From an uncultured Planctomycetaceae bacterium (GTDB lineage Bacteria; Planctomycetota; Planctomycetia; Planctomycetales; Planctomycetaceae): DNA of 64,000 nucleotides. Of the stretch, positions 1 to 64,000 are shown in pieces. The stretch spans positions 448,001 through 512,000 of the forward strand of contig CAWFGE010000012.1 of the NCBI GenBank assembly GCA_963815195.1. Reading direction: 5' to 3'. The notes under the pieces were generated by a model. That model made no database searches. It saw only the letters and a program-made list of their open reading frames with translations, and was not told the DNA's origin. Numbering within the stretch: position 1 is the stretch's first letter; each line of letters opens with the position of its first letter. The position numbers and the translations under genes are program-made.

Positions 1-2544
1 GTTTTCCAAACCGGGCAATGCGAATCTGCCCGGCAGCCGCGGGATGTGTTTCAAGTGCTGCCCGGCTTTCAGGTCGAACTGCTTTACAGCGTGCCCAAAG
101 AGGAGCAAGGTTCCTGGGTCAGCCTGACGACCGACGACAAAGGCCGCTTGATCGCGAGCGACCAAGGCAACAAAGGCCTGTACCGCATCACGCCGCCCGC
201 CGTCGGCAGCGAGGATCCGACCCGCGTCGAGCATTTGGACGTCAAAATCTCCGGCGCCCAGGGGATGCTCTCCGCGTTTGGAAGTTTCTACGTCTCGGTC
301 AACGGCGGTCCGGGCAGCGGGCTGTATCGCGCCCGCGACACCAACGGCGACGATCAATACGATGAAGTGACCAAGCTCAAAGACATCCGCGGCGGCGGCG
401 AGCACGGGCCGCACGCGCTAAGGCTTTCGCCCGATGGAAAATCGATTTACCTCATCGCCGGGAACCACACCAAGCCGCCCGAGAATTTCGACGCGAGCCG
501 GCTGCCCAGCAACTGGTCGGAAGATTTGCTCCTGCCCCGCCAATGGGACGCCCGCGGACACGCCCGCGGCATACTCGCTCCCGGCGGATGGATCGCCAAG
601 ACCGATCCCGAAGGCAAGACCTGGGAGATCGTCAGCAGCGGCTACCGCAATTCCTATGACATGGATTTTAACGCTGACGGCGAATTGTTCGCGTACGATG
701 CCGACATGGAATGGGACATGGGCTCGCCCTGGTATCGCCCGACCCGCGTGGTGCACGCGGTCAGCGGCAGCGAGTTCGGCTGGCGGAGCGGCACGGGCAA
801 ATGGCCGACCTACTTCCCCGACAGCGTGCCGCCGCTGGTCAACGTCGGCCCCGGTTCGCCGGTGGGCGCGGCCTTCGGCTACGGCACGAAGTTCCCCGCG
901 AAATATCAAAAGGCTCTGTACATTCTCGATTGGACCTTCGGCACGATTTACGCCATCCACATGGAACCCGACGGTGCGAGCTACAAGGCGACGAAGGAAG
1001 AATTTCTCTCCCGCACGCCGTTGCCCTTGACCGATGCGACGGTTGGGAAAGATGGAGCCCTGTACTTCACCGTCGGCGGCCGGGGCACACAATCGGAACT
1101 CTACCGCGTGACCTACATCGGCAAGGAATCGACAGCACCCGTCGACGGCAAGGAATCCCAGTTCGCCGAACTCCGCCGACTTCGGCATCAGTTGGAAGCC
1201 CTGCATCATCCGGGCAAAGTTTCTGAAGCTGAGATGCAACTCATCTGGAACAACCTCGGCCATAAAGACCGCTTCATCCGCTATGCGGCGCTCGTCGCCT
1301 TGGATCAGCGCGATCCCGCCACGTGGCGAAGCCGCTTCGCCGAACAGGCCCGGAGTGCCGATCAATCTCCGTGGACCCTCATCATGTCCGCCCTCGCCTT
1401 GGCTCGCCAGGGAGAAAAATCCGACGGGCCCCGATTGGTGCAGGCTCTCGGCGAATTGGATTTCGCCAACCTCACCAAGGAGCAACAACTCGGCCTGACC
1501 CGAGCGTATGCTTTGACGTTCATTCGGCAAGGCGAGCCGTCTCCCGTGTTGGCGGCCCAGTTGGCCAAGCGGTTCGATCCGTTCTATCCCGCGAAGGACC
1601 GGGACCTCAACCGCGAACTCTCGCGGTTTCTCGTGTACCTCAAATCGCCGACCGTGATCGACAAAACGATCAAGCTGATCCAAGAAAAATCCGAGCCGGA
1701 ACCTGAAGACATCTCGGAACTCCTGGCCCGCAATCCCGGTTACGGCGGCACGATCGCGAAGATGCTCGCCAACCAGCCGGACAAGCAGAAGCTGCACTAT
1801 GCATTCGTGCTGAGAAACATGAAATACGGTTGGACGCTGGAACAGCGCCGGGCCTATCTCGAGTTTCTCGAAAACGAACGCGACAAGAGCGGCGGGGCGA
1901 GTTACCAGGGTTTCATCGACAACATGCGGAAGGATTTCCTGGACAACGCTTCCGAAGCGGAGCGGATCGCCCTCAAGTCGACCATCGCCGAGACGCAGCC
2001 CAAGCCGGCTTCGCTTCCGAAGCCCAAAGGGCCCGGCCACGATTGGACGCTCGCCGAGGTGGACGCGCTTACCAAAAGCGGTTTGTCGAACCGCAGCTTC
2101 GAGAACGGCCAGCGGGCATACGCGGCCGCGCGGTGCGTGCTCTGCCATCGCTTCGGCGGGCAAGGCGGAGCGACGGGGCCGGATCTCACGAACGTCGCCG
2201 GGCGGTTCAGCTTTAAGGATCTCGCCGAGTCCATCGTCGATCCCAGCAAAGTCATTTCCGACCAATATCGGGCGTCGAACATTCAAACCTCGGCGGGCAA
2301 AGTCATCACGGGCCGGATCGTGAACGAAGCGGACGGCGTTTATACCGTCGTCATCGATGCTGAGGATGCCACGAAAGTCGCCGAGCTTCGCGACAGCGAC
2401 ATCGAAGCGATCGTGCCGTCGAAGGTCTCGCTAATGCCCAAGGATTTGCTCAAAGGTTTGAACAAAGACGAGGTGCTCGACCTGTTGGCCTACCTCGAAT
2501 CCCGAGGCAACCCGAACGACCCGATGTTCAAAAGCCCCCAATGA
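1..2544 (+). CDS. PVC-type heme-binding CxxCH protein (sugar-dehydrogenase-like beta-propeller, HEAT-like repeats, C-terminal cytochrome c); 5' end lies outside the window
   Basis: Frame is open from base 1. Contains GGGEHGPH, GYRNSYD and YDADMEWDMG propeller motifs, CVLCH heme motif, GPDLT and SLMP, typical of planctomycete heme-binding proteins. Confidence 0.85.
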   Translation, partial: VFQTGQCESARQPRDVFQVLPGFQVELLYSVPKEEQGSWVSLTTDDKGRLIASDQGNKGLYRITPPAVGSEDPTRVEHLDVKISGAQGMLSAFGSFYVSVNGGPGSGLYRARDTNGDDQYDEVTKLKDIRGGGEHGPHALRLSPDGKSIYLIAGNHTKPPENFDASRLPSNWSEDLLLPRQWDARGHARGILAPGGWIAKTDPEGKTWEIVSSGYRNSYDMDFNADGELFAYDADMEWDMGSPWYRPTRVVHAVSGSEFGWRSGTGKWPTYFPDSVPPLVNVGPGSPVGAAFGYGTKFPAKYQKALYILDWTFGTIYAIHMEPDGASYKATKEEFLSRTPLPLTDATVGKDGALYFTVGGRGTQSELYRVTYIGKESTAPVDGKESQFAELRRLRHQLEALHHPGKVSEAEMQLIWNNLGHKDRFIRYAALVALDQRDPATWRSRFAEQARSADQSPWTLIMSALALARQGEKSDGPRLVQALGELDFANLTKEQQLGLTRAYALTFIRQGEPSPVLAAQLAKRFDPFYPAKDRDLNRELSRFLVYLKSPTVIDKTIKLIQEKSEPEPEDISELLARNPGYGGTIAKMLANQPDKQKLHYAFVLRNMKYGWTLEQRRAYLEFLENERDKSGGASYQGFIDNMRKDFLDNASEAERIALKSTIAETQPKPASLPKPKGPGHDWTLAEVDALTKSGLSNRSFENGQRAYAAARCVLCHRFGGQGGATGPDLTNVAGRFSFKDLAESIVDPSKVISDQYRASNIQTSAGKVITGRIVNEADGVYTVVIDAEDATKVAELRDSDIEAIVPSKVSLMPKDLLKGLNKDEVLDLLAYLESRGNPNDPMFKSPQ

Positions 2545-2627
2545 CCAATGACCTTTCGGTCATTGGGATTTGGTCATTGATTTTGCCCAGCGGCGATGCT
2601 GCAAGAAATTGCACAGTTCCGCGCAGC

Positions 2628-2679
2628 AAAAAACCGGGAATGGCGGATGCCAGCGGTGCTGGACGACCTGTCCCGGTTT
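2628..2679 (-). terminator. Putative intrinsic terminator of the small acidic gene
   Basis: On the minus strand, AAACCGGGA...TCCCGGTTTTTT stem ending in a U-tract, just after the stop at 2703. Confidence 0.45.
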
Positions 2680-2702
2680 CGAGGGCAAAACTTGCCGGTG
2701 GA

Positions 2703-2999
2703 TTACTCTTCTTCCAACTCCTCGAGGAGATCCAGTTCCTCGTCGTCTTCTTCGAGGTCGCGGTTGTCGGGGCCGTGGTCGTAGCAGTCGGAATCGTGCC
2801 ACAGCGGAAGCCCGGCAGCGTAGCGGGCCGCCAACATTTGGACTTTGTCTTCCGAACCCGGCTTGGCTTCGGTCGGGGTGTAGGGATTGAGCGAAGCCGG
2901 ATCGAAATCGGTTTCGTAACCGCTTTCAAAGTCCATGATGTAGGCGGCTTGACCATCGTACAGTTCTTCGATTTCGTCAGCGGGAGGTGTGAATGCCAT
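2703..2999 (-). CDS. Small very acidic hypothetical protein
   Basis: GGAG precedes the ATG at 2999. Core PTEAKPGSEDKVQMLAARYAAGLPLWH followed by a poly-D/E tail; I recall this core motif from planctomycete hypotheticals. Confidence 0.7.
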   Translation of the reverse strand: MAFTPPADEIEELYDGQAAYIMDFESGYETDFDPASLNPYTPTEAKPGSEDKVQMLAARYAAGLPLWHDSDCYDHGPDNRDLEEDDEELDLLEELEEE

Positions 3000-3244
3000 A
3001 CTGTGTTGCTCCAATTTGCGTCAACAAAACACAAGGGATAAGGAAACTTCCCTGGGTCCTTTCCAGAGGGCCCGGTGAACATTTACGGGATTTTGTTATT
3101 CGGCCCCTTTGTTGGTGGTGATTTGGTCTGAAATACAGCCGTCAAAGGGGGCGAAAGAGGTTTCCACAGTCAAATAGGTAGAAACGCATCTTGTAGAAAA
3201 TAGGTGGGGAGTGAAGGCTGGACCGAAGATGGTCGGCAGTTTTG

Positions 3245-3272
3245 ATTTTCAACCAAAAACCGGGATTGTCAA
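3245..3272 (-). promoter_or_regulatory. Candidate sigma70 promoter for the small acidic gene
   Basis: Minus strand TTGACA (3272-3267), 16-nt spacer, GAAAAT, with an AT-rich tract upstream. Confidence 0.4.
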
Positions 3273-3638
3273 TAAAAATTTTTCTGAAAATCTTTCAGAT
3301 CCCTTAAAAAATGTGCTCAAAATGACCGAATTTTTGTGAACAATATACAAAAGTTCTCTTGAACTGCGGTTCCAATGCTCACCGAGATGTCTCGGTTGGT
3401 CCATATCATCACAGAATCATCCTATTGTGAATTATGCTTCTGTTGAATCGCCGCCGCCCACATCTCTGGCGAATCCTCTTTAAGAATTGAAGCCCATCGC
3501 AACAAATTCGGGGGTTTTCTTCCCTCCTTGAACGGCGATAGAATGAACAGGGGGATCTGTTCCCCTTGCGTCCGGCTTCAGATTTGTCGTTCGTTTCTCT
3601 CTACGCCTCCCCCGGTCCTTGGCCTCGAAGGAGTTCCC

Positions 3639-4976
3639 ATGTATTGGGAGCAGCCGGTTGAATACGCCTCCATCAGCGACATCGGCTTTCGCCGGCAGAT
3701 GAACCAGGATGCGTACGGGGTGCAGATTTGCCCGGAGCGGGAGACCTGGGAACAGTACGGGCATTTGTTCGTGGTCTGCGATGGCATGGGCGGGCATGCG
3801 GTGGGCGAGTTGGCCAGCAAAATCGCCATCGACACCATCCCGCACGCTTTTTTCAAGTCGCGGGAACCCCTCGCGGAAGAGGCCCTGCAAAAATCCATCG
3901 AGTTGGCGAATTCGAATATCAACGACCGGGGCGAACTGAACCACGACTTCCAGCGGATGGGCACGACCTGCTCCGCCTTGGCCTTGACGCCGCGGGGCGC
4001 GGTCATCGGCCACGTGGGCGACAGCCGGGTTTACCGCATTCGGGGCGAGCTCATCGAGCAATTGACGTTTGACCATAGTTTGCAATGGGAACTTTTGCGG
4101 CAAGGCCGGATGTCGCCCGAAGAGATTTTCCTCAAAGAGCCGCGAAACGTGATTACCCGCTCGCTGGGGCCGATGCCGGCCGTGCAGGTCGATGTGGAAG
4201 GTCCGCATCCGATCCTGCCCGGCGATGCGTATTTGTTGTGCTCGGACGGGTTGACGGGGCTGGTGAACGATCAGGAAATCGGCATGATCGCCCGGCATCT
4301 GCCGCCGCCCGAGGCCAGCCGGCTCTTGGTGCATCTGGCGAACCTGCGGGGCGGTTCCGACAACATCACGGTGATCATCGTCCGCGTGGGAGAGATTCCC
4401 GAAGGCCTGGTGCCTCCGCCCGTGGTCGCCGAGGCGGAAGCCGAAGAGCCGGGCGGATTGAGTTGGTGGTGGCTCGCGGACTTCTGGGGGATCGCGAGCG
4501 TGTATGTCCTTGCGGTGTGCCTGATGATTCTACGCAACTGGCCGATGGGCCTGTTTGCCTTGTCGGCAGCCGTTCTCGCGACCGGCGCGAGCCTCTTGTA
4601 TTGGCTCCGGCAACGCCAGCTTCCCCCCTGGCGGGGGGCGAGTCCGCAGTCTTCTTCCAAAGGGCCCTACCGGCAGGCGGCGACGGTGTTGGCTCCGCAG
4701 TTTCTCAGCCATCTCGCCGCCATCGAAGCGGAGCTTCAGCGGACCGGGCACGAGGAGGGCTGGGACATCGATTGGGCCCGGCATCATTCCGCTTCGCGGG
4801 ATGCGCAGAGCTTTCTGTCTCACAACCGGCTCGGCGATGCGCTCGCGGAATATGGGCGGGCTTTGGACGTCTTGATGACCGGCGTTCAACTTCACCGCAA
4901 ATACCGCCAGCACCAGGCCCGCTGGGGCAAGCCGCCGCGCATCGTGCCCCGCACCAGCGAAGACAAAGGCGCCTGA
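3639..4976 (+). CDS. PP2C/PPM family Ser/Thr protein phosphatase with two C-terminal transmembrane segments
   Basis: AAGGAG then ATG at 3639. Motifs RRQMNQD, VCDGMGGH, MGTT, HVGDSRVY, LLCSDGL, GGSDNIT; two hydrophobic stretches follow. Confidence 0.92.
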   Translation: MYWEQPVEYASISDIGFRRQMNQDAYGVQICPERETWEQYGHLFVVCDGMGGHAVGELASKIAIDTIPHAFFKSREPLAEEALQKSIELANSNINDRGELNHDFQRMGTTCSALALTPRGAVIGHVGDSRVYRIRGELIEQLTFDHSLQWELLRQGRMSPEEIFLKEPRNVITRSLGPMPAVQVDVEGPHPILPGDAYLLCSDGLTGLVNDQEIGMIARHLPPPEASRLLVHLANLRGGSDNITVIIVRVGEIPEGLVPPPVVAEAEAEEPGGLSWWWLADFWGIASVYVLAVCLMILRNWPMGLFALSAAVLATGASLLYWLRQRQLPPWRGASPQSSSKGPYRQAATVLAPQFLSHLAAIEAELQRTGHEEGWDIDWARHHSASRDAQSFLSHNRLGDALAEYGRALDVLMTGVQLHRKYRQHQARWGKPPRIVPRTSEDKGA

Positions 4977-5088
4977 CCACGCGCCGATTTTGAAGGGTGA
5001 AGTCTTATCCGTTGCATTGCGAACTCGTCTGCCGCAAGATGGGTGGACGATTTCCACGATGTCATTGCAAATCCCGGAGAAGACTTTG

Positions 5089-6463
5089 ATGCGCCGAATT
5101 GTTTTCCTGTTGGACCCTCGCCTGCCTGTTGATGGGGGTGACGAGCCGGGCTCCCGCGGCCGAGCCGCACGCCGACCGCTGCGTGGTTTTGGTGAGCGTC
5201 GACGGACTGGCGAACTTCTATTTGGACGATCCCCAAGCCGACATGCCCACGCTCCGGCAGCTGGCGAAAACAGGGGCGCGGGCGGATGGGATGGTCTGCT
5301 CGTTCCCGACCGTCACCTGGCCGAACCACACCACGCTCGTCACCGGCGTGCCGCCCGCGAAGCACGGCGTCATCGGGAACAACTATCTCGACCGCCAAAG
5401 CGCGACCGCGGTGCCTTTCATCCCCGATCCGCTGTTCGACAAGGACCAGATCGTCAAGGTGCCCACGATCTACGATGCCGCCCACAAAGCCGGGCTGGTC
5501 ACGGCGGGAATCGTCTGGCCGGCGACCCGAAACGCCCGCACGCTGAATTGGACCGTGCCCGACATGTTCGGCAAAGAGGCCTGGCCCAAGTACGGCACGC
5601 AGGTTTGGCTCGCGGAGCTGCGCGAAGCCGGGCTGCCGGTGGATCAGCACGGCACATGGACCGCGGCTTCGGGCGGCGGCGTCCAGCGGGATTGGCTTTA
5701 CACGCGGATGGCCCGGCATCTGTTCCAGAACCACCCGCCGAACCTGCTGATGATTCATCTTGTCGAGGTCGATCACGTCGAGCACAAAGACGGCCCGAAA
5801 AGCCCCGAAGCCTATTGGTCCGTCAGCTTCGCCGACGACCGCCTGCGGGACATCGCCGAGGCGATCAAGCTCTCCCCGCACCGCGACAAGACGACATTGA
5901 TCGTCGCCAGCGATCACGGCTTCTTCCCGATCACCAAAGACATCCGCCCGAACGTTTTGCTCAAGCGGGAGGGCCTGCTCTCGAAGGAGAACAAACGGGC
6001 CTATTGCCTGGCCCAGGGCGGGGCGTCGATGGTTTATGTCTTGGACGACGCCGGCCGGGAGGCGACAATCCGGAACTTGAAAAAGAAATTCGCCGCGGTC
6101 GAGGGCATCCAAGCCGTGCTCGGCCCGGAGGACTATCAAAAGCTCGGCCAGCCCACGCCCGGGGAAGACGCCCGCGCTCCGGACCTGTGGCTCGCGGCGA
6201 AAACCGGCTACTCTTTCACCAACACCGAAACGGGCGACGACCTCGTCGTCCCGCGGTCGTCGCCGGGTGGCACGCACGGCTATCTGCCCGATCAGCCGGA
6301 CATGCTGGGCACGCTGGTGATTTCCGGCTTCGGCATTCAGCCCGGTACGAAGCTCGGCAAGATCCAAAACCTCGACGTGGCCCCCACCATCGCCCGCCTG
6401 TTAGGAATCGAATTCCCCACCGCCGAAGGCAAACCACTCACCTCGGCCCTGAATGACAAGTGA
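5089..6463 (+). CDS. Exported alkaline-phosphatase-superfamily nucleotide pyrophosphatase/phosphodiesterase; apparent +1 frameshift in the signal peptide near 5112
   Basis: Motifs VSVDGL, FPTVTWPNHTTLVTG, DHVEH, SDHGF, GTHGY. GGAGA precedes the ATG at 5089, and removing one G at 5112-5113 restores the signal peptide MRRIVFLLTLACLLMG. Confidence 0.85.
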
Positions 6464-6527
6464 CAAATCCCGATAGCCTTTTCAATCGACTCCGTGGTGA
6501 ACCGCTTTTTCATTTGTCTTTGAGGAT

Positions 6528-9485
6528 ATGGGGATGATTTCGTTGCCTTCGCGTTTGCTTCCGGTGGTTTTGTTGGCTGCGATCGGGTTTTTTTGTTTGA
6601 TTGGCCGAAGCCCGGCGGCCGAGGAACTTTCCCCGCGGCCGGCGTGGACGACCTCGAAAATTCAAGGCACGCCGACGCCGCCCGCGCCTTACCGGATCGT
6701 GCCCGCGTTTCCCGCGCTGAAGTTCGACCATCCGTCGAGCCTCCAAGAAATGCCCGGCGGCCGGATGCTCGTCACGGAAATGGGCGGGAAGTTTTTTTCG
6801 TTCCCGAAGGAACCCGGCGTCACGCGGGCGGATTTGATGGGGGACCTCGCAAGCGGCTTGCCCAAAGAGCTTGCCGGGGAGTCCGTGCGGCTGTTTAGCG
6901 CGGCGCTCCATCCCGAGTTCAAACAGAACGGATACCTGTTTGCCTGCTATGTCTTCCCCGGCCCGGACAAACACACCCGCGTGTCCCAGTTTGAAGTCGC
7001 CGGCGAGAACCCTCCTAAAATCCGCCCCGAGAGCGAACGCATCCTCCTCCGCTGGCCGACCGGCGGGCACAACGGCGGGTGTCTCGCGTTCGGCAAAGAC
7101 GGCATGCTGTATATTTCCACGGGCGACGGGGCCGGCCCCAATCCGCCCGACGGCCGAACCACCGGGCAGGACATTTCCGATCTGTTGGGAGCGGTCTTGC
7201 GGATCGACGTGAACGACTCGACCGACGAACAACCTTACCGCGTTCCGCCGGACAATCCCTTCGTGAACACGCCGGGGGCTCGGCCGGAAATTTGGGCCTA
7301 TGGCCTCCGGAACCCCTGGAAGTTCGGCATCGACGAGAAAACCGGAGCCATCTTCGCCGCGGACAACGGTTGGGAATCGTGGGAGATGATCCACAAGATT
7401 GTCCGCGGCGGCAACTGCGGCTGGCCGATCATGGAAGGCCGGGCCATGCTGCGTGCCGAAGTTTCGCCCGGTCCCACGCCGATCCGACCGCCCGTCAAAG
7501 ACCATCCCCACACCGAAGCCAACTCGGTCATCGGCGGCCCGATCTATCGCGGCAAGAAACTGCCCGGTTTGGACGGGGCCTTTATCTATGGCGATTACAT
7601 CACCGGCACGATCTGGTCCGTGCAAACGGGCGACGGTGAGGTGTATCAGCACCAAACGCTCGTCGATACCGATCAGCGGATCGTCGATTTCACCGAAGGC
7701 CGGGGCGGCGAATTGTATGTGCTCGATTACGACTACACCGGGCAGATCTATGAACTCCTCCCCACCGACCGCAAAGACACCTCGGCCGACTTCCCCCGCC
7801 GATTGAGCGAGACCGGCCTGTTTTCTTCGCTCGAAAACATGACCCCCGCGGCGGGCGTGGTGGCTTATGATGTGAAAGTCCCGCGGTGGATGGACGGGGC
7901 CATCGCCCAACGGTTCGTGGCGATTCCCGGCCGGGAAACCGTCGCGCTTTCGCAAGGGCAGAACGCCGCGAGCTACCCCGAGGGGACGGTGTTCGTCGAG
8001 CATTTGAGCTTCCCAGAAGCCGGCGGCAAGACCCTGCCGGTGGAGACGCAAATTCTGCATTACGAATACGGCCAATGGCAGCCTTACAGTTATCTGTGGA
8101 ACGAAGAAGGCAGCGATGCCGAGTTGGTGGACGCGATCGGGGCGGACCGCGTGTTCGATTTGCCCGCCGTGCATCCGCACACAAAACCCGCCCCGCGAAC
8201 CTGGCACGTGAACGCCCAGAACGAATGCAAACTCTGCCACAACGCGGGCTCGGGATTCGTGCTGGGCTTCGTGCCGAACCAGTTGGATCGATCGTTCGGC
8301 GAAGGGTCCGGCCTCAATCAGTTGGAGGCCCTCGAAACCTTGGGCGTGATTGCCGCGGTCCCGTCACGGGAAGGGAATGCCGCCGCGCGGTTGGTCGATC
8401 CGCGGGATGAATCGCAAACGCTGGACGACCGGGCGCGATCCTATCTGCACGCCAACTGCAGCATGTGCCATCATCCGGGCGGGAATGCGATCATCTCGTT
8501 TTATCTCCGCCGCGAGCTGCCGTTCGACAAACTCAACACGAACAAAGGCACGGGCATCGGCACGTTCGGGATGCAGGACGCCAAGATCATCGTGCCCGGC
8601 GATCCTTACCGCTCCATTTTAATGTACCGCATGTCAAAGCTCGGCTATGCCCGCATGCCCTACATCGGCTCCCGCGCCGTGGACAGCTTCGGCGTCGCCC
8701 TGATCGAAGATTGGATCCGCTCGATGAAGTTGGAACCGGGGCGAACGTTTTCCCTCGATCAACAAGCCGAGGCACCCGAATCGCTCGATCTCATCCAGAA
8801 GGATTCCAGCACGCGGAGGCAATCCGAGCATGGCGTGCGGATGCTGCTGCGTTCCACGGAGGGCGGATTGGCGCTCGCAGGCCAAATGCACCGCGGGAAG
8901 CTGAATCAAGAGGCCCAGCGATTGGCGGTGAGTGCGGGCAAATTGAAAGCGGTCAAATCCGACATTCGCGGGTTGTTCGAGACATTCGTGCCCGAAGCCG
9001 AGCGGCGGCCGACGCTCGGGCCGAACATCGATCCGCAAACCGTTTTGGACGTGGCCGGTGATGCGGCGCGCGGGAAATTGATTTTCTTCAGCGACTCGGC
9101 CCGCTGCCGGAATTGCCACGACCTGTCGGACCGCGAGAAGTCCACCGGTCCGACGCTGCTCGAAATCCGCAAGAAATACGCCAAGCCCGCGGAACTGCTC
9201 CAGCACGTGCTAAAGCCGTCTTTGAAGATCGACGAAGCGTTCGCGTCTTATATCGTGCTCACGGCATCGGGCCAGGTCGTCACGGGCCTTTTGGTGAAGG
9301 AAGATCCCAAATCGGTCACGCTCAACACGGCGGAGAAGAAACAGGTCACGATTCCCCGCGACAAAATTGAAGCGCTGCAGAAAGCCGAAAAGTCGCTGAT
9401 GCCCGAACGGATTTTGAGCGACCTCACCGCCCAGGAAGCGGCCGATTTGCTGAGCTACCTCATGTCGCTCGATGCCAAACCCTGA
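6528..9485 (+). CDS. Exported PQQ-dependent sugar dehydrogenase (GSDH-like) fused to a tri-heme cytochrome c region
   Basis: Signal peptide; HNGG, GDG, DNPF and EIWAYGLRNPWK motifs; heme motifs CKLCH, CSMCH and CRNCH. Confidence 0.88.
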   Translation: MGMISLPSRLLPVVLLAAIGFFCLIGRSPAAEELSPRPAWTTSKIQGTPTPPAPYRIVPAFPALKFDHPSSLQEMPGGRMLVTEMGGKFFSFPKEPGVTRADLMGDLASGLPKELAGESVRLFSAALHPEFKQNGYLFACYVFPGPDKHTRVSQFEVAGENPPKIRPESERILLRWPTGGHNGGCLAFGKDGMLYISTGDGAGPNPPDGRTTGQDISDLLGAVLRIDVNDSTDEQPYRVPPDNPFVNTPGARPEIWAYGLRNPWKFGIDEKTGAIFAADNGWESWEMIHKIVRGGNCGWPIMEGRAMLRAEVSPGPTPIRPPVKDHPHTEANSVIGGPIYRGKKLPGLDGAFIYGDYITGTIWSVQTGDGEVYQHQTLVDTDQRIVDFTEGRGGELYVLDYDYTGQIYELLPTDRKDTSADFPRRLSETGLFSSLENMTPAAGVVAYDVKVPRWMDGAIAQRFVAIPGRETVALSQGQNAASYPEGTVFVEHLSFPEAGGKTLPVETQILHYEYGQWQPYSYLWNEEGSDAELVDAIGADRVFDLPAVHPHTKPAPRTWHVNAQNECKLCHNAGSGFVLGFVPNQLDRSFGEGSGLNQLEALETLGVIAAVPSREGNAAARLVDPRDESQTLDDRARSYLHANCSMCHHPGGNAIISFYLRRELPFDKLNTNKGTGIGTFGMQDAKIIVPGDPYRSILMYRMSKLGYARMPYIGSRAVDSFGVALIEDWIRSMKLEPGRTFSLDQQAEAPESLDLIQKDSSTRRQSEHGVRMLLRSTEGGLALAGQMHRGKLNQEAQRLAVSAGKLKAVKSDIRGLFETFVPEAERRPTLGPNIDPQTVLDVAGDAARGKLIFFSDSARCRNCHDLSDREKSTGPTLLEIRKKYAKPAELLQHVLKPSLKIDEAFASYIVLTASGQVVTGLLVKEDPKSVTLNTAEKKQVTIPRDKIEALQKAEKSLMPERILSDLTAQEAADLLSYLMSLDAKP

Positions 9486-9527
9486 ACCGGAAAACAAGCA
9501 CCAAATCCGCCGGATCAAAGCAGGGAC

Positions 9528-10745
9528 CTAAAACGCCGATTCGAGGAGGCCCAGGAGGTCGGCTTCGCTCGGGAGTTGGGGATTGAGGAGCATCAGGCGT
9601 TTGATTTCATAAGCCTTGGCGGCGAAGGCGGGGAGCTCTTCGCGGGTGCCGCCCAGGTCGCGGATGCGTTCGGGAATGCCGATGTCCCTTCGCAGTTTCT
9701 CCACCGCCGCGATCGCCCGCGGGGCGGCGTCTTCGGTGGAGAGGCCCGCGACGTCTTCGCCCAAGAGTTCCGCGATCTTGGCCATCTCCTTTCGCCGGAC
9801 GGATAGATTGTACCGCATGACATAAGGCAGCAAGAGGCCGTTGCCCGCTCCGTGCGAACAATGGAGCGCCCCGCCCAAGGGGTATTCCAAAGCATGCACC
9901 ACGGCCACCGCGCAATTGGAAAACGCGAGGCCCGCAAGCGTGGCCGCGAGAGCCATGCCTTCGCGGGCTTTGAGATTGTCCGGTTCCTTGACGGCCCGCA
10001 CCAAATGCGCGCCGACGAGCGAGATCGCTTTCTCGGCCAGACAATCGCCCAACGGCGTCTTGCCGTCATAAGGCCAGCCTTCGCCCGCCGGCACGGCCAA
10101 CTCCGTATAATCGACGGCGGTGTAGGCTTCGACGGCATGGGTCAGCGCGTCGATGCCGCTGTCGGCGGTCGCCTTGGGCGGGCAGGACAGCGTAAGTTCG
10201 GGATCGACGACCGCGACGCTCGGCCGCAGGAATTGGCTGAGCGTGCTGATCTTCATCTGGTTTTCGGCGTCGGTGAGCACGGCCGCGTGGGAGACCTCGC
10301 TGCCGGTGCCCGCGGTCGTGGGCACGCAAATCAAAGGGCAGAGGCGGCCGGGCACGTTGTCGTAGCCGAAGTAATCCTGAAAGCGGCCGCCGTGGGTGAA
10401 GAGAATCGCCGTGATCTTCGCCAGGTCCATATTGCTGCCGCCGCCCAATCCCAAAATCGCATCGGGCTGAAATCGCCGGGCCTCGGCGACGGCGGCCTCG
10501 GCGACGGCAAACGAAGGCTCGGGTTCGCCGCCTTCAAAGACGCCGACCGTCCGGCCCGATTTCAACAGCGGACTTCGCACGCGGTCCACCAGGCCCGCCT
10601 CGGCCAGTTTGGCATCGGTGACAACGAGGACCCGCTCGGAAGGAATCCGCGCCAGGTGCAGAGGAAGCTGCCGGCTCGCCCCGGAACCGAACACCAAATG
10701 CCCCGCCGAGTAGAAGTTCCAGGTCGTTCGCTGGGGATCGGTCAT
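9528..10745 (-). CDS. Iron-containing alcohol dehydrogenase
   Basis: GLGGGSNMD, PTTAGTGSE, DALTHAVE, VHALEY and HGAGN motifs. Confidence 0.93.
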   Translation of the reverse strand: MTDPQRTTWNFYSAGHLVFGSGASRQLPLHLARIPSERVLVVTDAKLAEAGLVDRVRSPLLKSGRTVGVFEGGEPEPSFAVAEAAVAEARRFQPDAILGLGGGSNMDLAKITAILFTHGGRFQDYFGYDNVPGRLCPLICVPTTAGTGSEVSHAAVLTDAENQMKISTLSQFLRPSVAVVDPELTLSCPPKATADSGIDALTHAVEAYTAVDYTELAVPAGEGWPYDGKTPLGDCLAEKAISLVGAHLVRAVKEPDNLKAREGMALAATLAGLAFSNCAVAVVHALEYPLGGALHCSHGAGNGLLLPYVMRYNLSVRRKEMAKIAELLGEDVAGLSTEDAAPRAIAAVEKLRRDIGIPERIRDLGGTREELPAFAAKAYEIKRLMLLNPQLPSEADLLGLLESAF

Positions 10746-10772
10746 CGGCCGGCGTTCTCCAAGGTGCTTGGA

Positions 10773-11291
10773 TCACAAAGAGGATTTGTCGTTCCAGGCG
10801 GATTTCTCGCCCGAATCGCCCTCCGCCTCGCGGCCGCAGACCGACCCTTCGAGTGCAGGGGCCTGATCAGACGTGGCGACGGCGCAGGCGTCTTCGCTTT
10901 CCCAAACGACGACTTTCCAAGCGGTCACGCCCAACGGGGCCAACAGCCGCGGGCAGATTTCCGAGAGCAGATGCTGGGCCATGTTCTCCGCGGTGGGATT
11001 GTAGGGCATCACATAATACCGCGACGGCTCGACCTGCCGGATCGCACTTAAACCGTTCACGTCCCGCTCGCTGAGCAAGAACCCGTGGTCCCAATGCTCG
11101 TCGATCCAGCCTTTGAGCACGTTCTTCAGTTCGGAAAAATCGATCACCCGGCCCACGGCGTCCTGCCGAGTCCCCGCCACGTGAAACTCCGCGAGATAAT
11201 TGTGCCCATGAAAGTGCGCGCATTTCCCTTCGTGACCATACAATCGATGGCCCGCGCAAAATCGCACCCGCCGCATGATGGTGACGCTCAC
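10773..11291 (-). CDS. queD: 6-carboxytetrahydropterin synthase / PTPS family
   Basis: FCAGHRL, CAHFHGHNY, IDFSELK, WDHGFL, NPTAEN and VWES motifs. Confidence 0.85.
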   Translation of the reverse strand: MSVTIMRRVRFCAGHRLYGHEGKCAHFHGHNYLAEFHVAGTRQDAVGRVIDFSELKNVLKGWIDEHWDHGFLLSERDVNGLSAIRQVEPSRYYVMPYNPTAENMAQHLLSEICPRLLAPLGVTAWKVVVWESEDACAVATSDQAPALEGSVCGREAEGDSGEKSAWNDKSSL

Positions 11292-11336
11292 CGCTGGCTA
11301 CTCCACGGATTTTGTCTCATCGCAATCGCATTTCCG

Positions 11337-14300
11337 TTACGAACGAGAAGGCTCCTTGGGGGAATCGACCTGTTCGATCTGGATCACGCCTTCATAGAAC
11401 GTCACCGTGACGCTTTTCGTTTCCGGCTGCACGGTGATCGACAACGGCGAGACGTTTTGGAGTCGATTGTGCTCGTAGACGAGTTCGCCGGTCCTGAGGT
11501 CCAAAACCCGCACGGCAAAGTTGTTCGCCCCAAACCCGCCGACGGCCCGCTGCGGCAAGAGGCGTTTGTTGAATACGATCACCCGCGAATTGTCAGGCGG
11601 CAGCTCCTCGACGGCCTGGTTTTCGATTCGCGTTTTCCAAAGTTGCTTGCCGGTCTCCCGGTCAAATGCATAGACCAGGCCGTTGACGCGCCGGGTTTGG
11701 CGGGTGAGTTCCCGCGGGAATCCGCCCAGGCCCGCCTGTTGCTCCTCCCCGCGGTCGGTGAGCACGACATAGCGGCCCGTCTGCTTGAGCACCCAAAACG
11801 ATTTGAGGTCTTTGTCCGGTTCGAGCGCGGCATCGAGCTGCAGCGTTCCGTCCGCGAGCAAGACGATGCGGAGTTTTCCGTCCAGAGCGAGCAACGCGAG
11901 TTCGTCCTTGCCGACCGGATGAAGCCGCGTGCCTTCGGGAAACGCCTGCTGCCAGCGCACGCGGTCATCGAGGAGACTTCGGCATTCCAGCACGGCCCGG
12001 CCCTTTACGGACGCTTTGACGATCACATCGAGCCCGCGGATCGCCACCTGGTTTGCGGGGTCGGGCAGATTGAGCGTGCGGACGAGGCCTCCGTCGGACA
12101 CGCGATAAATCGCGGCGGTCTGGCCCGGCCGCGGAACGACCGCGAGGTGCCGATCGTCGCCGAAGAGCCGGCTGTTCGCGGGGATTTCATCCCGCACCCA
12201 CAGCGGTTCGCCCGTGACCGGATCGGCGGCGGTGAGGCGTTCCCCGACCTGATAGACCACGGCGTTCGCATTCACGAGGCCCACGGTGCCCAGCGGCTCA
12301 TCCAAATCGGGACCGGCGCCGGGGAAGATGCGGTTTTGCCGGAAACGCTGCATCCGCAAGATCATCTCCGGATCGACGCTGCCGTCGGTCAGGACGTCCG
12401 ACCACAGCACCGTGCCGGTGTGCTTCCGGTTGAGCATGTCGAGCACGGTAAACTGCGTCCCGGACGAAAGCACGCCCAGCGGCCCGTGCAAAAAGAGCGT
12501 AAAGCCGTTCGGATTGCGAAAGAAACCGCTCGTGTCCCGCAGGTCGAAATGCCAGCGGGCGGTGCCGTTCTCGTCGCGAGCCAACAACCGCGGCGATTGC
12601 TGGTCGATCGCAAACGTCCAATGCTCGAAAGGCGACGGCGAACTGCTGCGGACTTCCACCGGCAGCTCTGGGAGCACCGCCACTCGGCGGAGTTGGAGCT
12701 TGCCTTGAAGTTTTCCGCCGGACCAGCGGGGCGATTGAGGAGCCTTGAGCGCCTGAAAATCCTCCCGCCATTCGTCCGGCCATTTTTTGCCCAGTTCTTC
12801 GATCAGCGGAAACGCCTCGCCGTCGCGGTCCAGGCGGAGGTACACTTCGGCGAGGGCCAGCGTCGCCTTCGAGGCGATTTTGTCGGAGGGCGATTTTCGC
12901 AGCCGATCGAGCACCAGCACCTTGCGGATCAATTGATCCTCCTTGCGCCAATCCTGAATGTGTTCCAGTTCCGCCGCCTCGACGGAGGGCAAACTCGGCA
13001 GAGAGGACAACAGGTTCCACTGGGCTTTGGGAGCGAGATTCGGAAGCGACGCCGCCAGTTCCCGGGCCGCGGTCTGGTCCCATTGGGCGAGTTCTTCGGG
13101 CGAGGCTTTCGCGACCAAAGGCTCGATGCGGGCTTTGATCCAGCGGTCGGTCCGCGCGTGGTGCAGGCTGGACAACTCCTTGAGTTCCGCCGTGCCTTGA
13201 AACGAAACCGCGAGCTTCAAATACTCCGAAAACGCCATCGTGCGGGTTTGGGGATCGTCCGCGCCGGCCGCCGTTTGTTGGAGGAACAGCAGTCGCTCAT
13301 CGGGCGTGCGGAGCAGTCGGCGCAACTCCTCGGTCTGGCCTTGATAGCGTTTGTAGTCGGTCCGCAGGCCTTCGAGCAGCGTGCCCACGAGCAGCGACCG
13401 CGTTTCCTCCGCGGGCCGGATCGCCCAGGCGTTTCGCAAATCCGCGAGTGCTTGGTTCGGGTCGCCCAGGTGGAGTTCGATCGCCCCGCGGAGGGCGAGG
13501 GCGTGGGCATCGTCGGCGTTGGTTTTCAGCCGCGTTTGGATGTCGGCGTTGATCTGGTCCAGCGAACGGAACGCCCCCACGGAATCGACCGATTGAAACA
13601 CCACCCGCCCGCCCGCGGAAACCAGGTTGCCCGCGACTTCTCCGCCAGGCAGTTTGGAGCGGGCGGTCAATCGGCCGGATTTGACGTTGATGGTCGCGAT
13701 TTCGCCGTCGGCGAGGGGCAGATGATACTTTTCATCCGCAAAAAAGCCGCGACCGGCGGGCTGGGAAACGCTGACCGGCGCGGGCCACGCGTTTTGGCCG
13801 TCGGTCAACCGCACCGCGCGGACTTGTTTCCGCCCGACAACAATCGCCATGCCGTCGAAAGCGCCCGCGAGATAAATCCCGTCGCCGCGAGGCAAGGCCC
13901 ATTGGAGCCGGCCGGTCGAGAGATCGAGACAGTGCAGTTCCTGGGAATCGTTGGGCGTCAGCAGCACCCGCCCGTCCGCCACGACGGGCACCGAATCCGC
14001 CCAGCAGTCTTCGGGATGGATGCTCTCTTGCAGGAACGCGAAATTCCGCCCCTGCATCATGGCCATATTCGTGACCATCGTGTCTTCGGTCTGATCCGAC
14101 TCGTATTTGTACGCCCACAAAAGCATCCGGCGAGAAACATCGACGGCCACCACCGCGCCGGCGGCGGTGGGGCAGATCATCACGCCCTCTCCAAAGGCGG
14201 GCGAGAGGCCGGTCAGCCGGCGTTGGCGGTTGACTTTCAAATTCATCGCCGGCGAGAGCAGCCGCTGTTCCCAGACCACCTTGCCGGTTGCGGCATGCAA

Positions 14301-15914
14301 AACGATCACGCTGATTTCGTTGTTGCGTTCGCCCAGGCAATAAAGCTGTTGTCCCAGAGGCAGCGGGGGACCCAAAAAGAACGTCCCCCCAATCAGATCG
14401 TCGTTGGTCACCCGCAGCCCGCCGGCTTCCCATTCCGCCCGGCCGGTTTTGAGGCCGAAGGCCATCAGCTTGTTGTACGTTTTGGGCGAGAGCGGATCGG
14501 CCTCTCCGTTGATGGCGTAATGCACGCCGTCGGTCATGCCCACGTCTTCCACCGAATACACCCGCTGCGGATCACAGCTCAAGGTGCCAAAGGTCACATC
14601 CCTCCAGACCCGCTGGGCCAAAAACTGTTCGAGGGCCGAGGGCGTCCGGTTGTTCGGCCGGCCGCCCGGCTGGGGGAATTGATCGGGCCGCGGATTGACG
14701 TGCGAAAGCACTGGCCGGAGCACGGCATCCGCCTGGGAGGTTTTCCAGCGGGTTTCCCCCGTGCGGAGATCGACCGCCTGCACGTTCTGCATCGTGCGGA
14801 AAACGGCCATTCCATTCGCGATCAACGGCCGGCTCGCCGGCACCGCCAATAGGCGATTGTCCTCGCGGCGGGCTTCGGCGAGTTTTTGGACGGTCTGATC
14901 CATCCGCGCCATCTGCCCGCGCGACAGACCGGAGGAATCCTCATCGCGAATCGTGGACCGCGACCAGGCCACCGGACCCACGGGACTGGCTTTTGTGCTG
15001 ACGGCGTTTCGCCCCGGATTGCCGCGGGGCATCGTCCACTCTTCCGCCGCGGCGTGAGACCCCGCGCCCGCTTTCCCCAACGTCGCCGCCAGCCAACTGC
15101 GGGCGTCAGATTCCTGATCGAACAACGCCACCTCGCGCCGGCCGAGCCGAATCCGGCCGCGGGGCGCTTCGCGTTTGAGCTGCTTGAGCACCGCCAGGCT
15201 GTTCGCCGGCAAACCCGCCTGTTCCCAGCACAAGGCCAGCTTGAGCGAGAGCATGGGCTCGTAGCGCGTCGCGATCTCGGGCAAGACTTTGATCCGCTGA
15301 AGCTGGAGCGCCGCCGCGAACGGTTCCCCGTGATCCGCCGAGAGCAACCCCAAGCGGTACACCGCTTCGTAACCGGCCTTGGTATGGAAGAACCGGCGGG
15401 CGATCTCGTTGAGCTTCCCGGCGTCGCCCGCTTTCACCGCCTCCTTGAGCATCACGTCCGCCGTAATTCCAAACTCCTGATCGTAAACCCTCTGTCCCGC
15501 TTCGGGCATCGCCCCGACCAGTTCTTCCGCGACGTTCTTCAGGCTTTGGAAATGGGTCTGCTTTTCCGGTTCCCCTTCCCCGGCCTTGCTCGGCCGCGGG
15601 GCCAGAGGCTTCTGTTCGCGCGGCGTTTCGACGAACCAGTCTTCCTTTTCATCCAACACGCTCTGGAGATACCGCGCCGCGTTTTGGTAATCCTCTTCTT
15701 CCAAAAGCTTCTTGGCGTGCGTCAGTCGGCGGGACATTTCGCGGTTGGTGACGAACGCCGGCCCGTCTTCCAGTTCTTCCTGATAGGTCACGCCGTTGGG
15801 AAACTGCCGAATCAACACCCCCCGTTGCGCCGATGCCTCCGTCCACAAGACGAGCCAGCACAGGACTCCGAGTCCCAGCGCCTGCCCCAAATTCAAATGC
15901 CGAACCTGCAGCAT
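11337..15914 (-). CDS. Large exported protein (1525 aa) with TPR-like helices and PQQ-like (BamB-like) beta-propeller repeats
   Basis: Signal peptide; repeated A-D/L-x-x-TG-x-x-x-W motifs; helical TPR-like segments. Confidence 0.8.
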   Translation of the reverse strand: MLQVRHLNLGQALGLGVLCWLVLWTEASAQRGVLIRQFPNGVTYQEELEDGPAFVTNREMSRRLTHAKKLLEEEDYQNAARYLQSVLDEKEDWFVETPREQKPLAPRPSKAGEGEPEKQTHFQSLKNVAEELVGAMPEAGQRVYDQEFGITADVMLKEAVKAGDAGKLNEIARRFFHTKAGYEAVYRLGLLSADHGEPFAAALQLQRIKVLPEIATRYEPMLSLKLALCWEQAGLPANSLAVLKQLKREAPRGRIRLGRREVALFDQESDARSWLAATLGKAGAGSHAAAEEWTMPRGNPGRNAVSTKASPVGPVAWSRSTIRDEDSSGLSRGQMARMDQTVQKLAEARREDNRLLAVPASRPLIANGMAVFRTMQNVQAVDLRTGETRWKTSQADAVLRPVLSHVNPRPDQFPQPGGRPNNRTPSALEQFLAQRVWRDVTFGTLSCDPQRVYSVEDVGMTDGVHYAINGEADPLSPKTYNKLMAFGLKTGRAEWEAGGLRVTNDDLIGGTFFLGPPLPLGQQLYCLGERNNEISVIVLHAATGKVVWEQRLLSPAMNLKVNRQRRLTGLSPAFGEGVMICPTAAGAVVAVDVSRRMLLWAYKYESDQTEDTMVTNMAMMQGRNFAFLQESIHPEDCWADSVPVVADGRVLLTPNDSQELHCLDLSTGRLQWALPRGDGIYLAGAFDGMAIVVGRKQVRAVRLTDGQNAWPAPVSVSQPAGRGFFADEKYHLPLADGEIATINVKSGRLTARSKLPGGEVAGNLVSAGGRVVFQSVDSVGAFRSLDQINADIQTRLKTNADDAHALALRGAIELHLGDPNQALADLRNAWAIRPAEETRSLLVGTLLEGLRTDYKRYQGQTEELRRLLRTPDERLLFLQQTAAGADDPQTRTMAFSEYLKLAVSFQGTAELKELSSLHHARTDRWIKARIEPLVAKASPEELAQWDQTAARELAASLPNLAPKAQWNLLSSLPSLPSVEAAELEHIQDWRKEDQLIRKVLVLDRLRKSPSDKIASKATLALAEVYLRLDRDGEAFPLIEELGKKWPDEWREDFQALKAPQSPRWSGGKLQGKLQLRRVAVLPELPVEVRSSSPSPFEHWTFAIDQQSPRLLARDENGTARWHFDLRDTSGFFRNPNGFTLFLHGPLGVLSSGTQFTVLDMLNRKHTGTVLWSDVLTDGSVDPEMILRMQRFRQNRIFPGAGPDLDEPLGTVGLVNANAVVYQVGERLTAADPVTGEPLWVRDEIPANSRLFGDDRHLAVVPRPGQTAAIYRVSDGGLVRTLNLPDPANQVAIRGLDVIVKASVKGRAVLECRSLLDDRVRWQQAFPEGTRLHPVGKDELALLALDGKLRIVLLADGTLQLDAALEPDKDLKSFWVLKQTGRYVVLTDRGEEQQAGLGGFPRELTRQTRRVNGLVYAFDRETGKQLWKTRIENQAVEELPPDNSRVIVFNKRLLPQRAVGGFGANNFAVRVLDLRTGELVYEHNRLQNVSPLSITVQPETKSVTVTFYEGVIQIEQVDSPKEPSRS

Positions 15915-16096
15915 AACAGGATCTCCTTAGATATCGTTCGGGCTTTGGGACTTCGGACGAACCCGGAAAGGAAGACCTTCCGGGAAAAAACTAACCTTCG
16001 CCCGCAGTTTTCGTGCCGAACGCTTCCTTTAGCATAGCGGATTCCGCAAGAAAAAAGCAGCCCGATTTGCCCGTACCCGGCATCTGAGTGTCAAGG

Positions 16097-16225
16097 GGAT
16101 CTGGGTGGCACGCCCTGAGGCACGAAGGGCGTGGTCTTTGCACTGGCCACGCCCTTCGCTGAGGTCCTGAGGCTCAGGGACGTGCCACCCAAATTGGCCC
16201 ATGACCTACTTTCGTGACACGCACA
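16097..16225. repeat. REPIN/MITE-like palindromic element, family A (copy 1)
   Basis: TGGGTGGCACGCCCTGAG...CGAAGGGCGTGG pairs with CCACGCCCTTCG...CTCAGGGACGTGCCACCCA; near reverse-complement copy at 30476-30597. Confidence 0.88.
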
Positions 16226-16286
16226 CGAGGCATCTCATCGATTTTCAAATCACGAGAGGCGCGGCGATCTACCGATGCGCCTCTCC

Positions 16287-16345
16287 CGTAGCGGCGGCTT
16301 CGAGCCGCCGAGATCGATCTCCGGCGGCAAGATGCCGCCGCTACG
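16287..16345. repeat. GTAG-type REP doublet (family F)
   Basis: CGTAGCGGCGGC...GCCGCCG and CGGCGGC...GCCGCCGCTACG form an inverted pair with GTAG/CTAC ends. Confidence 0.7.
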
Positions 16346-16616
16346 TTCGTTGCGAGGTCCCGCATAATTCCTTAAACGCCAGGCAAGCCGCCGATCGAAA
16401 TCGCTTGTACGGGTTTTTTGAGAGCGGAACGAGTGCGGAATCGCTTTAGCGGGTTAGTGCGGCTTTAACGGCCTTGCATCGCCCGCGGAAGGGAAATTTC
16501 TCATTTCCCAAAGGCCGGTTGTCTTTTTGCATCGCATGTTTCAGTACCGCCCAATATCGCCGAGGCGGCGCGGTTAACCCCTGATTTGCGACATTGATGC
16601 AAGGAATACGGTTCGC

Positions 16617-18287
16617 ATGGCCATACTTTCTTCCTTTTCGCTCAAGCCCCCGCGAGGAACCGCTCCCAAGCGGCGGGCCGAACGGGCTTCGTTTCGTCTG
16701 ACGTACCAGCTCGACGGGAACGAAATCAGCGAGGAGTTTTTCGAGCCGGTCGTCGTCTTGGGCCGGGCGAAGACCTGCGACGTGGTCGTTCCCTTGACCG
16801 GCGTTTCGCGGAACCACGCGCTGATCGAGCGGGACGAAGACGGCTGGGTGCTCGCCGACGCGGGCAGCACCTACGGAACGTTTCTCAACTGCGAACGCAT
16901 CACTCGCAGGCGATTGTTCGACGGCGACAAGATCAATCTCGGCCCCGCCTCGCGAATCCCCGTCACGATCCGCTTTGAAGACGCCGACTCCGACGAGGCG
17001 TCACCGCAGGAAAGCGTCGTGTTCGACGAGGCGTCCGCCAATGTGAGCATGATGATCAATGTCGAGGACTTCCACAGCGAGCAGCCCGCCCTGGGGAAGG
17101 CCGGCATCATCAACTTGTTCAGCCAGGTCGGCGAAGCCCTGTTGAGCAGCGAAGACCTCGACAGCATGCTCGAGCACGTCGCGGATCTCACCCTCAAAAA
17201 CCTGCCGGCGCTGCGGAGCGTCGTCTGCCTTTACGAGGAGGAGACGGGACAGTTGTTTCCCAAGGCATCGCGGTCGAAGGAGACATCTCGCGGGGACGAG
17301 CCGATCGCCATCAGCCAGAGCATCGCCAAACGGGCCATCGAAGCCCGCACCGCCGTCTTGATCGACGACGCCCTCGAAGACGAGCAATTCGCCGCAGCCG
17401 CCAGCATCGTCCAGCAGGACATTCGCTCGGCGATGTGCGCTCCGATGTACCACAACGGCGTCGTCACCGGATTGATCTACGTCGATACCAACGATGTGCT
17501 CAACCGCTTCGAGGCGGGGCATCTCGAAGTGCTCACCGCGCTCGCGGTGCTGGCGGCGGTCGGCGTGGAGCAGGAACGCCTCCGGCGGGACATCCTGCAG
17601 GAGAAGGCGATCCGCGATCGGCTGGCCCGCTACAGTTCCCCCAACGTCGTCGAGCGGATCGTCGCCGACAAGCAGTCGCAGCTCGATGAAATGCACGCCG
17701 AGGAACGCGAGGTGAGCGTGCTGTTCTGCGATCTCTCCGGGTTCACGTCCATGTCCGAGCACATGGCCCCCTCGGAACTGGCCCAGGTACTCAACGACTT
17801 GTTCGCCCGCCTCACGAACGCAATCTTCCGCTTTGAAGGGACCTTGGACAAATTCATGGGCGATGCGGTGATGGCGATCTTCGGAGCCCCGCTGTCCCAG
17901 CCGGACCACGCCGAGCGCGCGGTGGGGGCGGCAATCATGATGCAGCACGCCCTCGAAGACTTCAACCGCCAAAACCCCGACCGCAAAACGATCAGCATGC
18001 GGGTCGGCATCAATTCCGGGAACGTCGTGGCGGGAGACATCGGCTCCCCCAAACGCAAGGACTACACGGTCCTCGGCGATACGGTGAACGTCGCCAGCCG
18101 GCTCGAATCCTCCGTCGCCAAATCCGGCCAGATCGCCGTCGGCCCCGCGACGTATGAGATGGTCAAAAAACGCTTCGAATGCCGGCCGCTGGAACCCGTC
18201 AAGCTCAAAGGCAAACAGGACTGCGTCCAGCCCTACCTCGTGATCGGCGAAACCCGCAACGACCGTCAAACCTGGACGGAAGATTGA
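16617..18287 (+). CDS. FHA-GAF-class III adenylate cyclase
   Basis: FHA motifs LGR, VSRNHA, GSTYGTFLN; GAF motif IRSAMCAPM..GLIYVD; cyclase motifs FCDLSGFT, DKFMGDAVMA, DYTVLGDTVNVASRLE. The K/D specificity residues indicate ATP. Confidence 0.92.
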   Translation: MAILSSFSLKPPRGTAPKRRAERASFRLTYQLDGNEISEEFFEPVVVLGRAKTCDVVVPLTGVSRNHALIERDEDGWVLADAGSTYGTFLNCERITRRRLFDGDKINLGPASRIPVTIRFEDADSDEASPQESVVFDEASANVSMMINVEDFHSEQPALGKAGIINLFSQVGEALLSSEDLDSMLEHVADLTLKNLPALRSVVCLYEEETGQLFPKASRSKETSRGDEPIAISQSIAKRAIEARTAVLIDDALEDEQFAAAASIVQQDIRSAMCAPMYHNGVVTGLIYVDTNDVLNRFEAGHLEVLTALAVLAAVGVEQERLRRDILQEKAIRDRLARYSSPNVVERIVADKQSQLDEMHAEEREVSVLFCDLSGFTSMSEHMAPSELAQVLNDLFARLTNAIFRFEGTLDKFMGDAVMAIFGAPLSQPDHAERAVGAAIMMQHALEDFNRQNPDRKTISMRVGINSGNVVAGDIGSPKRKDYTVLGDTVNVASRLESSVAKSGQIAVGPATYEMVKKRFECRPLEPVKLKGKQDCVQPYLVIGETRNDRQTWTED

Positions 18288-18318
18288 GCGGCCCGCGTCC
18301 GATTCGGTCATTCCCATG

Positions 18319-18372
18319 AACCGGGGCTAGCGCCCTGCGGCTCGTGAATCCCATCAGCCGGAACGCGCGTAG
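18319..18372. repeat. REP-like element, family C (GGGCTAGCGCCC core)
   Basis: AACCGGGGCTAGCGCCCTGCGGCT...CAGCCGGAACGCGC; reverse-complement homologue at 44007-44063. Confidence 0.7.
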
Positions 18373-18382
18373 TCGAAACACA

Positions 18383-18418
18383 AAGAGCCTGTGAGCAATC
18401 GTTTGCTCACAGGCTCTT
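18383..18418. terminator. Bidirectional intrinsic terminator
   Basis: Perfect 16-bp stem AAGAGCCTGTGAGCAA / TTGCTCACAGGCTCTT with a 4-nt loop between convergent genes, T-rich on both exits. Confidence 0.8.
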
Positions 18419-18446
18419 CATTTTTGCTTCGGTTACTCGAGTTCTG

Positions 18447-19724
18447 TTAGAAGGTCAGGATGGCGTCGATGCCGAAGACCGCCTGGTTGAACAGTTGGTC
18501 GTTAAAGCCCGATCCAGTATAGATGTCGTGGTTGGGCGAGAACATGTGCCGCATTTCCGGGCGAATCCGCAGGTTGGGCGTCGGAAAATAGTTCACGCCG
18601 TAGGTCACGGTGTAATAGGACGTGCCGTCGGCTTTGTACCATTCGCCGCGAACCCCCGCCTTCAGCTTGTCGGTCAGTTCGTAGAAGGCATAGTTGATGA
18701 AGCCGGTCGAATCGCCCGCGATGAAGCTGTTGGGATTGCGGAAGTTGCTGCCCAGGTTCGTGCCGAGCACGTCGAACTGGTGCACCGTGCTGAACTTGTC
18801 GGTCCAGTCGCGGGTGAGGATGAAGCTGTTGATGGCTCCGTCGCCGCGCCAACCCAGGTTTCCGCCGATCATGGAGTAGATGAAGTTCGTCTTGTCGTCG
18901 ATCTGGTAAGTAAACCCGCCCAAGAACGAGTTGCCTTGGTTGAATTGATAGAAGCCCGTGTCCATCCCCAGCACCCAGCCGCCGTTGACGGTCAGTTTGT
19001 CGTTGACCTTATAGCTCGCCAAGGCCCCGGTGTGGGTGAACGGCTCGCTGTTCCAGAAGGTCAACTGCCGGCTTAGGAAGAATTGGCCCGTGGAAGGGAT
19101 GACTTCGTAGCCCACGATCGTGTAGAAGTGGCCGAGCTTGACGGACAGGTTGCCCGCGGCGAGTTCGCCGTACAACTGGGGCAGGGCCCATTCATAAATG
19201 CCGTGGTCCCAGCCGTTCAAATAATCGTAGTGTCCGGGGTTGATGTTCCCGAAGGATTGGCCTTCGTTGCCGTCCACGCCGTAGAAGATGTCGGCCCGGA
19301 AGCCCCAGTCCAGTCCTTGGCTGCCGTCGGCGACTTTGCCGACATAGAGGTATTGTTGGTTCAAGTTGAACTTGTCCCATTCCCGCTGATTGAGGAACGG
19401 CCCATTGCCGGTGAAGGCTCCGTCGGGATTGTTCTGGTAACCCCACTGCGAGTAGCCGCCGAGTTCAAACCCGTTGTCGGTGACCCAATTGCTCCCGTCG
19501 CTGTTGGTAAAAATGTCGGTGATCACCCACGGTTCCTCGCCCTCCTCCTCTTGGGGCGGCGTGAAGACTCGTGCTTCAGCCACATCCGCCGGCTTGTACT
19601 CTTCGCTGAGTTCTTTCGTGTCTTGAGCCATTGCGCTGTTCGGCACCCCGACAGCGCAAAGCCCCAACAGAACGCCGGAACCAATCCACCGGCAAAGTTC
19701 TCGTCCAAAGCCATCCTTTAGCAT
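18447..19724 (-). CDS. Outer-membrane beta-barrel porin (BBP2/OmpL-like)
   Basis: GGAG precedes the ATG at 19724. Signal peptide; NQQYLY, LPQLYGE, KLGHFYTIVGYE, EPFTHTG, IRPEMR; C-terminal Phe. Confidence 0.85.
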   Translation of the reverse strand: MLKDGFGRELCRWIGSGVLLGLCAVGVPNSAMAQDTKELSEEYKPADVAEARVFTPPQEEEGEEPWVITDIFTNSDGSNWVTDNGFELGGYSQWGYQNNPDGAFTGNGPFLNQREWDKFNLNQQYLYVGKVADGSQGLDWGFRADIFYGVDGNEGQSFGNINPGHYDYLNGWDHGIYEWALPQLYGELAAGNLSVKLGHFYTIVGYEVIPSTGQFFLSRQLTFWNSEPFTHTGALASYKVNDKLTVNGGWVLGMDTGFYQFNQGNSFLGGFTYQIDDKTNFIYSMIGGNLGWRGDGAINSFILTRDWTDKFSTVHQFDVLGTNLGSNFRNPNSFIAGDSTGFINYAFYELTDKLKAGVRGEWYKADGTSYYTVTYGVNYFPTPNLRIRPEMRHMFSPNHDIYTGSGFNDQLFNQAVFGIDAILTF

Positions 19725-20328
19725 CGTTCGCTCCTGGTTTGCAATTTCCATATTACAGGCAGATCATTTCGCCGGAGTCGTGAGCGGCTGGGTAAACAAA
19801 GCCCCGGCAACGAATTGTAAACTGCCTCCGCCCGAGGCCATCCTTTCAAAAGATCAAACCATCGACGGAGAAAGTCACACACATCCATTCGACTCGTTGA
19901 GCGCGGTGAGCGGGAATGGCCATGTGGTAGGAAATCGGTTGTACGTTCCGGGAGGATCATTTTGCTTATTCCCCGCGTCAGGGATTCTCGGACTGTATCA
20001 ATCCCAACGACCGCATAAACCGCCTCAACCGGCACAATCGGCGGTCCGCCTTCAAGTTACGGCGAGTGCCAGGAGTGCCAGGAATAGACTCCGATGCCGA
20101 AACCTCTGGACAAACCCCACGGAACTTCGCCCATCAAAACCGGCAAAACCGCGACAGCTTGAGCGCAGTCTTTCCCTATTCGTCCTGACTAATAGGACAT
20201 CGCGATCGGCTTTTTGCGTGTCCGCCCGTCGGTCGAATCGCCAAAGCGGGGCCGGAGGTTTTCAAACGCGGGCGGTTCCGGTTAGACTTCATATAAGAAA
20301 TCGTGAATCTTTTCTCAGGAGATATTTG

Positions 20329-21612
20329 ATGCGGACTGGTTTGATCTTGAGTTTGGTTTGGGTGTTGGGATGGGCTTCGCAGCTTCAGGCGGAGAATTGG
20401 CCCGGTTGGCGCGGGCCGCGCGGCGACGGCACGAGCCACGAAACCAGCGTCCCCACGACCTGGAACGTGAAGACCGGCGAGAATATCGCTTGGAAGGTGA
20501 AAATCCCCGGCGTCGGGCATTCGTCCCCGGTCGTGTGGGAGGACAAAATCTTTCTCGCCACCTGCCTGCCGGAGTCGCTGGAGCGCGTGCTGTTGTGCCT
20601 GGACCGCAAGACCGGGAACACGATCTGGCAGAAGGCGGTGCTCAAATCCAACCTCGAAACCAAGCACCAGCTCAACAGCCATGCGTCCTCGACGCCCGCG
20701 ACGGACGGAAAAATCGTCGTCGTCGCCTTTTTGAAAATCGACGGCCGCACGGTCCCGGCCCCCAACGTCGGCACGCCGCGACCGATCAATCCGGGCGAAA
20801 TCCTCGTCGCCGCCTACGATCTCGACGGGAATAAAAAGTGGGAAGCGAACCTGGGCCAGTTCGTCAGCGCCCACGGGTTTTGCAGCAACCCGGTGCTGTT
20901 TGAAGATCTGGTGATCCTCAACGGCGACCACGACGGCAAGTCCTATCTGTTCGCCCTCGACCAGGGGACCGGCGAGATTCGCTGGAAGGACAAGCGGGAC
21001 AACGGCATCCGCAGTTATGCCACGCCGATCATTCGCAATCTCGACGGCCGATTGCAAATGGTGCTCTCCGGCAGCGAATCGGTCATCAGCTACAACCCCC
21101 GCACCGGCGAGCGGTATTGGACGATGGACGGACCCACCGAGCAGTTTGTGGCTTCCATGGTCGATGACGGCAAACGCTTCTTCGTGACGGCGGGCTTTCC
21201 CGACCACCACATTCTGGCCATCAACCCCGACGGCCACGGCAACGTGACCGAAACGCACATCGCCTGGCGGACCACGCGCGGGGCCGCGTATGTTCCGTCG
21301 CCGGTTATTTCCGGGAAGTATCTGATCGTGGTCGCCGACAACGGGATTGCAAGCTGCTTCGACTCCGCCACGGGCGAACGGCAGTGGATGGCCCGCGTCG
21401 GCCCGCGGTTCAGCGCCTTTTTGGTCGCTGCCGACGGTCTGGTCTATCTCACCTCGGACCGCGGGGTGACGACCGTCATTAAGCCCGGCCCCCAACTGGA
21501 AAAAATCGCCGAGAACGACCTGGCCGAGTTCGTCTCCAGTTCGCCCGCCGTCAGCCAAGGCCAAATCTTCATCCGCGGCCACGAAAACCTGTACTGCCTC
21601 GGCAAACCGTGA
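20329..21612 (+). CDS. PQQ-binding-like beta-propeller protein
   Basis: Signal peptide then ENWPGWRGPRGDG; GHSSPVVW, ASSTPATDG, SYATP, SSPA and LYCLG motifs. Confidence 0.88.
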   Translation: MRTGLILSLVWVLGWASQLQAENWPGWRGPRGDGTSHETSVPTTWNVKTGENIAWKVKIPGVGHSSPVVWEDKIFLATCLPESLERVLLCLDRKTGNTIWQKAVLKSNLETKHQLNSHASSTPATDGKIVVVAFLKIDGRTVPAPNVGTPRPINPGEILVAAYDLDGNKKWEANLGQFVSAHGFCSNPVLFEDLVILNGDHDGKSYLFALDQGTGEIRWKDKRDNGIRSYATPIIRNLDGRLQMVLSGSESVISYNPRTGERYWTMDGPTEQFVASMVDDGKRFFVTAGFPDHHILAINPDGHGNVTETHIAWRTTRGAAYVPSPVISGKYLIVVADNGIASCFDSATGERQWMARVGPRFSAFLVAADGLVYLTSDRGVTTVIKPGPQLEKIAENDLAEFVSSSPAVSQGQIFIRGHENLYCLGKP

Positions 21613-21638
21613 CGGACGGCGGGGGCTCCAGGCGAAAA

Positions 21639-21682
21639 AAACGGGCGGCCAATACCTGGTCGCCCGTTCGCGCGCGTTTTTT
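21639..21682 (+). terminator. Putative intrinsic terminator
   Basis: Hairpin AACGGGCGGCCA-N5-TGGTCGCCCGTT with a T-tract nearby, downstream of the stop at 21612. Confidence 0.45.
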
Positions 21683-21882
21683 GACGGCAGCAAGCGCACA
21701 AAAAAATCGATAACCCAATAAATCGGGAAAATCCTGGGAAAGCACCGGGAAATTCCTGGAACCACCGGCAGGCATTTGAGTACACTCTTGCATTTGCGGG
21801 CCGAAACAATGGAAAATATCCATTTGTTCCAAGGGATCGATCGCCCCCGAGTTTGGTGGTTCTTGCAACCGCGATTTTCGTT

Positions 21883-23348
21883 ATGACCAATAACTATCTT
21901 TCCATGACCGAATTGGCCAAAATGGCGCAAAGCCAGCGCGCCCTCGCACTGAAGCAGCAAGACTCGGCACTTCTCACGGGATTGAGCCTGGCGGGCGACG
22001 ATGATTCCCACCTCGATCTGACGGCGAGGATTCGGTTTTTGGAAGCCTGCGGCGGACCGCCGCCGTTTGTTCTTGAGCGGGTCGATGAATCGGGCAACAT
22101 CGACCGCTACGGGTTTGAACGTCCGTTTCTGATCGTGGGGCGGTCGGCGGCGTGCGAGATTGCCTGCCGGACCCGCTCCGTGAGTTTTCGGCATTTGTAT
22201 CTGCAACACCTGGGCGGCGTCGTGTGGTGGTTCGACCTCGACAGCCGGGCGGGCACGTTATGCGACGGCCAGAAGCGGCGCGCGGGCTGCCTCGTACCGG
22301 GGATGACCATCGAGGTGGGAGAATATTCTCTGCGGCTGTCTCCGACGCCTAAGCCGCCTGCCGGCGAAACCGGATTGGCCGCCCCGGCGACGCGGCCGAG
22401 CACGCTCAGCGCGAGCCAACTGCCCGGCCTGCCGCAGGTCTCCTTGGAATTTGAAAACGGACGCGTTGGCAGCGAAAAGAAACAGACGTGGGCAATCGAA
22501 AACAGCATTACCCTTCTGGGGCGCCGCTCGTGCTGCGACATCCGCTTCGCCGATGAAAGCGTGTCGCGGGTCCATGCGAGCTTGATCCTCACCAACGAAG
22601 GACTCTGGGCCGTGGATCTCTTGGGGCGCGGCGGCACGAAGGTCAACGGCGTGCCTTCCGCCTATGCCTATCTCCACGACGGCAGCCAGATGGAAATCGG
22701 GGGCTACAAAATCCGCGTGAAGTATGCGGATCGAGCCGCCCAACCGCACCCCGCCGAGGCCGTGCTCGATGAAGAGCCAAAACAAAACCGCAATCGCACC
22801 GGGTCAGAGACCAGGACGGTTTCGGAAGATTTGCTATACGACCTGGTGACCAATCTCGCCCAGATGCAAAAACAGATGTTCGATCAGAGCCAAATGCAAA
22901 TGGGCCTTTTGATCCAGATGCTGGGCTCGATTCATCAAAGCCAGCAGGAGATGCTCAAAGAGGAACTCAACCGCGTGCACGAGATCTCGCGGGAAATGCG
23001 GGAACTGCAGCGGCGGCTCACGGCCCAGGAAAAACCGAAGACCGACGCCCGCTCCGCCCCCGCCGGTCCGTCCCGCATCAAAGCGGCGGAATCCGCGGTG
23101 GAAATTCCGGAACAAGGCGACGAGTTCCAGGTGCCGGATGAGATGGATGATGTGTTGCCGGCTCCCAGCCTGTTTTCGCAGGAGGACGAGGCGGACGAAG
23201 CACCGCCGATTCCGCCGGAGGATGCCCCCAAGCGCACCGATCGGATGAGATTCAAGATCATGCGGTTCTGTTTCAGCGGATGCAGAATCTCGAGCGCGAA
23301 CGCAACAGCCGACTGCAAAAAATCTTCCGCGCCTTCGGCGGCGGCTGA
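21883..23348 (+). CDS. Double-FHA-domain protein with Q/M-rich coiled coil; apparent frameshift near 23240
   Basis: FHA1: VGRS..VSFRH..DLDSRAGT. FHA2: LGRR..VSRVHA..DLLGRGGTKVNG. The alternative frame gives a coherent helical tail DEIQDHAVLFQRMQNLERERNSRLQKIFRAFGGG ending at TGA 23346-23348. Confidence 0.75.
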
Positions 23349-23759
23349 CCGTTCGTTCGCCAAGGAGCATTCTCCTGCGTCCTGTCGCGAACAACGTTCC
23401 ATCCCACGACTGTTTGAATAACGCGCCTCGCCGAGCGAACGACGATCGCCGCGGCTGGTGTTGTTGTTCTCTTCGCAAAAGACATGCCGCGTCCGGTGCG
23501 GGAACCAATTCGGTGACCGGGACCCCGTACCGGTTCCGGGACCGGCCGGACCGGAGCGCTGGGGGAATCTTCCACGGGAAACGCGCTCGCATTTCCCTCT
23601 GCCCGCGCGATCGGCAGGTGTTAGGATTTGAAGAAGGTCGTGACGGAAAACCTTCAAGTCACGTGATGTCAAACGACTGCTCAATCACGATGCAAGCTGC
23701 CGGCGCGGGAGTGACAAACACTGGTCCCCGCAAACGCAGCGGAAAGGACATGAGACGCG

Positions 23760-24788
23760 ATGAATAGAAACGCCGATTTTCCAAAGTTGTTGTTGACCAT
23801 TGCCGTCGGACTGATTGCGGCGACGCCGGCCTGGGCGGAGTCGCTGGAACCGGCGGAGGTCGCTGCCGACGCCAAATGGCTCATCCATTTGAACGTCGAC
23901 GAGATCCGCTACACGGCATTGGCCCAGGAGATTCAGCAGAAACTCCTCCAGGCGGATGAGAACCAGGGCCGGCTCGATTGGGTGCAGGACAAGCTCGGGA
24001 TCAATCTGCGATCCGACTTGCACGGGCTCACGTTTTACGGCAAAAGCTATGCGCCGCACGAAGGCGTGGGCGTGGTGCACGCCGAGTATGACCGCGGGAA
24101 GCTGGTGGCCGCGGTCGAAAAGAAGCCGCAACACAAGGCCGCCGAATACCGGGACTACACGATTCACGAATGGCAGGTCGAGCAAGGCGGCAAGCACCAC
24201 AACCTGGCGCTCGCGCTTCACGATGAGGGAACGATCGTTGTCAGCGGGAGCATCGAGCAGGCACAGTCCGCCCTCGACGTCCTGGACAGCCGGCGGGACA
24301 GCCTCAAAAAGAAACCCGATTCGCCGCTCCTCGGCAAGGTGCCCGGCGGCACGTTCTTTCGGGGATCGGCCATCGACCTCCAGGATCTCGAAACTCGCAA
24401 CCCACAGGATCGCAAGAACGGCAACCAGGCATTTCCCGCCCTGGGCCAGGCGAAGGAATTCTCCGTGTCGTTCGCCGAAAAGGGACCGAACCTGGAACTC
24501 GGTGCAAGACTCGTCGCAGCCTCGGAGGATGCGGCCCAGAAAGTCGCCCAGTTCCTCCAGGCCTTCACCCAGGCGTCTTCCAACCAGAAAACCAACGGCT
24601 CGAAATTCGGACAACTTTTGAAACAATTCGACGTGAAGCGTGACGGGGCGACGGTTTCCATCGACGGGAAAATCGACCGCGAGACGCTTGTCGACTTCCT
24701 GAAAGAATCAGCAATCAAGAAGAAGAAAACGGCTGAACCCAGCCAGAGCCCGCAGCCGCCCGCCACTCCCAACGGGACCGAACGCTAA
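23760..24788 (+). CDS. Exported hypothetical protein
   Basis: Clear signal peptide (…ATPAWA-E) and plausible protein composition; no family recognised. Confidence 0.7.
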   Translation: MNRNADFPKLLLTIAVGLIAATPAWAESLEPAEVAADAKWLIHLNVDEIRYTALAQEIQQKLLQADENQGRLDWVQDKLGINLRSDLHGLTFYGKSYAPHEGVGVVHAEYDRGKLVAAVEKKPQHKAAEYRDYTIHEWQVEQGGKHHNLALALHDEGTIVVSGSIEQAQSALDVLDSRRDSLKKKPDSPLLGKVPGGTFFRGSAIDLQDLETRNPQDRKNGNQAFPALGQAKEFSVSFAEKGPNLELGARLVAASEDAAQKVAQFLQAFTQASSNQKTNGSKFGQLLKQFDVKRDGATVSIDGKIDRETLVDFLKESAIKKKKTAEPSQSPQPPATPNGTER

Positions 24789-24820
24789 ACGAACGCAACC
24801 ACCAAACTTTTTCCCCTCAT

Positions 24821-27650
24821 TCACTCGCCGGGTTCGCCGTCTTCTTGCATTGCGGTGCCGAAGAGGTCATCCTGGCAAATCGCGGAGAACTCGGCGAAGT
24901 AGCGGGGATTGGGTTTCGGCGGCCAGAAGGTTTCGCGGCGGACATCGCGGATCACCTCGCTCGCGGCCTCGTCGGCGTCCTCGAGGTCCGTGCCGGTCCA
25001 CTCCGCGAGCCGCTCGCCGATAGCCTGGGGGTTCTTAGGAAGCACGATATAACCGAGGCGGACATGCTCGCTTTCGGGCAGGTGATCGATCGCCCGCATC
25101 AAATGCCGATACAAGGGCAGTTGCAGGTCCGTCCAGCGGCCTTCCTTGTCGCGGTGCTTCTCCTCAGGCGAGGCTCCGGAATCGCTGGTTTTGTAATCGA
25201 GGATTGCGATCTCCAACCGCCCGCCGCGCTCGCGGACATCGATGCGGTCGATCCGGCCGCGCAAAAACATCTTCGCTCGATCGACCTCCAGAAACGCCCG
25301 GTCGTCTTTGATTGATTCCTCGGCGAAGCAGATCTCCCAACCTTGGGACGCCCACTTCGCCTGCCAGTCGGCAAAACCTTTGAGTCGCCATCGGGCTTGC
25401 TCGATTTGAATGCGCACCGCGGGCAGCGGATGCCGGCCGAACTTGCGGGCGGCTTGCTTGGTAAGTTCGTCGCTTAAGAACTCGAAGATCCGCGCGGGGT
25501 CGGCGAGGCGGTTGATCGATTTCGACTTGCCAAACTCTTCGAGCACATCGTGGAGCACGTCGCCGAAGGCATTGGGCGGGAGTTCCTCCGCGGTGGCGAG
25601 CGGCGAAGCGAGGCCCAGCCGGTAGCCCAGGTAATAGCGGTAGGGGCATTCCAAATAGGCGCTGAACTCCGTCACCCGCATCGAAGTCACCGGCTCGGCG
25701 AGCGGCAGCGGCTTGGGCACGGCATACGGGACGACCGCGCCGCCGGGACTCAACCCGTCGGCAATCCGTACGCGGTTTCGCAGCGACTTCGGCGTGGCGA
25801 ACAATCGCTCGACCCGCTCCGGCAACTCGTGATTGTCGCAGGCGAACAGCAGCCGGCTCGGGGCGAGCGGATCGTTCTCCGCCGTCCGCCGGCCCAGGAT
25901 CAACCGCAATTCTTTCCGCGACGCCGCGAGCACGCTGAGGGCATACGCATCGCGCGCGAGCCGGCGGTCGTTGTCGTCGAGATTCATCGCCCGGCGGACG
26001 CTGTTCGGCAAAAACGCGTCCGGGTTCTGCGACGTCGGCACGATGCCTTCATTCATCCCCGTCACCACCAAAGCCGGGGCGTCATCCCAAGGCAAATCGA
26101 GCCAACCCAAAAGCGCGACCTCGTTTCCGCCCGGCTCGTCGAATACCAACGGCCCCTCGAGCCTCGCGAAGCACGAGCCGCAAAGCCTCCGCTCCCGTGA
26201 CGGGCGGCGCGAGCGCGGGCGGAAGGTCCTCGATGACGGCGAGCCGTTCCTGAATCAACTCGCAGGCTTTTAATGCTCGCCGGTCCTGGGGATCGTTCCG
26301 GTCGAGCGGACGAATGCCGAAGAGGTCCAAGAGCACTTCGCGAATCGGCCGGACCCACGCGGTCACCGCCTGCTTGCGGCCCTCGAGCGGTTTTAAAAGT
26401 TTCTCCACCGCCTGGACCGCTCGGGCCAGCGCGGGAAAGCGGGGCGACGTTCGCCAACGGCGTTTTTTCAAACTGCCGCCGTCGTCCAGCCTCGCGGGGA
26501 AATGCGTCGAGCAGTATTCATCAAGCTCCAACAGCCAATCCGCCGGGACGTCTTGATGGGCGAGCCAAAGCTCCACGGCCGGGTGCCGGGCGAGGTTGGC
26601 GAAGTCGCGGAACCACGCCGACTCCACCAGGTCCGCCGCCGCCGAGAGCACGCGGGCCGGTGCGGTGTGAAGCAGCGGGCGGCCGAGGGAACTGTGCACG
26701 CTCAATCCGCATTCGCCGAGGCGTTCTTCGATTGCCGGGGCGATTCGGCGGTCCGGGACGCCGACGGTGATTTGATCGGCGGAGAACCGTTCGTTCCAGG
26801 CACTCAAGGCGCAGCACACGGCGAGGGCCTGGTCGTCGGGGCCGTCCACGACTTCGGTTTTCTCATAGATGGCTTCGATCGCGGCGTTCTGCCAGCGGGC
26901 TGCGATCAGGCCGCCGAACTCATCGAACCACTCCGCCCGCGACGAAGGGGCAACGACGAGAGCCGTCACCCGCTCGGCCACCTGCGAGAGCATCGCGCGA
27001 TGCGAGGCGTTCAGATCCACGAGTCCCGCGAGCACGATGTCTTTGTCGGCGGCGAACTCGCGCTCTTGGATCGCCACGAGCCGGGCGGTTTGCCGATCCC
27101 AAAGCCCCAAATCGTCCAGGATGCGGAGGTAGGCGACCTCCACGTCTTTGAGCAGATCCCAGCGGGCGATCTCATGGGGTTCGCCGAGCGTTTGGATTTG
27201 CTCGGCCACGTCCGCGAAGTCGAGGTTGTTCGCCACCAACTCGCGGTGCAGTTGGGAGAGCATCGCCGCGAACGCCAGCCAACCGGTGAGCGTGGCGTCG
27301 GGCAGTCGCCGCATCAGCCGCGAGCGTTCCCGGCCCCGCAAAGTTTTGAGTGCTTGGATCCAGGCGAACTGCTGCGCGAGCGGATCGGCAAACGGCCGCT
27401 TGGGCGTGTAAAGCCGTTCGGGCAGAGCCCGCAGCGTAAGAATCTCGGGCGGAACCAAACGCCATCGCCGGGCCTCGGCATCGTCCACCAAGAGTTCCAG
27501 CGCCCGCCGTCCCGCCTCCGCGGTGGGCAAGACGACGAGCACGTTTCGCAGATCGAGCTTTGTTCCCTCGCCGTATCGCTCCCGCAGATACGCCGCGGTC
27601 ACAGGCAGCGCGGGCCGCTTCCAATCCAAAAACACGCGGGAAATGGGCAT
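24821..27650 (-). CDS. AddB/RexB-like inactive helicase-PD-(D/E)XK nuclease; apparent +1 frameshift near 26160
   Basis: N-terminal MPISRVFLDW…VVLPT; C-terminal YLECPYRYY, GDVLHDVL, LRGRIDRID, ILDYKT, DLQLPLY. Split across ORFs 26082-27986 and 24821-26149. Confidence 0.82.
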
Positions 27651-27655
27651 CGGGA

Positions 27656-29158
27656 TTATACCGCGTCGGGTTGCCAGTATTCCTGGCGGTATTTGACGAA
27701 CCGCTCGAAGGCGGTTTTGGGCGTGCCGTCGGCCCGGAGTAAGCCGGCGTGCGGGAAATGATGGGGGACGGCGTCGGAAAAATGCGTCCAGCAAATTCCC
27801 ACCACGACCTGTTTCGCCATGAGCATCGGCAGGTAGGCATCGACCCACGCCGCTTGGGATTCCTCGGTCCAGCCTGCTTTCCAGTCCGCCGTTTCGATTT
27901 CCAGATCGCTCGTGGCATTGGCGTCGGGAAGGGTGCTCGACGGAAACGCCAAGGTGACTTCCAAGGGCACGCCGAGGCAACTCCACAGATCGATCATCCG
28001 GGAGAACTCCAAAAGGTCGCGCGGCGCGGAGCCCCGCGGGGCATAGCCGATGCCGACTTCCAGGTTGACGCCGTAAAGCCCGACGCCGGAGCGGATCAAG
28101 GCATCGACAAAATGCAAGGGCGAGAGGCGGTGCTGTCCGCGGGCCTGGTATCCGCCCCAGGGCTGGTCGATGCGGACGGTGAGTTTGAGTTCGTCATCGA
28201 CTTGCCGGGCGACTTCCAGCGTACGGGCGGCGAGGGACAGGCGGTTTTCCTCGTTGAGGGCCAAGGCCCCGCCCGTGTTCACGCGGGCGGAGACCTCCCA
28301 ATGCCGGATGAGGCCGGCATAGCGGGCAACGGCGGTTTCCACAAAATCGCAGACGAAACTCTGCAGGTTGAGAAAGTCGTGCTCCCACTGCCAAAGCCAG
28401 GCGGGCAGGCCTTCCGGGGACAAGTCGAGCAAAGGCCCCGCGGACAGGAGGAGCTTTTGCTCTTGCGCCCAGGCGATCTGCTGGTCGTGGATTTCCCAGT
28501 CGTAGCTGCCTTCCTCCGGCTCGATGTGCTTCCACTCGATGGGCAGCGAGACCGCCGTGAATGCTTCGCAGAACTTCGCGGCGGCGTCTTCGTCGAGCGC
28601 GGTGCGGCCGATGTTGCATCCCAGCGACGCGGGCAGCCGGGCCGACCGCTTCCGGCGGACCGCCAACCGCTGCGTGGTATACGCCTCGGAGAGCACCCGC
28701 GAAGCCCCGAGCGCGACCTCCAACGCTTTCCAGGCGGTTTCGCTCGCCTCGGCGGGTTTGTGCTGTTGGGACGAGGCCTCGGCAAACAGCGTGTGGGCTT
28801 CTTTGTGGAGCCTCCAATACTCGTCCGGCACCGCCATGCCCGCCATCTCCCACGCGGCCAGTTGATCCCGCAACAGCGAAATCCGCCCGCGGGCAAGTTC
28901 CACGGCGAGCAAAAACGGCTCCTCGCGTTCCGGCAGCGACGACGTGCACACGCTCGGCCGCCCGAACCCCGGAATCGGCAGCGCCACATGCACCTTCCCG
29001 CTGTCCGCGCTGGTTCTCCGGCAGGCGACGACGTTGCCTTCGACTTCCACGCGCGTGGGAAAGACGCGTCCGTCGAACCCGCTGACATACGCCCGCTGCA
29101 ATTCGGGCCAGTCCTCAAGGAGGTTCTCCGGATAGACCAAAAACCGCATGACGCCCAT
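27656..29158 (-). CDS. Cytoplasmic GH10-like TIM-barrel protein with degenerate catalytic motifs
   Basis: EWKHIEPEEGSYDW, LPAWL, VARYAG..HWEV, VVGICW and GLLRADGTPK resemble the GH10/GH-A fold; no signal peptide. Confidence 0.7.
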   Translation of the reverse strand: MGVMRFLVYPENLLEDWPELQRAYVSGFDGRVFPTRVEVEGNVVACRRTSADSGKVHVALPIPGFGRPSVCTSSLPEREEPFLLAVELARGRISLLRDQLAAWEMAGMAVPDEYWRLHKEAHTLFAEASSQQHKPAEASETAWKALEVALGASRVLSEAYTTQRLAVRRKRSARLPASLGCNIGRTALDEDAAAKFCEAFTAVSLPIEWKHIEPEEGSYDWEIHDQQIAWAQEQKLLLSAGPLLDLSPEGLPAWLWQWEHDFLNLQSFVCDFVETAVARYAGLIRHWEVSARVNTGGALALNEENRLSLAARTLEVARQVDDELKLTVRIDQPWGGYQARGQHRLSPLHFVDALIRSGVGLYGVNLEVGIGYAPRGSAPRDLLEFSRMIDLWSCLGVPLEVTLAFPSSTLPDANATSDLEIETADWKAGWTEESQAAWVDAYLPMLMAKQVVVGICWTHFSDAVPHHFPHAGLLRADGTPKTAFERFVKYRQEYWQPDAV

Positions 29159-29390
29159 TCAAAACCCCGATCGCAGGCCCGTTGACAGAACGCGAAACTC
29201 CCCCCGCCAGTGTAGTTGCGTTCCGGACGTTGTTCAAGAAAGTCCCCGGTGTTACACTCGGATTGGCTTCCCCGCTTCCGCTTCCTTCTCCCATCATAGC
29301 GGTCTCCCTCGGTCGGAGAGAGGGGGAGATTGGGAGAGGTCGCATCGATTTTGAAACCTTCCATTTTTTGACTCTTGGACTTTGGCCGCG

Positions 29391-30278
29391 ATGTCTCAGA
29401 CGGCGTTATTGCAAACTTCGCTTCCCGGACTGCCGGTCCGCCGGGGAAAGGTGCGCGACATTTATGATTTCGGGGATCGGCTGCTGTTCGTGGCGACCGA
29501 CCGCATCAGTGCGTTTGATTGGGTGCTGCCCAACGGCATCCCCGACAAAGGCCGGGTGTTGACGCAAACAAGCCGGATGTGGTTCGAGCGGCTGGGCGTG
29601 CCGAATCATGTCTTGAGCCTCGATCCCGAAGACGTGCCGCTGCCCGCGGGCGTGGACGTCGAGCCGCTTTCCGGGCGGAGCATGGTCGTCAAAAAGACCG
29701 AAGTCGTGCCGATCGAATGCGTGGTGCGGGGCTATTTGGCCGGTTCGGGCTGGAAGGAATACCGCGATCGGCAGACGGTGTGCGGATTGAAGTTGCCCGC
29801 AGGACTCGTGGAAAGCTCGCCGCTGCCGGAACCGATCTTCACGCCCGCGACCAAAGCCGAGTCGGGGCACGATATCAACATTCCGTTTGAAGAAATGGCC
29901 TCCCGCATCGGCCGCGAGCTGTCCGAGACGCTGCGCGACCGAAGCCTGCGGATTTACGCCCAGGCCGCGGATTACGCGCGGTCCAAGGGGATCATCCTGG
30001 CCGACACGAAATTCGAGTTCGGCCTCGTGGGCGGCGAGATTCTCTTGATCGATGAAGTCCTCACCCCCGACAGTTCCCGCTTCTGGCCCGCCGAGGATTA
30101 CGAACCCGGCCGCAGCCAGCGGAGCTACGACAAGCAGTTCGTGCGGGACTGGCTGGAAACCACCGGCTGGGACAAAAACAGCCCCCCGCCCGCGATGCCG
30201 GAAGAAATCATCACCCAAACCCGGGCGAAGTACATCGAAGCCTACGAGCAACTCGCGCAACAGCCATTCCCCTGGTGA
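29391..30278 (+). CDS. purC: SAICAR synthetase
   Basis: [51 protein letters not shown] and [11 protein letters not shown] motifs. Confidence 0.97.
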
Positions 30279-30335
30279 CGGAACGGCGAGCGGCGAGCGT
30301 AAGCTGGCTGATCCGTTACGAGTGCTGGGATTGGG

Positions 30336-30405
30336 GAGCCGCGCACGAAGTAAGCGGTTTTCCGGGATTGACCGTTCGCAATGCCGCTTACTTCGTGCGC
30401 GGCTC
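30336..30405. repeat. REP doublet, family B (copy 1)
   Basis: Perfect 22-bp inverted repeat GAGCCGCGCACGAAGTAAGCGG / CCGCTTACTTCGTGCGCGGCTC. Confidence 0.88.
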
Positions 30406-30475
30406 GGGCGTTTTTTGGAACGACTGAATCTGAAATCTGCGGTTTACGCGGGGAACGCAAACCGCGCCAAATGTG

Positions 30476-30597
30476 GTGTGCGTATCACGAAATTAGGTCA
30501 TGGGCCAATTTGGGTGGCACGTCCCTGAGCCTCAGCGGAGGGCGTGGCCCTTGCAAAGACCACGCCCTTCGTGCCTCAGGGCGTGGCACCCAGATCC
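30476..30597. repeat. REPIN/MITE-like palindromic element, family A (copy 2)
   Basis: Reverse-complement homologue of 16097-16225, including the non-palindromic flank …TAGGTCATGGGCCAATTTGGGTGGCACG. Confidence 0.88.
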
Positions 30598-30748
30598 ACT
30601 TGAAAAATACGTCCCGTCATTTTGCACCGACTTTCGTGAGACACACTCGCAAATGTGCCGCGCGGCTTGCGGTCTTTTCTCCTGGTTTGGGACCGGCTAT
30701 CATCATCGTTCCCTAAGGAATCGACGGCCAAACCAGATTGGGAGCGGG

Positions 30749-31642
30749 ATGAATCAGCGGGAGGAAGAGCACGGCGGCGTGGAATTGGCGGTGCTCGCGA
30801 GCGGGAGTTCCGGGAACGCCTGTTTGCTGCAGGTGGATGGGTTCGGCCTGTTGATCGATGCCGGGCTGGGGCCGCGGAAGCTGGTGGGCCAGCTCCGGAA
30901 GGTCGGTGCGGGTTGGCCGGCGGTTCAGGCGATGATTCTGACCCACACCCACGCCGACCATTGGAACGACCGCACGTTGGGGCGGCTGTCGAAACTCGGG
31001 ATACCGTTTTATTGCCATCGCGAGCACCAACGCCGCTTGAGCCGCATGGGCAGCGGGTTGGCTCAACTGCGGTCGGCCCGGCTCTTGCGGTTTTATTCGG
31101 AAGGGGAGCCGTTCGAGTTTCAGGGCGGCCTCGGTTGCCGGGCGGTTCCGGTTCGGCACGACAGCGGGGCGGCGTTCGGTTTCCGGTTCGAGCGGCCGCG
31201 GACGCTGTTCGGCTCCGCGTGGGCGATGGGGTACGCTTCCGATTTGGGGACCTGGGACGAAGCCGTGGCCGAGGCGTTTGCCAATGTCGATCTGTTCGCT
31301 GTGGAGTTCAACCACGACGAAGAGATGCAGCGACAAAGCCGGCGGCCTTGGCAGTTGATCGAGCGGGTGCTCAGCGATGAAGGCCATTTGTCCAACAATC
31401 AAGCCGCCGCGCTGACGGCCGAGATTGTCAATCGCTCGGCACCCAACCGTTTGCAGACCGTGGTGCAATTGCATCTCAGCCGGGACTGCAACCGCCCGCA
31501 ACTGGCCCGGCGATCCGCGGAGTCCGTTTTCGAGGAACTTGCCCATCCGTGCGAAATCCACACCGCCGACCAGCACGAACCGCTGGTCCATCCGCCGCGA
31601 ACATCGGCAGTCCCGGGCGGGCTGGGGCAGCGGTCCGCTTAA
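30749..31642 (+). CDS. MBL-fold metallo-hydrolase (YycJ/PhnP-like)
   Basis: LASGSSGN, LIDAG, LTHTHADH, VRHD, ASDLG, EFNHD, GHLSN and LHLS motifs. Confidence 0.9.
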   Translation: MNQREEEHGGVELAVLASGSSGNACLLQVDGFGLLIDAGLGPRKLVGQLRKVGAGWPAVQAMILTHTHADHWNDRTLGRLSKLGIPFYCHREHQRRLSRMGSGLAQLRSARLLRFYSEGEPFEFQGGLGCRAVPVRHDSGAAFGFRFERPRTLFGSAWAMGYASDLGTWDEAVAEAFANVDLFAVEFNHDEEMQRQSRRPWQLIERVLSDEGHLSNNQAAALTAEIVNRSAPNRLQTVVQLHLSRDCNRPQLARRSAESVFEELAHPCEIHTADQHEPLVHPPRTSAVPGGLGQRSA

Positions 31643-31662
31643 TTTTCCGAGCAAAATCTATC

Positions 31663-31733
31663 GAGCCGCGCACGAAGTAAGCGGTTTTTCAAGTGTTTTT
31701 AGGATTCAAAACCGCTTACTTCGTGCGCGGGTC
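31663..31733. repeat. REP doublet, family B (copy 2)
   Basis: GAGCCGCGCACGAAGTAAGCGGTTTT ... AAAACCGCTTACTTCGTGCGCGG inverted pair. Confidence 0.88.
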
Positions 31734-31855
31734 TTTCGCTTTTGGAATGACGGATTATTGATTTCGGGCCGGCACGCGGAAAATATTTCAATTTTCATGT
31801 CCCAAAACTTGGCAAAATCTGCCAAAATCCCCGCCGATCGCTCCGCGGTTGGGGC

Positions 31856-32770
31856 GTGTTTGCCGTTCGGCTCTTGTTTTATGGCGGAAACGAGGACTCT
31901 GTGTTTCCTCCCGTTGGACAATCTTCCAAACCTTCCCGCGGGAAATGGCGGCTAAGCCTCGGCCTGGTGCTGATGCTCGGGGCCATCGTCTGGATCGGGG
32001 CGGACCGCGTTCCCGCGAATGCCACCCGCCCGATTGCCTGGCAGGGAAGTCCAGCGCAGTTGGAATTGTCCGGCAACACGTTTCGCGTGGCGTCGTTCAA
32101 TATTCACGGCGGGAAGGGCACGGATCGCGAATTGGATCTGGGCCGGGTCGCAAAATGTCTCGCCGAGGTGCGGCCGGATTTCGCCGGCCTCAGCGAAGTT
32201 CACGGGACTTGCTTTGGAACGCGGCTCGATCAGGCCGCGGCGTTGGGGCAAGACTTGAACATGGCCGCGATGTTCGTGCCGACGGAACGGCGGTTCTGGC
32301 AGCCGAGCTTCGGGAATGGATTGCTCTCGCGCGTGGCCACATCGCCGGTGCACCGATTGCCCCTGCCTTGCACGCAGGGCAAGAAATACCGCACCGCGAT
32401 GTTGACGAGTTTTCAACTGGGCGAACAATCGGTGCGGGTGCTCTCGGTGCATTTGGATCGCGTCGCGGATCGCGAGACGCAGCTCGAGCGTGTGTTTTCT
32501 CTGTTTTGCGACCTGGAAAAACCGGCGATTCTGATGGGCGATTTGAATACCTTCCGCGATGACCCGCTGCTCGCGCACTGGCTCGGGAATCCGGAGATTC
32601 ATGATGTGATCGGCGAGCGGTTAGGCAAGAACGATTTTCCCCGGCGGATCGATTGGATCTTCACCCGTGGCCTGACCGCCGTCGATGCGGGCTGTGTCGA
32701 GAACGAGGCCTCCGATCATCCGCTCGTGTGGGCGGAGTTGAAATTGTTGGAAGCGGAGCCGAAACCTTAA
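31856..32770 (+). CDS. Endonuclease/exonuclease/phosphatase (EEP) family protein with N-terminal membrane segment; start uncertain
   Basis: VASFNIH, GLSEV, FGNGLLS, SVHLD, LMGDLN, IDWIF and ASDHPLV motifs. Confidence 0.85.
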   Translation: MFAVRLLFYGGNEDSVFPPVGQSSKPSRGKWRLSLGLVLMLGAIVWIGADRVPANATRPIAWQGSPAQLELSGNTFRVASFNIHGGKGTDRELDLGRVAKCLAEVRPDFAGLSEVHGTCFGTRLDQAAALGQDLNMAAMFVPTERRFWQPSFGNGLLSRVATSPVHRLPLPCTQGKKYRTAMLTSFQLGEQSVRVLSVHLDRVADRETQLERVFSLFCDLEKPAILMGDLNTFRDDPLLAHWLGNPEIHDVIGERLGKNDFPRRIDWIFTRGLTAVDAGCVENEASDHPLVWAELKLLEAEPKP

Positions 32771-33016
32771 TCCTTACAACTCAAAGTGTACACGGTCGGG
32801 TGGCCGGGGCGCAAATTCCCCTTTTGGACACGCTTAAATTGTAAATACTGGGGCAATGGACGACCTAGAAAATTGTCACACGGCCCCAGTCGTCAAAACC
32901 GCTTTTGTCCTTGGGACTTTCTTTTGCGCCCAGCCACCCCTTCACCTTCCATTGACAGTTTGAGTTACAAGTAACCATCCCGAGCCTTTGGCTTCTCAAT
33001 GAGGAATGGAATTCTC

Positions 33017-34027
33017 ATGAGCGTGTCCGTCGTCGTGCCGATTTATAACGAACTCGAAAACCTGCCGTTGTTGTACGCGGCCTTGACGGAGGTTTTGGGA
33101 AAGCTCCCGCGCGAGTACGAAATCATCCTCGTGGACGACGGCTCGAGCGACGGCTCGCTGGGCGTGATGGAAGACATGGCCGAACGCGATCCGCACGTGC
33201 GCGTGCTGGAGTTTCGCAAGAATTACGGCCAGACGGCGGCGATGGCCGCGGGCATCCAGGCGGCGACGGGGGATGTGATCGTCACGATGGACGGCGATCT
33301 GCAAAACGACCCCACCGACATTCCCAAGATGCTCGACCTGATCGATGAAGGCTACGACCTCGTCCACGGCTGGCGGAAAGACCGGCAGGATGCGTGGCTC
33401 AGCCGCAAGCTGCCTTCGCGGATCGCCAATTGGCTGATCTCCCGCGTCACCGTGTTCCCGGTGCACGATTTGGGCTGCACGCTCAAAGCCATCCGGCGGG
33501 AGATCGCCCAGGAGATCGAACTCTACGGCGAGATGCACCGCTTCATTCCCATCCTCGCCCGCAACCGCGGTGCCCGCTGCACCGAGATGGTGACGAAGCA
33601 TCACCCCCGCCGATTCGGGCAATCGAAATACGGCATCTCGCGAACGCTCCGCGTGCTGCTCGATTTGCTGACCGTGAAGTATTTGATCCAATACCTGCCC
33701 AGTCCGATGCGGCTGTTCGGCATGGGCGGTTTGGCCTGCTGTCTCGTCGGCCTTCTTTCGGGCACGGCGACGGTCGGCATGAAACTCTTCCAGGGCATCG
33801 ACATGACCGGCAATCCTTTATTGCTCTTGAGCGTGGGAGCCGTGATGCTCGGCGGGCAGTTCATCGTCTTGGGCATGCTGGGCGAACTTTGTGCCCGGAT
33901 TTATTTCTCCGTGAAGCACAAAGAAGTCTACGCGGTCCGCCGGTCCGTCAACTTCAACGAACCGCTGCCTTCGCTTTCAGCCTCGACGAAAGAACCCGAC
34001 GAACCGGTCCGCCACAAAGCGGCTTAA
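33017..34027 (+). CDS. GT2 polyprenol-phosphate glycosyltransferase (ArnC/DPM1-like) with two C-terminal TM helices
   Basis: [37 protein letters not shown] and SKYG motifs. Confidence 0.92.
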
Positions 34028-34213
34028 ACCACGGATGGCATGCAATTCTGGTCGTCAGAGCAACGAAAAGGAATGAACCACGGATAGTACGAACCGCGAG
34101 GATAAAAGCATCAAACATGCCTCAGCCGCGAAAGGCAAACCGAAACGTTCGTGTCTTTGTGGTAAAAACCGATGTGAAATGCTAATGCCGGACGGTTTGG
34201 TCAAGGAGCGACA

Positions 34214-35869
34214 ATGACAACTGGGAATCAACGTGAACTGAAAACCTGGCGGCTTTCGGCGGCGGCGGTGTTTGGGTTGGGACTTTTGATTGTCTTTTTC
34301 GACCTGGAAGGCTACCGCACGCTGACCAAGCACGAAGGCTTCGTGGCCGTCGTCTCGCGGGAGATGCGCGAGAGCGGCGACTGGGTGGTGCCCCGGTTCG
34401 GCGGCTTGCCCCGCCTCAAAAAACCCCCGCTCGCGTACTGGGCGGCGGCTTCGGCGGGTTGGCTGTTCGGCGAAGATTCCCCCTGGACCGCAAGGTTTCC
34501 GTTCGCGGTCTCGGCGCTGTTGTTGGCCGGGTTGGTCGGCGTCTGGGCGGGGAAATGGTACGGACGCTGGAGCGGACTCGCGGCGGCGCTCGTGCAAATC
34601 TCCTGTGTCTACGTCATCAGTTTCTCCCGCAAAGCCGAGGTCGATATGCTGCTGTGCCTATTGACCACGTCGGCCCTGTTTCTCGTGGCGAACTCCGATC
34701 GCGAAGAAGCCCGCTCGCGCACATTTTTCCGCTGGACGGCGATTTATGCTCTCGTGGGTCTGGCCTGGCTCGCGAAGTTTCATTACGGACCCGCGATGGT
34801 CTTGGGCGTGATCGGCGTGTGGTTTGTCGTCGATCGCCGCTGGCCGAAGCTCTGGGACGTGCTCAACCCCGCGGGATTATTGATCCTGGCGGCGGCGGTC
34901 GTGATCTGGCCTTGGCTGCTTCTCCAGCGCGTCCCCGAAGCCTGGGAAATCTGGCGGACCGAAACCGTCGGCCGGGCCCTGGGCGTGTTCGGCCGCGATC
35001 CGTTCTGGTTTTATATCCCGCAGGCCTTCGTGCAGGCGCTGCCTTGGAGCGTGCTCCTCTGGAAAGCCGGCCGCGACAGTTTTCAAAAAGCCTGGAAACA
35101 AGGCGACACCCGCGAGCGGTTTCTGTGGGTCTGGTTTGTGACGCAGTTTGTGATCCTCTCCATCTCGGCGTTCAAGCATCATCATTACCTGATGGCCGCG
35201 ATGCCCGCGCTGTCGTTGATCCTGGGCCGAACTTTGGCGTCGCTCTGGTCGGACCTGCGAGCCGGCCGCGTGGAAATCACCCGCCGGCATGTCCTCACGC
35301 TCGCTTCGATTGCCTTGATGACCGGCGTGGGCGCTGCGGTGGGAATTTCGCTCAAGTGGCCGCATCTGATGACGGCCGCGATTGTGTTGGGCGTGAGCAT
35401 CGGAATCGCCGGCGTCTTTTGCAGCATTTGGCTGGCCCGGCAAAAGTGGACGAGCGCCGCGGTCACCGCCGGTTTGGGCTTCGCAGTATGTTACGGTCTG
35501 ATCACGGCCGCGATCTTCCCCAACCGCGACCGCCGTCTGCCCACGGTCGAGTTCGCCCAAAACCTTCGGCAAGTCGTTCCCGAGCAGCAGCCGCTGTGCG
35601 TTTATGGACTGAAGGAAGACCCGATCGTGTATTACCTCAAACAGCCGGCGTTCCGGTTGGAGTCGCCCGAGGAACTTTCGCGGCGGATCTCGCAAGCCGG
35701 TTCGCTGGTGATCCTCACCGACAAAGCCCACGTCCCGGAGTTGAGCAAATCGCATTTCGCGGCTCAACCGCTCCCGCTTCCCCAGAGCAGCGAACCGCTC
35801 CCGTGGGTGTTGATAAAACTCACCCCCGCCGCGACCGCGACATCGGAACGATCCACGCGAATCCGCTGA
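34214..35869 (+). CDS. ArnT/PMT-like (GT-C) multi-pass glycosyltransferase
   Basis: HEG..REMRESGDWVVP, KKPPLAYW, ARFP, AEVDM, LAKFH and K..HYLM motifs; many TM segments. Confidence 0.88.
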   Translation: MTTGNQRELKTWRLSAAAVFGLGLLIVFFDLEGYRTLTKHEGFVAVVSREMRESGDWVVPRFGGLPRLKKPPLAYWAAASAGWLFGEDSPWTARFPFAVSALLLAGLVGVWAGKWYGRWSGLAAALVQISCVYVISFSRKAEVDMLLCLLTTSALFLVANSDREEARSRTFFRWTAIYALVGLAWLAKFHYGPAMVLGVIGVWFVVDRRWPKLWDVLNPAGLLILAAAVVIWPWLLLQRVPEAWEIWRTETVGRALGVFGRDPFWFYIPQAFVQALPWSVLLWKAGRDSFQKAWKQGDTRERFLWVWFVTQFVILSISAFKHHHYLMAAMPALSLILGRTLASLWSDLRAGRVEITRRHVLTLASIALMTGVGAAVGISLKWPHLMTAAIVLGVSIGIAGVFCSIWLARQKWTSAAVTAGLGFAVCYGLITAAIFPNRDRRLPTVEFAQNLRQVVPEQQPLCVYGLKEDPIVYYLKQPAFRLESPEELSRRISQAGSLVILTDKAHVPELSKSHFAAQPLPLPQSSEPLPWVLIKLTPAATATSERSTRIR

Positions 35870-35881
35870 GTTACCGCGACG

Positions 35882-36772
35882 TTACCATCGGAGAGATTCC
35901 CGGCTCCGACGCCACTCTTCGGGAATTCCTGCGGGACCGACGCTTAAAGCGACGATTCCGCCGATGATCGCGCACGTGGTGTCCACATCCCCTCCGACGC
36001 GGGCCGCGATCCATAATGCTTCGCAGTAATCATCCAAATGAGCCGCCGCGAGCCAGAGGCAGAACGGCACGGTGTCCTGTGCGCTCACCTGGTCGCCGCA
36101 TCCCACTTCATTGGCGACGGTGAAGGGCCATTCGTCCAATGGGCATTTCGCGGCCGTTTCGAGGCCTCGGCGAACTTCGCTGTCCTCCAAATGCTCGAGG
36201 ACGAAAGGCAGCATGCCGCTGGGATCTTCCGACCTGTTTCCATGAGCCCGCTGCCAGGCCCAACCGGCTGCCAATGCCACGGCGACGGCACCGATTTGTC
36301 CTTCCCGGTGCGCATGCGTGACTTCTGCGGAAAGGGCCGCCTGTTCGACCGTGCGATCCACATCTTCCGCGAACCAGCCGCCCAAAGGTGCGACCCGCAT
36401 CGCTCCGCCGTTGCCGAACGAGCCTTGCCCGCCGAACATCTCCCGGCTCGCCGGCCGCCAATCCGCCCCGCGGTTGATGTCGTTCAAAAGACGGAACGCC
36501 CCGCCGCCGTAACCGCGTCCGGGATCGGCGGCAAAACGGCTGGCAAAGGTTTGAGCAAGCGCATTTTGATCGATCTGGCCGTGCGCTTCGAGCACTTCGA
36601 CGATCGCCATCGCCATCTCCGTGTCGTCCGTGTAATGCCACGGAGGCGGCGGGAGATGATTTCGGTCCGCTTGCTCGACAACGCCGGGAAAGAAGAACCG
36701 CTGCCCAAACGCGTCCCCGATGGACAACCCCTCCAAAGCCAGTCGTGTTCGTTCCGATTGTTCGGCTGCCAT
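35882..36772 (-). CDS. ADP-ribosylglycohydrolase (ARH/DraG family)
   Basis: GDAFG, YTDDTEM, GRGYG, GNGGAMR, VTH and GGDVDTT motifs. Confidence 0.93.
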   Translation of the reverse strand: MAAEQSERTRLALEGLSIGDAFGQRFFFPGVVEQADRNHLPPPPWHYTDDTEMAMAIVEVLEAHGQIDQNALAQTFASRFAADPGRGYGGGAFRLLNDINRGADWRPASREMFGGQGSFGNGGAMRVAPLGGWFAEDVDRTVEQAALSAEVTHAHREGQIGAVAVALAAGWAWQRAHGNRSEDPSGMLPFVLEHLEDSEVRRGLETAAKCPLDEWPFTVANEVGCGDQVSAQDTVPFCLWLAAAHLDDYCEALWIAARVGGDVDTTCAIIGGIVALSVGPAGIPEEWRRSRESLRW

Positions 36773-36789
36773 CGGTCAACTCCTCCAGC

Positions 36790-38109
36790 CTACAAAATCG
36801 CCCGCACTGCGCTCGCGAGGCGCTTCATGCCCAGGTCGATGCCCGCGGGCGTTTGCACACCGAAGCTCAGCCGCATCTGGTTTCGCGGGCGGGCTTCGTC
36901 GGGCGGAAGGTGGGGATCGGCGGCGAAGCACAATTCGCCCGGCACGTACATCACCTCTTGCACTTTCGTCGCCTGCTCGAACAGCGGACTGTCGAATCCG
37001 GTGGAGACGCCTTCGGGCAGCGTCATCCACACGTAAAGTCCGCCGTGGGGGTGCACCCAACTCACACCGGGAATGCCCGTGAAGTATTTCGCCGCGGCGG
37101 TCAGCATCGCATCGCGTTTGGTGCGATAGGAATTCCGCACCTGTTCGACGTGGGGATAATAATGGCCGTCTTCGAAGACTTGGGCGATGAGGTGCTGGTT
37201 GAGATTCGCCGAGCCGAAGTCTTCGTTGCCTTTGCGGTCGCAAATCGGGGCGATCAAATCCCGCGGGGCGACGCCGTAGCCCACCCGCACGCCGGGCGAA
37301 AAACTTTTGGAAAAGGTCTGCGTGTAAATCACCGTTTCGCGGTCCGGATCGAAGCTCCACACGCTGGGCAAATCGGGCCCATCGTACCTGAGTTCCCGAT
37401 ACGCGGCGTCTTCCAGGATGAAAATCCGCTGCCGCTTCGACCACCGCCGGGCGATTTGGACGACTTCCTCCCGGCGGTCTTCGGAAAGGCTCGCGCCGCT
37501 GGGGTTCTCGTAATAGCTCACCAGATAAATGAGTTTCACGCGGTCCAGAAGCCCCTCCGCTTCGAGGCGGGCGAGCTCGGATTCGAGGGCGTCCATCCGC
37601 ATGCCGTCGTCGTCGGTCGCCACGGGAATCGCCTGGGCTCCCAAGCCGTCGAGGACGCCCAGGAACACGAAATAAGTCGGCGACGCGACGAGGCAGATAT
37701 CGCCCGGGTCCAAAAGAATTTCCCCGACGAGCGACAAGAATTGCTGCGAGCCGGTGGTGAGGAGCAATTGATCCGTGGAAATGCCCAGCCGATCGGTCGG
37801 GCAGCTTTCCTGCGAAGCCAAGTGGCTCAAGAGTTCCCGCCTTAAGCGTTCGGCCCCTGCGGTGGTGCCGTATTGCAGGACGATGCGGGCGAAGTCGTCC
37901 CGCTCGAGCAATCGCCCCGCGGCTTCGCGGGCTTCTTCGACGGGCAGGCTGCCCGGGTCCACGAGTCCCGCCGCCAGCGACAACACGCCCGGGTTTTCGA
38001 CGCCCTGCTGCATCAGAAAACTAATCGCCCCCTTGCTGGCCCATTGCCAGCGCCGGCTGAGCCGGAGGGCGGGTTGCGTGGTCGGCGGGGCGTCGGTGTC
38101 GGTGCTCAT
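36790..38109 (-). CDS. PLP-dependent class I/II aminotransferase (LysN/MocR-like, no HTH)
   Basis: LSLAAG, LQYG, TGSQQ, NPSG, EDAAY, TFSKSFSPGVRVG and RLSF motifs. Confidence 0.9.
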   Translation of the reverse strand: MSTDTDAPPTTQPALRLSRRWQWASKGAISFLMQQGVENPGVLSLAAGLVDPGSLPVEEAREAAGRLLERDDFARIVLQYGTTAGAERLRRELLSHLASQESCPTDRLGISTDQLLLTTGSQQFLSLVGEILLDPGDICLVASPTYFVFLGVLDGLGAQAIPVATDDDGMRMDALESELARLEAEGLLDRVKLIYLVSYYENPSGASLSEDRREEVVQIARRWSKRQRIFILEDAAYRELRYDGPDLPSVWSFDPDRETVIYTQTFSKSFSPGVRVGYGVAPRDLIAPICDRKGNEDFGSANLNQHLIAQVFEDGHYYPHVEQVRNSYRTKRDAMLTAAAKYFTGIPGVSWVHPHGGLYVWMTLPEGVSTGFDSPLFEQATKVQEVMYVPGELCFAADPHLPPDEARPRNQMRLSFGVQTPAGIDLGMKRLASAVRAIL

Positions 38110-38397
38110 AAGGCGGTCGGCCGCTCGGTGAAAGGAGAGAAAAGGACATCCACCCGCATCGGAGACACGGCATTTTGAAAAAGGCTCGCGCGGCGGTCTC
38201 CGTTCATCGTCTCCCCTGCGGTTTGGTCCGTCAACCGTCCCTTCCCCTAGAAATCCGCACAGATGTTCGGCAGCGGGAGGGGTTCGTCTTGACCCTCCTT
38301 ATTGAGGGGATTATAAGCCCATCACGCAAACACGCGGGCGCGGGGCGATTGGTTCCGGCTCAGAGACGGCGACTTTTGTCACGGACGACAACCCATC

Positions 38398-40434
38398 ATG
38401 TCGGAAATTCCCACCGCGACTTTCCCCATCAGCGATCCCGCCGATGTGCCGGACAACGCAATGGCCGCGGAGCCGTCCGCGCGGCCGAGCCTTTACCGCC
38501 GGGCGGCGCGGTTTGGGATGCGACTCGTTCGCCGGGCGCTGCTCTTGGCCCGGAGCGCGCATCACTTTGCCCTTAAGAAAGGCGGCTGGCACCGCGCGCC
38601 GTTCGCCGCGGCGTTGCGGGGTTGGCAGTTGCTGCGGAAGGGCGGCGTGAGCGGGCTGGTTCGCCGGTTTCGGATTTTTATCTACCGCGTCGCGTGTTCG
38701 AGTTCGTTTCGCATTCCACTGTCGAATCAATTGACACCCGAAGACGCCGAGCGGTTGTTGGAAGCCCTCGAACTTCAGCCGCGGATTTCGCTGATCGTTC
38801 CGGTGTATCGCATCGAACCGCGCTGGTTGGATTTGTGCATCGGGTCGGTGGTGAACCAGTCTTATCCGAATTGGGAACTGGTTCTCGTGGATGACGGCTC
38901 CGGCGAACGGGCGCTCTCGGAGTTGATGACCGCGTGGGCGGCCCGCGACGAGCGCATCCGGTTGGTGCCCTTGGGGGAGAACCGGAACATCTCCGGGGCG
39001 ACGAACGCGGGGATCGAGCACGCGACGGGCGAGTTCATCGGGTTTTTGGACCACGACGACGAACTCACGCCGGATGCGCTCGCGTGGATCGTCGCCTATC
39101 ATAACCGCCGTCCGGAGGCGCGCTGGTTCTATTCGGACGAGGTGATTGTGAACCCCGAAGGCCAATGCCTGAATTTGCATTTGAAGCCCGATTTTTCGCC
39201 GGAGTTTCTGCTCTCGGCGATGTATACCTGCCATTTGAGCGTGTACGCGGCGGACTTGATCCGCGAAACCGGCGGGATGCGGCTGGGCTTTGAGGGTTCG
39301 CAGGATCACGACTTAGCACTGCGGATTTCCGAGACCGTCCGCCGGGACCAGGTTGTGCATATTCCCCGCGTGCTTTACCGCTGGCGGGCGGTGGAGTCGT
39401 CCACGGCGGCGGATGTGGACTGTAAGCCCCACGCGCTGGTCGCGGGCCGCCGGGCGGTGAAAGAAGCGTTAGCGCGGCGAGGCATTCGCGGCCAGGTTCG
39501 ACCGTCGCCTTATTGCTCGTCGATGTATGAAATCCATCTCCAGCCCCAGCGGTTCCCAGCCGTTTCGATCATCATCCCCACGAAGAACGGCCTTGCCGAT
39601 CTCAAAACCTGCCTCGATTCCCTGCATAAGAAAACCCGCTATCCGGATTATGAAGTCATCGTGATCGACAACCAATCCGACGACCCGAAGCTGCTTGCGT
39701 ATCTGGAACAGGAGCAACAGGCGGGCCGGCTGCGGGTGTTGCCTTATCCGGAGCCGTTTAATCATTCGGACATGAACAACCAGGCCGTCGCGGCGTGCGA
39801 CTCCGAGTATGTCGTGTTCATGAACAACGATGTGGAATTGATTTCGGAGGCTTGGCTCGAAACCCTCGTTGCGGCGGCGGAGTTGGATCGCTCGATCGCG
39901 GGCGTGGGAGCCAAGCTGCTTTATCCGGACAATGCGGTGCAGCACGCCGGGCTGCTCTTGGGGATTTGCGGACTCGCGGGACACGCCCACCGCTTTGCGG
40001 AGGATGACGACCCGGGTTATCTGTGCCGGGCGAATCTGCTCAATGAATTCAGCGGAGCGACCGCGGCTTTGTTATTGATGCGGAAGTCCGCGTTCCGGGA
40101 AGTCGGCGGTTTTGACGAGGCGTTGTTCCCCACGAGCTTCAACGATGTGGACCTGTGGATCCGGCTCGGGAAGGCGGGCTATCGCTGTCTGTATAACCCG
40201 TTCGTCAAGGCCTACCATTACGAATCCAAAACCCGCAAAACCCCGCCGCCGACGGAAGCCGAATACGAAAACCGCCTCAAGGAAAAATGGAAGACGGAAC
40301 TGGCCAGCGACCGGTTTTACAATCCGAACCTGGGGCTGGACAACGAACTGTTCTTCAACCACCGCCCGTATCCGATCGATCTGGACGAGTTCCTGCCCGC
40401 CGCCGCGTCCCGCGGCAGCGCAAAGGCCGCGTGA
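38398..40434 (+). CDS. Two-domain GT2 glycosyltransferase
   Basis: Domain 1: SLIVPVY, VDDGS, FLDHDDEL, SQDHDL. Domain 2: SIIIPTKN, IDNQS, MNNDVE, FNDVDL. Confidence 0.92.
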   Translation: MSEIPTATFPISDPADVPDNAMAAEPSARPSLYRRAARFGMRLVRRALLLARSAHHFALKKGGWHRAPFAAALRGWQLLRKGGVSGLVRRFRIFIYRVACSSSFRIPLSNQLTPEDAERLLEALELQPRISLIVPVYRIEPRWLDLCIGSVVNQSYPNWELVLVDDGSGERALSELMTAWAARDERIRLVPLGENRNISGATNAGIEHATGEFIGFLDHDDELTPDALAWIVAYHNRRPEARWFYSDEVIVNPEGQCLNLHLKPDFSPEFLLSAMYTCHLSVYAADLIRETGGMRLGFEGSQDHDLALRISETVRRDQVVHIPRVLYRWRAVESSTAADVDCKPHALVAGRRAVKEALARRGIRGQVRPSPYCSSMYEIHLQPQRFPAVSIIIPTKNGLADLKTCLDSLHKKTRYPDYEVIVIDNQSDDPKLLAYLEQEQQAGRLRVLPYPEPFNHSDMNNQAVAACDSEYVVFMNNDVELISEAWLETLVAAAELDRSIAGVGAKLLYPDNAVQHAGLLLGICGLAGHAHRFAEDDDPGYLCRANLLNEFSGATAALLLMRKSAFREVGGFDEALFPTSFNDVDLWIRLGKAGYRCLYNPFVKAYHYESKTRKTPPPTEAEYENRLKEKWKTELASDRFYNPNLGLDNELFFNHRPYPIDLDEFLPAAASRGSAKAA

Positions 40435-40473
40435 TTGCGAGCTGCAGGCATTAAATCACCGTGTGCGATTTCC

Positions 40474-40711
40474 CCTCGTTCCCAAGCTCCAGCTTGGGAA
40501 CGCACTTCCGCGAAGCTCCGCTTCGCAACGACGGGCGAATCACATCCAATCAGTGACGACGTCGATCAACCCCGCCTGTTTTTCGAAGATGCGGTATCGT
40601 GCGCGCCATTCGTCTGTCTCCCCGGGGAACTGGAGTTGATTATAGAACAGGCGCGTTGCCAAGCGGAGCTTGGCGACAAGTGCGTTTCCCAGCTGGAGCT
40701 TGGGAACGAGG
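40474..40711 (-). mobile_element. Non-autonomous REP-flanked element containing an internally deleted RAYT (REP-associated tyrosine transposase) remnant
   Basis: About 57-bp imperfect terminal inverted repeats beginning CCTCGTTCCCAAGCTCCAGCT. Inside, the minus strand has TATAAT, GGGGAGA and ATG-GCG-CGC followed out of frame by RYRIFEK-QAGLIDVVTDWM-stop. Confidence 0.7.
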
Positions 40712-40742
40712 CGGGGCAACGCGAAGGCCGCGTGATCGAATG

Positions 40743-40776
40743 AAAAAAGCCCAAGGCGAGTCGTGCCGCCCTGGGC
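40743..40776 (-). terminator. Intrinsic terminator of the 40817-42055 gene
   Basis: Minus strand GCCCAGGGCG-loop-CGCCTTGGGC followed by TTTTTT. Confidence 0.6.
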
Positions 40777-40816
40777 CTGCGAATGTCAATTCCACAGTCT
40801 TAAAACTTGCCGCGGC

Positions 40817-42055
40817 TCATTTCCGGCTGATGTCGTAGACCGTCAGCGTGTCCTGGTCGCGCAGGTACAAGCGGCCGTTGGCGACGACGGGGTGAGCCCA
40901 GGTGGGCTTGCCGGAATCGGGGGTGTCGAAGCGGCCATGCTCGACGTATTCTTTCGGGTTGACATCGACGAGGGCCATCTGGTTTTTCTCGCCGAAGCAG
41001 TAAAGCTGCCCGTCGGCGCAGCACAAGGAGCCTTTGCCGACGCTGCGGTCCCGCCAGGCGATTTCGCCGGTGAGGAACTCCATGCAGATCAGCCCGCCGC
41101 TGCCGAAGCCGTACATGGAATCGCCGACGAGCACGATCCCCCCGTGATGGTTGGCGAGCGGTTTTTGGAAGTAGACTTCCTCGGCGGTGAAGTCGGAGCC
41201 TTTGCGGGTGATCTTCACCAAACCGCCGCCCGTGCCGTAGGCCGAGGACGAGAACACGTAGTTGTCTTTGACGATCGGCGTGGCGACGTTCGCGGTGCCG
41301 TTGGCGGATTTGCTGTAGTCCCAGAGCAGCCGGCCGTCTTTGGCGTCCACGCTCACAATTCGCTGCCGGGTGAATTGGACGAGTTGATGCACGCCTTCGA
41401 TGTCGGCGGCGATGGCGGAGCTGTAATGGGCGGGATCGGTGACGTCGGTGCTTTTCCAGATGACTTCGCCGGTCAACTTGTTGAGGGCCACGATCGTCCC
41501 CTGTTTGCCGCCGGGCGTGACGATCAGTTTTTCGCCATCGACCAGCGGGCTTTCGCTGTAGCCCCAGCCGGGCCGCTTGCCGCCGAAGTCGTCGACGAGA
41601 TGAGCGCTCCACACGACATCGCCGGATTCGGCTTTCAGGCAGGTCAAGGAGCCGTCGCCGCCTTCGCAATAGACATAATTGCCGTCCACGGTGGGCGTGC
41701 CCCGCGGCCCGTCGCCCCGGCCGTGCGTGAAGGCCTTCTTTTCCCGCGGCGGGCGGACGGACCAGATTTGGTCCCCGGTCTTCTCATCGTAGCATTGAAT
41801 CCGGCCTTCCTCGTCCATGTTGCCTTGCGTGAACACGCGGCCGTCGGCCACCGAGACCGTGGCGTAGGCTTTGCCCACGTTGTCGGCTTTCCAGACGACC
41901 TTCGGACCGCCTTCCGGCCATTCGTGCAACAGGCCCGTCTCGTCGGAGATGCCCGTGCGATCCGGCCCGCGCCACTGCGGCCAATCGTCGGCAACGGCTC
42001 CGGCCATCAAGAGACTCAAGGAGAACAAAACAATTAGACCAGGACGGAGTTTCAT
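40817..42055 (-). CDS. PQQ-binding-like beta-propeller protein
   Basis: Signal peptide; DWPQWRGPDRTG, GPRGTP, YSESPLV, YSS and WAHPVVANGRLYLRD motifs. Confidence 0.9.
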   Translation of the reverse strand: MKLRPGLIVLFSLSLLMAGAVADDWPQWRGPDRTGISDETGLLHEWPEGGPKVVWKADNVGKAYATVSVADGRVFTQGNMDEEGRIQCYDEKTGDQIWSVRPPREKKAFTHGRGDGPRGTPTVDGNYVYCEGGDGSLTCLKAESGDVVWSAHLVDDFGGKRPGWGYSESPLVDGEKLIVTPGGKQGTIVALNKLTGEVIWKSTDVTDPAHYSSAIAADIEGVHQLVQFTRQRIVSVDAKDGRLLWDYSKSANGTANVATPIVKDNYVFSSSAYGTGGGLVKITRKGSDFTAEEVYFQKPLANHHGGIVLVGDSMYGFGSGGLICMEFLTGEIAWRDRSVGKGSLCCADGQLYCFGEKNQMALVDVNPKEYVEHGRFDTPDSGKPTWAHPVVANGRLYLRDQDTLTVYDISRK

Positions 42056-42181
42056 GGGCAGGTCCTCGACAAGGCAGGCAAAGTCAGGCGGGTTTCCTGG
42101 CCGGGGGTGTGGTTGGATGAATCCCGGCGCGACGTTCGATCAGTATAAATCGAACCCAGCCCAAGGGAAAGCCAGCGACGG

Positions 42182-43678
42182 CTATGCGCCGCTCCGGATC
42201 GTTTCGCGGGCCTCGGACATCAGCCGCGTTTTCAAGTCGTGGAGCTTTTGCTCCAATCCCACGGGATAGGGCTCCGCATCGTGCAGGCGGGCGACGCCCG
42301 CGGGGAGTTGGGCGACTTGAGCGAGGCAATGTTCGCGGGCCTCTCTTGCAGTCGGCGGATCGTAAACTCGCCGGCCTTTACGGAAGATCGGCACCAAGAG
42401 GTCGGCGGACTTCGTGCCGGGGGGAATGCGAAAGGGCGTCTCGCCCACGAAGCGGATCAAGCTCCAATCGTCCGCGGGCGGATGGGATTCCTGATAGATC
42501 GCGTCCGCGAGGAAGCCGGAGCCATCGGAAAACCGCCGGACTTGCTGAATGCCGGGGTTCGTGGTTTTGATGGTCTCGTCCGAAAGCTTGATCCGGTGCT
42601 GCCAGGGGCCGGGCTGTCTGGTTTCGGGATCGGTCTCGCGGACGGCGGCGAGCTTGTAAACGCCGCCGAGCGCCGCCTGATCGCCGCCCGTCGCCAGCCG
42701 CGTGCCTACGCCCCAGACGGTTATCTTGGCACCTTTTTGATGCAGGGCTTCGATCTGGTACTCGTCCAATTCGTTGCTGGCAACGATGCGGGCCTCGGGG
42801 AAGCCGGCTTCGTCGAGCATCCGCCGCGCCTTGATGCTCAATTCCGCGAGGTTGCCGGAGTCCAGCCGGATGCCGACCATCTCGTGGCCGGCCTCGCGGA
42901 GGCGTTTCCCGGCGGCGATCGCGTGCCTCACGCCTTCCAGCGTGTCGTAAGTATCGACGAGAAACACGCAGTTGTTGGGCATCGCCTTGGCGTAGGTGTC
43001 GAAGGCCTCGAGCTCGTCGCCGAAACACATCACCCAGCTATGGGCGTGGGTGCCTTGGACGGGAATGCCATAAAGCTTGCCCGCGAGCACATTGGAGGTG
43101 GAATCGCAGCCGCCGATGTAAGCCGCCCGCGACGCCGACAACCCCCCGTCGATTCCCTGCGCCCGGCGGAGGCCGAACTCCATCACGGTCTCGTCCCCGG
43201 CGAGTCGGCGAATGCGGGCGGCTTTGGTGGCGATCAGCGTGGGAAAGTTGAGCAGGTTCAACAGCGGCGTCTCCAAAAGCTGGCATTGCCAGATCGGACC
43301 CTGCACGCGCACCAGAGGCTCCTGCCCGAACACGACCGTGCCTTCGGGCACCGCGTCGAGGTCGCATCCCATCCGCATCTTGCCCAACGCTTCCAAGAAC
43401 GCCGGCTCGAACAGCGGCCGGCCGTCGTTCCCGGTGAGCGTTTGGAGGTAATCCCGGTCCTCGGCGTCAAAACCGAACGCTTCCACAAAATCCACCGCCT
43501 CCGCCAAACCCGCGGCGACCGCATATTCCCCGCCAAACGGCGGTTTGCGAAAGAAAAGATGAAAAACCGCTTCCCGATCGGCGATTCCCGACTTCCAATA
43601 TCCATAGGCCATTGTGAGTTGGTACAGATCCGTCAACAACGCCAAAGGGTGCCGATAAAGCCGGGTTAATGTCGTCAT
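42182..43678 (-). CDS. pncB: Nicotinate phosphoribosyltransferase
   Basis: LLTDLYQLTM, EFGLRRAQG, GTHAHSW, LVDTYDT, GIRLDSG, ASNELDE and VYKL motifs. Confidence 0.95.
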   Translation of the reverse strand: MTTLTRLYRHPLALLTDLYQLTMAYGYWKSGIADREAVFHLFFRKPPFGGEYAVAAGLAEAVDFVEAFGFDAEDRDYLQTLTGNDGRPLFEPAFLEALGKMRMGCDLDAVPEGTVVFGQEPLVRVQGPIWQCQLLETPLLNLLNFPTLIATKAARIRRLAGDETVMEFGLRRAQGIDGGLSASRAAYIGGCDSTSNVLAGKLYGIPVQGTHAHSWVMCFGDELEAFDTYAKAMPNNCVFLVDTYDTLEGVRHAIAAGKRLREAGHEMVGIRLDSGNLAELSIKARRMLDEAGFPEARIVASNELDEYQIEALHQKGAKITVWGVGTRLATGGDQAALGGVYKLAAVRETDPETRQPGPWQHRIKLSDETIKTTNPGIQQVRRFSDGSGFLADAIYQESHPPADDWSLIRFVGETPFRIPPGTKSADLLVPIFRKGRRVYDPPTAREAREHCLAQVAQLPAGVARLHDAEPYPVGLEQKLHDLKTRLMSEARETIRSGA

Positions 43679-43758
43679 GGGAAGTTCCCTTTTCGATTCC
43701 GGTGCGAAGGATAAAACGAAACCGATGAGATGGACAGCATGATCCTTTCGCCGCCCCT

Positions 43759-43796
43759 TTAGTGTGAAATATACACTAAGAACCCGCCGCGGGCAA
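43759..43796 (-). promoter_or_regulatory. pncB promoter overlapped by an NrtR-type operator
   Basis: 21-bp palindrome TTAGTGT-GAAATAT-ACACTAA (43759-43779, GT-N7-AC core). Minus-strand TTGCCC-17nt-TATATT places the -10 inside the palindrome. Confidence 0.7.
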
Positions 43797-43989
43797 TGGG
43801 TTTTCTTGAGATTCTGTTCGTGGGAATTGGCCGGGCCGGTCTGAGGGATTTCCTTGAAACTCGGGAAACAATACGGAAAGCAGGTGACGGCGTCCTCCCG
43901 ATCCGTTTAGAATAAATCCTGGAAGAATCCGTTGGGGAAATCCTGGGGTCATTTGGTGTCGCATATTCGCCGCAGGGCACGAGTCCCAT

Positions 43990-44081
43990 TTTCCTCGCAC
44001 AACCGGACGCGAGCGCGTTCCGGTTGGTTCTTCCTCATTAGCCGCAGGGCGCTAGCCCCGGTTTCCTCACACAACCGGACG
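43990..44081. repeat. REP family C array with flanking direct repeat
   Basis: TTTCCTC(G/A)CACAACCGGACG occurs twice around CGCGTTCCGG...TAGCCGCAGGGCGCTAGCCCCGGTT. Confidence 0.7.
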
Positions 44082-44089
44082 ATCGTTCA

Positions 44090-44794
44090 ATGAGGCGATT
44101 CGACACTGACATCACGATCATTCTCGATCGATCCGGCTCGATGGGCAGCATTGCGTCCGAGACGATCGCGGGATTCAACCAGTTCCTGCAGGAGCAGCGT
44201 CTGCTCCCGGACCGGGCGTGTTTGACGCTGGTGCAGTTCGATGACCTGTACGAAGTGCTTTACGTCGGGCGGGACCTCCGGCACGTGCCCAACCTCGACT
44301 ACGACACCTTCCAGCCCCGCGGCGCGACCGCGCTCTTGGACGCCATCGGCATGAGCGTCCGCCTCGCGACCTCGCGGATTCTCGTCTTGCCCCCGGAAGA
44401 CCGGCCCCGGCAGGTCATCTTCGTGATCCTGACCGACGGCTTGGAAAACGCCAGCAGCCGGTTTGAACGCCGGTTGGTGTTCGACATGATCCGCCATCAG
44501 CGGCAGACCAACCAGTGGACGTTTTTGTTCCTGGGAGCCAATCAAGACGCGATCTCCGAAGCCGGCTCGTTGGGGATTCCGCACGAAGACGCGATGAACT
44601 TCGAAAGCACCGGCTACGGCACGCAGGCGGCGTTCGACAAAGTGTCGGTCAACCTGCGAAACATGCGGCTGGGCAGCAGCGACCAGCCGATGCCCTGGAA
44701 CGGCTTCGCCTGGGACAACAGCACCGACCCCGAATCCGCCCACCGCCCCAGCTCCACCCAACCGCCATCGTCCCACCGCCCGCCTTCGGGGTGA
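44090..44794 (+). CDS. Stand-alone vWA domain protein
   Basis: MIDAS DRSGSM, TALLDAIG, ILTDGLENAS and FLFLGANQDA motifs. Confidence 0.88.
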   Translation: MRRFDTDITIILDRSGSMGSIASETIAGFNQFLQEQRLLPDRACLTLVQFDDLYEVLYVGRDLRHVPNLDYDTFQPRGATALLDAIGMSVRLATSRILVLPPEDRPRQVIFVILTDGLENASSRFERRLVFDMIRHQRQTNQWTFLFLGANQDAISEAGSLGIPHEDAMNFESTGYGTQAAFDKVSVNLRNMRLGSSDQPMPWNGFAWDNSTDPESAHRPSSTQPPSSHRPPSG

Positions 44795-45062
44795 GGCTGC
44801 TTTGGCAGCGATCGGAAGCGGTCGAAATCGGGGATGTGATGGCGTGGCTCTCGAAGTCGCAGTGCGCATGGGATCTGCAAGGCGGGGGAAAATGATTGGC
44901 GCAGCAGACCCGAGGACGCGTTGAGTCGCCCCGCTCCACCAAAAATCTCAACCCGAATATCGGGCTTGGGCTCGCCACCGCGTGAACGAACTCGAATTTG
45001 ACCAGGGTGATTTCGGGCAGCCGGACGCATCAGAGCGGCCTCCTTCATGGTTCGGTTTACTC

Positions 45063-45197
45063 CTTTCGCCCTATTTTCCAGGGGATTAGGTGGCACGTCC
45101 CTGAGCGGAGCGAAGGGCGTGGCAAAACGCAAAGACCACGCCCTTCGTTCCTCAGGGCGTGCCACCCAAGTCCGTACCTGCTTCTGTGAAGCACACA
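45063..45197. repeat. REPIN/MITE-like palindromic element, family A (copy 3)
   Basis: Same palindromic core as copies 1 and 2; shares both flanks with 59221-59348 in reverse complement. Confidence 0.88.
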
Positions 45198-45296
45198 CGT
45201 GTGAACTCCAGGGCTGGGGAACGGCGCTTCATTGCATATAATGAAGCCCATCAAATCGATCGTTCAATTCATTCTTCCCAAAGTTCGCGGTTTTGT

Positions 45297-47471
45297 ATGG
45301 AGTCCCTCAGCGGTTTGATCGAGCGGGTCACGTTCCATAATCCCGAGAATGGGTTTACGGTGCTCAAGGTCGCGGTGCGCGGCGTGCAGGTGCCGGTGAC
45401 CGTTGTGGGAAACGTGATGATGGTGGCCGCGGGCGAGCATCTTTCGGCCGAGGGCCGTTGGACGATGGACCGCGAGCACGGGCGGCAGTTTCGGGCGGAG
45501 TCCATCCAAACCACACACCCTAGGTCGGCGGAAGGCATCGAGCGGTTTTTGGCGTCGGGCGTGGTGCGCAGCGTGGGGCCCAAACTCGCCGCCCGCATTG
45601 TCGCCCTCTACAAAGAGCGCACGCTGGAGATCATCGAAAACTACCCGGAAATGCTTTTGCATCTCCGCGGCATCGGGGCGGAAAAGCTCAAAAAAATCCG
45701 CGAAAGCTGGCAGGAGCAAAAGCACGTCCGCGAGATCATGCTCTTTTTGCACCAGCACGGCATCGGCTCTGCGCGGGCCAATCGCATCTACCGCCGATAC
45801 GGCGACCGGGCCATCGAGATCATCCGCAAGAATCCCTATCAACTCGCCGACGACATCCGCGGCATCGGGTTTCAGTCGGCGGACGAACTTGCCAAAAGCC
45901 TCGGCCTCGATCCCGCATCTCTCCACCGAGCCCGGGCCGCGGTGCGGTATGTCTTGCAGGAATTGACGTTCAAGCAAGGCCACGCGGGGTTTCCCGAACC
46001 GGGCGTGATCCAGCGGGCCGCGGGGTTGGTGTCCATCGACCGCGGGATTCTGGAAAACGCGGTCGCGGACGAGATGGCCGAGGCGCGAATCGTCCGCGAA
46101 CGCCGAGCCGGGGAGGATTGGCTGTTCTTGGAACGGCTTTACCGGGCGGAAACGCGGCTGGCGGAGTCGATCCAAGGGATGTTAAGCCGGCCCGGCCATC
46201 CGCTGCCCGCGATTGATGTGGAGGCCGCGATCGCCTGGGTGCAGAACAAGCTGGGCATCGAATTGGCGGCCGGGCAGCAGGAGGCCTTGCGGTCGGCGTG
46301 CCGGGAGCGGCTGGTGATTATCACCGGCGGGCCGGGCGTGGGAAAGACGACTCTGGTTCGCAGTTTGCTCGAAGTGTTCGAGGCGAAGGAACTCCGCTGT
46401 GTCCTCGCGGCTCCCACGGGCCGGGCCGCGAAACGCCTCACCGAAACCACCAACCGCCCCGCCAAGACCATTCATCGGCTCTTGGAGTTCGATCCCGTCG
46501 AAGGCGGCTTCAAACGCAGCGAAGCGAATCCGCTTACCGGGGACTTGTTCGTTCTGGACGAGTGCTCGATGATCGATGTGCTTCTCGCGCAGCAATTGTT
46601 CGAGGCGATTCCCGCCCAAGCGGCGGTGGTGATGGTCGGCGATGTGGATCAGCTTCCGTCTGTGGGACCGGGGAGCGTTTTGGGCGATTTAATCCGTGCC
46701 CGGCAGATCACGGTGGCCCGTTTGACGGAAATCTTCCGGCAGGCCCAATCCAGCCGAATCGTCGCGGCGGCGTATGCGGTCAATCAGGGCGAGCTGCCGA
46801 CTTTGGAATCCCCCAAGTCGGAGTTGACCGATTTCTATTTCACCGAATGCGACACGCCGGAATCCATCGAAACCATGATCGTCCGACTCGTAAAAGACCG
46901 CATCCCAGAACGCTTCGGTCTCGATCCGCTCGCGGATGTGCAGGTTTTGACGCCGATGAATGGCTCATCCTTGGGAGCGAGGCATCTCAATCAGGTGCTG
47001 CAAAACGCGCTGAACCCCAAACAGAAGCAGCGGGAGGTCGCGCGGTTCGGCATCACCTACCGTGCAGGGGACCGGGTGATTCAGACGGAGAACAACTACA
47101 ACCGGGATGTGTTCAACGGCGACTTGGGGACGATCTCGCACATCGATCCGGTGGAGCAGGAACTCACGGTGCGGTTCGAAAGCCGGGGGGTGGTCTATGA
47201 TTTTGGTTCGCTCGATGAACTGGCGTTGGCGTATGTGCTCACGATCCACAAAAGCCAGGGCAGCGAATATCCCTGCGTCGTCATTCCGCTGCACACGCAG
47301 CATTTTATGATGCTCCGCCGCAATCTGCTTTATACGGGCATCACCCGCGGCAAGCAGTTGGTGATCGTCGTCGGTTCCCGGCGGGCTTTGGAACTTGCGA
47401 TCCAAAGAGCCGACACCCACCACCGCTTTACGGCTCTTTGCGAGCGGTTACAATCGCTGGGGGAAAAATGA
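45297..47471 (+). CDS. recD2: ATP-dependent RecD2-like DNA helicase
   Basis: HhH motifs GIG; ITGGPGVGKTT, APTGRAAKRL, TIHRLL, DECSM, GDVDQLPSVG, FRQ, TIHKSQGSE and LYTGITR. Confidence 0.95.
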   Translation: MESLSGLIERVTFHNPENGFTVLKVAVRGVQVPVTVVGNVMMVAAGEHLSAEGRWTMDREHGRQFRAESIQTTHPRSAEGIERFLASGVVRSVGPKLAARIVALYKERTLEIIENYPEMLLHLRGIGAEKLKKIRESWQEQKHVREIMLFLHQHGIGSARANRIYRRYGDRAIEIIRKNPYQLADDIRGIGFQSADELAKSLGLDPASLHRARAAVRYVLQELTFKQGHAGFPEPGVIQRAAGLVSIDRGILENAVADEMAEARIVRERRAGEDWLFLERLYRAETRLAESIQGMLSRPGHPLPAIDVEAAIAWVQNKLGIELAAGQQEALRSACRERLVIITGGPGVGKTTLVRSLLEVFEAKELRCVLAAPTGRAAKRLTETTNRPAKTIHRLLEFDPVEGGFKRSEANPLTGDLFVLDECSMIDVLLAQQLFEAIPAQAAVVMVGDVDQLPSVGPGSVLGDLIRARQITVARLTEIFRQAQSSRIVAAAYAVNQGELPTLESPKSELTDFYFTECDTPESIETMIVRLVKDRIPERFGLDPLADVQVLTPMNGSSLGARHLNQVLQNALNPKQKQREVARFGITYRAGDRVIQTENNYNRDVFNGDLGTISHIDPVEQELTVRFESRGVVYDFGSLDELALAYVLTIHKSQGSEYPCVVIPLHTQHFMMLRRNLLYTGITRGKQLVIVVGSRRALELAIQRADTHHRFTALCERLQSLGEK

Positions 47472-47521
47472 GCGGCAAGGGGTTGGTGCTGCATCAAATC
47501 AAAAACGTGGGATTGAGAAAA

Positions 47522-47547
47522 TTAGCCGAAGGGCGCTAGCCCCGGTT
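47522..47547. repeat. Single REP, family C
   Basis: TTAGCCGAAGGGCGCTAGCCCCGGTT matches 44038-44063 except at two positions. Confidence 0.7.
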
Positions 47548-47588
47548 TTCGCAGAGCAAACCGACGCATGAGAATCTGAAAGAAATCC

Positions 47589-48070
47589 ATGAGCGAGAGC
47601 CAATCGGAATTGCCGATGGAGATTTCGCGGCGGGGCCGGCGGATTTGGAGACGATTGTGGAATTCAATCTGCGATTGGCCGCCGAGTCGGAGAACAAACA
47701 GCTCGACCGCGAGACCGTTCGGCGGGGCGTGGCGGCGCTTTTGGGCGATGAAACCAAGGGCCGATATTTCGTCGCCTGCCTGGGCGAGGAAATCATCGGG
47801 CAGTTGATGCACACCCGCGAATGGAGCGACTGGCGGAACGGCGACATCTGGTGGCTGCAAAGTGTCTATGTCGTCGCCGCCTATCGCCGGCGGAGCGTGT
47901 TTCGCCGGCTGTATCAGCATCTGTGGAATGAAGCCCAGACGCGGACGGACGTGGTGGGCGTCCGGCTGTATGTCGAAGTCGAAAACATCGCTGCCCAAGA
48001 GACTTACCGCAATATGGGCCTGATCCAGCCGGGCTATTTCGTCATGGAAAACCTGCCCAAGGAAGGCTAG
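47589..48070 (+). CDS. GNAT N-acetyltransferase; apparent frameshift near 47622
   Basis: EWSDWRNG..WWLQSVYV..YRRRSVF..LY and RLYVE..N..AQETY..MG motifs. The natural N-terminus (MEI..AAGPADLETI) is split between two frames. Confidence 0.82.
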
Positions 48071-48172
48071 TGGGACGGGAATTTCATAACAGGACCACTT
48101 GCGGGAATTCTCGCCGGTTTCTCCTTTTTTTTCTCAAGTTTCCCCGTTTTGCCAAGCTTTTTGGCACACGAG

Positions 48173-48201
48173 TTGACCTAAAGCGTAGAATAAGATATGT
48201 T
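48173..48201 (+). promoter_or_regulatory. Candidate sigma70 promoter of the DEAD-box helicase gene
   Basis: TTGACC-17nt-TATGTT in an AT-rich intergenic tract, about 100 nt upstream of the ATG. Confidence 0.55.
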
Positions 48202-48298
48202 CCTAGAGTGTATATGTTAAGCCGGAACACAAAAGTACTGTTTGATATTTGAAAAGGTTAATGTGGAACGAGAAACTCAGAATCATCGTAACGGGGGG

Positions 48299-49502
48299 AT
48301 GGAAACAGGTTTTGCAGAATTGGGGCTCAATCAGCGAACGCTCGACACGCTGAACGAGATCGGGTACCACACGCCCAGCCCCATCCAAAATGCATTTATC
48401 CCCCTGGCTATGAAAGGTGTGGATTGCACGGGACAGGCCCGCACGGGCACGGGCAAAACGGCCGCTTTTGTTTTGCCGATCATTGAAGCGATCGACCTCA
48501 ACAATCCCGCCACGCAGGCGTTGGTGCTGGCTCCCACGCGGGAACTCAGCGAGCAAGTGGCGGGCGAGGCCCAAAAACTCTGCGGCAAGAACCGCTGCCG
48601 GACGGCGGTGTTCGTGGGCGGGCGTCCGATCCGCAAGCAGTTGGACCAATTGAAACGAGGCATCCAAATCGCCGTGGGCACACCGGGGCGGGTGATCGAC
48701 CTGTTGTCCCGCCGGGCTTTGGATTTGAAGGATGTCAAGGTCGTCGTCTTGGACGAAGCCGACCGCATGCTCGACATCGGGTTTCGGCCGGATATTCGAA
48801 AAGATCCTCCGGCAGTGCCCGTCGGAGCGGCAGACGCTTCTGCTCTCGGCCACCATGCCGCCGCCGGTGGAACGCCTCGCCAAGCGCGATATGAAGAATC
48901 CCAGGCGGGTCGATTTGTCGGCGGACAGCATTTCCTCGTCCGAGACCATCGACCAGTATTACGCCACGGTCGATCACGACCGCAAGTTCCAACTCTTGGT
49001 GCGGCTCCTCAAAAAGGAACGGCCCCAGCAGGTGCTGGTCTTCACCCGCACCAAACGCGGGGCCGAGCAGCTTCACCGGAAGTTCGCCGGCAAGCTGGAC
49101 CGCGTGGCGATGATGAACGGCGACCTCCCGCAACCCAAGCGGGACAGCGTGATGAAGAAGTTTCGCAGCGGCGAAATTCGCATGTTGATCGCCACCGACG
49201 TCGTGGGCCGGGGCATCGATGTGAGTTCGATCTCCCACATCATCAATTACGACATCCCGGAGTACTACGACGATTATGTGCATCGCGTGGGACGCACGGG
49301 TCGGCTCTCGTCGGATCAGCGCGGCTGTGCGATCACCTTCGTAACCCGCGAGCAAGGCGAGCAACTGACGAGCATCGAAAAACGCATCAACCAGATGCTG
49401 CCCGAATACCAGATCGAAGGCTTCCAGGCGTATCGTCCCAGCGGACCCCGCCCGCACGTCAAAGACGAAAACCCCCAGGAAATGGCGTACTCGTTCGCGT
49501 AA
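48299..49502 (+). CDS. DEAD-box RNA helicase; apparent +1 frameshift at 48795
   Basis: Q motif PSPIQ, TGTGKT, PTREL, TPGR and DEAD in one frame; SAT, ATDVVGRGID and HRVGRTGR in the next. Removing one T restores DIEKIL. Confidence 0.92.
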
Positions 49503-49543
49503 CGCGGCGAAATTCAGGCCGTTCGGAACACAGCGAACTCCCA

Positions 49544-49798
49544 ATGTCGACCGTAGAAGACATTCTTAGCCAGGCAAAAGGCTTGCCAGCGCGCGAGCGG
49601 TTGCTGCTGGTTCAGGAATGGCTGCTCACCTTGGATTCCGAAACCGAACCCTTGGGCGAAGCCGATTGGAACGCCGCCTGGCTCCCGGAACTCGAAGCCC
49701 GCCTGGCCGCATAAGAGCGAGGCGAATCCCCGGCGAGCGATTGGCAGAGCGCGATGGGCCGGTTGCGGCAATCCTTTAATGCGAGCGAGTCGCCCTGA
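49544..49798 (+). pseudogene. Addiction-module antitoxin-like gene (TIGR02574-like) with an in-frame TAA at 49712; no adjacent toxin
   Basis: MSTVEDILSQAKGLPARERLLLVQE…AWLPELEARLAA*ERGE..SDWQSAM follows the LxxxER…W..E..RR…G…W pattern of this family. Confidence 0.65.
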
Positions 49799-49826
49799 TT
49801 CTGATCCGTCGATCAAGCTCTCAAGG

Positions 49827-51707
49827 CTAGGCCGCTTTGCCAACGGGTTTGGGGCCGATCGACTTGGGGCCTCTTTTGCTTTTTTGCTTGAGGTCGAACA
49901 GGCCGAAGATTTCCGAAGCGTTGAGGCTCAGCGACGTGTTGGTGGTGTCGCCTTCGCCCAGGATGCTCGCGAAGAGTTCGCGTTTTTCCTGGAGCACCTT
50001 GTCGATGCGTTCCTCGATCGTGTCTTTGGAAATGAACTTGGTGACGATGACCTGGGACTTCTGGCCGATGCGGTGGGCGCGGTTGATGGCCTGATCCTCG
50101 ACGGCCGGGTTCCACCAGCGATCGAACAAAAACACATAGCCCGCGAATTGCAGATTCAGGCCCACCGCTCCGGTGCCGTAGCTCATCAAGAGCAAATGCG
50201 AGTTCGGGTCTTCCTTGAACTGGGCCAGGATCGGCTCGCGTTTCTTGGTGGGCACGCCGCCGTGGTAGATCAGCGAGCCGCATTGGTCGCCCAGGCGTTT
50301 GTCGAGTTCGAGTTTGAGCCAATCCAGCGTTTTAGTCCATTGGCTGAACAGGATCGCCTTGCCGCCGCTTGAGGAGATTTCTTCCATGTCCGCCGCCAGC
50401 CGGTCCAGCTTGGAACTGTCGCCGGTGACCGGGTCGCGGTTGGCGATTTGCTTGAGGCGGAGCACGAGTTCGAACACGTGCTGGATCGTGACTTCCTCGC
50501 CCATGTCGCTCAGCTGCACGACGCCTTCTTTCTCCGCCGTGTGATAGGAATGCGCCTGGGCCGGCGAGAGCGGCAGGTACTCGTCCCGGTCCAACCGCGG
50601 CGGCAGGTCGGTCATCACCAGGTCTTTGGTGCGGCGGAGGATGTAGATGTCGGCGAGTTGGCTGAGCTGCCTCAAGTCCGGCGTGCCCCGCGGCGGGATG
50701 ACTTCCAGGAACTCGAACAGCGACGAGAGTTCCTCGGGGCGGTTTTCGATGGGGGTGCCGGTGAGGGCCCAACTCCGGCGGCGGCCGACGTTTCGCACGG
50801 TCTGGGCGGTGCGGGAGTCGCGGTTCTTGATCCGCTGGGCCTCGTCGAGCACCAACAGGTCGAACTTCGGCCGATCGTCTTCGGGCATGGCTTCGAAGTC
50901 GCGGACGAAGGTTTCATAATTCACCAGCCGCAGCGGAACGCCCGGGATTTTCCAGAGCATCTGCCGGCGGGACCAATGGCCCTCGATGGTGACGATCGGC
51001 AATTCCTCGGACCACATTTTGAACTCCCGCTGCCAGTTCGGGATCAAAGGCTTCGGGCAGATCAACAGCACCCGCCGGACCTGGCCGCTGCGAAGCAGGA
51101 GCCGAATGCCGGTGATGGTCTGCATCGTCTTGCCCAGGCCCATTTCGTCCGCAAGCAGGGCCGCCTTCTTCGAGAACAGCCAGGCGATGCCTTCGTATTG
51201 ATAGGGAAACGGCTCGAAGGGCATGATCAATTCCTGCCCCGCCAGCCAGCTTTCCAAGGGCGGCTGCAAAACGTAAAACAGCCGGTCTTCGAGCGACAAC
51301 GCATCCTCCGGCGGCTTGAGGCGGGTGACTTTTTTCGGTTTCGCCTGGCCTTCCTGCGGGTTCGGCTTGGGCGGGGCGATCGGTTTGAGTTCCTCGTGTT
51401 CCCCCGGTTCCGGCTTGGGCGGCAGGAACTCCAGGCCATCGGGGAAGGTCAAACCGAACGTCTTCACCCGCGGCCGATGCGGCCGCCAATGCGGCAGGAG
51501 CGAAACCTTTTCGAACAGCGAAACGCCGTCCGGTTCCACAAACGGCCAGCGCGTGAGCGCACCGTTCAATCCCGCCGCGTAAATCCCGGCCGAGAGTTCC
51601 AACGGCAGCGATCGGCATTCCGGCTCCGGCAGAAACGCCGGCAACGCCGAAGCCGGAGACTCTGAAGGCAAAGCATCCAAATCCGTCGGGCGCGGCGAAA
51701 CATGCAT
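49827..51707 (-). CDS. SNF2-family helicase/ATPase
   Basis: [42 protein letters not shown] and [19 protein letters not shown] motifs. Confidence 0.95.
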
Positions 51708-51730
51708 GGCAACATCCTACAGTGGAAAAA

Positions 51731-51949
51731 TAGCCCGAAGCGCAAGCGAGGGAAACAGGCGATGTCCCTCGCTTGCGCTTTTTGAAGTTGCGCATTCTCT
51801 AAATCGCAAGCGATCGTCCATTGTGAGCGGCACGGCGCTAGCCGCCGGTCTTGAAATATCGAGTTTCCCTTGAAAAGACCGGGGGCTAGCGCCCTTCCGC
51901 TCACGTTTTGCAACATCGCGCAACTTCAAAACTTGCGCTTCGGGCTGGT
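51731..51949. repeat. Mosaic (BIME-like) REP cluster: family D units surrounding a family C doublet
   Basis: TAGCCCGAAGCGCAAGCGAGGGA…TCCCTCGCTTGCGCTT; then GTGAGCGGCACGGCGCTAGCCGCCGGTC…GACCGGGGGCTAGCGCCCTTCCGCTCAC; then CTTGCGCTTCGGGCTG. Confidence 0.78.
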
Positions 51950-51961
51950 GAATGATCCAAT

Positions 51962-52519
51962 TCAGGCGGCTTCGGCGGCGGGAGGATTCGTAACAGGAGC
52001 GGCGGGGTTCTGGTTGGCGGTGCCCAGGGCTTCGTGCAAGGCGTCGCGGACGCGCTGAAAGGGTTCGCTCAAGTCGGCGTCGGCGGTGATGTGCGAGGCT
52101 CCCTGCGAGATCGCCGTTTCATCGCCGGCAAAGTCCGCGTGCCAAACCACGAACTGCCTGCCCAACCGCACGCCGGACGGTTCGGATGGATCATCTTCCT
52201 GAAGACACGCAACGGGCAGCGACACATGGCGGCGGAGTTCCAATAAGTCGGGCCGCTCCACCAAGACCAGATGCGGTTTGACGCCGATTTTTTCCACGAG
52301 CGTCCGCCCGATCAATTCCGCGAGCAAAAACGTCAAGAGGGTGGGGCCGTAGAGGATTTCCTGCGTGCGGTTGGGTTTCACGGGGGCGGTGCATTGGAAC
52401 TCCAACGGCCGTCCCAAATGATTTGTGACCAACAGCCCGCCCACATAGCCCCGCTCGGCGATGCGAATTGCCGTCAAAAATCCCAATCGAAACGCGTCCT
52501 GGTGTCCGTCCTTCGACAT
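51962..52519 (-). CDS. Hypothetical protein (recalled as conserved in planctomycetes)
   Basis: GYVGGLLVTNHLGRPLEFQCTAPVKPNRTQEILYGPTL and DLSEPFQRVRDAL segments look like a conserved core. Confidence 0.7.
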   Translation of the reverse strand: MSKDGHQDAFRLGFLTAIRIAERGYVGGLLVTNHLGRPLEFQCTAPVKPNRTQEILYGPTLLTFLLAELIGRTLVEKIGVKPHLVLVERPDLLELRRHVSLPVACLQEDDPSEPSGVRLGRQFVVWHADFAGDETAISQGASHITADADLSEPFQRVRDALHEALGTANQNPAAPVTNPPAAEAA

Positions 52520-52697
52520 GCAAATCCCTTACCTGTCCAAAATCCCGCAACAAGGCGAGCGTGGGGCGTCAGCCCCATGATTTGGTCAACCTCCCAAAAT
52601 CCTCCACTGTTTCTTAAATCGACAGGCCGGTTTCGGCGACTTGAGCGGGACTGGCTCGCGCGATGTAACCGTAAGTATTGGAATGATTTTCGACATT

Positions 52698-53882
52698 TCA
52701 GGATTCGACGCGTTCCACGACCATCGCGACGGCATTTCCGCCGCCCAAACACAGGCTGGCGACGCCGCGTTTCAGGTTCCGGCGGTGAAGAGCGGAGAGC
52801 AAAGTCACCAGCACCCGCGCACCGCTGGCTCCGATGGGATGGCCGAGGGCGATGGCTCCGCCGTCGATGTTCACGCGGTCCGGATCTAGCCTCAGCTCCC
52901 GGATGCAGGCGAGCATCTGGGAAGCGAAGGCTTCGTTGAGTTCGTAAAGATCGATGTCCTCAGGACTTAGACTCGCCTTCTCCAAAACACCCCGCACCGC
53001 ATGCACCGGGGCGATGAACAGATCTTCGGGAGCGGTGCCGCTGGTGTGATAGGCGATGACCTTGGCTTTCCAGGGGGTTTGGCTGTTTCGGGCGGTCTCG
53101 GCATCACAGACGACCACCGCGGCCGCCCCGTCGCTGAGCATCGAGGCATTGCCCGCGGTTACACTGCCCTCGGCTTCAAACGCGGGTCGAAGGGCCGCCA
53201 ACTGCTCCGCCGTGGTTTCGGGCCGCGGGCCTTCATCCTGCGCGATCGTGGTTTCCGTGCGTTTGATCTTTATGGTGACCGGAACGATTTCCGCATCGAA
53301 GAACCGCTCGGCGATCGCCCGCGACGCCCGCCGCTGGCTTTCGGCGGCGTATTGGTCCTGGTCCTCCCGCGTGATGCCGTGCTTCCGGGCGGTGGACTCG
53401 GCGTAAGTTCCCATGTGGCAATCCCCAAAGGCACAGACCAGCCCATCTTTGAGGAGCACATCTTCCATTGGCACGTTGCCGAGTTTCAGCCCGGTCCGCA
53501 GGCCGCGGACGACGTGCGGGGCGTTGGACATGCTCTCCATGCCCCCGGCGACGAGGATTTTCGCATCTTCCGCACGGACCGCTTGGGCGGCGAGCATCAC
53601 GGCTTTGAGGCCCGACCCGCAGACTTTGTTGATCGTGACCGCCGGGACGGTGGCAGGCAGACCTGCTTTGAGGGCCGCCTGCCGAGCCGGGGCCTGTCCC
53701 AAACCCGCCGAGAGCACATGGCCCAGGATCACCTCATCGACGTCCTCCGCGCGAATGCCGGCCCGCGACAGCGATTCGCGAACGACGATCGCCCCCAATT
53801 CCGGGGCCGAGAGTCCGCTGAGCTGCCCCAAAAACTTGCCAATCGGCGTCCGCACGCCCGCCAATAAATACGCTTCGCTCAT
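52698..53882 (-). CDS. Acetyl-CoA C-acetyltransferase (thiolase)
   Basis: [33 protein letters not shown] and SLCLGGG motifs. Confidence 0.96.
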
Positions 53883-54043
53883 GATTTTGTTCCTTAAATT
53901 GGAGTTCGTTTCGCGGCAGCTTACCGCCGATTCGGGGCATTTTTCGAGTACTTTCATCAGCGATTTTTTGACCGGAACCCGCCCATTTTGGTATTCTGGC
54001 AAATACCCGTGTGGTTGCAACGATTTGAGTGAGGACCAGAGCA

Positions 54044-54292
54044 ATGGCAACGAGTTTGCAAGAGATTGACGGTTTCGCACGATTTGCCAAGGAGAAACTG
54101 GAGAAAGTCAAGCAGGAAGACCTTTCCCTCGAGGAGATTCTTGACGAATGGCGGGTCAATCATCCTCCGGCTGATGATCTTTTGGCCATCGAGGCTTCGC
54201 TTCGCGAGATGGAAAACGGAGAACACGGGCGAGCCTTCGAGGAATTTTCTCAGGAGTTCCGCTCCCGAAATGCGATCACAGGCGAGTCATGA
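54044..54292 (+). CDS. Putative type II antitoxin
   Basis: Small acidic protein (…AIEASLREMENGEHGRAFEEF…) whose stop overlaps the toxin start (ATGA). Confidence 0.7.
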   Translation: MATSLQEIDGFARFAKEKLEKVKQEDLSLEEILDEWRVNHPPADDLLAIEASLREMENGEHGRAFEEFSQEFRSRNAITGES

Positions 54293-54613
54293 CATTCGAA
54301 GTGCGGATCCTGCCCCGTGCGGAGCGACGACGCCCAACAGATTTTTGATTGGCTCAAAATGCAATCCCCTGAGGGAGCGGTCCGCTGGTGGAATGCTTTC
54401 GAAGAGGCGGTTCACGGACTTCTCGACGACCCCAGCAGCCGAAGTGACGCGCCGGAAAGCGAACTCGTAAACTATGAACTGCGGCAATTCCTGTTTAAGA
54501 CCCGTCGGGGCAAAACGTACCGCGGCGTGTTTGTTGTCGTTGAGAATGAGATCCGGATTCTCCGCATCCGTGGTCCGGGTCAGCCTCCGCTGGAACCGGA
54601 CGAGCTGGATTAG
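54289..54613 (+). CDS. RelE/ParE-family toxin; apparent +1 frameshift near 54325
   Basis: MTFEVRILPRAE joined to DAQQIFDWL..SPEGAVRW..LRQFLFKTRRGKTYRGVF..IRILRIRG. Confidence 0.78.
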
Positions 54614-54831
54614 GACGGCGTAAGTCCTGTTGCGATTCGCGATTGCGGATTCCTCTCTATCAGAATTATCACGAACAGCCGCCGGTTGGGGAACCGACAA
54701 TCTTCGTGGCGGATTTTACCGATTGCGGGGAATTGGGGATTTCTTCTCCAGAGTTTCCCCAGTTTCTGCCGATTGTGAGGATTACACTGCTTTAGAAATC
54801 GGCACTTGGAATCCGGCGAAGGAGCGAACGG

Positions 54832-56254
54832 ATGTCTTCTTGGCGACACTTTTGGAATTGCCTGGGAGTCTGGGCGGGCCTCTTCAGCCTGTGTTCGTTC
54901 GCGCTGGCTCAGCCGCCGATCCGTTTGGACGCGACCGAGCATGCCGAACCCTTGGAGGGACCGGAGTTTGCGGCTCCCCCCGCTTCCAGCAAGTTTTATT
55001 ATGGCGTGATGGGGCAAATCGCCAGGCCCGGCGTTTATGAACTCAACACCGGCCGTCTGCGGTTGATGGATTTGCTCCGCGACGCGGGCGGGCTGACCCG
55101 GCGGGCGACGAACGAAATTCACATTGTTCGCGATGGCAATGTGCTTCCGCCGGTTTTTTTCTCGCCGCGGTTGGATGTTTCCCTTGTTCCGGGGGACATT
55201 GTCGTCGCCGACGGTCCTTTGCCGAACGAGGCGGAGAAAAAGCAGGTGGCGCTCGTCGGTTTACTGAATCGGCCCGTGATTCTGCCCGTGCCCGCGCCGC
55301 ATGCGAATCTTAAAGCCATTGTCGCCTACTTGGGGCAGCCGGCGTCCCTGGCGAATGAAATCCAAGTTGAGCCGGTCGGCGGGGAACGAATCGATTCCGA
55401 AACAAAAGCCAATCGAGGGCCGGCGTTCCTCGTGCCCACGGTGTTGTACGTTAACTCCGCGAGCATACAAGCCGACCAGTTGCCCCCGTTTCCGGAGGTC
55501 TACCGCATCGGCCCAAAGAACGCCGAACGCCTGGCCTCCCCAACCGAGCCGACGCCTCCGCCGGAATTGGCGTTCCCGCCGGAAGATCGGTCCCCGGTCG
55601 CGCAGTTTTCGCCGACCGGCGCATGCCGTGGCCGAGTCATCGTCTGCGTCGGCCGAACCGGCTTCATTTTCCGTCGCTCGAGACGCCGGGCGAAACATCG
55701 AAGTGCCGGGAACTTGGAATCACGCCGACACCATCGCGACGCCCGCCGGCGAAGTCGACAAGCCGGACGAAGCCGAAGACTCTGCGAGCACTTGGCCGTA
55801 TTGGGGCGTCATTCTGGTCGCGGTCTTTTCCGGCGGAATCTATGCCCGGCGGCGCTATTGGAAGCGCTTGCCGCAGCGTCTCGTCGCGGACATTCCGCCG
55901 CTGAATCCTCAACTCCCGCAGAAACCGCAGATCGAATCGCCGGAGGAAACGCCGCCGAAAAGCCTTTCCGCCCCGTTCCCGTTGGACGACGACCTGGCCG
56001 CGCTGGTTTTCAATCGGCTGCCGGTGCGGGATGAATCCGATGCGAAACCCACGCTTCAAAAAACATTCCGGCTCGATTCCCCAGACGAACTCGGCCCCGC
56101 CGGGTTGAGCGGTCCGACGTTTCTCAAACGCCCCGCCGAGCCGCAGGCCAGCCCGGTGCCGGAAACTGTGCCGGCGGATGACCAAGAAAATCGGCCCAAC
56201 CTGGGCGTGCTCGACCGCGTGCTGTTGCGAGTTCATCAATCCCGGGCGGCATAA
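54832..56254 (+). CDS. Single-pass membrane protein with an exported SLBB (beta-grasp) domain and a Pro-rich cytoplasmic tail; apparent +1 frameshift near 55615
   Basis: Signal peptide; SLBB pattern VMGQIARPGVYEL..LMDLLRDAGGLT..LVPGDIVV; TM WPYWGVILVAVFSGGIYA followed by RRR in the second frame. Confidence 0.72.
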
Positions 56255-56287
56255 ACCGGGCGGAGACACTCGAAGAAAGGTCCGCTG

Positions 56288-57283
56288 ATGACGATTGCTT
56301 TGGACGTGGGCAGCCGGCGGTTCCGCTCCCTGTGGCGGAAGGAGACGCACCTGGCGGCCAAAACCTGCCCCGTGGCGTGCTGCTTTCTGCCGGACAAACC
56401 TCCGGTCCGGCATTTGTTGGAACAGTCGGGCGTGCGGTTTCGTGCCGCGCAGGATCAACTCGCGATTTGGGGATCCTCGGCGGAAAAGCTCGCGAATCAA
56501 TGTGCTGTCAAAACCGAGCACCTCCTGGCCCGCAATCCGCTCCGCAAAGACAACCACACCATCCGCGAGCCTTTGCAGGATCTGCTCTCGTCCGTGCTGC
56601 CGCCGGCGAAGACTCCCGGCGAGATTTGCAGCCTCGGTTTGTTGTCCGATGATTTTCACGCCGATTGGCTTCGCGCGGCTTTGGACGAGATGGGCTATCA
56701 AATCGTGACCTGCTCCGCGGGGCTCGCCTTGGTGTTGGCGGAGATGGTCCGCGAGGAGTTCACCGGCCTCGGTTTGGTGTTCGGAGCGAGCCGCTGCGAA
56801 GCGGTGCTCGCGCGGGAAGGAAAAGAGATCGCCCGCTGCGAACTGCCGCGCGGCGGCGACGCCATCGACCAGGCCATCGCCATCGCCGAGGACCGCTACT
56901 GGTGGAGCATGGCCGGCTTCCGCGAATTGGACACCGAAGGCATCACCGAATGGAAAGAATCGCTGACGGCGTCGCTGTTACAACCCGCGAATCTCCGCGG
57001 CGAACGGCTTCTGGCGGGCTATCATCAATTGGCGGCCGAGTTGTGCGGCCTCTGCGAAAGCGCGCTCTCGCGGCACGAGTTTCCGGAGGCGCTCGCCGTC
57101 ATCGCCGGCGGCGGAGCGGTTCGCATTCCGGGGTTCGCGGAACTCCTCGCGGAGCACCTCCGCGAATCCTCGCTGCCCATCGCCCTCGACAAAACCCGCA
57201 TCGCCCCCGCGGAATCCACCATCTCCCGCGGCCTGCTGATCCACGCCGAGCTCCAACACCGCGCCCAAACGCAAGCGGCGTGA
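56288..57283 (+). CDS. Divergent actin-fold ATPase, volactin-like
   Basis: Phosphate-1 IALDVGS; EMGY..GLALVLAE..FTGLGLVFGAS; RGGDAID; adenosine motif IAGGGAVRIPGF; connect-2 ISRGLL. Confidence 0.75.
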   Translation: MTIALDVGSRRFRSLWRKETHLAAKTCPVACCFLPDKPPVRHLLEQSGVRFRAAQDQLAIWGSSAEKLANQCAVKTEHLLARNPLRKDNHTIREPLQDLLSSVLPPAKTPGEICSLGLLSDDFHADWLRAALDEMGYQIVTCSAGLALVLAEMVREEFTGLGLVFGASRCEAVLAREGKEIARCELPRGGDAIDQAIAIAEDRYWWSMAGFRELDTEGITEWKESLTASLLQPANLRGERLLAGYHQLAAELCGLCESALSRHEFPEALAVIAGGGAVRIPGFAELLAEHLRESSLPIALDKTRIAPAESTISRGLLIHAELQHRAQTQAA

Positions 57284-57317
57284 GCGGCTGGGCGCTTGCC
57301 GCCGTTCTTTGGTTCGG

Positions 57318-58950
57318 TCAGGCGGGGGTTTTTTCGCTGACGGGTTCTTCGCGACTGGCGTAGAAACAGACCTCGGCGTCGCCGCCGGAGCGGTCGCATT
57401 CGTTGGCGAACTGGATCAAGTGATGCGCCACGACGCCGATGTGGATCACTTCTTCGATCCGGCCGCGCAAAAGCAGGGGCAGCGCGGTTCTCCAGAACAC
57501 CTCGCGGTAGTCTCCCTTCATGCCGATCCTCCAGAACAGCCGGCCGGCAATCCGCAGGCCGCGGACAATGTTGCTGAGATTGATCCGCGCCCGGGTTGCC
57601 GGCAGCGGCTTGCGGTTGGGAAACGTGTTCTCCAGCTGATGGGCAAACCTCCCGTAAACGGCCGCCGGCACGTAGGCGCGGCGGATGCATTCCCGCCAAC
57701 TGCCGATGATCGTCTCGTAGGGCAGCAGAAAGTCCACGTTCGATTGACGGTCCGCCGCGTCCACCAGCCGCCCCGCAGCGTTCAGCCGATCCCACAGCGG
57801 CGTCTTGGGCAGCGCGTGCAGGATGTTGATCGTCAACAGCGGAATCCGCGAGGCCTCGATAAATTGCAGAATCCGGCGGCCGGTTTCGGGTGAGTCGGTA
57901 TCCAACCCGATGATGATCCCGGAGACGACTTCCAGCCCGTAGCTGTTGAGCGTGCGAACCGCCTCCAGGAGCGGCTGCCGGAGGTTCTGCTTCTTCTGCA
58001 TCGCCTTGAGGGCGTCTTCTTCTGGCGTTTCGATGCCGCAGAACACCGTCGTGAACGCGGCTTCGCGCATCAACTCCATAATCTCCGGCGACTGGGCGAG
58101 GTTCAGGGTGGCTTCGCAGGCGAACCGGACGGGAAAGCCTCGCGCCTCCTGCCAGGCGACGAGGGCCTCGAGCAGTTTCCGAGCGGCGTGCTTGTTGCCG
58201 ATGAAGTTGTCATCGACGAAATACACGCTGCCCGGGTTGCCGCGGGCGAGCATGGCATCGAGTTCAGCCGTCACCTGCTCCGGCCGCTTGAGCCGGGGGT
58301 TTCGGCCGTAAAGCGCGGGGATGTCGCAGAACTCGCACTGATAGGGGCAGCCGCTGGAAAATTGCACGCTGGCGAGGAAATAATCTCGCAGGTCGATCAG
58401 GTCATACCGCGGGGCGGGAAACTGCGAGAGAGGCAGCCGATCGGTTGTCTCGAAGAGTTCCTGCGTGTACGGCCGATCGGCGGAGTGTTCGAGGCGGGCG
58501 ATCAAGTCTCGCGTGGCGTCGCCGAGTTCACCCACGTGCAAGAGGTCCACGTCGGGATACCACTCCTGACACGCCGAGACCGACGGCCCGCCGAGAACGG
58601 TGATCTTATCGAAGCGATGCGCCCGGCGGTTGATGTCCTCGATCTGCCTTCGCTGGACGTGCATACCGCTGGTGAAGACCGCATCGGCCCAGCGGAAGTC
58701 GGCGTCGGTGGCGGGGGCGATGTTTTCATCGATGAACCGCACGTCCCATGACGTCCGGCAGCGCGGCCGCGATGAGGAGCAGCCCCTGCGGAGGCATAAA
58801 CGCCCGCACCCCGAGCAGCGGAAAGGCGTAATCGAACGTGCCGAAGGAATGCGTGTAGCGCGGAAACACGCACAGGATTCGCCGATGCCGCGAAGCCGTG
58901 CCGTTTCGGTCGGCCGTCCGTGCCGGCGGCGTTAAAACCTGATCCGTCAT
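57318..58950 (-). CDS. hpnP: B12-binding radical SAM methyltransferase, hopanoid C-2 methylase-like; apparent +1 frameshift near 58755
   Basis: RRILCVFPRY..SFGTF, FMPPQGLL, SGMH.QR, LHVGELGDAT, SGCPYQCEFCDIP.LYGRNPRLK, IPLLTIN, SNVDFLLP and AHHLI match HpnP as recalled. Confidence 0.8.
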
Positions 58951-59016
58951 GATATCTCCGAGTGCTGGTGCGTGGCGGTGCCGTGATTGCCGTCAAGCAG
59001 GCGGCCCCGCCCAACG

Positions 59017-59033
59017 AGCAACTGCTGTACCGA
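59017..59033 (-). promoter_or_regulatory. Candidate sigma54 (-24/-12) promoter of the hpnP-like gene
   Basis: Minus strand TCGGTACAGCAGTTGCT has GG-N10-GC with TTGC, about 65 nt upstream of the ATG at 58950. Confidence 0.4.
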
Positions 59034-59220
59034 ACTGTTCCGTCAAAATGATCTATGGCAATGCTAGCAGTGGGCCACGGATCTCCCTAGAGGGAAATTC
59101 TGCGCGTCCAGGGTGGGAGTTCTCCCGGGCGTCTCCGTCAGGCCGAGTCCGCGGATTTCGCCGGCGATGTCCCTGGATTTTCGCGGCGGCCAAGATGCGC
59201 ACCCGGTCGGTAAGCTGGAG

Positions 59221-59348
59221 TGTGTTTCATAGAAGTATGGACTTGGGTGGCACGCCCTGAGGAACGAAGGGCGTGGTCCCAGGAATCGCCACGCCCTTCG
59301 CTCGGCTCAGCGACGTGCCAGCCGATCCACTGGAAAATAGGGCGAAAG
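59221..59348. repeat. REPIN/MITE-like palindromic element, family A (copy 4)
   Basis: Reverse-complement homologue of 45063-45197. Confidence 0.88.
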
Positions 59349-59485
59349 ATTATCCGCCTGTTTTTGTGAAACACGAATGGCGAACGGAAAAAATCCGCGG
59401 GAGGATTGGCGTTTAACGCATCAAAATGCGATAATGCTTCTAAAACCATCCCGCCACGACATTCCCTCCGACGGAATCCTGCCCC

Positions 59486-60898
59486 ATGTCCGATTCACGC
59501 CGAATTTGCCCCGGACCCGTGTCCCGCCGGTCGTTTTTACAAATGGGCGCGCTGGGATTGGGCGGTTTGGGGCTGAGCGATCTGTTTCGCCTGCGGGCTG
59601 ATGCCGGGAGTTCGACAGCGAGCGATCCCGAGACTTCCGTGATTTTCGTGTGGCTGCCGGGCGGCCCGCCGCACATGGAAATGTACGACATGAAGCCGGA
59701 CGCCCCGCTGGATTACCGCGGGACCTTCAATCCCATCCCCACGAATGTTCCGGGATTGGATGTTTGCGAGCTCATGCCTTTGCACACCCGCTGCGCGGAC
59801 AAATACAACATCATCCGCTCGGTGGCCCACGAGTTCGCGGACCACGGCGGCGGGCACAAGCGGTTTCTCACCGCGCGGAAGCCGAAAGAGCCGACGGGCT
59901 TTGTCAACGATTTCCCGGCCGTCGGTTCCGTGGTCGCGAAGATGCGCGAGCACCGGAACATCGGGCTGCCGAATTATATCTCCGGCACCAACGCGGGCCG
60001 GGCGGGCGTGGACACTTACAGTTTCGGCGCGGCGTATCTCGGGCCGGCGTATGTGCCCTTCAACATCCCCGGCGACCCCAACGAGGCCAAGTTCGAGGTC
60101 AAAAACATCTCGCTGTCGTCGTCGCTTTCGGATCGGCTCGACGACCGCGTGCGGTTGCTTAACGGGTTCGATCGACTCCGGCGGGACATCGACGATTCGG
60201 GCCTGATGAACGCGGCCGACCAGTTCAATCAAAAAGCCGTCAGCCTGCTCACCAGCGACAAAGCCCGCCACGCGTTCGATCTGTCCCAGGAGCCGGATTC
60301 CCTCCGCGACCGCTACGGCCGGCATGCGTGGGGACAGCGAGCCCTGTTGGCCCGGCGGTTGGTGGAAGCCGGCTGCAGTTTCGTCACAATGGTGATGGAG
60401 AACCCTTACCAGTCCGGCGTCTCGTGGCTGAAAAACGGGACCTACAATTGGGACTCGCACGCGGTGAACTGCCATTTGTTCGACGACGCGAAAATCCGCC
60501 TGCCGATCTACGACCGGGCCGTGACGGCGCTCGTGGAAGATCTTCATAGCCGCGGACTAACCAAAAGGGTTCTGCTCATCGTCACCGGCGAGTTCGGCCG
60601 CACGCCCCGCATCAGTCATCAGACCGGAACGCAAACGGGCGTCACACAGCCCGGCCGGGATCACTGGCCGCAAGCGATGAGCATGCTCGTCACCGGCGGC
60701 GGCATGCGGACCGGGCAGGTCATCGGCTCGACCAACTCGAAGGGCGAACATCCGCAAAACCGCCCGCTGACGCCCAACGATTTGTGGGCCACGGTGTATC
60801 GGCATCTGGGCATCAACCCCGAGCATTCCTTCCCCGACCACAGCGGGCGGCCTATGCCGATCTTGCCCTTCGGCCAACCGATCGACGAACTTCTGTAA
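59486..60898 (+). CDS. DUF1501 family protein with Tat signal
   Basis: SRRSFLQMG twin-arginine signal; WLPGGPPHME.YD.KP, LLARRLVEAG, WDSH, GEFGRTP and GRDHW motifs. Confidence 0.92.
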   Translation: MSDSRRICPGPVSRRSFLQMGALGLGGLGLSDLFRLRADAGSSTASDPETSVIFVWLPGGPPHMEMYDMKPDAPLDYRGTFNPIPTNVPGLDVCELMPLHTRCADKYNIIRSVAHEFADHGGGHKRFLTARKPKEPTGFVNDFPAVGSVVAKMREHRNIGLPNYISGTNAGRAGVDTYSFGAAYLGPAYVPFNIPGDPNEAKFEVKNISLSSSLSDRLDDRVRLLNGFDRLRRDIDDSGLMNAADQFNQKAVSLLTSDKARHAFDLSQEPDSLRDRYGRHAWGQRALLARRLVEAGCSFVTMVMENPYQSGVSWLKNGTYNWDSHAVNCHLFDDAKIRLPIYDRAVTALVEDLHSRGLTKRVLLIVTGEFGRTPRISHQTGTQTGVTQPGRDHWPQAMSMLVTGGGMRTGQVIGSTNSKGEHPQNRPLTPNDLWATVYRHLGINPEHSFPDHSGRPMPILPFGQPIDELL

Positions 60899-60902
60899 CA
60901 AT

Positions 60903-60930
60903 GTGAGCGGTACGGCGCTAGCCGCCGGTC
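60903..60930. repeat. Single REP, family C
   Basis: GTGAGCGGTACGGCGCTAGCCGCCGGTC differs by one base from 51823-51850. Confidence 0.75.
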
Positions 60931-60974
60931 GTGATGTAAAACACACTCTTCGCTTCGCCGGTTGCAAATGTGTT

Positions 60975-61835
60975 ATGGAATCCGCCGCTCATCGACTTCG
61001 GCAATTGTTGGCTCGTCCGGGATTATTGCGGAGCCTCGCCGCGCACGATGTGCTCTCGGCATTGGTGATGGAGCAGGCGGGGATCGAGCTTTTGTTTCTG
61101 GGCGGGTTCGGGGTGGCGGCGAGCCGGTTCGGTTGGCCGGACGTGGGTTTAATCACCTTGAGCGAAATGGCCGACGCCGTCCGCCGGATGGCTTCCCGCG
61201 TGCGGATTCCCGTGATGGCCGACGGCGACACGGGGCATGGCGATTTGCAGAACGTCGTCCGCACGGTGCGGGAGTTCGAATCGGCCGGGGCCGCGGGCGT
61301 CTTGTTGGAAGATCAAGTCTCGCCCAAGCGCTGCGGGCATTTTGCGGACAAGAACGTCATTCCCGCGGAAGAAATGATCCGGAAACTGAAGGCCGCGCTG
61401 GACGCCCGCCGGGATCCGGATTTTGTGATCCTGGCCCGCACGGATGCCGCCGCGGTGGAAGGCATCAATGCCGCCATCGACCGGGCCAATCGCTACGGCG
61501 AAACCGGGGCGGACATGTGCTTCGTCGAAGCCCCGCAAACGCTCGAGGACTTGGAGCGGATTCCCCGCGAAGTGCCTTATCCGTTGTTGGCGAACATGCT
61601 CCTCGGCGGCCGCACGCCGATCGTGCCGTTCGAAACCTTGGAAGACTGGGGCTACAAGATCGCGGTCTGCCCGATTGCGAGTCTGCTGCTGACCGCGTTT
61701 CAAATCCGCCGGCTATGCGAAGCGGTCCAAACCCAAGGCCGGGCCGACCAGTTGAGCGGCGAGATGTTCGCTTTTGAGGAACTCAAGCAGCTTTTGGGGT
61801 ACGACGACTGGGCCACATTTCGCGATCAGCTTTAG
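60975..61835 (+). CDS. Isocitrate lyase/PEP mutase superfamily (methylisocitrate lyase-like)
   Basis: PDVG, ADGDTGHG, EDQVSPKRCGH, ARTDA and FVEA motifs. Confidence 0.9.
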   Translation: MESAAHRLRQLLARPGLLRSLAAHDVLSALVMEQAGIELLFLGGFGVAASRFGWPDVGLITLSEMADAVRRMASRVRIPVMADGDTGHGDLQNVVRTVREFESAGAAGVLLEDQVSPKRCGHFADKNVIPAEEMIRKLKAALDARRDPDFVILARTDAAAVEGINAAIDRANRYGETGADMCFVEAPQTLEDLERIPREVPYPLLANMLLGGRTPIVPFETLEDWGYKIAVCPIASLLLTAFQIRRLCEAVQTQGRADQLSGEMFAFEELKQLLGYDDWATFRDQL

Positions 61836-62005
61836 CAAAGTTTGTGGAATGGCGTCTCGCGTTGGAAGGGTTCAGGAGAGGAGTCCAAGGAACGCCATGT
61901 TTTGAAGTTCCTCTTGACGCGTCCCGCGATCATCCGTTAAACAGCCGGTTTCCTTTGAGACAATCTGTCTTGACAATCTGGCCGAAACAGCAGGGAGGCT
62001 GTGGC

Positions 62006-63136
62006 GTGAGACGATGCGCGCTGACCGCCTTGGCGGGATGGTTGCTGCTTTTGCGAGCGGTTTGCGTGCTGGCGGCGGACGAGGGAAATCTCGGCGAGGA
62101 TCGGGTTTTTCTGCCGCCGGCTCCCACGGGGAATGCGCTGCCCGAACCATTGACGGATCTCGGCCCGACAACCGCCGATCCCCCGCCGGCCGTCGAGCCG
62201 ACGCCGCTCACCGTGCCGGATGCGGATCTTGAACCGATCGTGGTGCCTCCGCCGGGCACTTCGAATGAAGACATGACCGCTCCAGTGGAGAATGGGAAGC
62301 CGTCTTCCAATCACCTCACGATTCGCATCGGGCCGAGCACCGTCTCGTTCACGCCGAAGCCGGCGGATTTTGCCACGAGTCGCTGGTGGCCGGGTTCGGG
62401 AACGATGGAATGGATGCCGGGGCACCGCGACCGGTTTGGGATGTTCAGCCTGACCGGCGGGGCGGCGGTGGCATGGGAAAACTGGGGCGGGATTTCCTCG
62501 GGCTTCGGCTACGGGTTCCACTTTCTCAATGGCCCCGTCCAAACCGACCTGCCGTCGCGGCTGTATGATTTGAATTGGGGCCTGAATTGGAACGGCGAAC
62601 TGATGCCGGGCTGGTCCGCGAGCCTGGGCGGCAAGGCCGGGATTTATTCGGACTTTGAAGACAGCGCCCGCGAGGGCTGGCGGTTCCCGGCGCATGCCGT
62701 CGTGTTTCACGATTGGACGGACACCGTCAGCGGGGCGGCGGGCGTCAAATATTTCGCCCGCGACAACCTGCCGCCGCTCCCCGTGGTGGGGTTGATCCTC
62801 CGTCCCGACGACCGCGTCCGCATCGAAGCTTTGTTCCCCGAACCGCAAATCGCCTGGCGGGTGCATGCCGATGACGATTCCGAACATTGGCTGTCGGTCT
62901 CCGGCCAGGTCGGTGGCGGGCAGTGGGCCATCGAACGGGCCAACACCGACCGCGCGGACGTCGTCACCTACAACGACTACCGCGCGGTGCTCGGATTTCA
63001 CAACTACAAACCCGGCGAACATGATGAGGCGTTCGAGGCCGGCTACATCTTCGCCCGCGACCTGACCTACCGCTCCGGCGTCGGCAACTTCCATCCCGGC
63101 GACACGTTCTTCTTCCGCTTCGTCAGCCGGTATTAA
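62006..63136 (+). CDS. Exported protein with Pro-rich linker and a probable outer-membrane beta-barrel C-domain
   Basis: Signal-like N-terminus; aromatic-rich amphipathic strands (DLPSRLYD, GIYSDFE, GGGQWAI); C-terminal Tyr. Confidence 0.65.
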   Translation: MRRCALTALAGWLLLLRAVCVLAADEGNLGEDRVFLPPAPTGNALPEPLTDLGPTTADPPPAVEPTPLTVPDADLEPIVVPPPGTSNEDMTAPVENGKPSSNHLTIRIGPSTVSFTPKPADFATSRWWPGSGTMEWMPGHRDRFGMFSLTGGAAVAWENWGGISSGFGYGFHFLNGPVQTDLPSRLYDLNWGLNWNGELMPGWSASLGGKAGIYSDFEDSAREGWRFPAHAVVFHDWTDTVSGAAGVKYFARDNLPPLPVVGLILRPDDRVRIEALFPEPQIAWRVHADDDSEHWLSVSGQVGGGQWAIERANTDRADVVTYNDYRAVLGFHNYKPGEHDEAFEAGYIFARDLTYRSGVGNFHPGDTFFFRFVSRY

Positions 63137-64000
63137 ACGCCACCGGAAGACTCTCCAGTCCCCGGAGCACCAGCCCTCGACGCCAGCGAAGCGCCTCGGG
63201 AGCGACGGCCAGTTTCCAATCCGCCGTCCCGTCAAGCAAAGTGCGAATCGCAATTTGGCCCTCCAACCGAGCCAAAGCCGCCCCCAGGCAAAAGTGAACA
63301 CCCACTCCGAAGGACACGTGTCGGTTCGGATCGCGGCAAATATCCACCTGACGGGCATTCGAGAATTGCGCTTCGTCCCGGTTGGCCGAGGCAATCGCGG
63401 CGAACACAAGCGAGCCTTGCGGAATGGTCACGCCCGCGATCGGCACATCTTCGCGAGTAAACCGTTCGGTGGCGGTCTCCAAGGGACTTGCAAACCGCAA
63501 GAGTTCCTCGACCGCCGATGCCGTCAGCGACGGGTCGTTTTGGAGTTTTTCCAGTTGCTCGGGATGCTCCAGGAGAGCGAGCATCCCGTTGCCGATGAGA
63601 TTGACGGTCGTTTCATGCCCGGCCACCAGGAGCAGGAAGATCATCGCGACCAGCTCATCTTCGCTCATGCAGTCGCCGGCTTCCTCCGCCTGGACGAGCG
63701 CCGAGATCAGATCGTCTTTCGAGGAACTTCGCCGCGACTTGACCAGCCTCCGGATGTACTTGAGGAATCTCCACACGGCGGGAAGGCCTTTCATCGCATC
63801 CCAGGCGGACCAGTTGAGTGATATGATCCGGCTGGACCAGCGGTGAAACTTGTGCCGATCGGCGGCGGGCACGCCCAGCATCTCGGCAATCACCGTGGTC
63901 GGGAGCGGAAGCGCGAAATCCCCAATGAGATCTTTCTGTTTCTCTTTCGCCATCGAGACGCGGAGTTCCCGGGCGAGCGATTGAATCCTGTCGCGCATCC
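63123..64000 (-). CDS. Cytochrome P450 (3' part; start outside window)
   Basis: LVAGHETT (I-helix), EELLR (ExxR), SANRD and FGVGVHFCLGAALARLE heme-Cys motif. Confidence 0.95.
   Translation of the reverse strand, partial: MRDRIQSLARELRVSMAKEKQKDLIGDFALPLPTTVIAEMLGVPAADRHKFHRWSSRIISLNWSAWDAMKGLPAVWRFLKYIRRLVKSRRSSSKDDLISALVQAEEAGDCMSEDELVAMIFLLLVAGHETTVNLIGNGMLALLEHPEQLEKLQNDPSLTASAVEELLRFASPLETATERFTREDVPIAGVTIPQGSLVFAAIASANRDEAQFSNARQVDICRDPNRHVSFGVGVHFCLGAALARLEGQIAIRTLLDGTADWKLAVAPEALRWRRGLVLRGLESLPVAFNTG

Follow-up and report, generated by a model that had tools for sequence, protein, structure and literature searches.

A probable hopanoid C-2 methylase gene of the HpnP clade in a planctomycete that carries hopanoid genes

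The window analyzed here, a stretch of 64,000 nucleotides from an uncultured planctomycete, lies on a contig of 1.13 Mb and carries on its minus strand an hpnP-type gene that is divided in the assembly between two open reading frames (ORFs). The 5′ piece, a 74-aa ORF at 58726-58950, comprises the first ~65 codons in the true frame and aligns with the N-terminus of both the gene of a sister species (genome G462) and HpnP-type proteins. The 3′ piece, a 474-aa ORF at 57318-58742 (taken as a 479-aa piece at 57318-58757), contains the remainder of the B12-binding domain, the radical SAM core and DUF4070. The frame is shifted by an extra base at 58749-58755 (minus strand), which appears as a one-base gap in the alignment with the sister species: seven bases are present where relatives have six, the 5′ frame ending in ...FMPPQGLLLIAAALP and the 3′ frame restarting at SWDVRFIDEN. 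When joined across the break, with X at the break, the product has 543 aa. The coordinates, the alignment with the sister species and this length of 543 codons bear out the proposal of the sequence-only reading that the two ORFs are one gene split by a single extra base. A ribosome-binding-site-like GGAG (58956-58959, minus strand) stands five nucleotides ahead of the start codon (ATG, 58950), and both elements align with those of G462.

The same reading had recognized a B12-binding radical SAM protein with CPYQCEFC, and this is correct. The motif, a CxxxCxxC [4Fe-4S] signature at 58326-58349 (minus strand), has its three cysteines invariant in 30 aligned proteins. Both Radical_SAM (E 4.5e-20) and the C-terminal DUF4070 (PF13282, E 8.6e-31; 57390-57803, minus strand) are matched above the Pfam cut-offs. 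On the C-part by itself the B12-binding match is weak (E 1.7e-4, below the cut-off), the domain being cut by the frame break; PF02310 is listed for the HpnP-type protein of G462. The domains thus follow the order B12-binding, radical SAM and DUF4070, the first being matched weakly on the truncated piece. The 3′ piece, modeled with AlphaFold (pLDDT 86), has its best fold matches among B12-dependent and related radical SAM enzymes such as MgmA, AprD4, CysS, TokK and OxsB, at 14-20% identity, with no close solved relative in the PDB. NCBIfam is without an HpnP model, and the best matches of the protein there fall far below their cut-offs; the score for HpnR (TIGR04367), 54 bits vs a cut-off of 650, shows that the protein is not a member of that family.

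A candidate sigma54 promoter, which had also been proposed for the gene, did not survive comparison: a sigma54-like string with two mismatches exists at 59062-59077 (minus strand), 111 nt ahead of the start codon, yet is unsupported as a promoter, such matches being at chance level in the window (25 observed vs 26.3 +/- 5.4 in shuffles) and the G462 gene having no counterpart upstream within three mismatches. rpoN is present in the genome, and a sigma70/terminator scan found nothing upstream on the strand of the hpnP-type gene. A palindrome-rich intergenic repeat at ~59220-59360, between hpnP and a DUF1501 gene, has ~120 BLAST matches in the genome and is presumably REP-like. On the other side, the convergent neighbor at 56288-57283 (plus strand) encodes a volactin-family (actin-fold) protein with a full-length match to PF25216 (E 5.7e-44), which served as a host marker and chimera control. 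It has ~20 relatives at 59-85% and is found in all three congeners, in one of which it likewise lies downstream of an SLBB-domain gene; volactin itself we take to be an archaeal actin homolog. The SLBB-domain gene at 54832-56254 (plus strand) is assembled as overlapping ORFs of 400 and 317 aa, which form one gene of 473 codons, as a short-read contig lacks base 55604. No other hpn gene occurs among the nine ORFs scanned in 54832-63998, and shc, hpnH, hpnC and hpnG have their best matches in the genome elsewhere than in the window, which agrees with the description of the gene as standing alone.

The genes for hopanoids, bacterial lipids akin to sterols, lie far from hpnP in a genome of 8.87 Mb (25 contigs, 94.6% complete, 2.8% contaminated). 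shc (664.5 bits vs a cut-off of 431) and hpnH (534 vs 225), which had been named as the genes to look for, both exceed their curated cut-offs, as does hpnC (339 vs 250); an hpnG-like gene scores 144 bits, under its cut-off of 187. shc is split in the assembly, and a short-read contig corrects it to an open frame of 778 codons. Its presence here says little, since shc is found in all seven sampled genomes of the family (50 of 150 in the phylum sample). shc is followed immediately, in the same orientation, by a gene of the fatty-acid-desaturase family (L155:8531-9625, minus strand), which could bear on unsaturated hopanoids. As for B12, metH and one cobalamin riboswitch point to its use; cobQ was not found in this genome and cobS was found neither here nor in any of the three congeners (genomes 85-95% complete). 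The sole cobalamin riboswitch found precedes a gene whose product starts with a pilin-type motif (L166:1500-2753; G000:C13 near 1120158). This gene is presumably DUF1559-like, and may possibly encode a planctomycete component of B12 uptake.

That the host is a planctomycete, as supposed earlier, is upheld by three kinds of relatives. Matches of the convergent neighbor include a sole named organism, a Planctomycetaceae bacterium (65%); among named organisms, Thalassoroseus (70%), Planctomycetaceae MAGs and Maioricimonas come closest in shc; and two proteins from genomes of the same phylum stand in the tree described below at zero distance from entries named Planctomycetes/Planctomycetota. Thalassoroseus and Maioricimonas we take to be genera of Planctomycetaceae, and it is from the relatives of the neighbor gene and of shc that we infer this family for the host. 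There was no sign of the chimerism or mis-binning against which the sequence-only reading had warned. GC is even along the window, the junction between the volactin-family gene and the 3′ end of hpnP is bridged by short-read contigs at 57235-57500 (X1) and 57166-57400 (X2) from two samples of one study, and the separately assembled congener G462 carries an 83% ortholog. The one run found to share half of the words of the window is a soil metagenome of that study and may be the source sample rather than independent support; no RNA run was listed as sharing them. The codon score of the hpnP-type gene is host-like, at the 95th percentile of a comparison set that held spurious ORFs, its GC3 of 0.83 ranks at the 98.5th percentile in a crude set of ORFs, and codon usage, judged against the same imperfect set, gives no pointer to recent transfer. 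A chimera is unlikely.

A search of a large protein collection returned relatives at 60-83% identity, many of which, including those at 62-75%, bear the JGI label “hopanoid C-2 methylase.” Mean identity to the query is 69% for three Armatimonadota-linked proteins, 62% for six other planctomycete and five gammaproteobacterial rows, 61% for three of Methylomirabilota, 59.4% for eight cyanobacterial rows (58-61%), 59.1% for 57 alphaproteobacterial rows (57-62%) and 34.5% for 38 HpnP-like outgroup rows (31-40%), in none of which the strings FMPPQG and CP..CEFCDIP.LYGR occur. Identity to the Rhodopseudomonas rhenobacensis ortholog, a proxy for R. palustris TIE-1 HpnP, is 59%; a working cut-off of ~55% identity to R. 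palustris HpnP, with other B12 radical SAM proteins at <34%, is given in the relevant part of PMC12583986.

The tree (IQ-TREE, LG+G4) was built from 75 rows picked from 244 and represents the validated enzymes by relatives only; its anchors were R. rhenobacensis and two species that also appear in Hoshino's tree, Afipia broomeae ATCC 49717 and Rhodoplanes roseus, and it contains no acidobacterial or myxobacterial sequences. A single clade (100/100, stem 0.8) unites the 65 HpnP-type rows, the query among them, and excludes the 10 HpnP-like rows; this, together with 57-62% identity to HpnP-type proteins vs 31-40% to outgroups, establishes the membership in the HpnP clade that had been suspected. 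Two planctomycete proteins (L095, L096; 39-43%) are the sister group of the entire clade (100/99) and should be useful as close outgroups. The cyanobacterial (100/99) and alphaproteobacterial (90/97) HpnP groups are distinct and the query is outside both; it groups with G462 and three metagenome proteins (100/99) in a wider branch of 32 rows (88/96) with sequences of Armatimonadota, Planctomycetota, Gammaproteobacteria and deltaproteobacterial MAGs. As the order of the main branches within the clade differs between the quick and careful trees, we make no claim that this branch diverged early. When the query's group was constrained to join the remaining planctomycete sequences of its branch, the result was borderline (AU p 0.054); the constraint tied it to nine rows, eight of them planctomycete-labeled or identical to such. 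HpnP-type genes in records labeled Methylophilaceae and Sediminibacterium (L020, L089) nest within cyanobacterial and Afipia sequences, and are likely mis-binned contigs or recent transfers.

The closeness to Cyanobacteria that had been perceived in three motifs proved to be partly real as a matter of strings and mistaken as a matter of affinity. G.PG[SA]VYF occurs in seven of eight cyanobacterial vs 1/57 alphaproteobacterial rows and LHALP in 4/8 vs 0/57, whereas the third motif shows no such preference (1/8 vs 2/57); the first two are also common in the query's own branch (5/6 planctomycete and 2-3/3 Armatimonadota-linked rows). A forced grouping of the query's group with Cyanobacteria was rejected (AU p 8e-5), and the mean identities given above set Cyanobacteria level with Alphaproteobacteria and below the Armatimonadota-linked proteins.

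Within the genus, an HpnP-grade match is found in one of the three other genomes (83%), and this is at the same time the only one among 300 other genomes of the family, the remaining 22 family matches being HpnP-like proteins at 37-41%. In the phylum sample of 400 genomes, four have matches of 56-65%; HpnP-like DUF4070 proteins are widespread there, with matches at E 1e-60 in 82 of 400 other genomes. No HpnP-grade match came from the remaining two congeners, which are more distant (63-68% in the neighbor gene). Synonymous divergence from G462 is equal for the hpnP-type gene (dS 0.66) and the neighbor gene (0.68), which would fit inheritance from the common ancestor with G462. The two loci are not syntenic, as the kinase and ileS genes that flank hpnP in G462 map to other contigs of this genome. 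The simplest reading of this distribution would be a gain by transfer into the sub-lineage of this species and G462, and the horizontal transfer suggested earlier is accordingly likely at the level of the genus, only 1/300 other family genomes having such a match.

We consider it reasonably probable, on comparative grounds, that this HpnP-clade gene of a hopanoid-gene-bearing planctomycete is intact and encodes a C-2 methylase. In this case the product would methylate C-2 of the hopanoids made by the cell. From what is known of class B radical SAM methylases, the [4Fe-4S] cluster would cleave one SAM to yield a 5′-deoxyadenosyl radical, which would abstract a hydrogen from C-2 of ring A; the methyl group would be given by methylcobalamin, and a second SAM would recharge the cobalamin. 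B12 would probably be scavenged rather than made, so that output would hang on B12 from outside. A non-cyanobacterial donor would have passed the gene to an ancestor shared by this species and its sister, and both would since have inherited it, at different chromosomal sites. The HpnP mechanism is described as proposed and not studied in detail in the section of PMC13459092 that deals with it, and PMC13712982 is a commentary.

Does membership in the clade guarantee the C-2 position? An unlikely alternative is that the gene is intact and its branch methylates otherwise, at another position of the hopanoid, on another triterpenoid or on a non-terpenoid substrate. None of 14 query-branch loci of at least 8 kb has shc, hpnH, hpnC or hpnG nearby vs 38/117 other loci, a contrast in which the 38 are mostly related Nitrobacteraceae, the branch is set by a weakly supported FastTree node and kin are not independent. 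Their neighbors are mixed and show no common pathway (49 of 85 neighbor ORFs scanned). In the portions of Hoshino 2023 (PMC10697835) that concern function, Alphaproteobacteria, Cyanobacteria and Acidobacteria are named as the only groups with confirmed 2-methylhopanoid production, and the deepest HpnP homologs are in myxobacteria without squalene cyclase. Among the consulted extracts of the literature on HpnP, no query-branch member shown to make 2-methylhopanoids and no measurement of these in a planctomycete was found. The relevant extract of the Lawrence preprint (bioRxiv 10.1101/2025.07.29.667474) takes grouping with an experimentally verified member as the criterion for a positive-control branch. 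Moreover, two of 11 genomes carrying a query-branch member are without an shc match, both of them MAGs and one 93% complete. Against this, the other nine do have shc, a higher share than in the phylum sample, albeit among kin that are not independent; identity to alphaproteobacterial HpnP, ~59-60%, is at the level seen between groups with known shared function, the acidobacterial enzyme also being at ~60% (PMC5462960, in the portion on this enzyme); and in most carriers hpnP lies apart from the hpn clusters in any case (PMC10697835, PMC12583986). We judge it equally unlikely that, as a whole, the large orphan branch of uncultured Armatimonadota, Planctomycetota and Gammaproteobacteria, unlinked to hopanoid genes in the loci examined, has shifted to another methylation site or substrate. 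If it had, a methylated lipid not yet described would be the product of its hosts, and counts of 2-methylhopanoid sources based on hpnP surveys would be too high.

A second alternative takes the frameshift as real. The gene would then be a recent pseudogene, and both sister species would be losing a gene that is unneeded or without B12 supply. The G462 gene reads through the site of the break at 58749-58755 but has its own one-base frameshift near its 3′ end, so that no unbroken copy is seen in the genus, where the two remaining congeners have no HpnP-grade match at all. Short-read contigs of the same organism (three runs) give no cover over 58716-58916 and thus none over the extra base; nor is the GCGC/CGCG context of six of the seven read-corrected indels present at the break, for which reason this error signature is not counted as support. 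A very recent inactivation would also be invisible to dN/dS. Split genes are, however, frequent in this assembly. In a sample of 210 ORFs from 400 kb of a complete genome of the family, 88 have an orthologue-like match here, and 16 of these (18%) are frameshifted, with 17 junctions in 38,804 residues, so that a gene of 543 codons would be broken at least once with a probability of 21%; the assembly also splits shc, metH and rpoN. At this rate, split genes in this genome are presumed to be errors unless reads show otherwise. Short-read contigs differ from the assembly by seven single-base indels in 26 kb compared, covered in part only, and where these fall in coding sequence, at four sites, the open frame becomes longer each time (433 to 677, 425 to 571, 714 to 778 in shc, and the 473-codon SLBB join). 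The hpnP-type gene has no stop codons or further lesions, and its dN/dS against G462 is 0.15 before the break and 0.17 after it (about 0.16 overall), core-gene-like and close to the 0.14 of the neighbor gene; it is under purifying selection relative to the sister species. The ileS gene adjoining the G462 copy is fragmented too. We therefore hold the break to be very probably an assembly error, and a pseudogene to be rather improbable.

A third possibility, to which we give a low probability, is that the enzyme is a true C-2 methylase in an organism that makes little or no 2-methylhopanoid in nature, owing to B12 shortage or silence of the gene. The missing cobQ and cobS would agree with this, as would two hpnP-bearing species without 2-methylhopanoid product in culture, reported in the part of PMC12583986 that also cites B12-dependent production in Nitrobacter; but metH and the riboswitch point to B12 uptake, and the gene is under purifying selection. 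Lastly, an origin from a cyanobacterium, or a chimeric or mis-binned stretch, is very improbable, for the two shared motifs and the high GC3 are outweighed by the rejected cyanobacterial grouping, the long contig of even GC with its 3′ junction bridged in two samples of one study, the host-like codon score and the ortholog in a separately assembled congener.

With a C-2 methylase as the preferred reading, the new element is modest and amounts to an uncommon occurrence of hpnP in the inferred Planctomycetaceae, with 1/300 other genomes, for which no first-in-family claim is made. The novelty that the sequence-only reading had implied for a planctomycete HpnP was already overtaken in print. The sections of Hoshino 2023 (PMC10697835) on distribution report HpnP in 12 phyla, with three Planctomycetes sequences in the tree and sporadic cases ascribed to horizontal transfer, and the 2026 version of the Lawrence et al. 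preprint (bioRxiv 10.1101/2025.07.29.667474) reports HpnP in planctomycetota. 2-Methylhopanes are read as cyanobacterial or stress markers in ancient rocks, so that each extra source lineage slightly weakens a taxon-specific reading; Planctomycetota being already listed as a source from genomes, the present case changes no conclusion. It adds one more member to a branch that published trees use for rooting, and suggests a producer whose output may depend on scavenged B12.

Among known systems, HpnR (TIGR04367), the hopanoid C-3 methylase, likewise methylates ring A of hopanoids by B12-dependent radical SAM chemistry, but the query does not belong to it. The HpnP-like DUF4070 radical SAM proteins share the three domains of the query but stand outside the HpnP clade at 31-40% identity. 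Closer are the planctomycete homologs QNN24000.1, MBI3268233.1 and MBI3827899.1 shown in Supplementary Fig. 1 of PMC10697835, which share the phylum and protein clade of the query; a group listed in the same source, with an Armatimonadetes, a Desulfobacterales, zrk34 and two Gammaproteobacteria sequences, has the taxon mix of the query's branch, matched by taxon names only. Unlike these homologs, the query has a host placed by inference in Planctomycetaceae, a family with an HpnP-grade match in 1/300 other genomes. The closest comparison is with HpnP itself (R. palustris TIE-1 B3QHD1, the id listed in Hoshino 2023; KEGG K22705 and InterPro IPR034530, as named in the Lawrence preprint). Unlike HpnP of the tested groups, the query belongs to the separate branch of 32 rows, where C-2 activity is predicted only, its host is a planctomycete without detected cobQ or cobS, and its gene is split in the assembly. 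Like HpnP, it combines B12-binding, radical SAM and DUF4070 domains in ~530-545 aa, falls in the same clade, shares 57-62% of its residues with HpnP-type proteins of Alphaproteobacteria and Cyanobacteria, and is carried by a host with shc.
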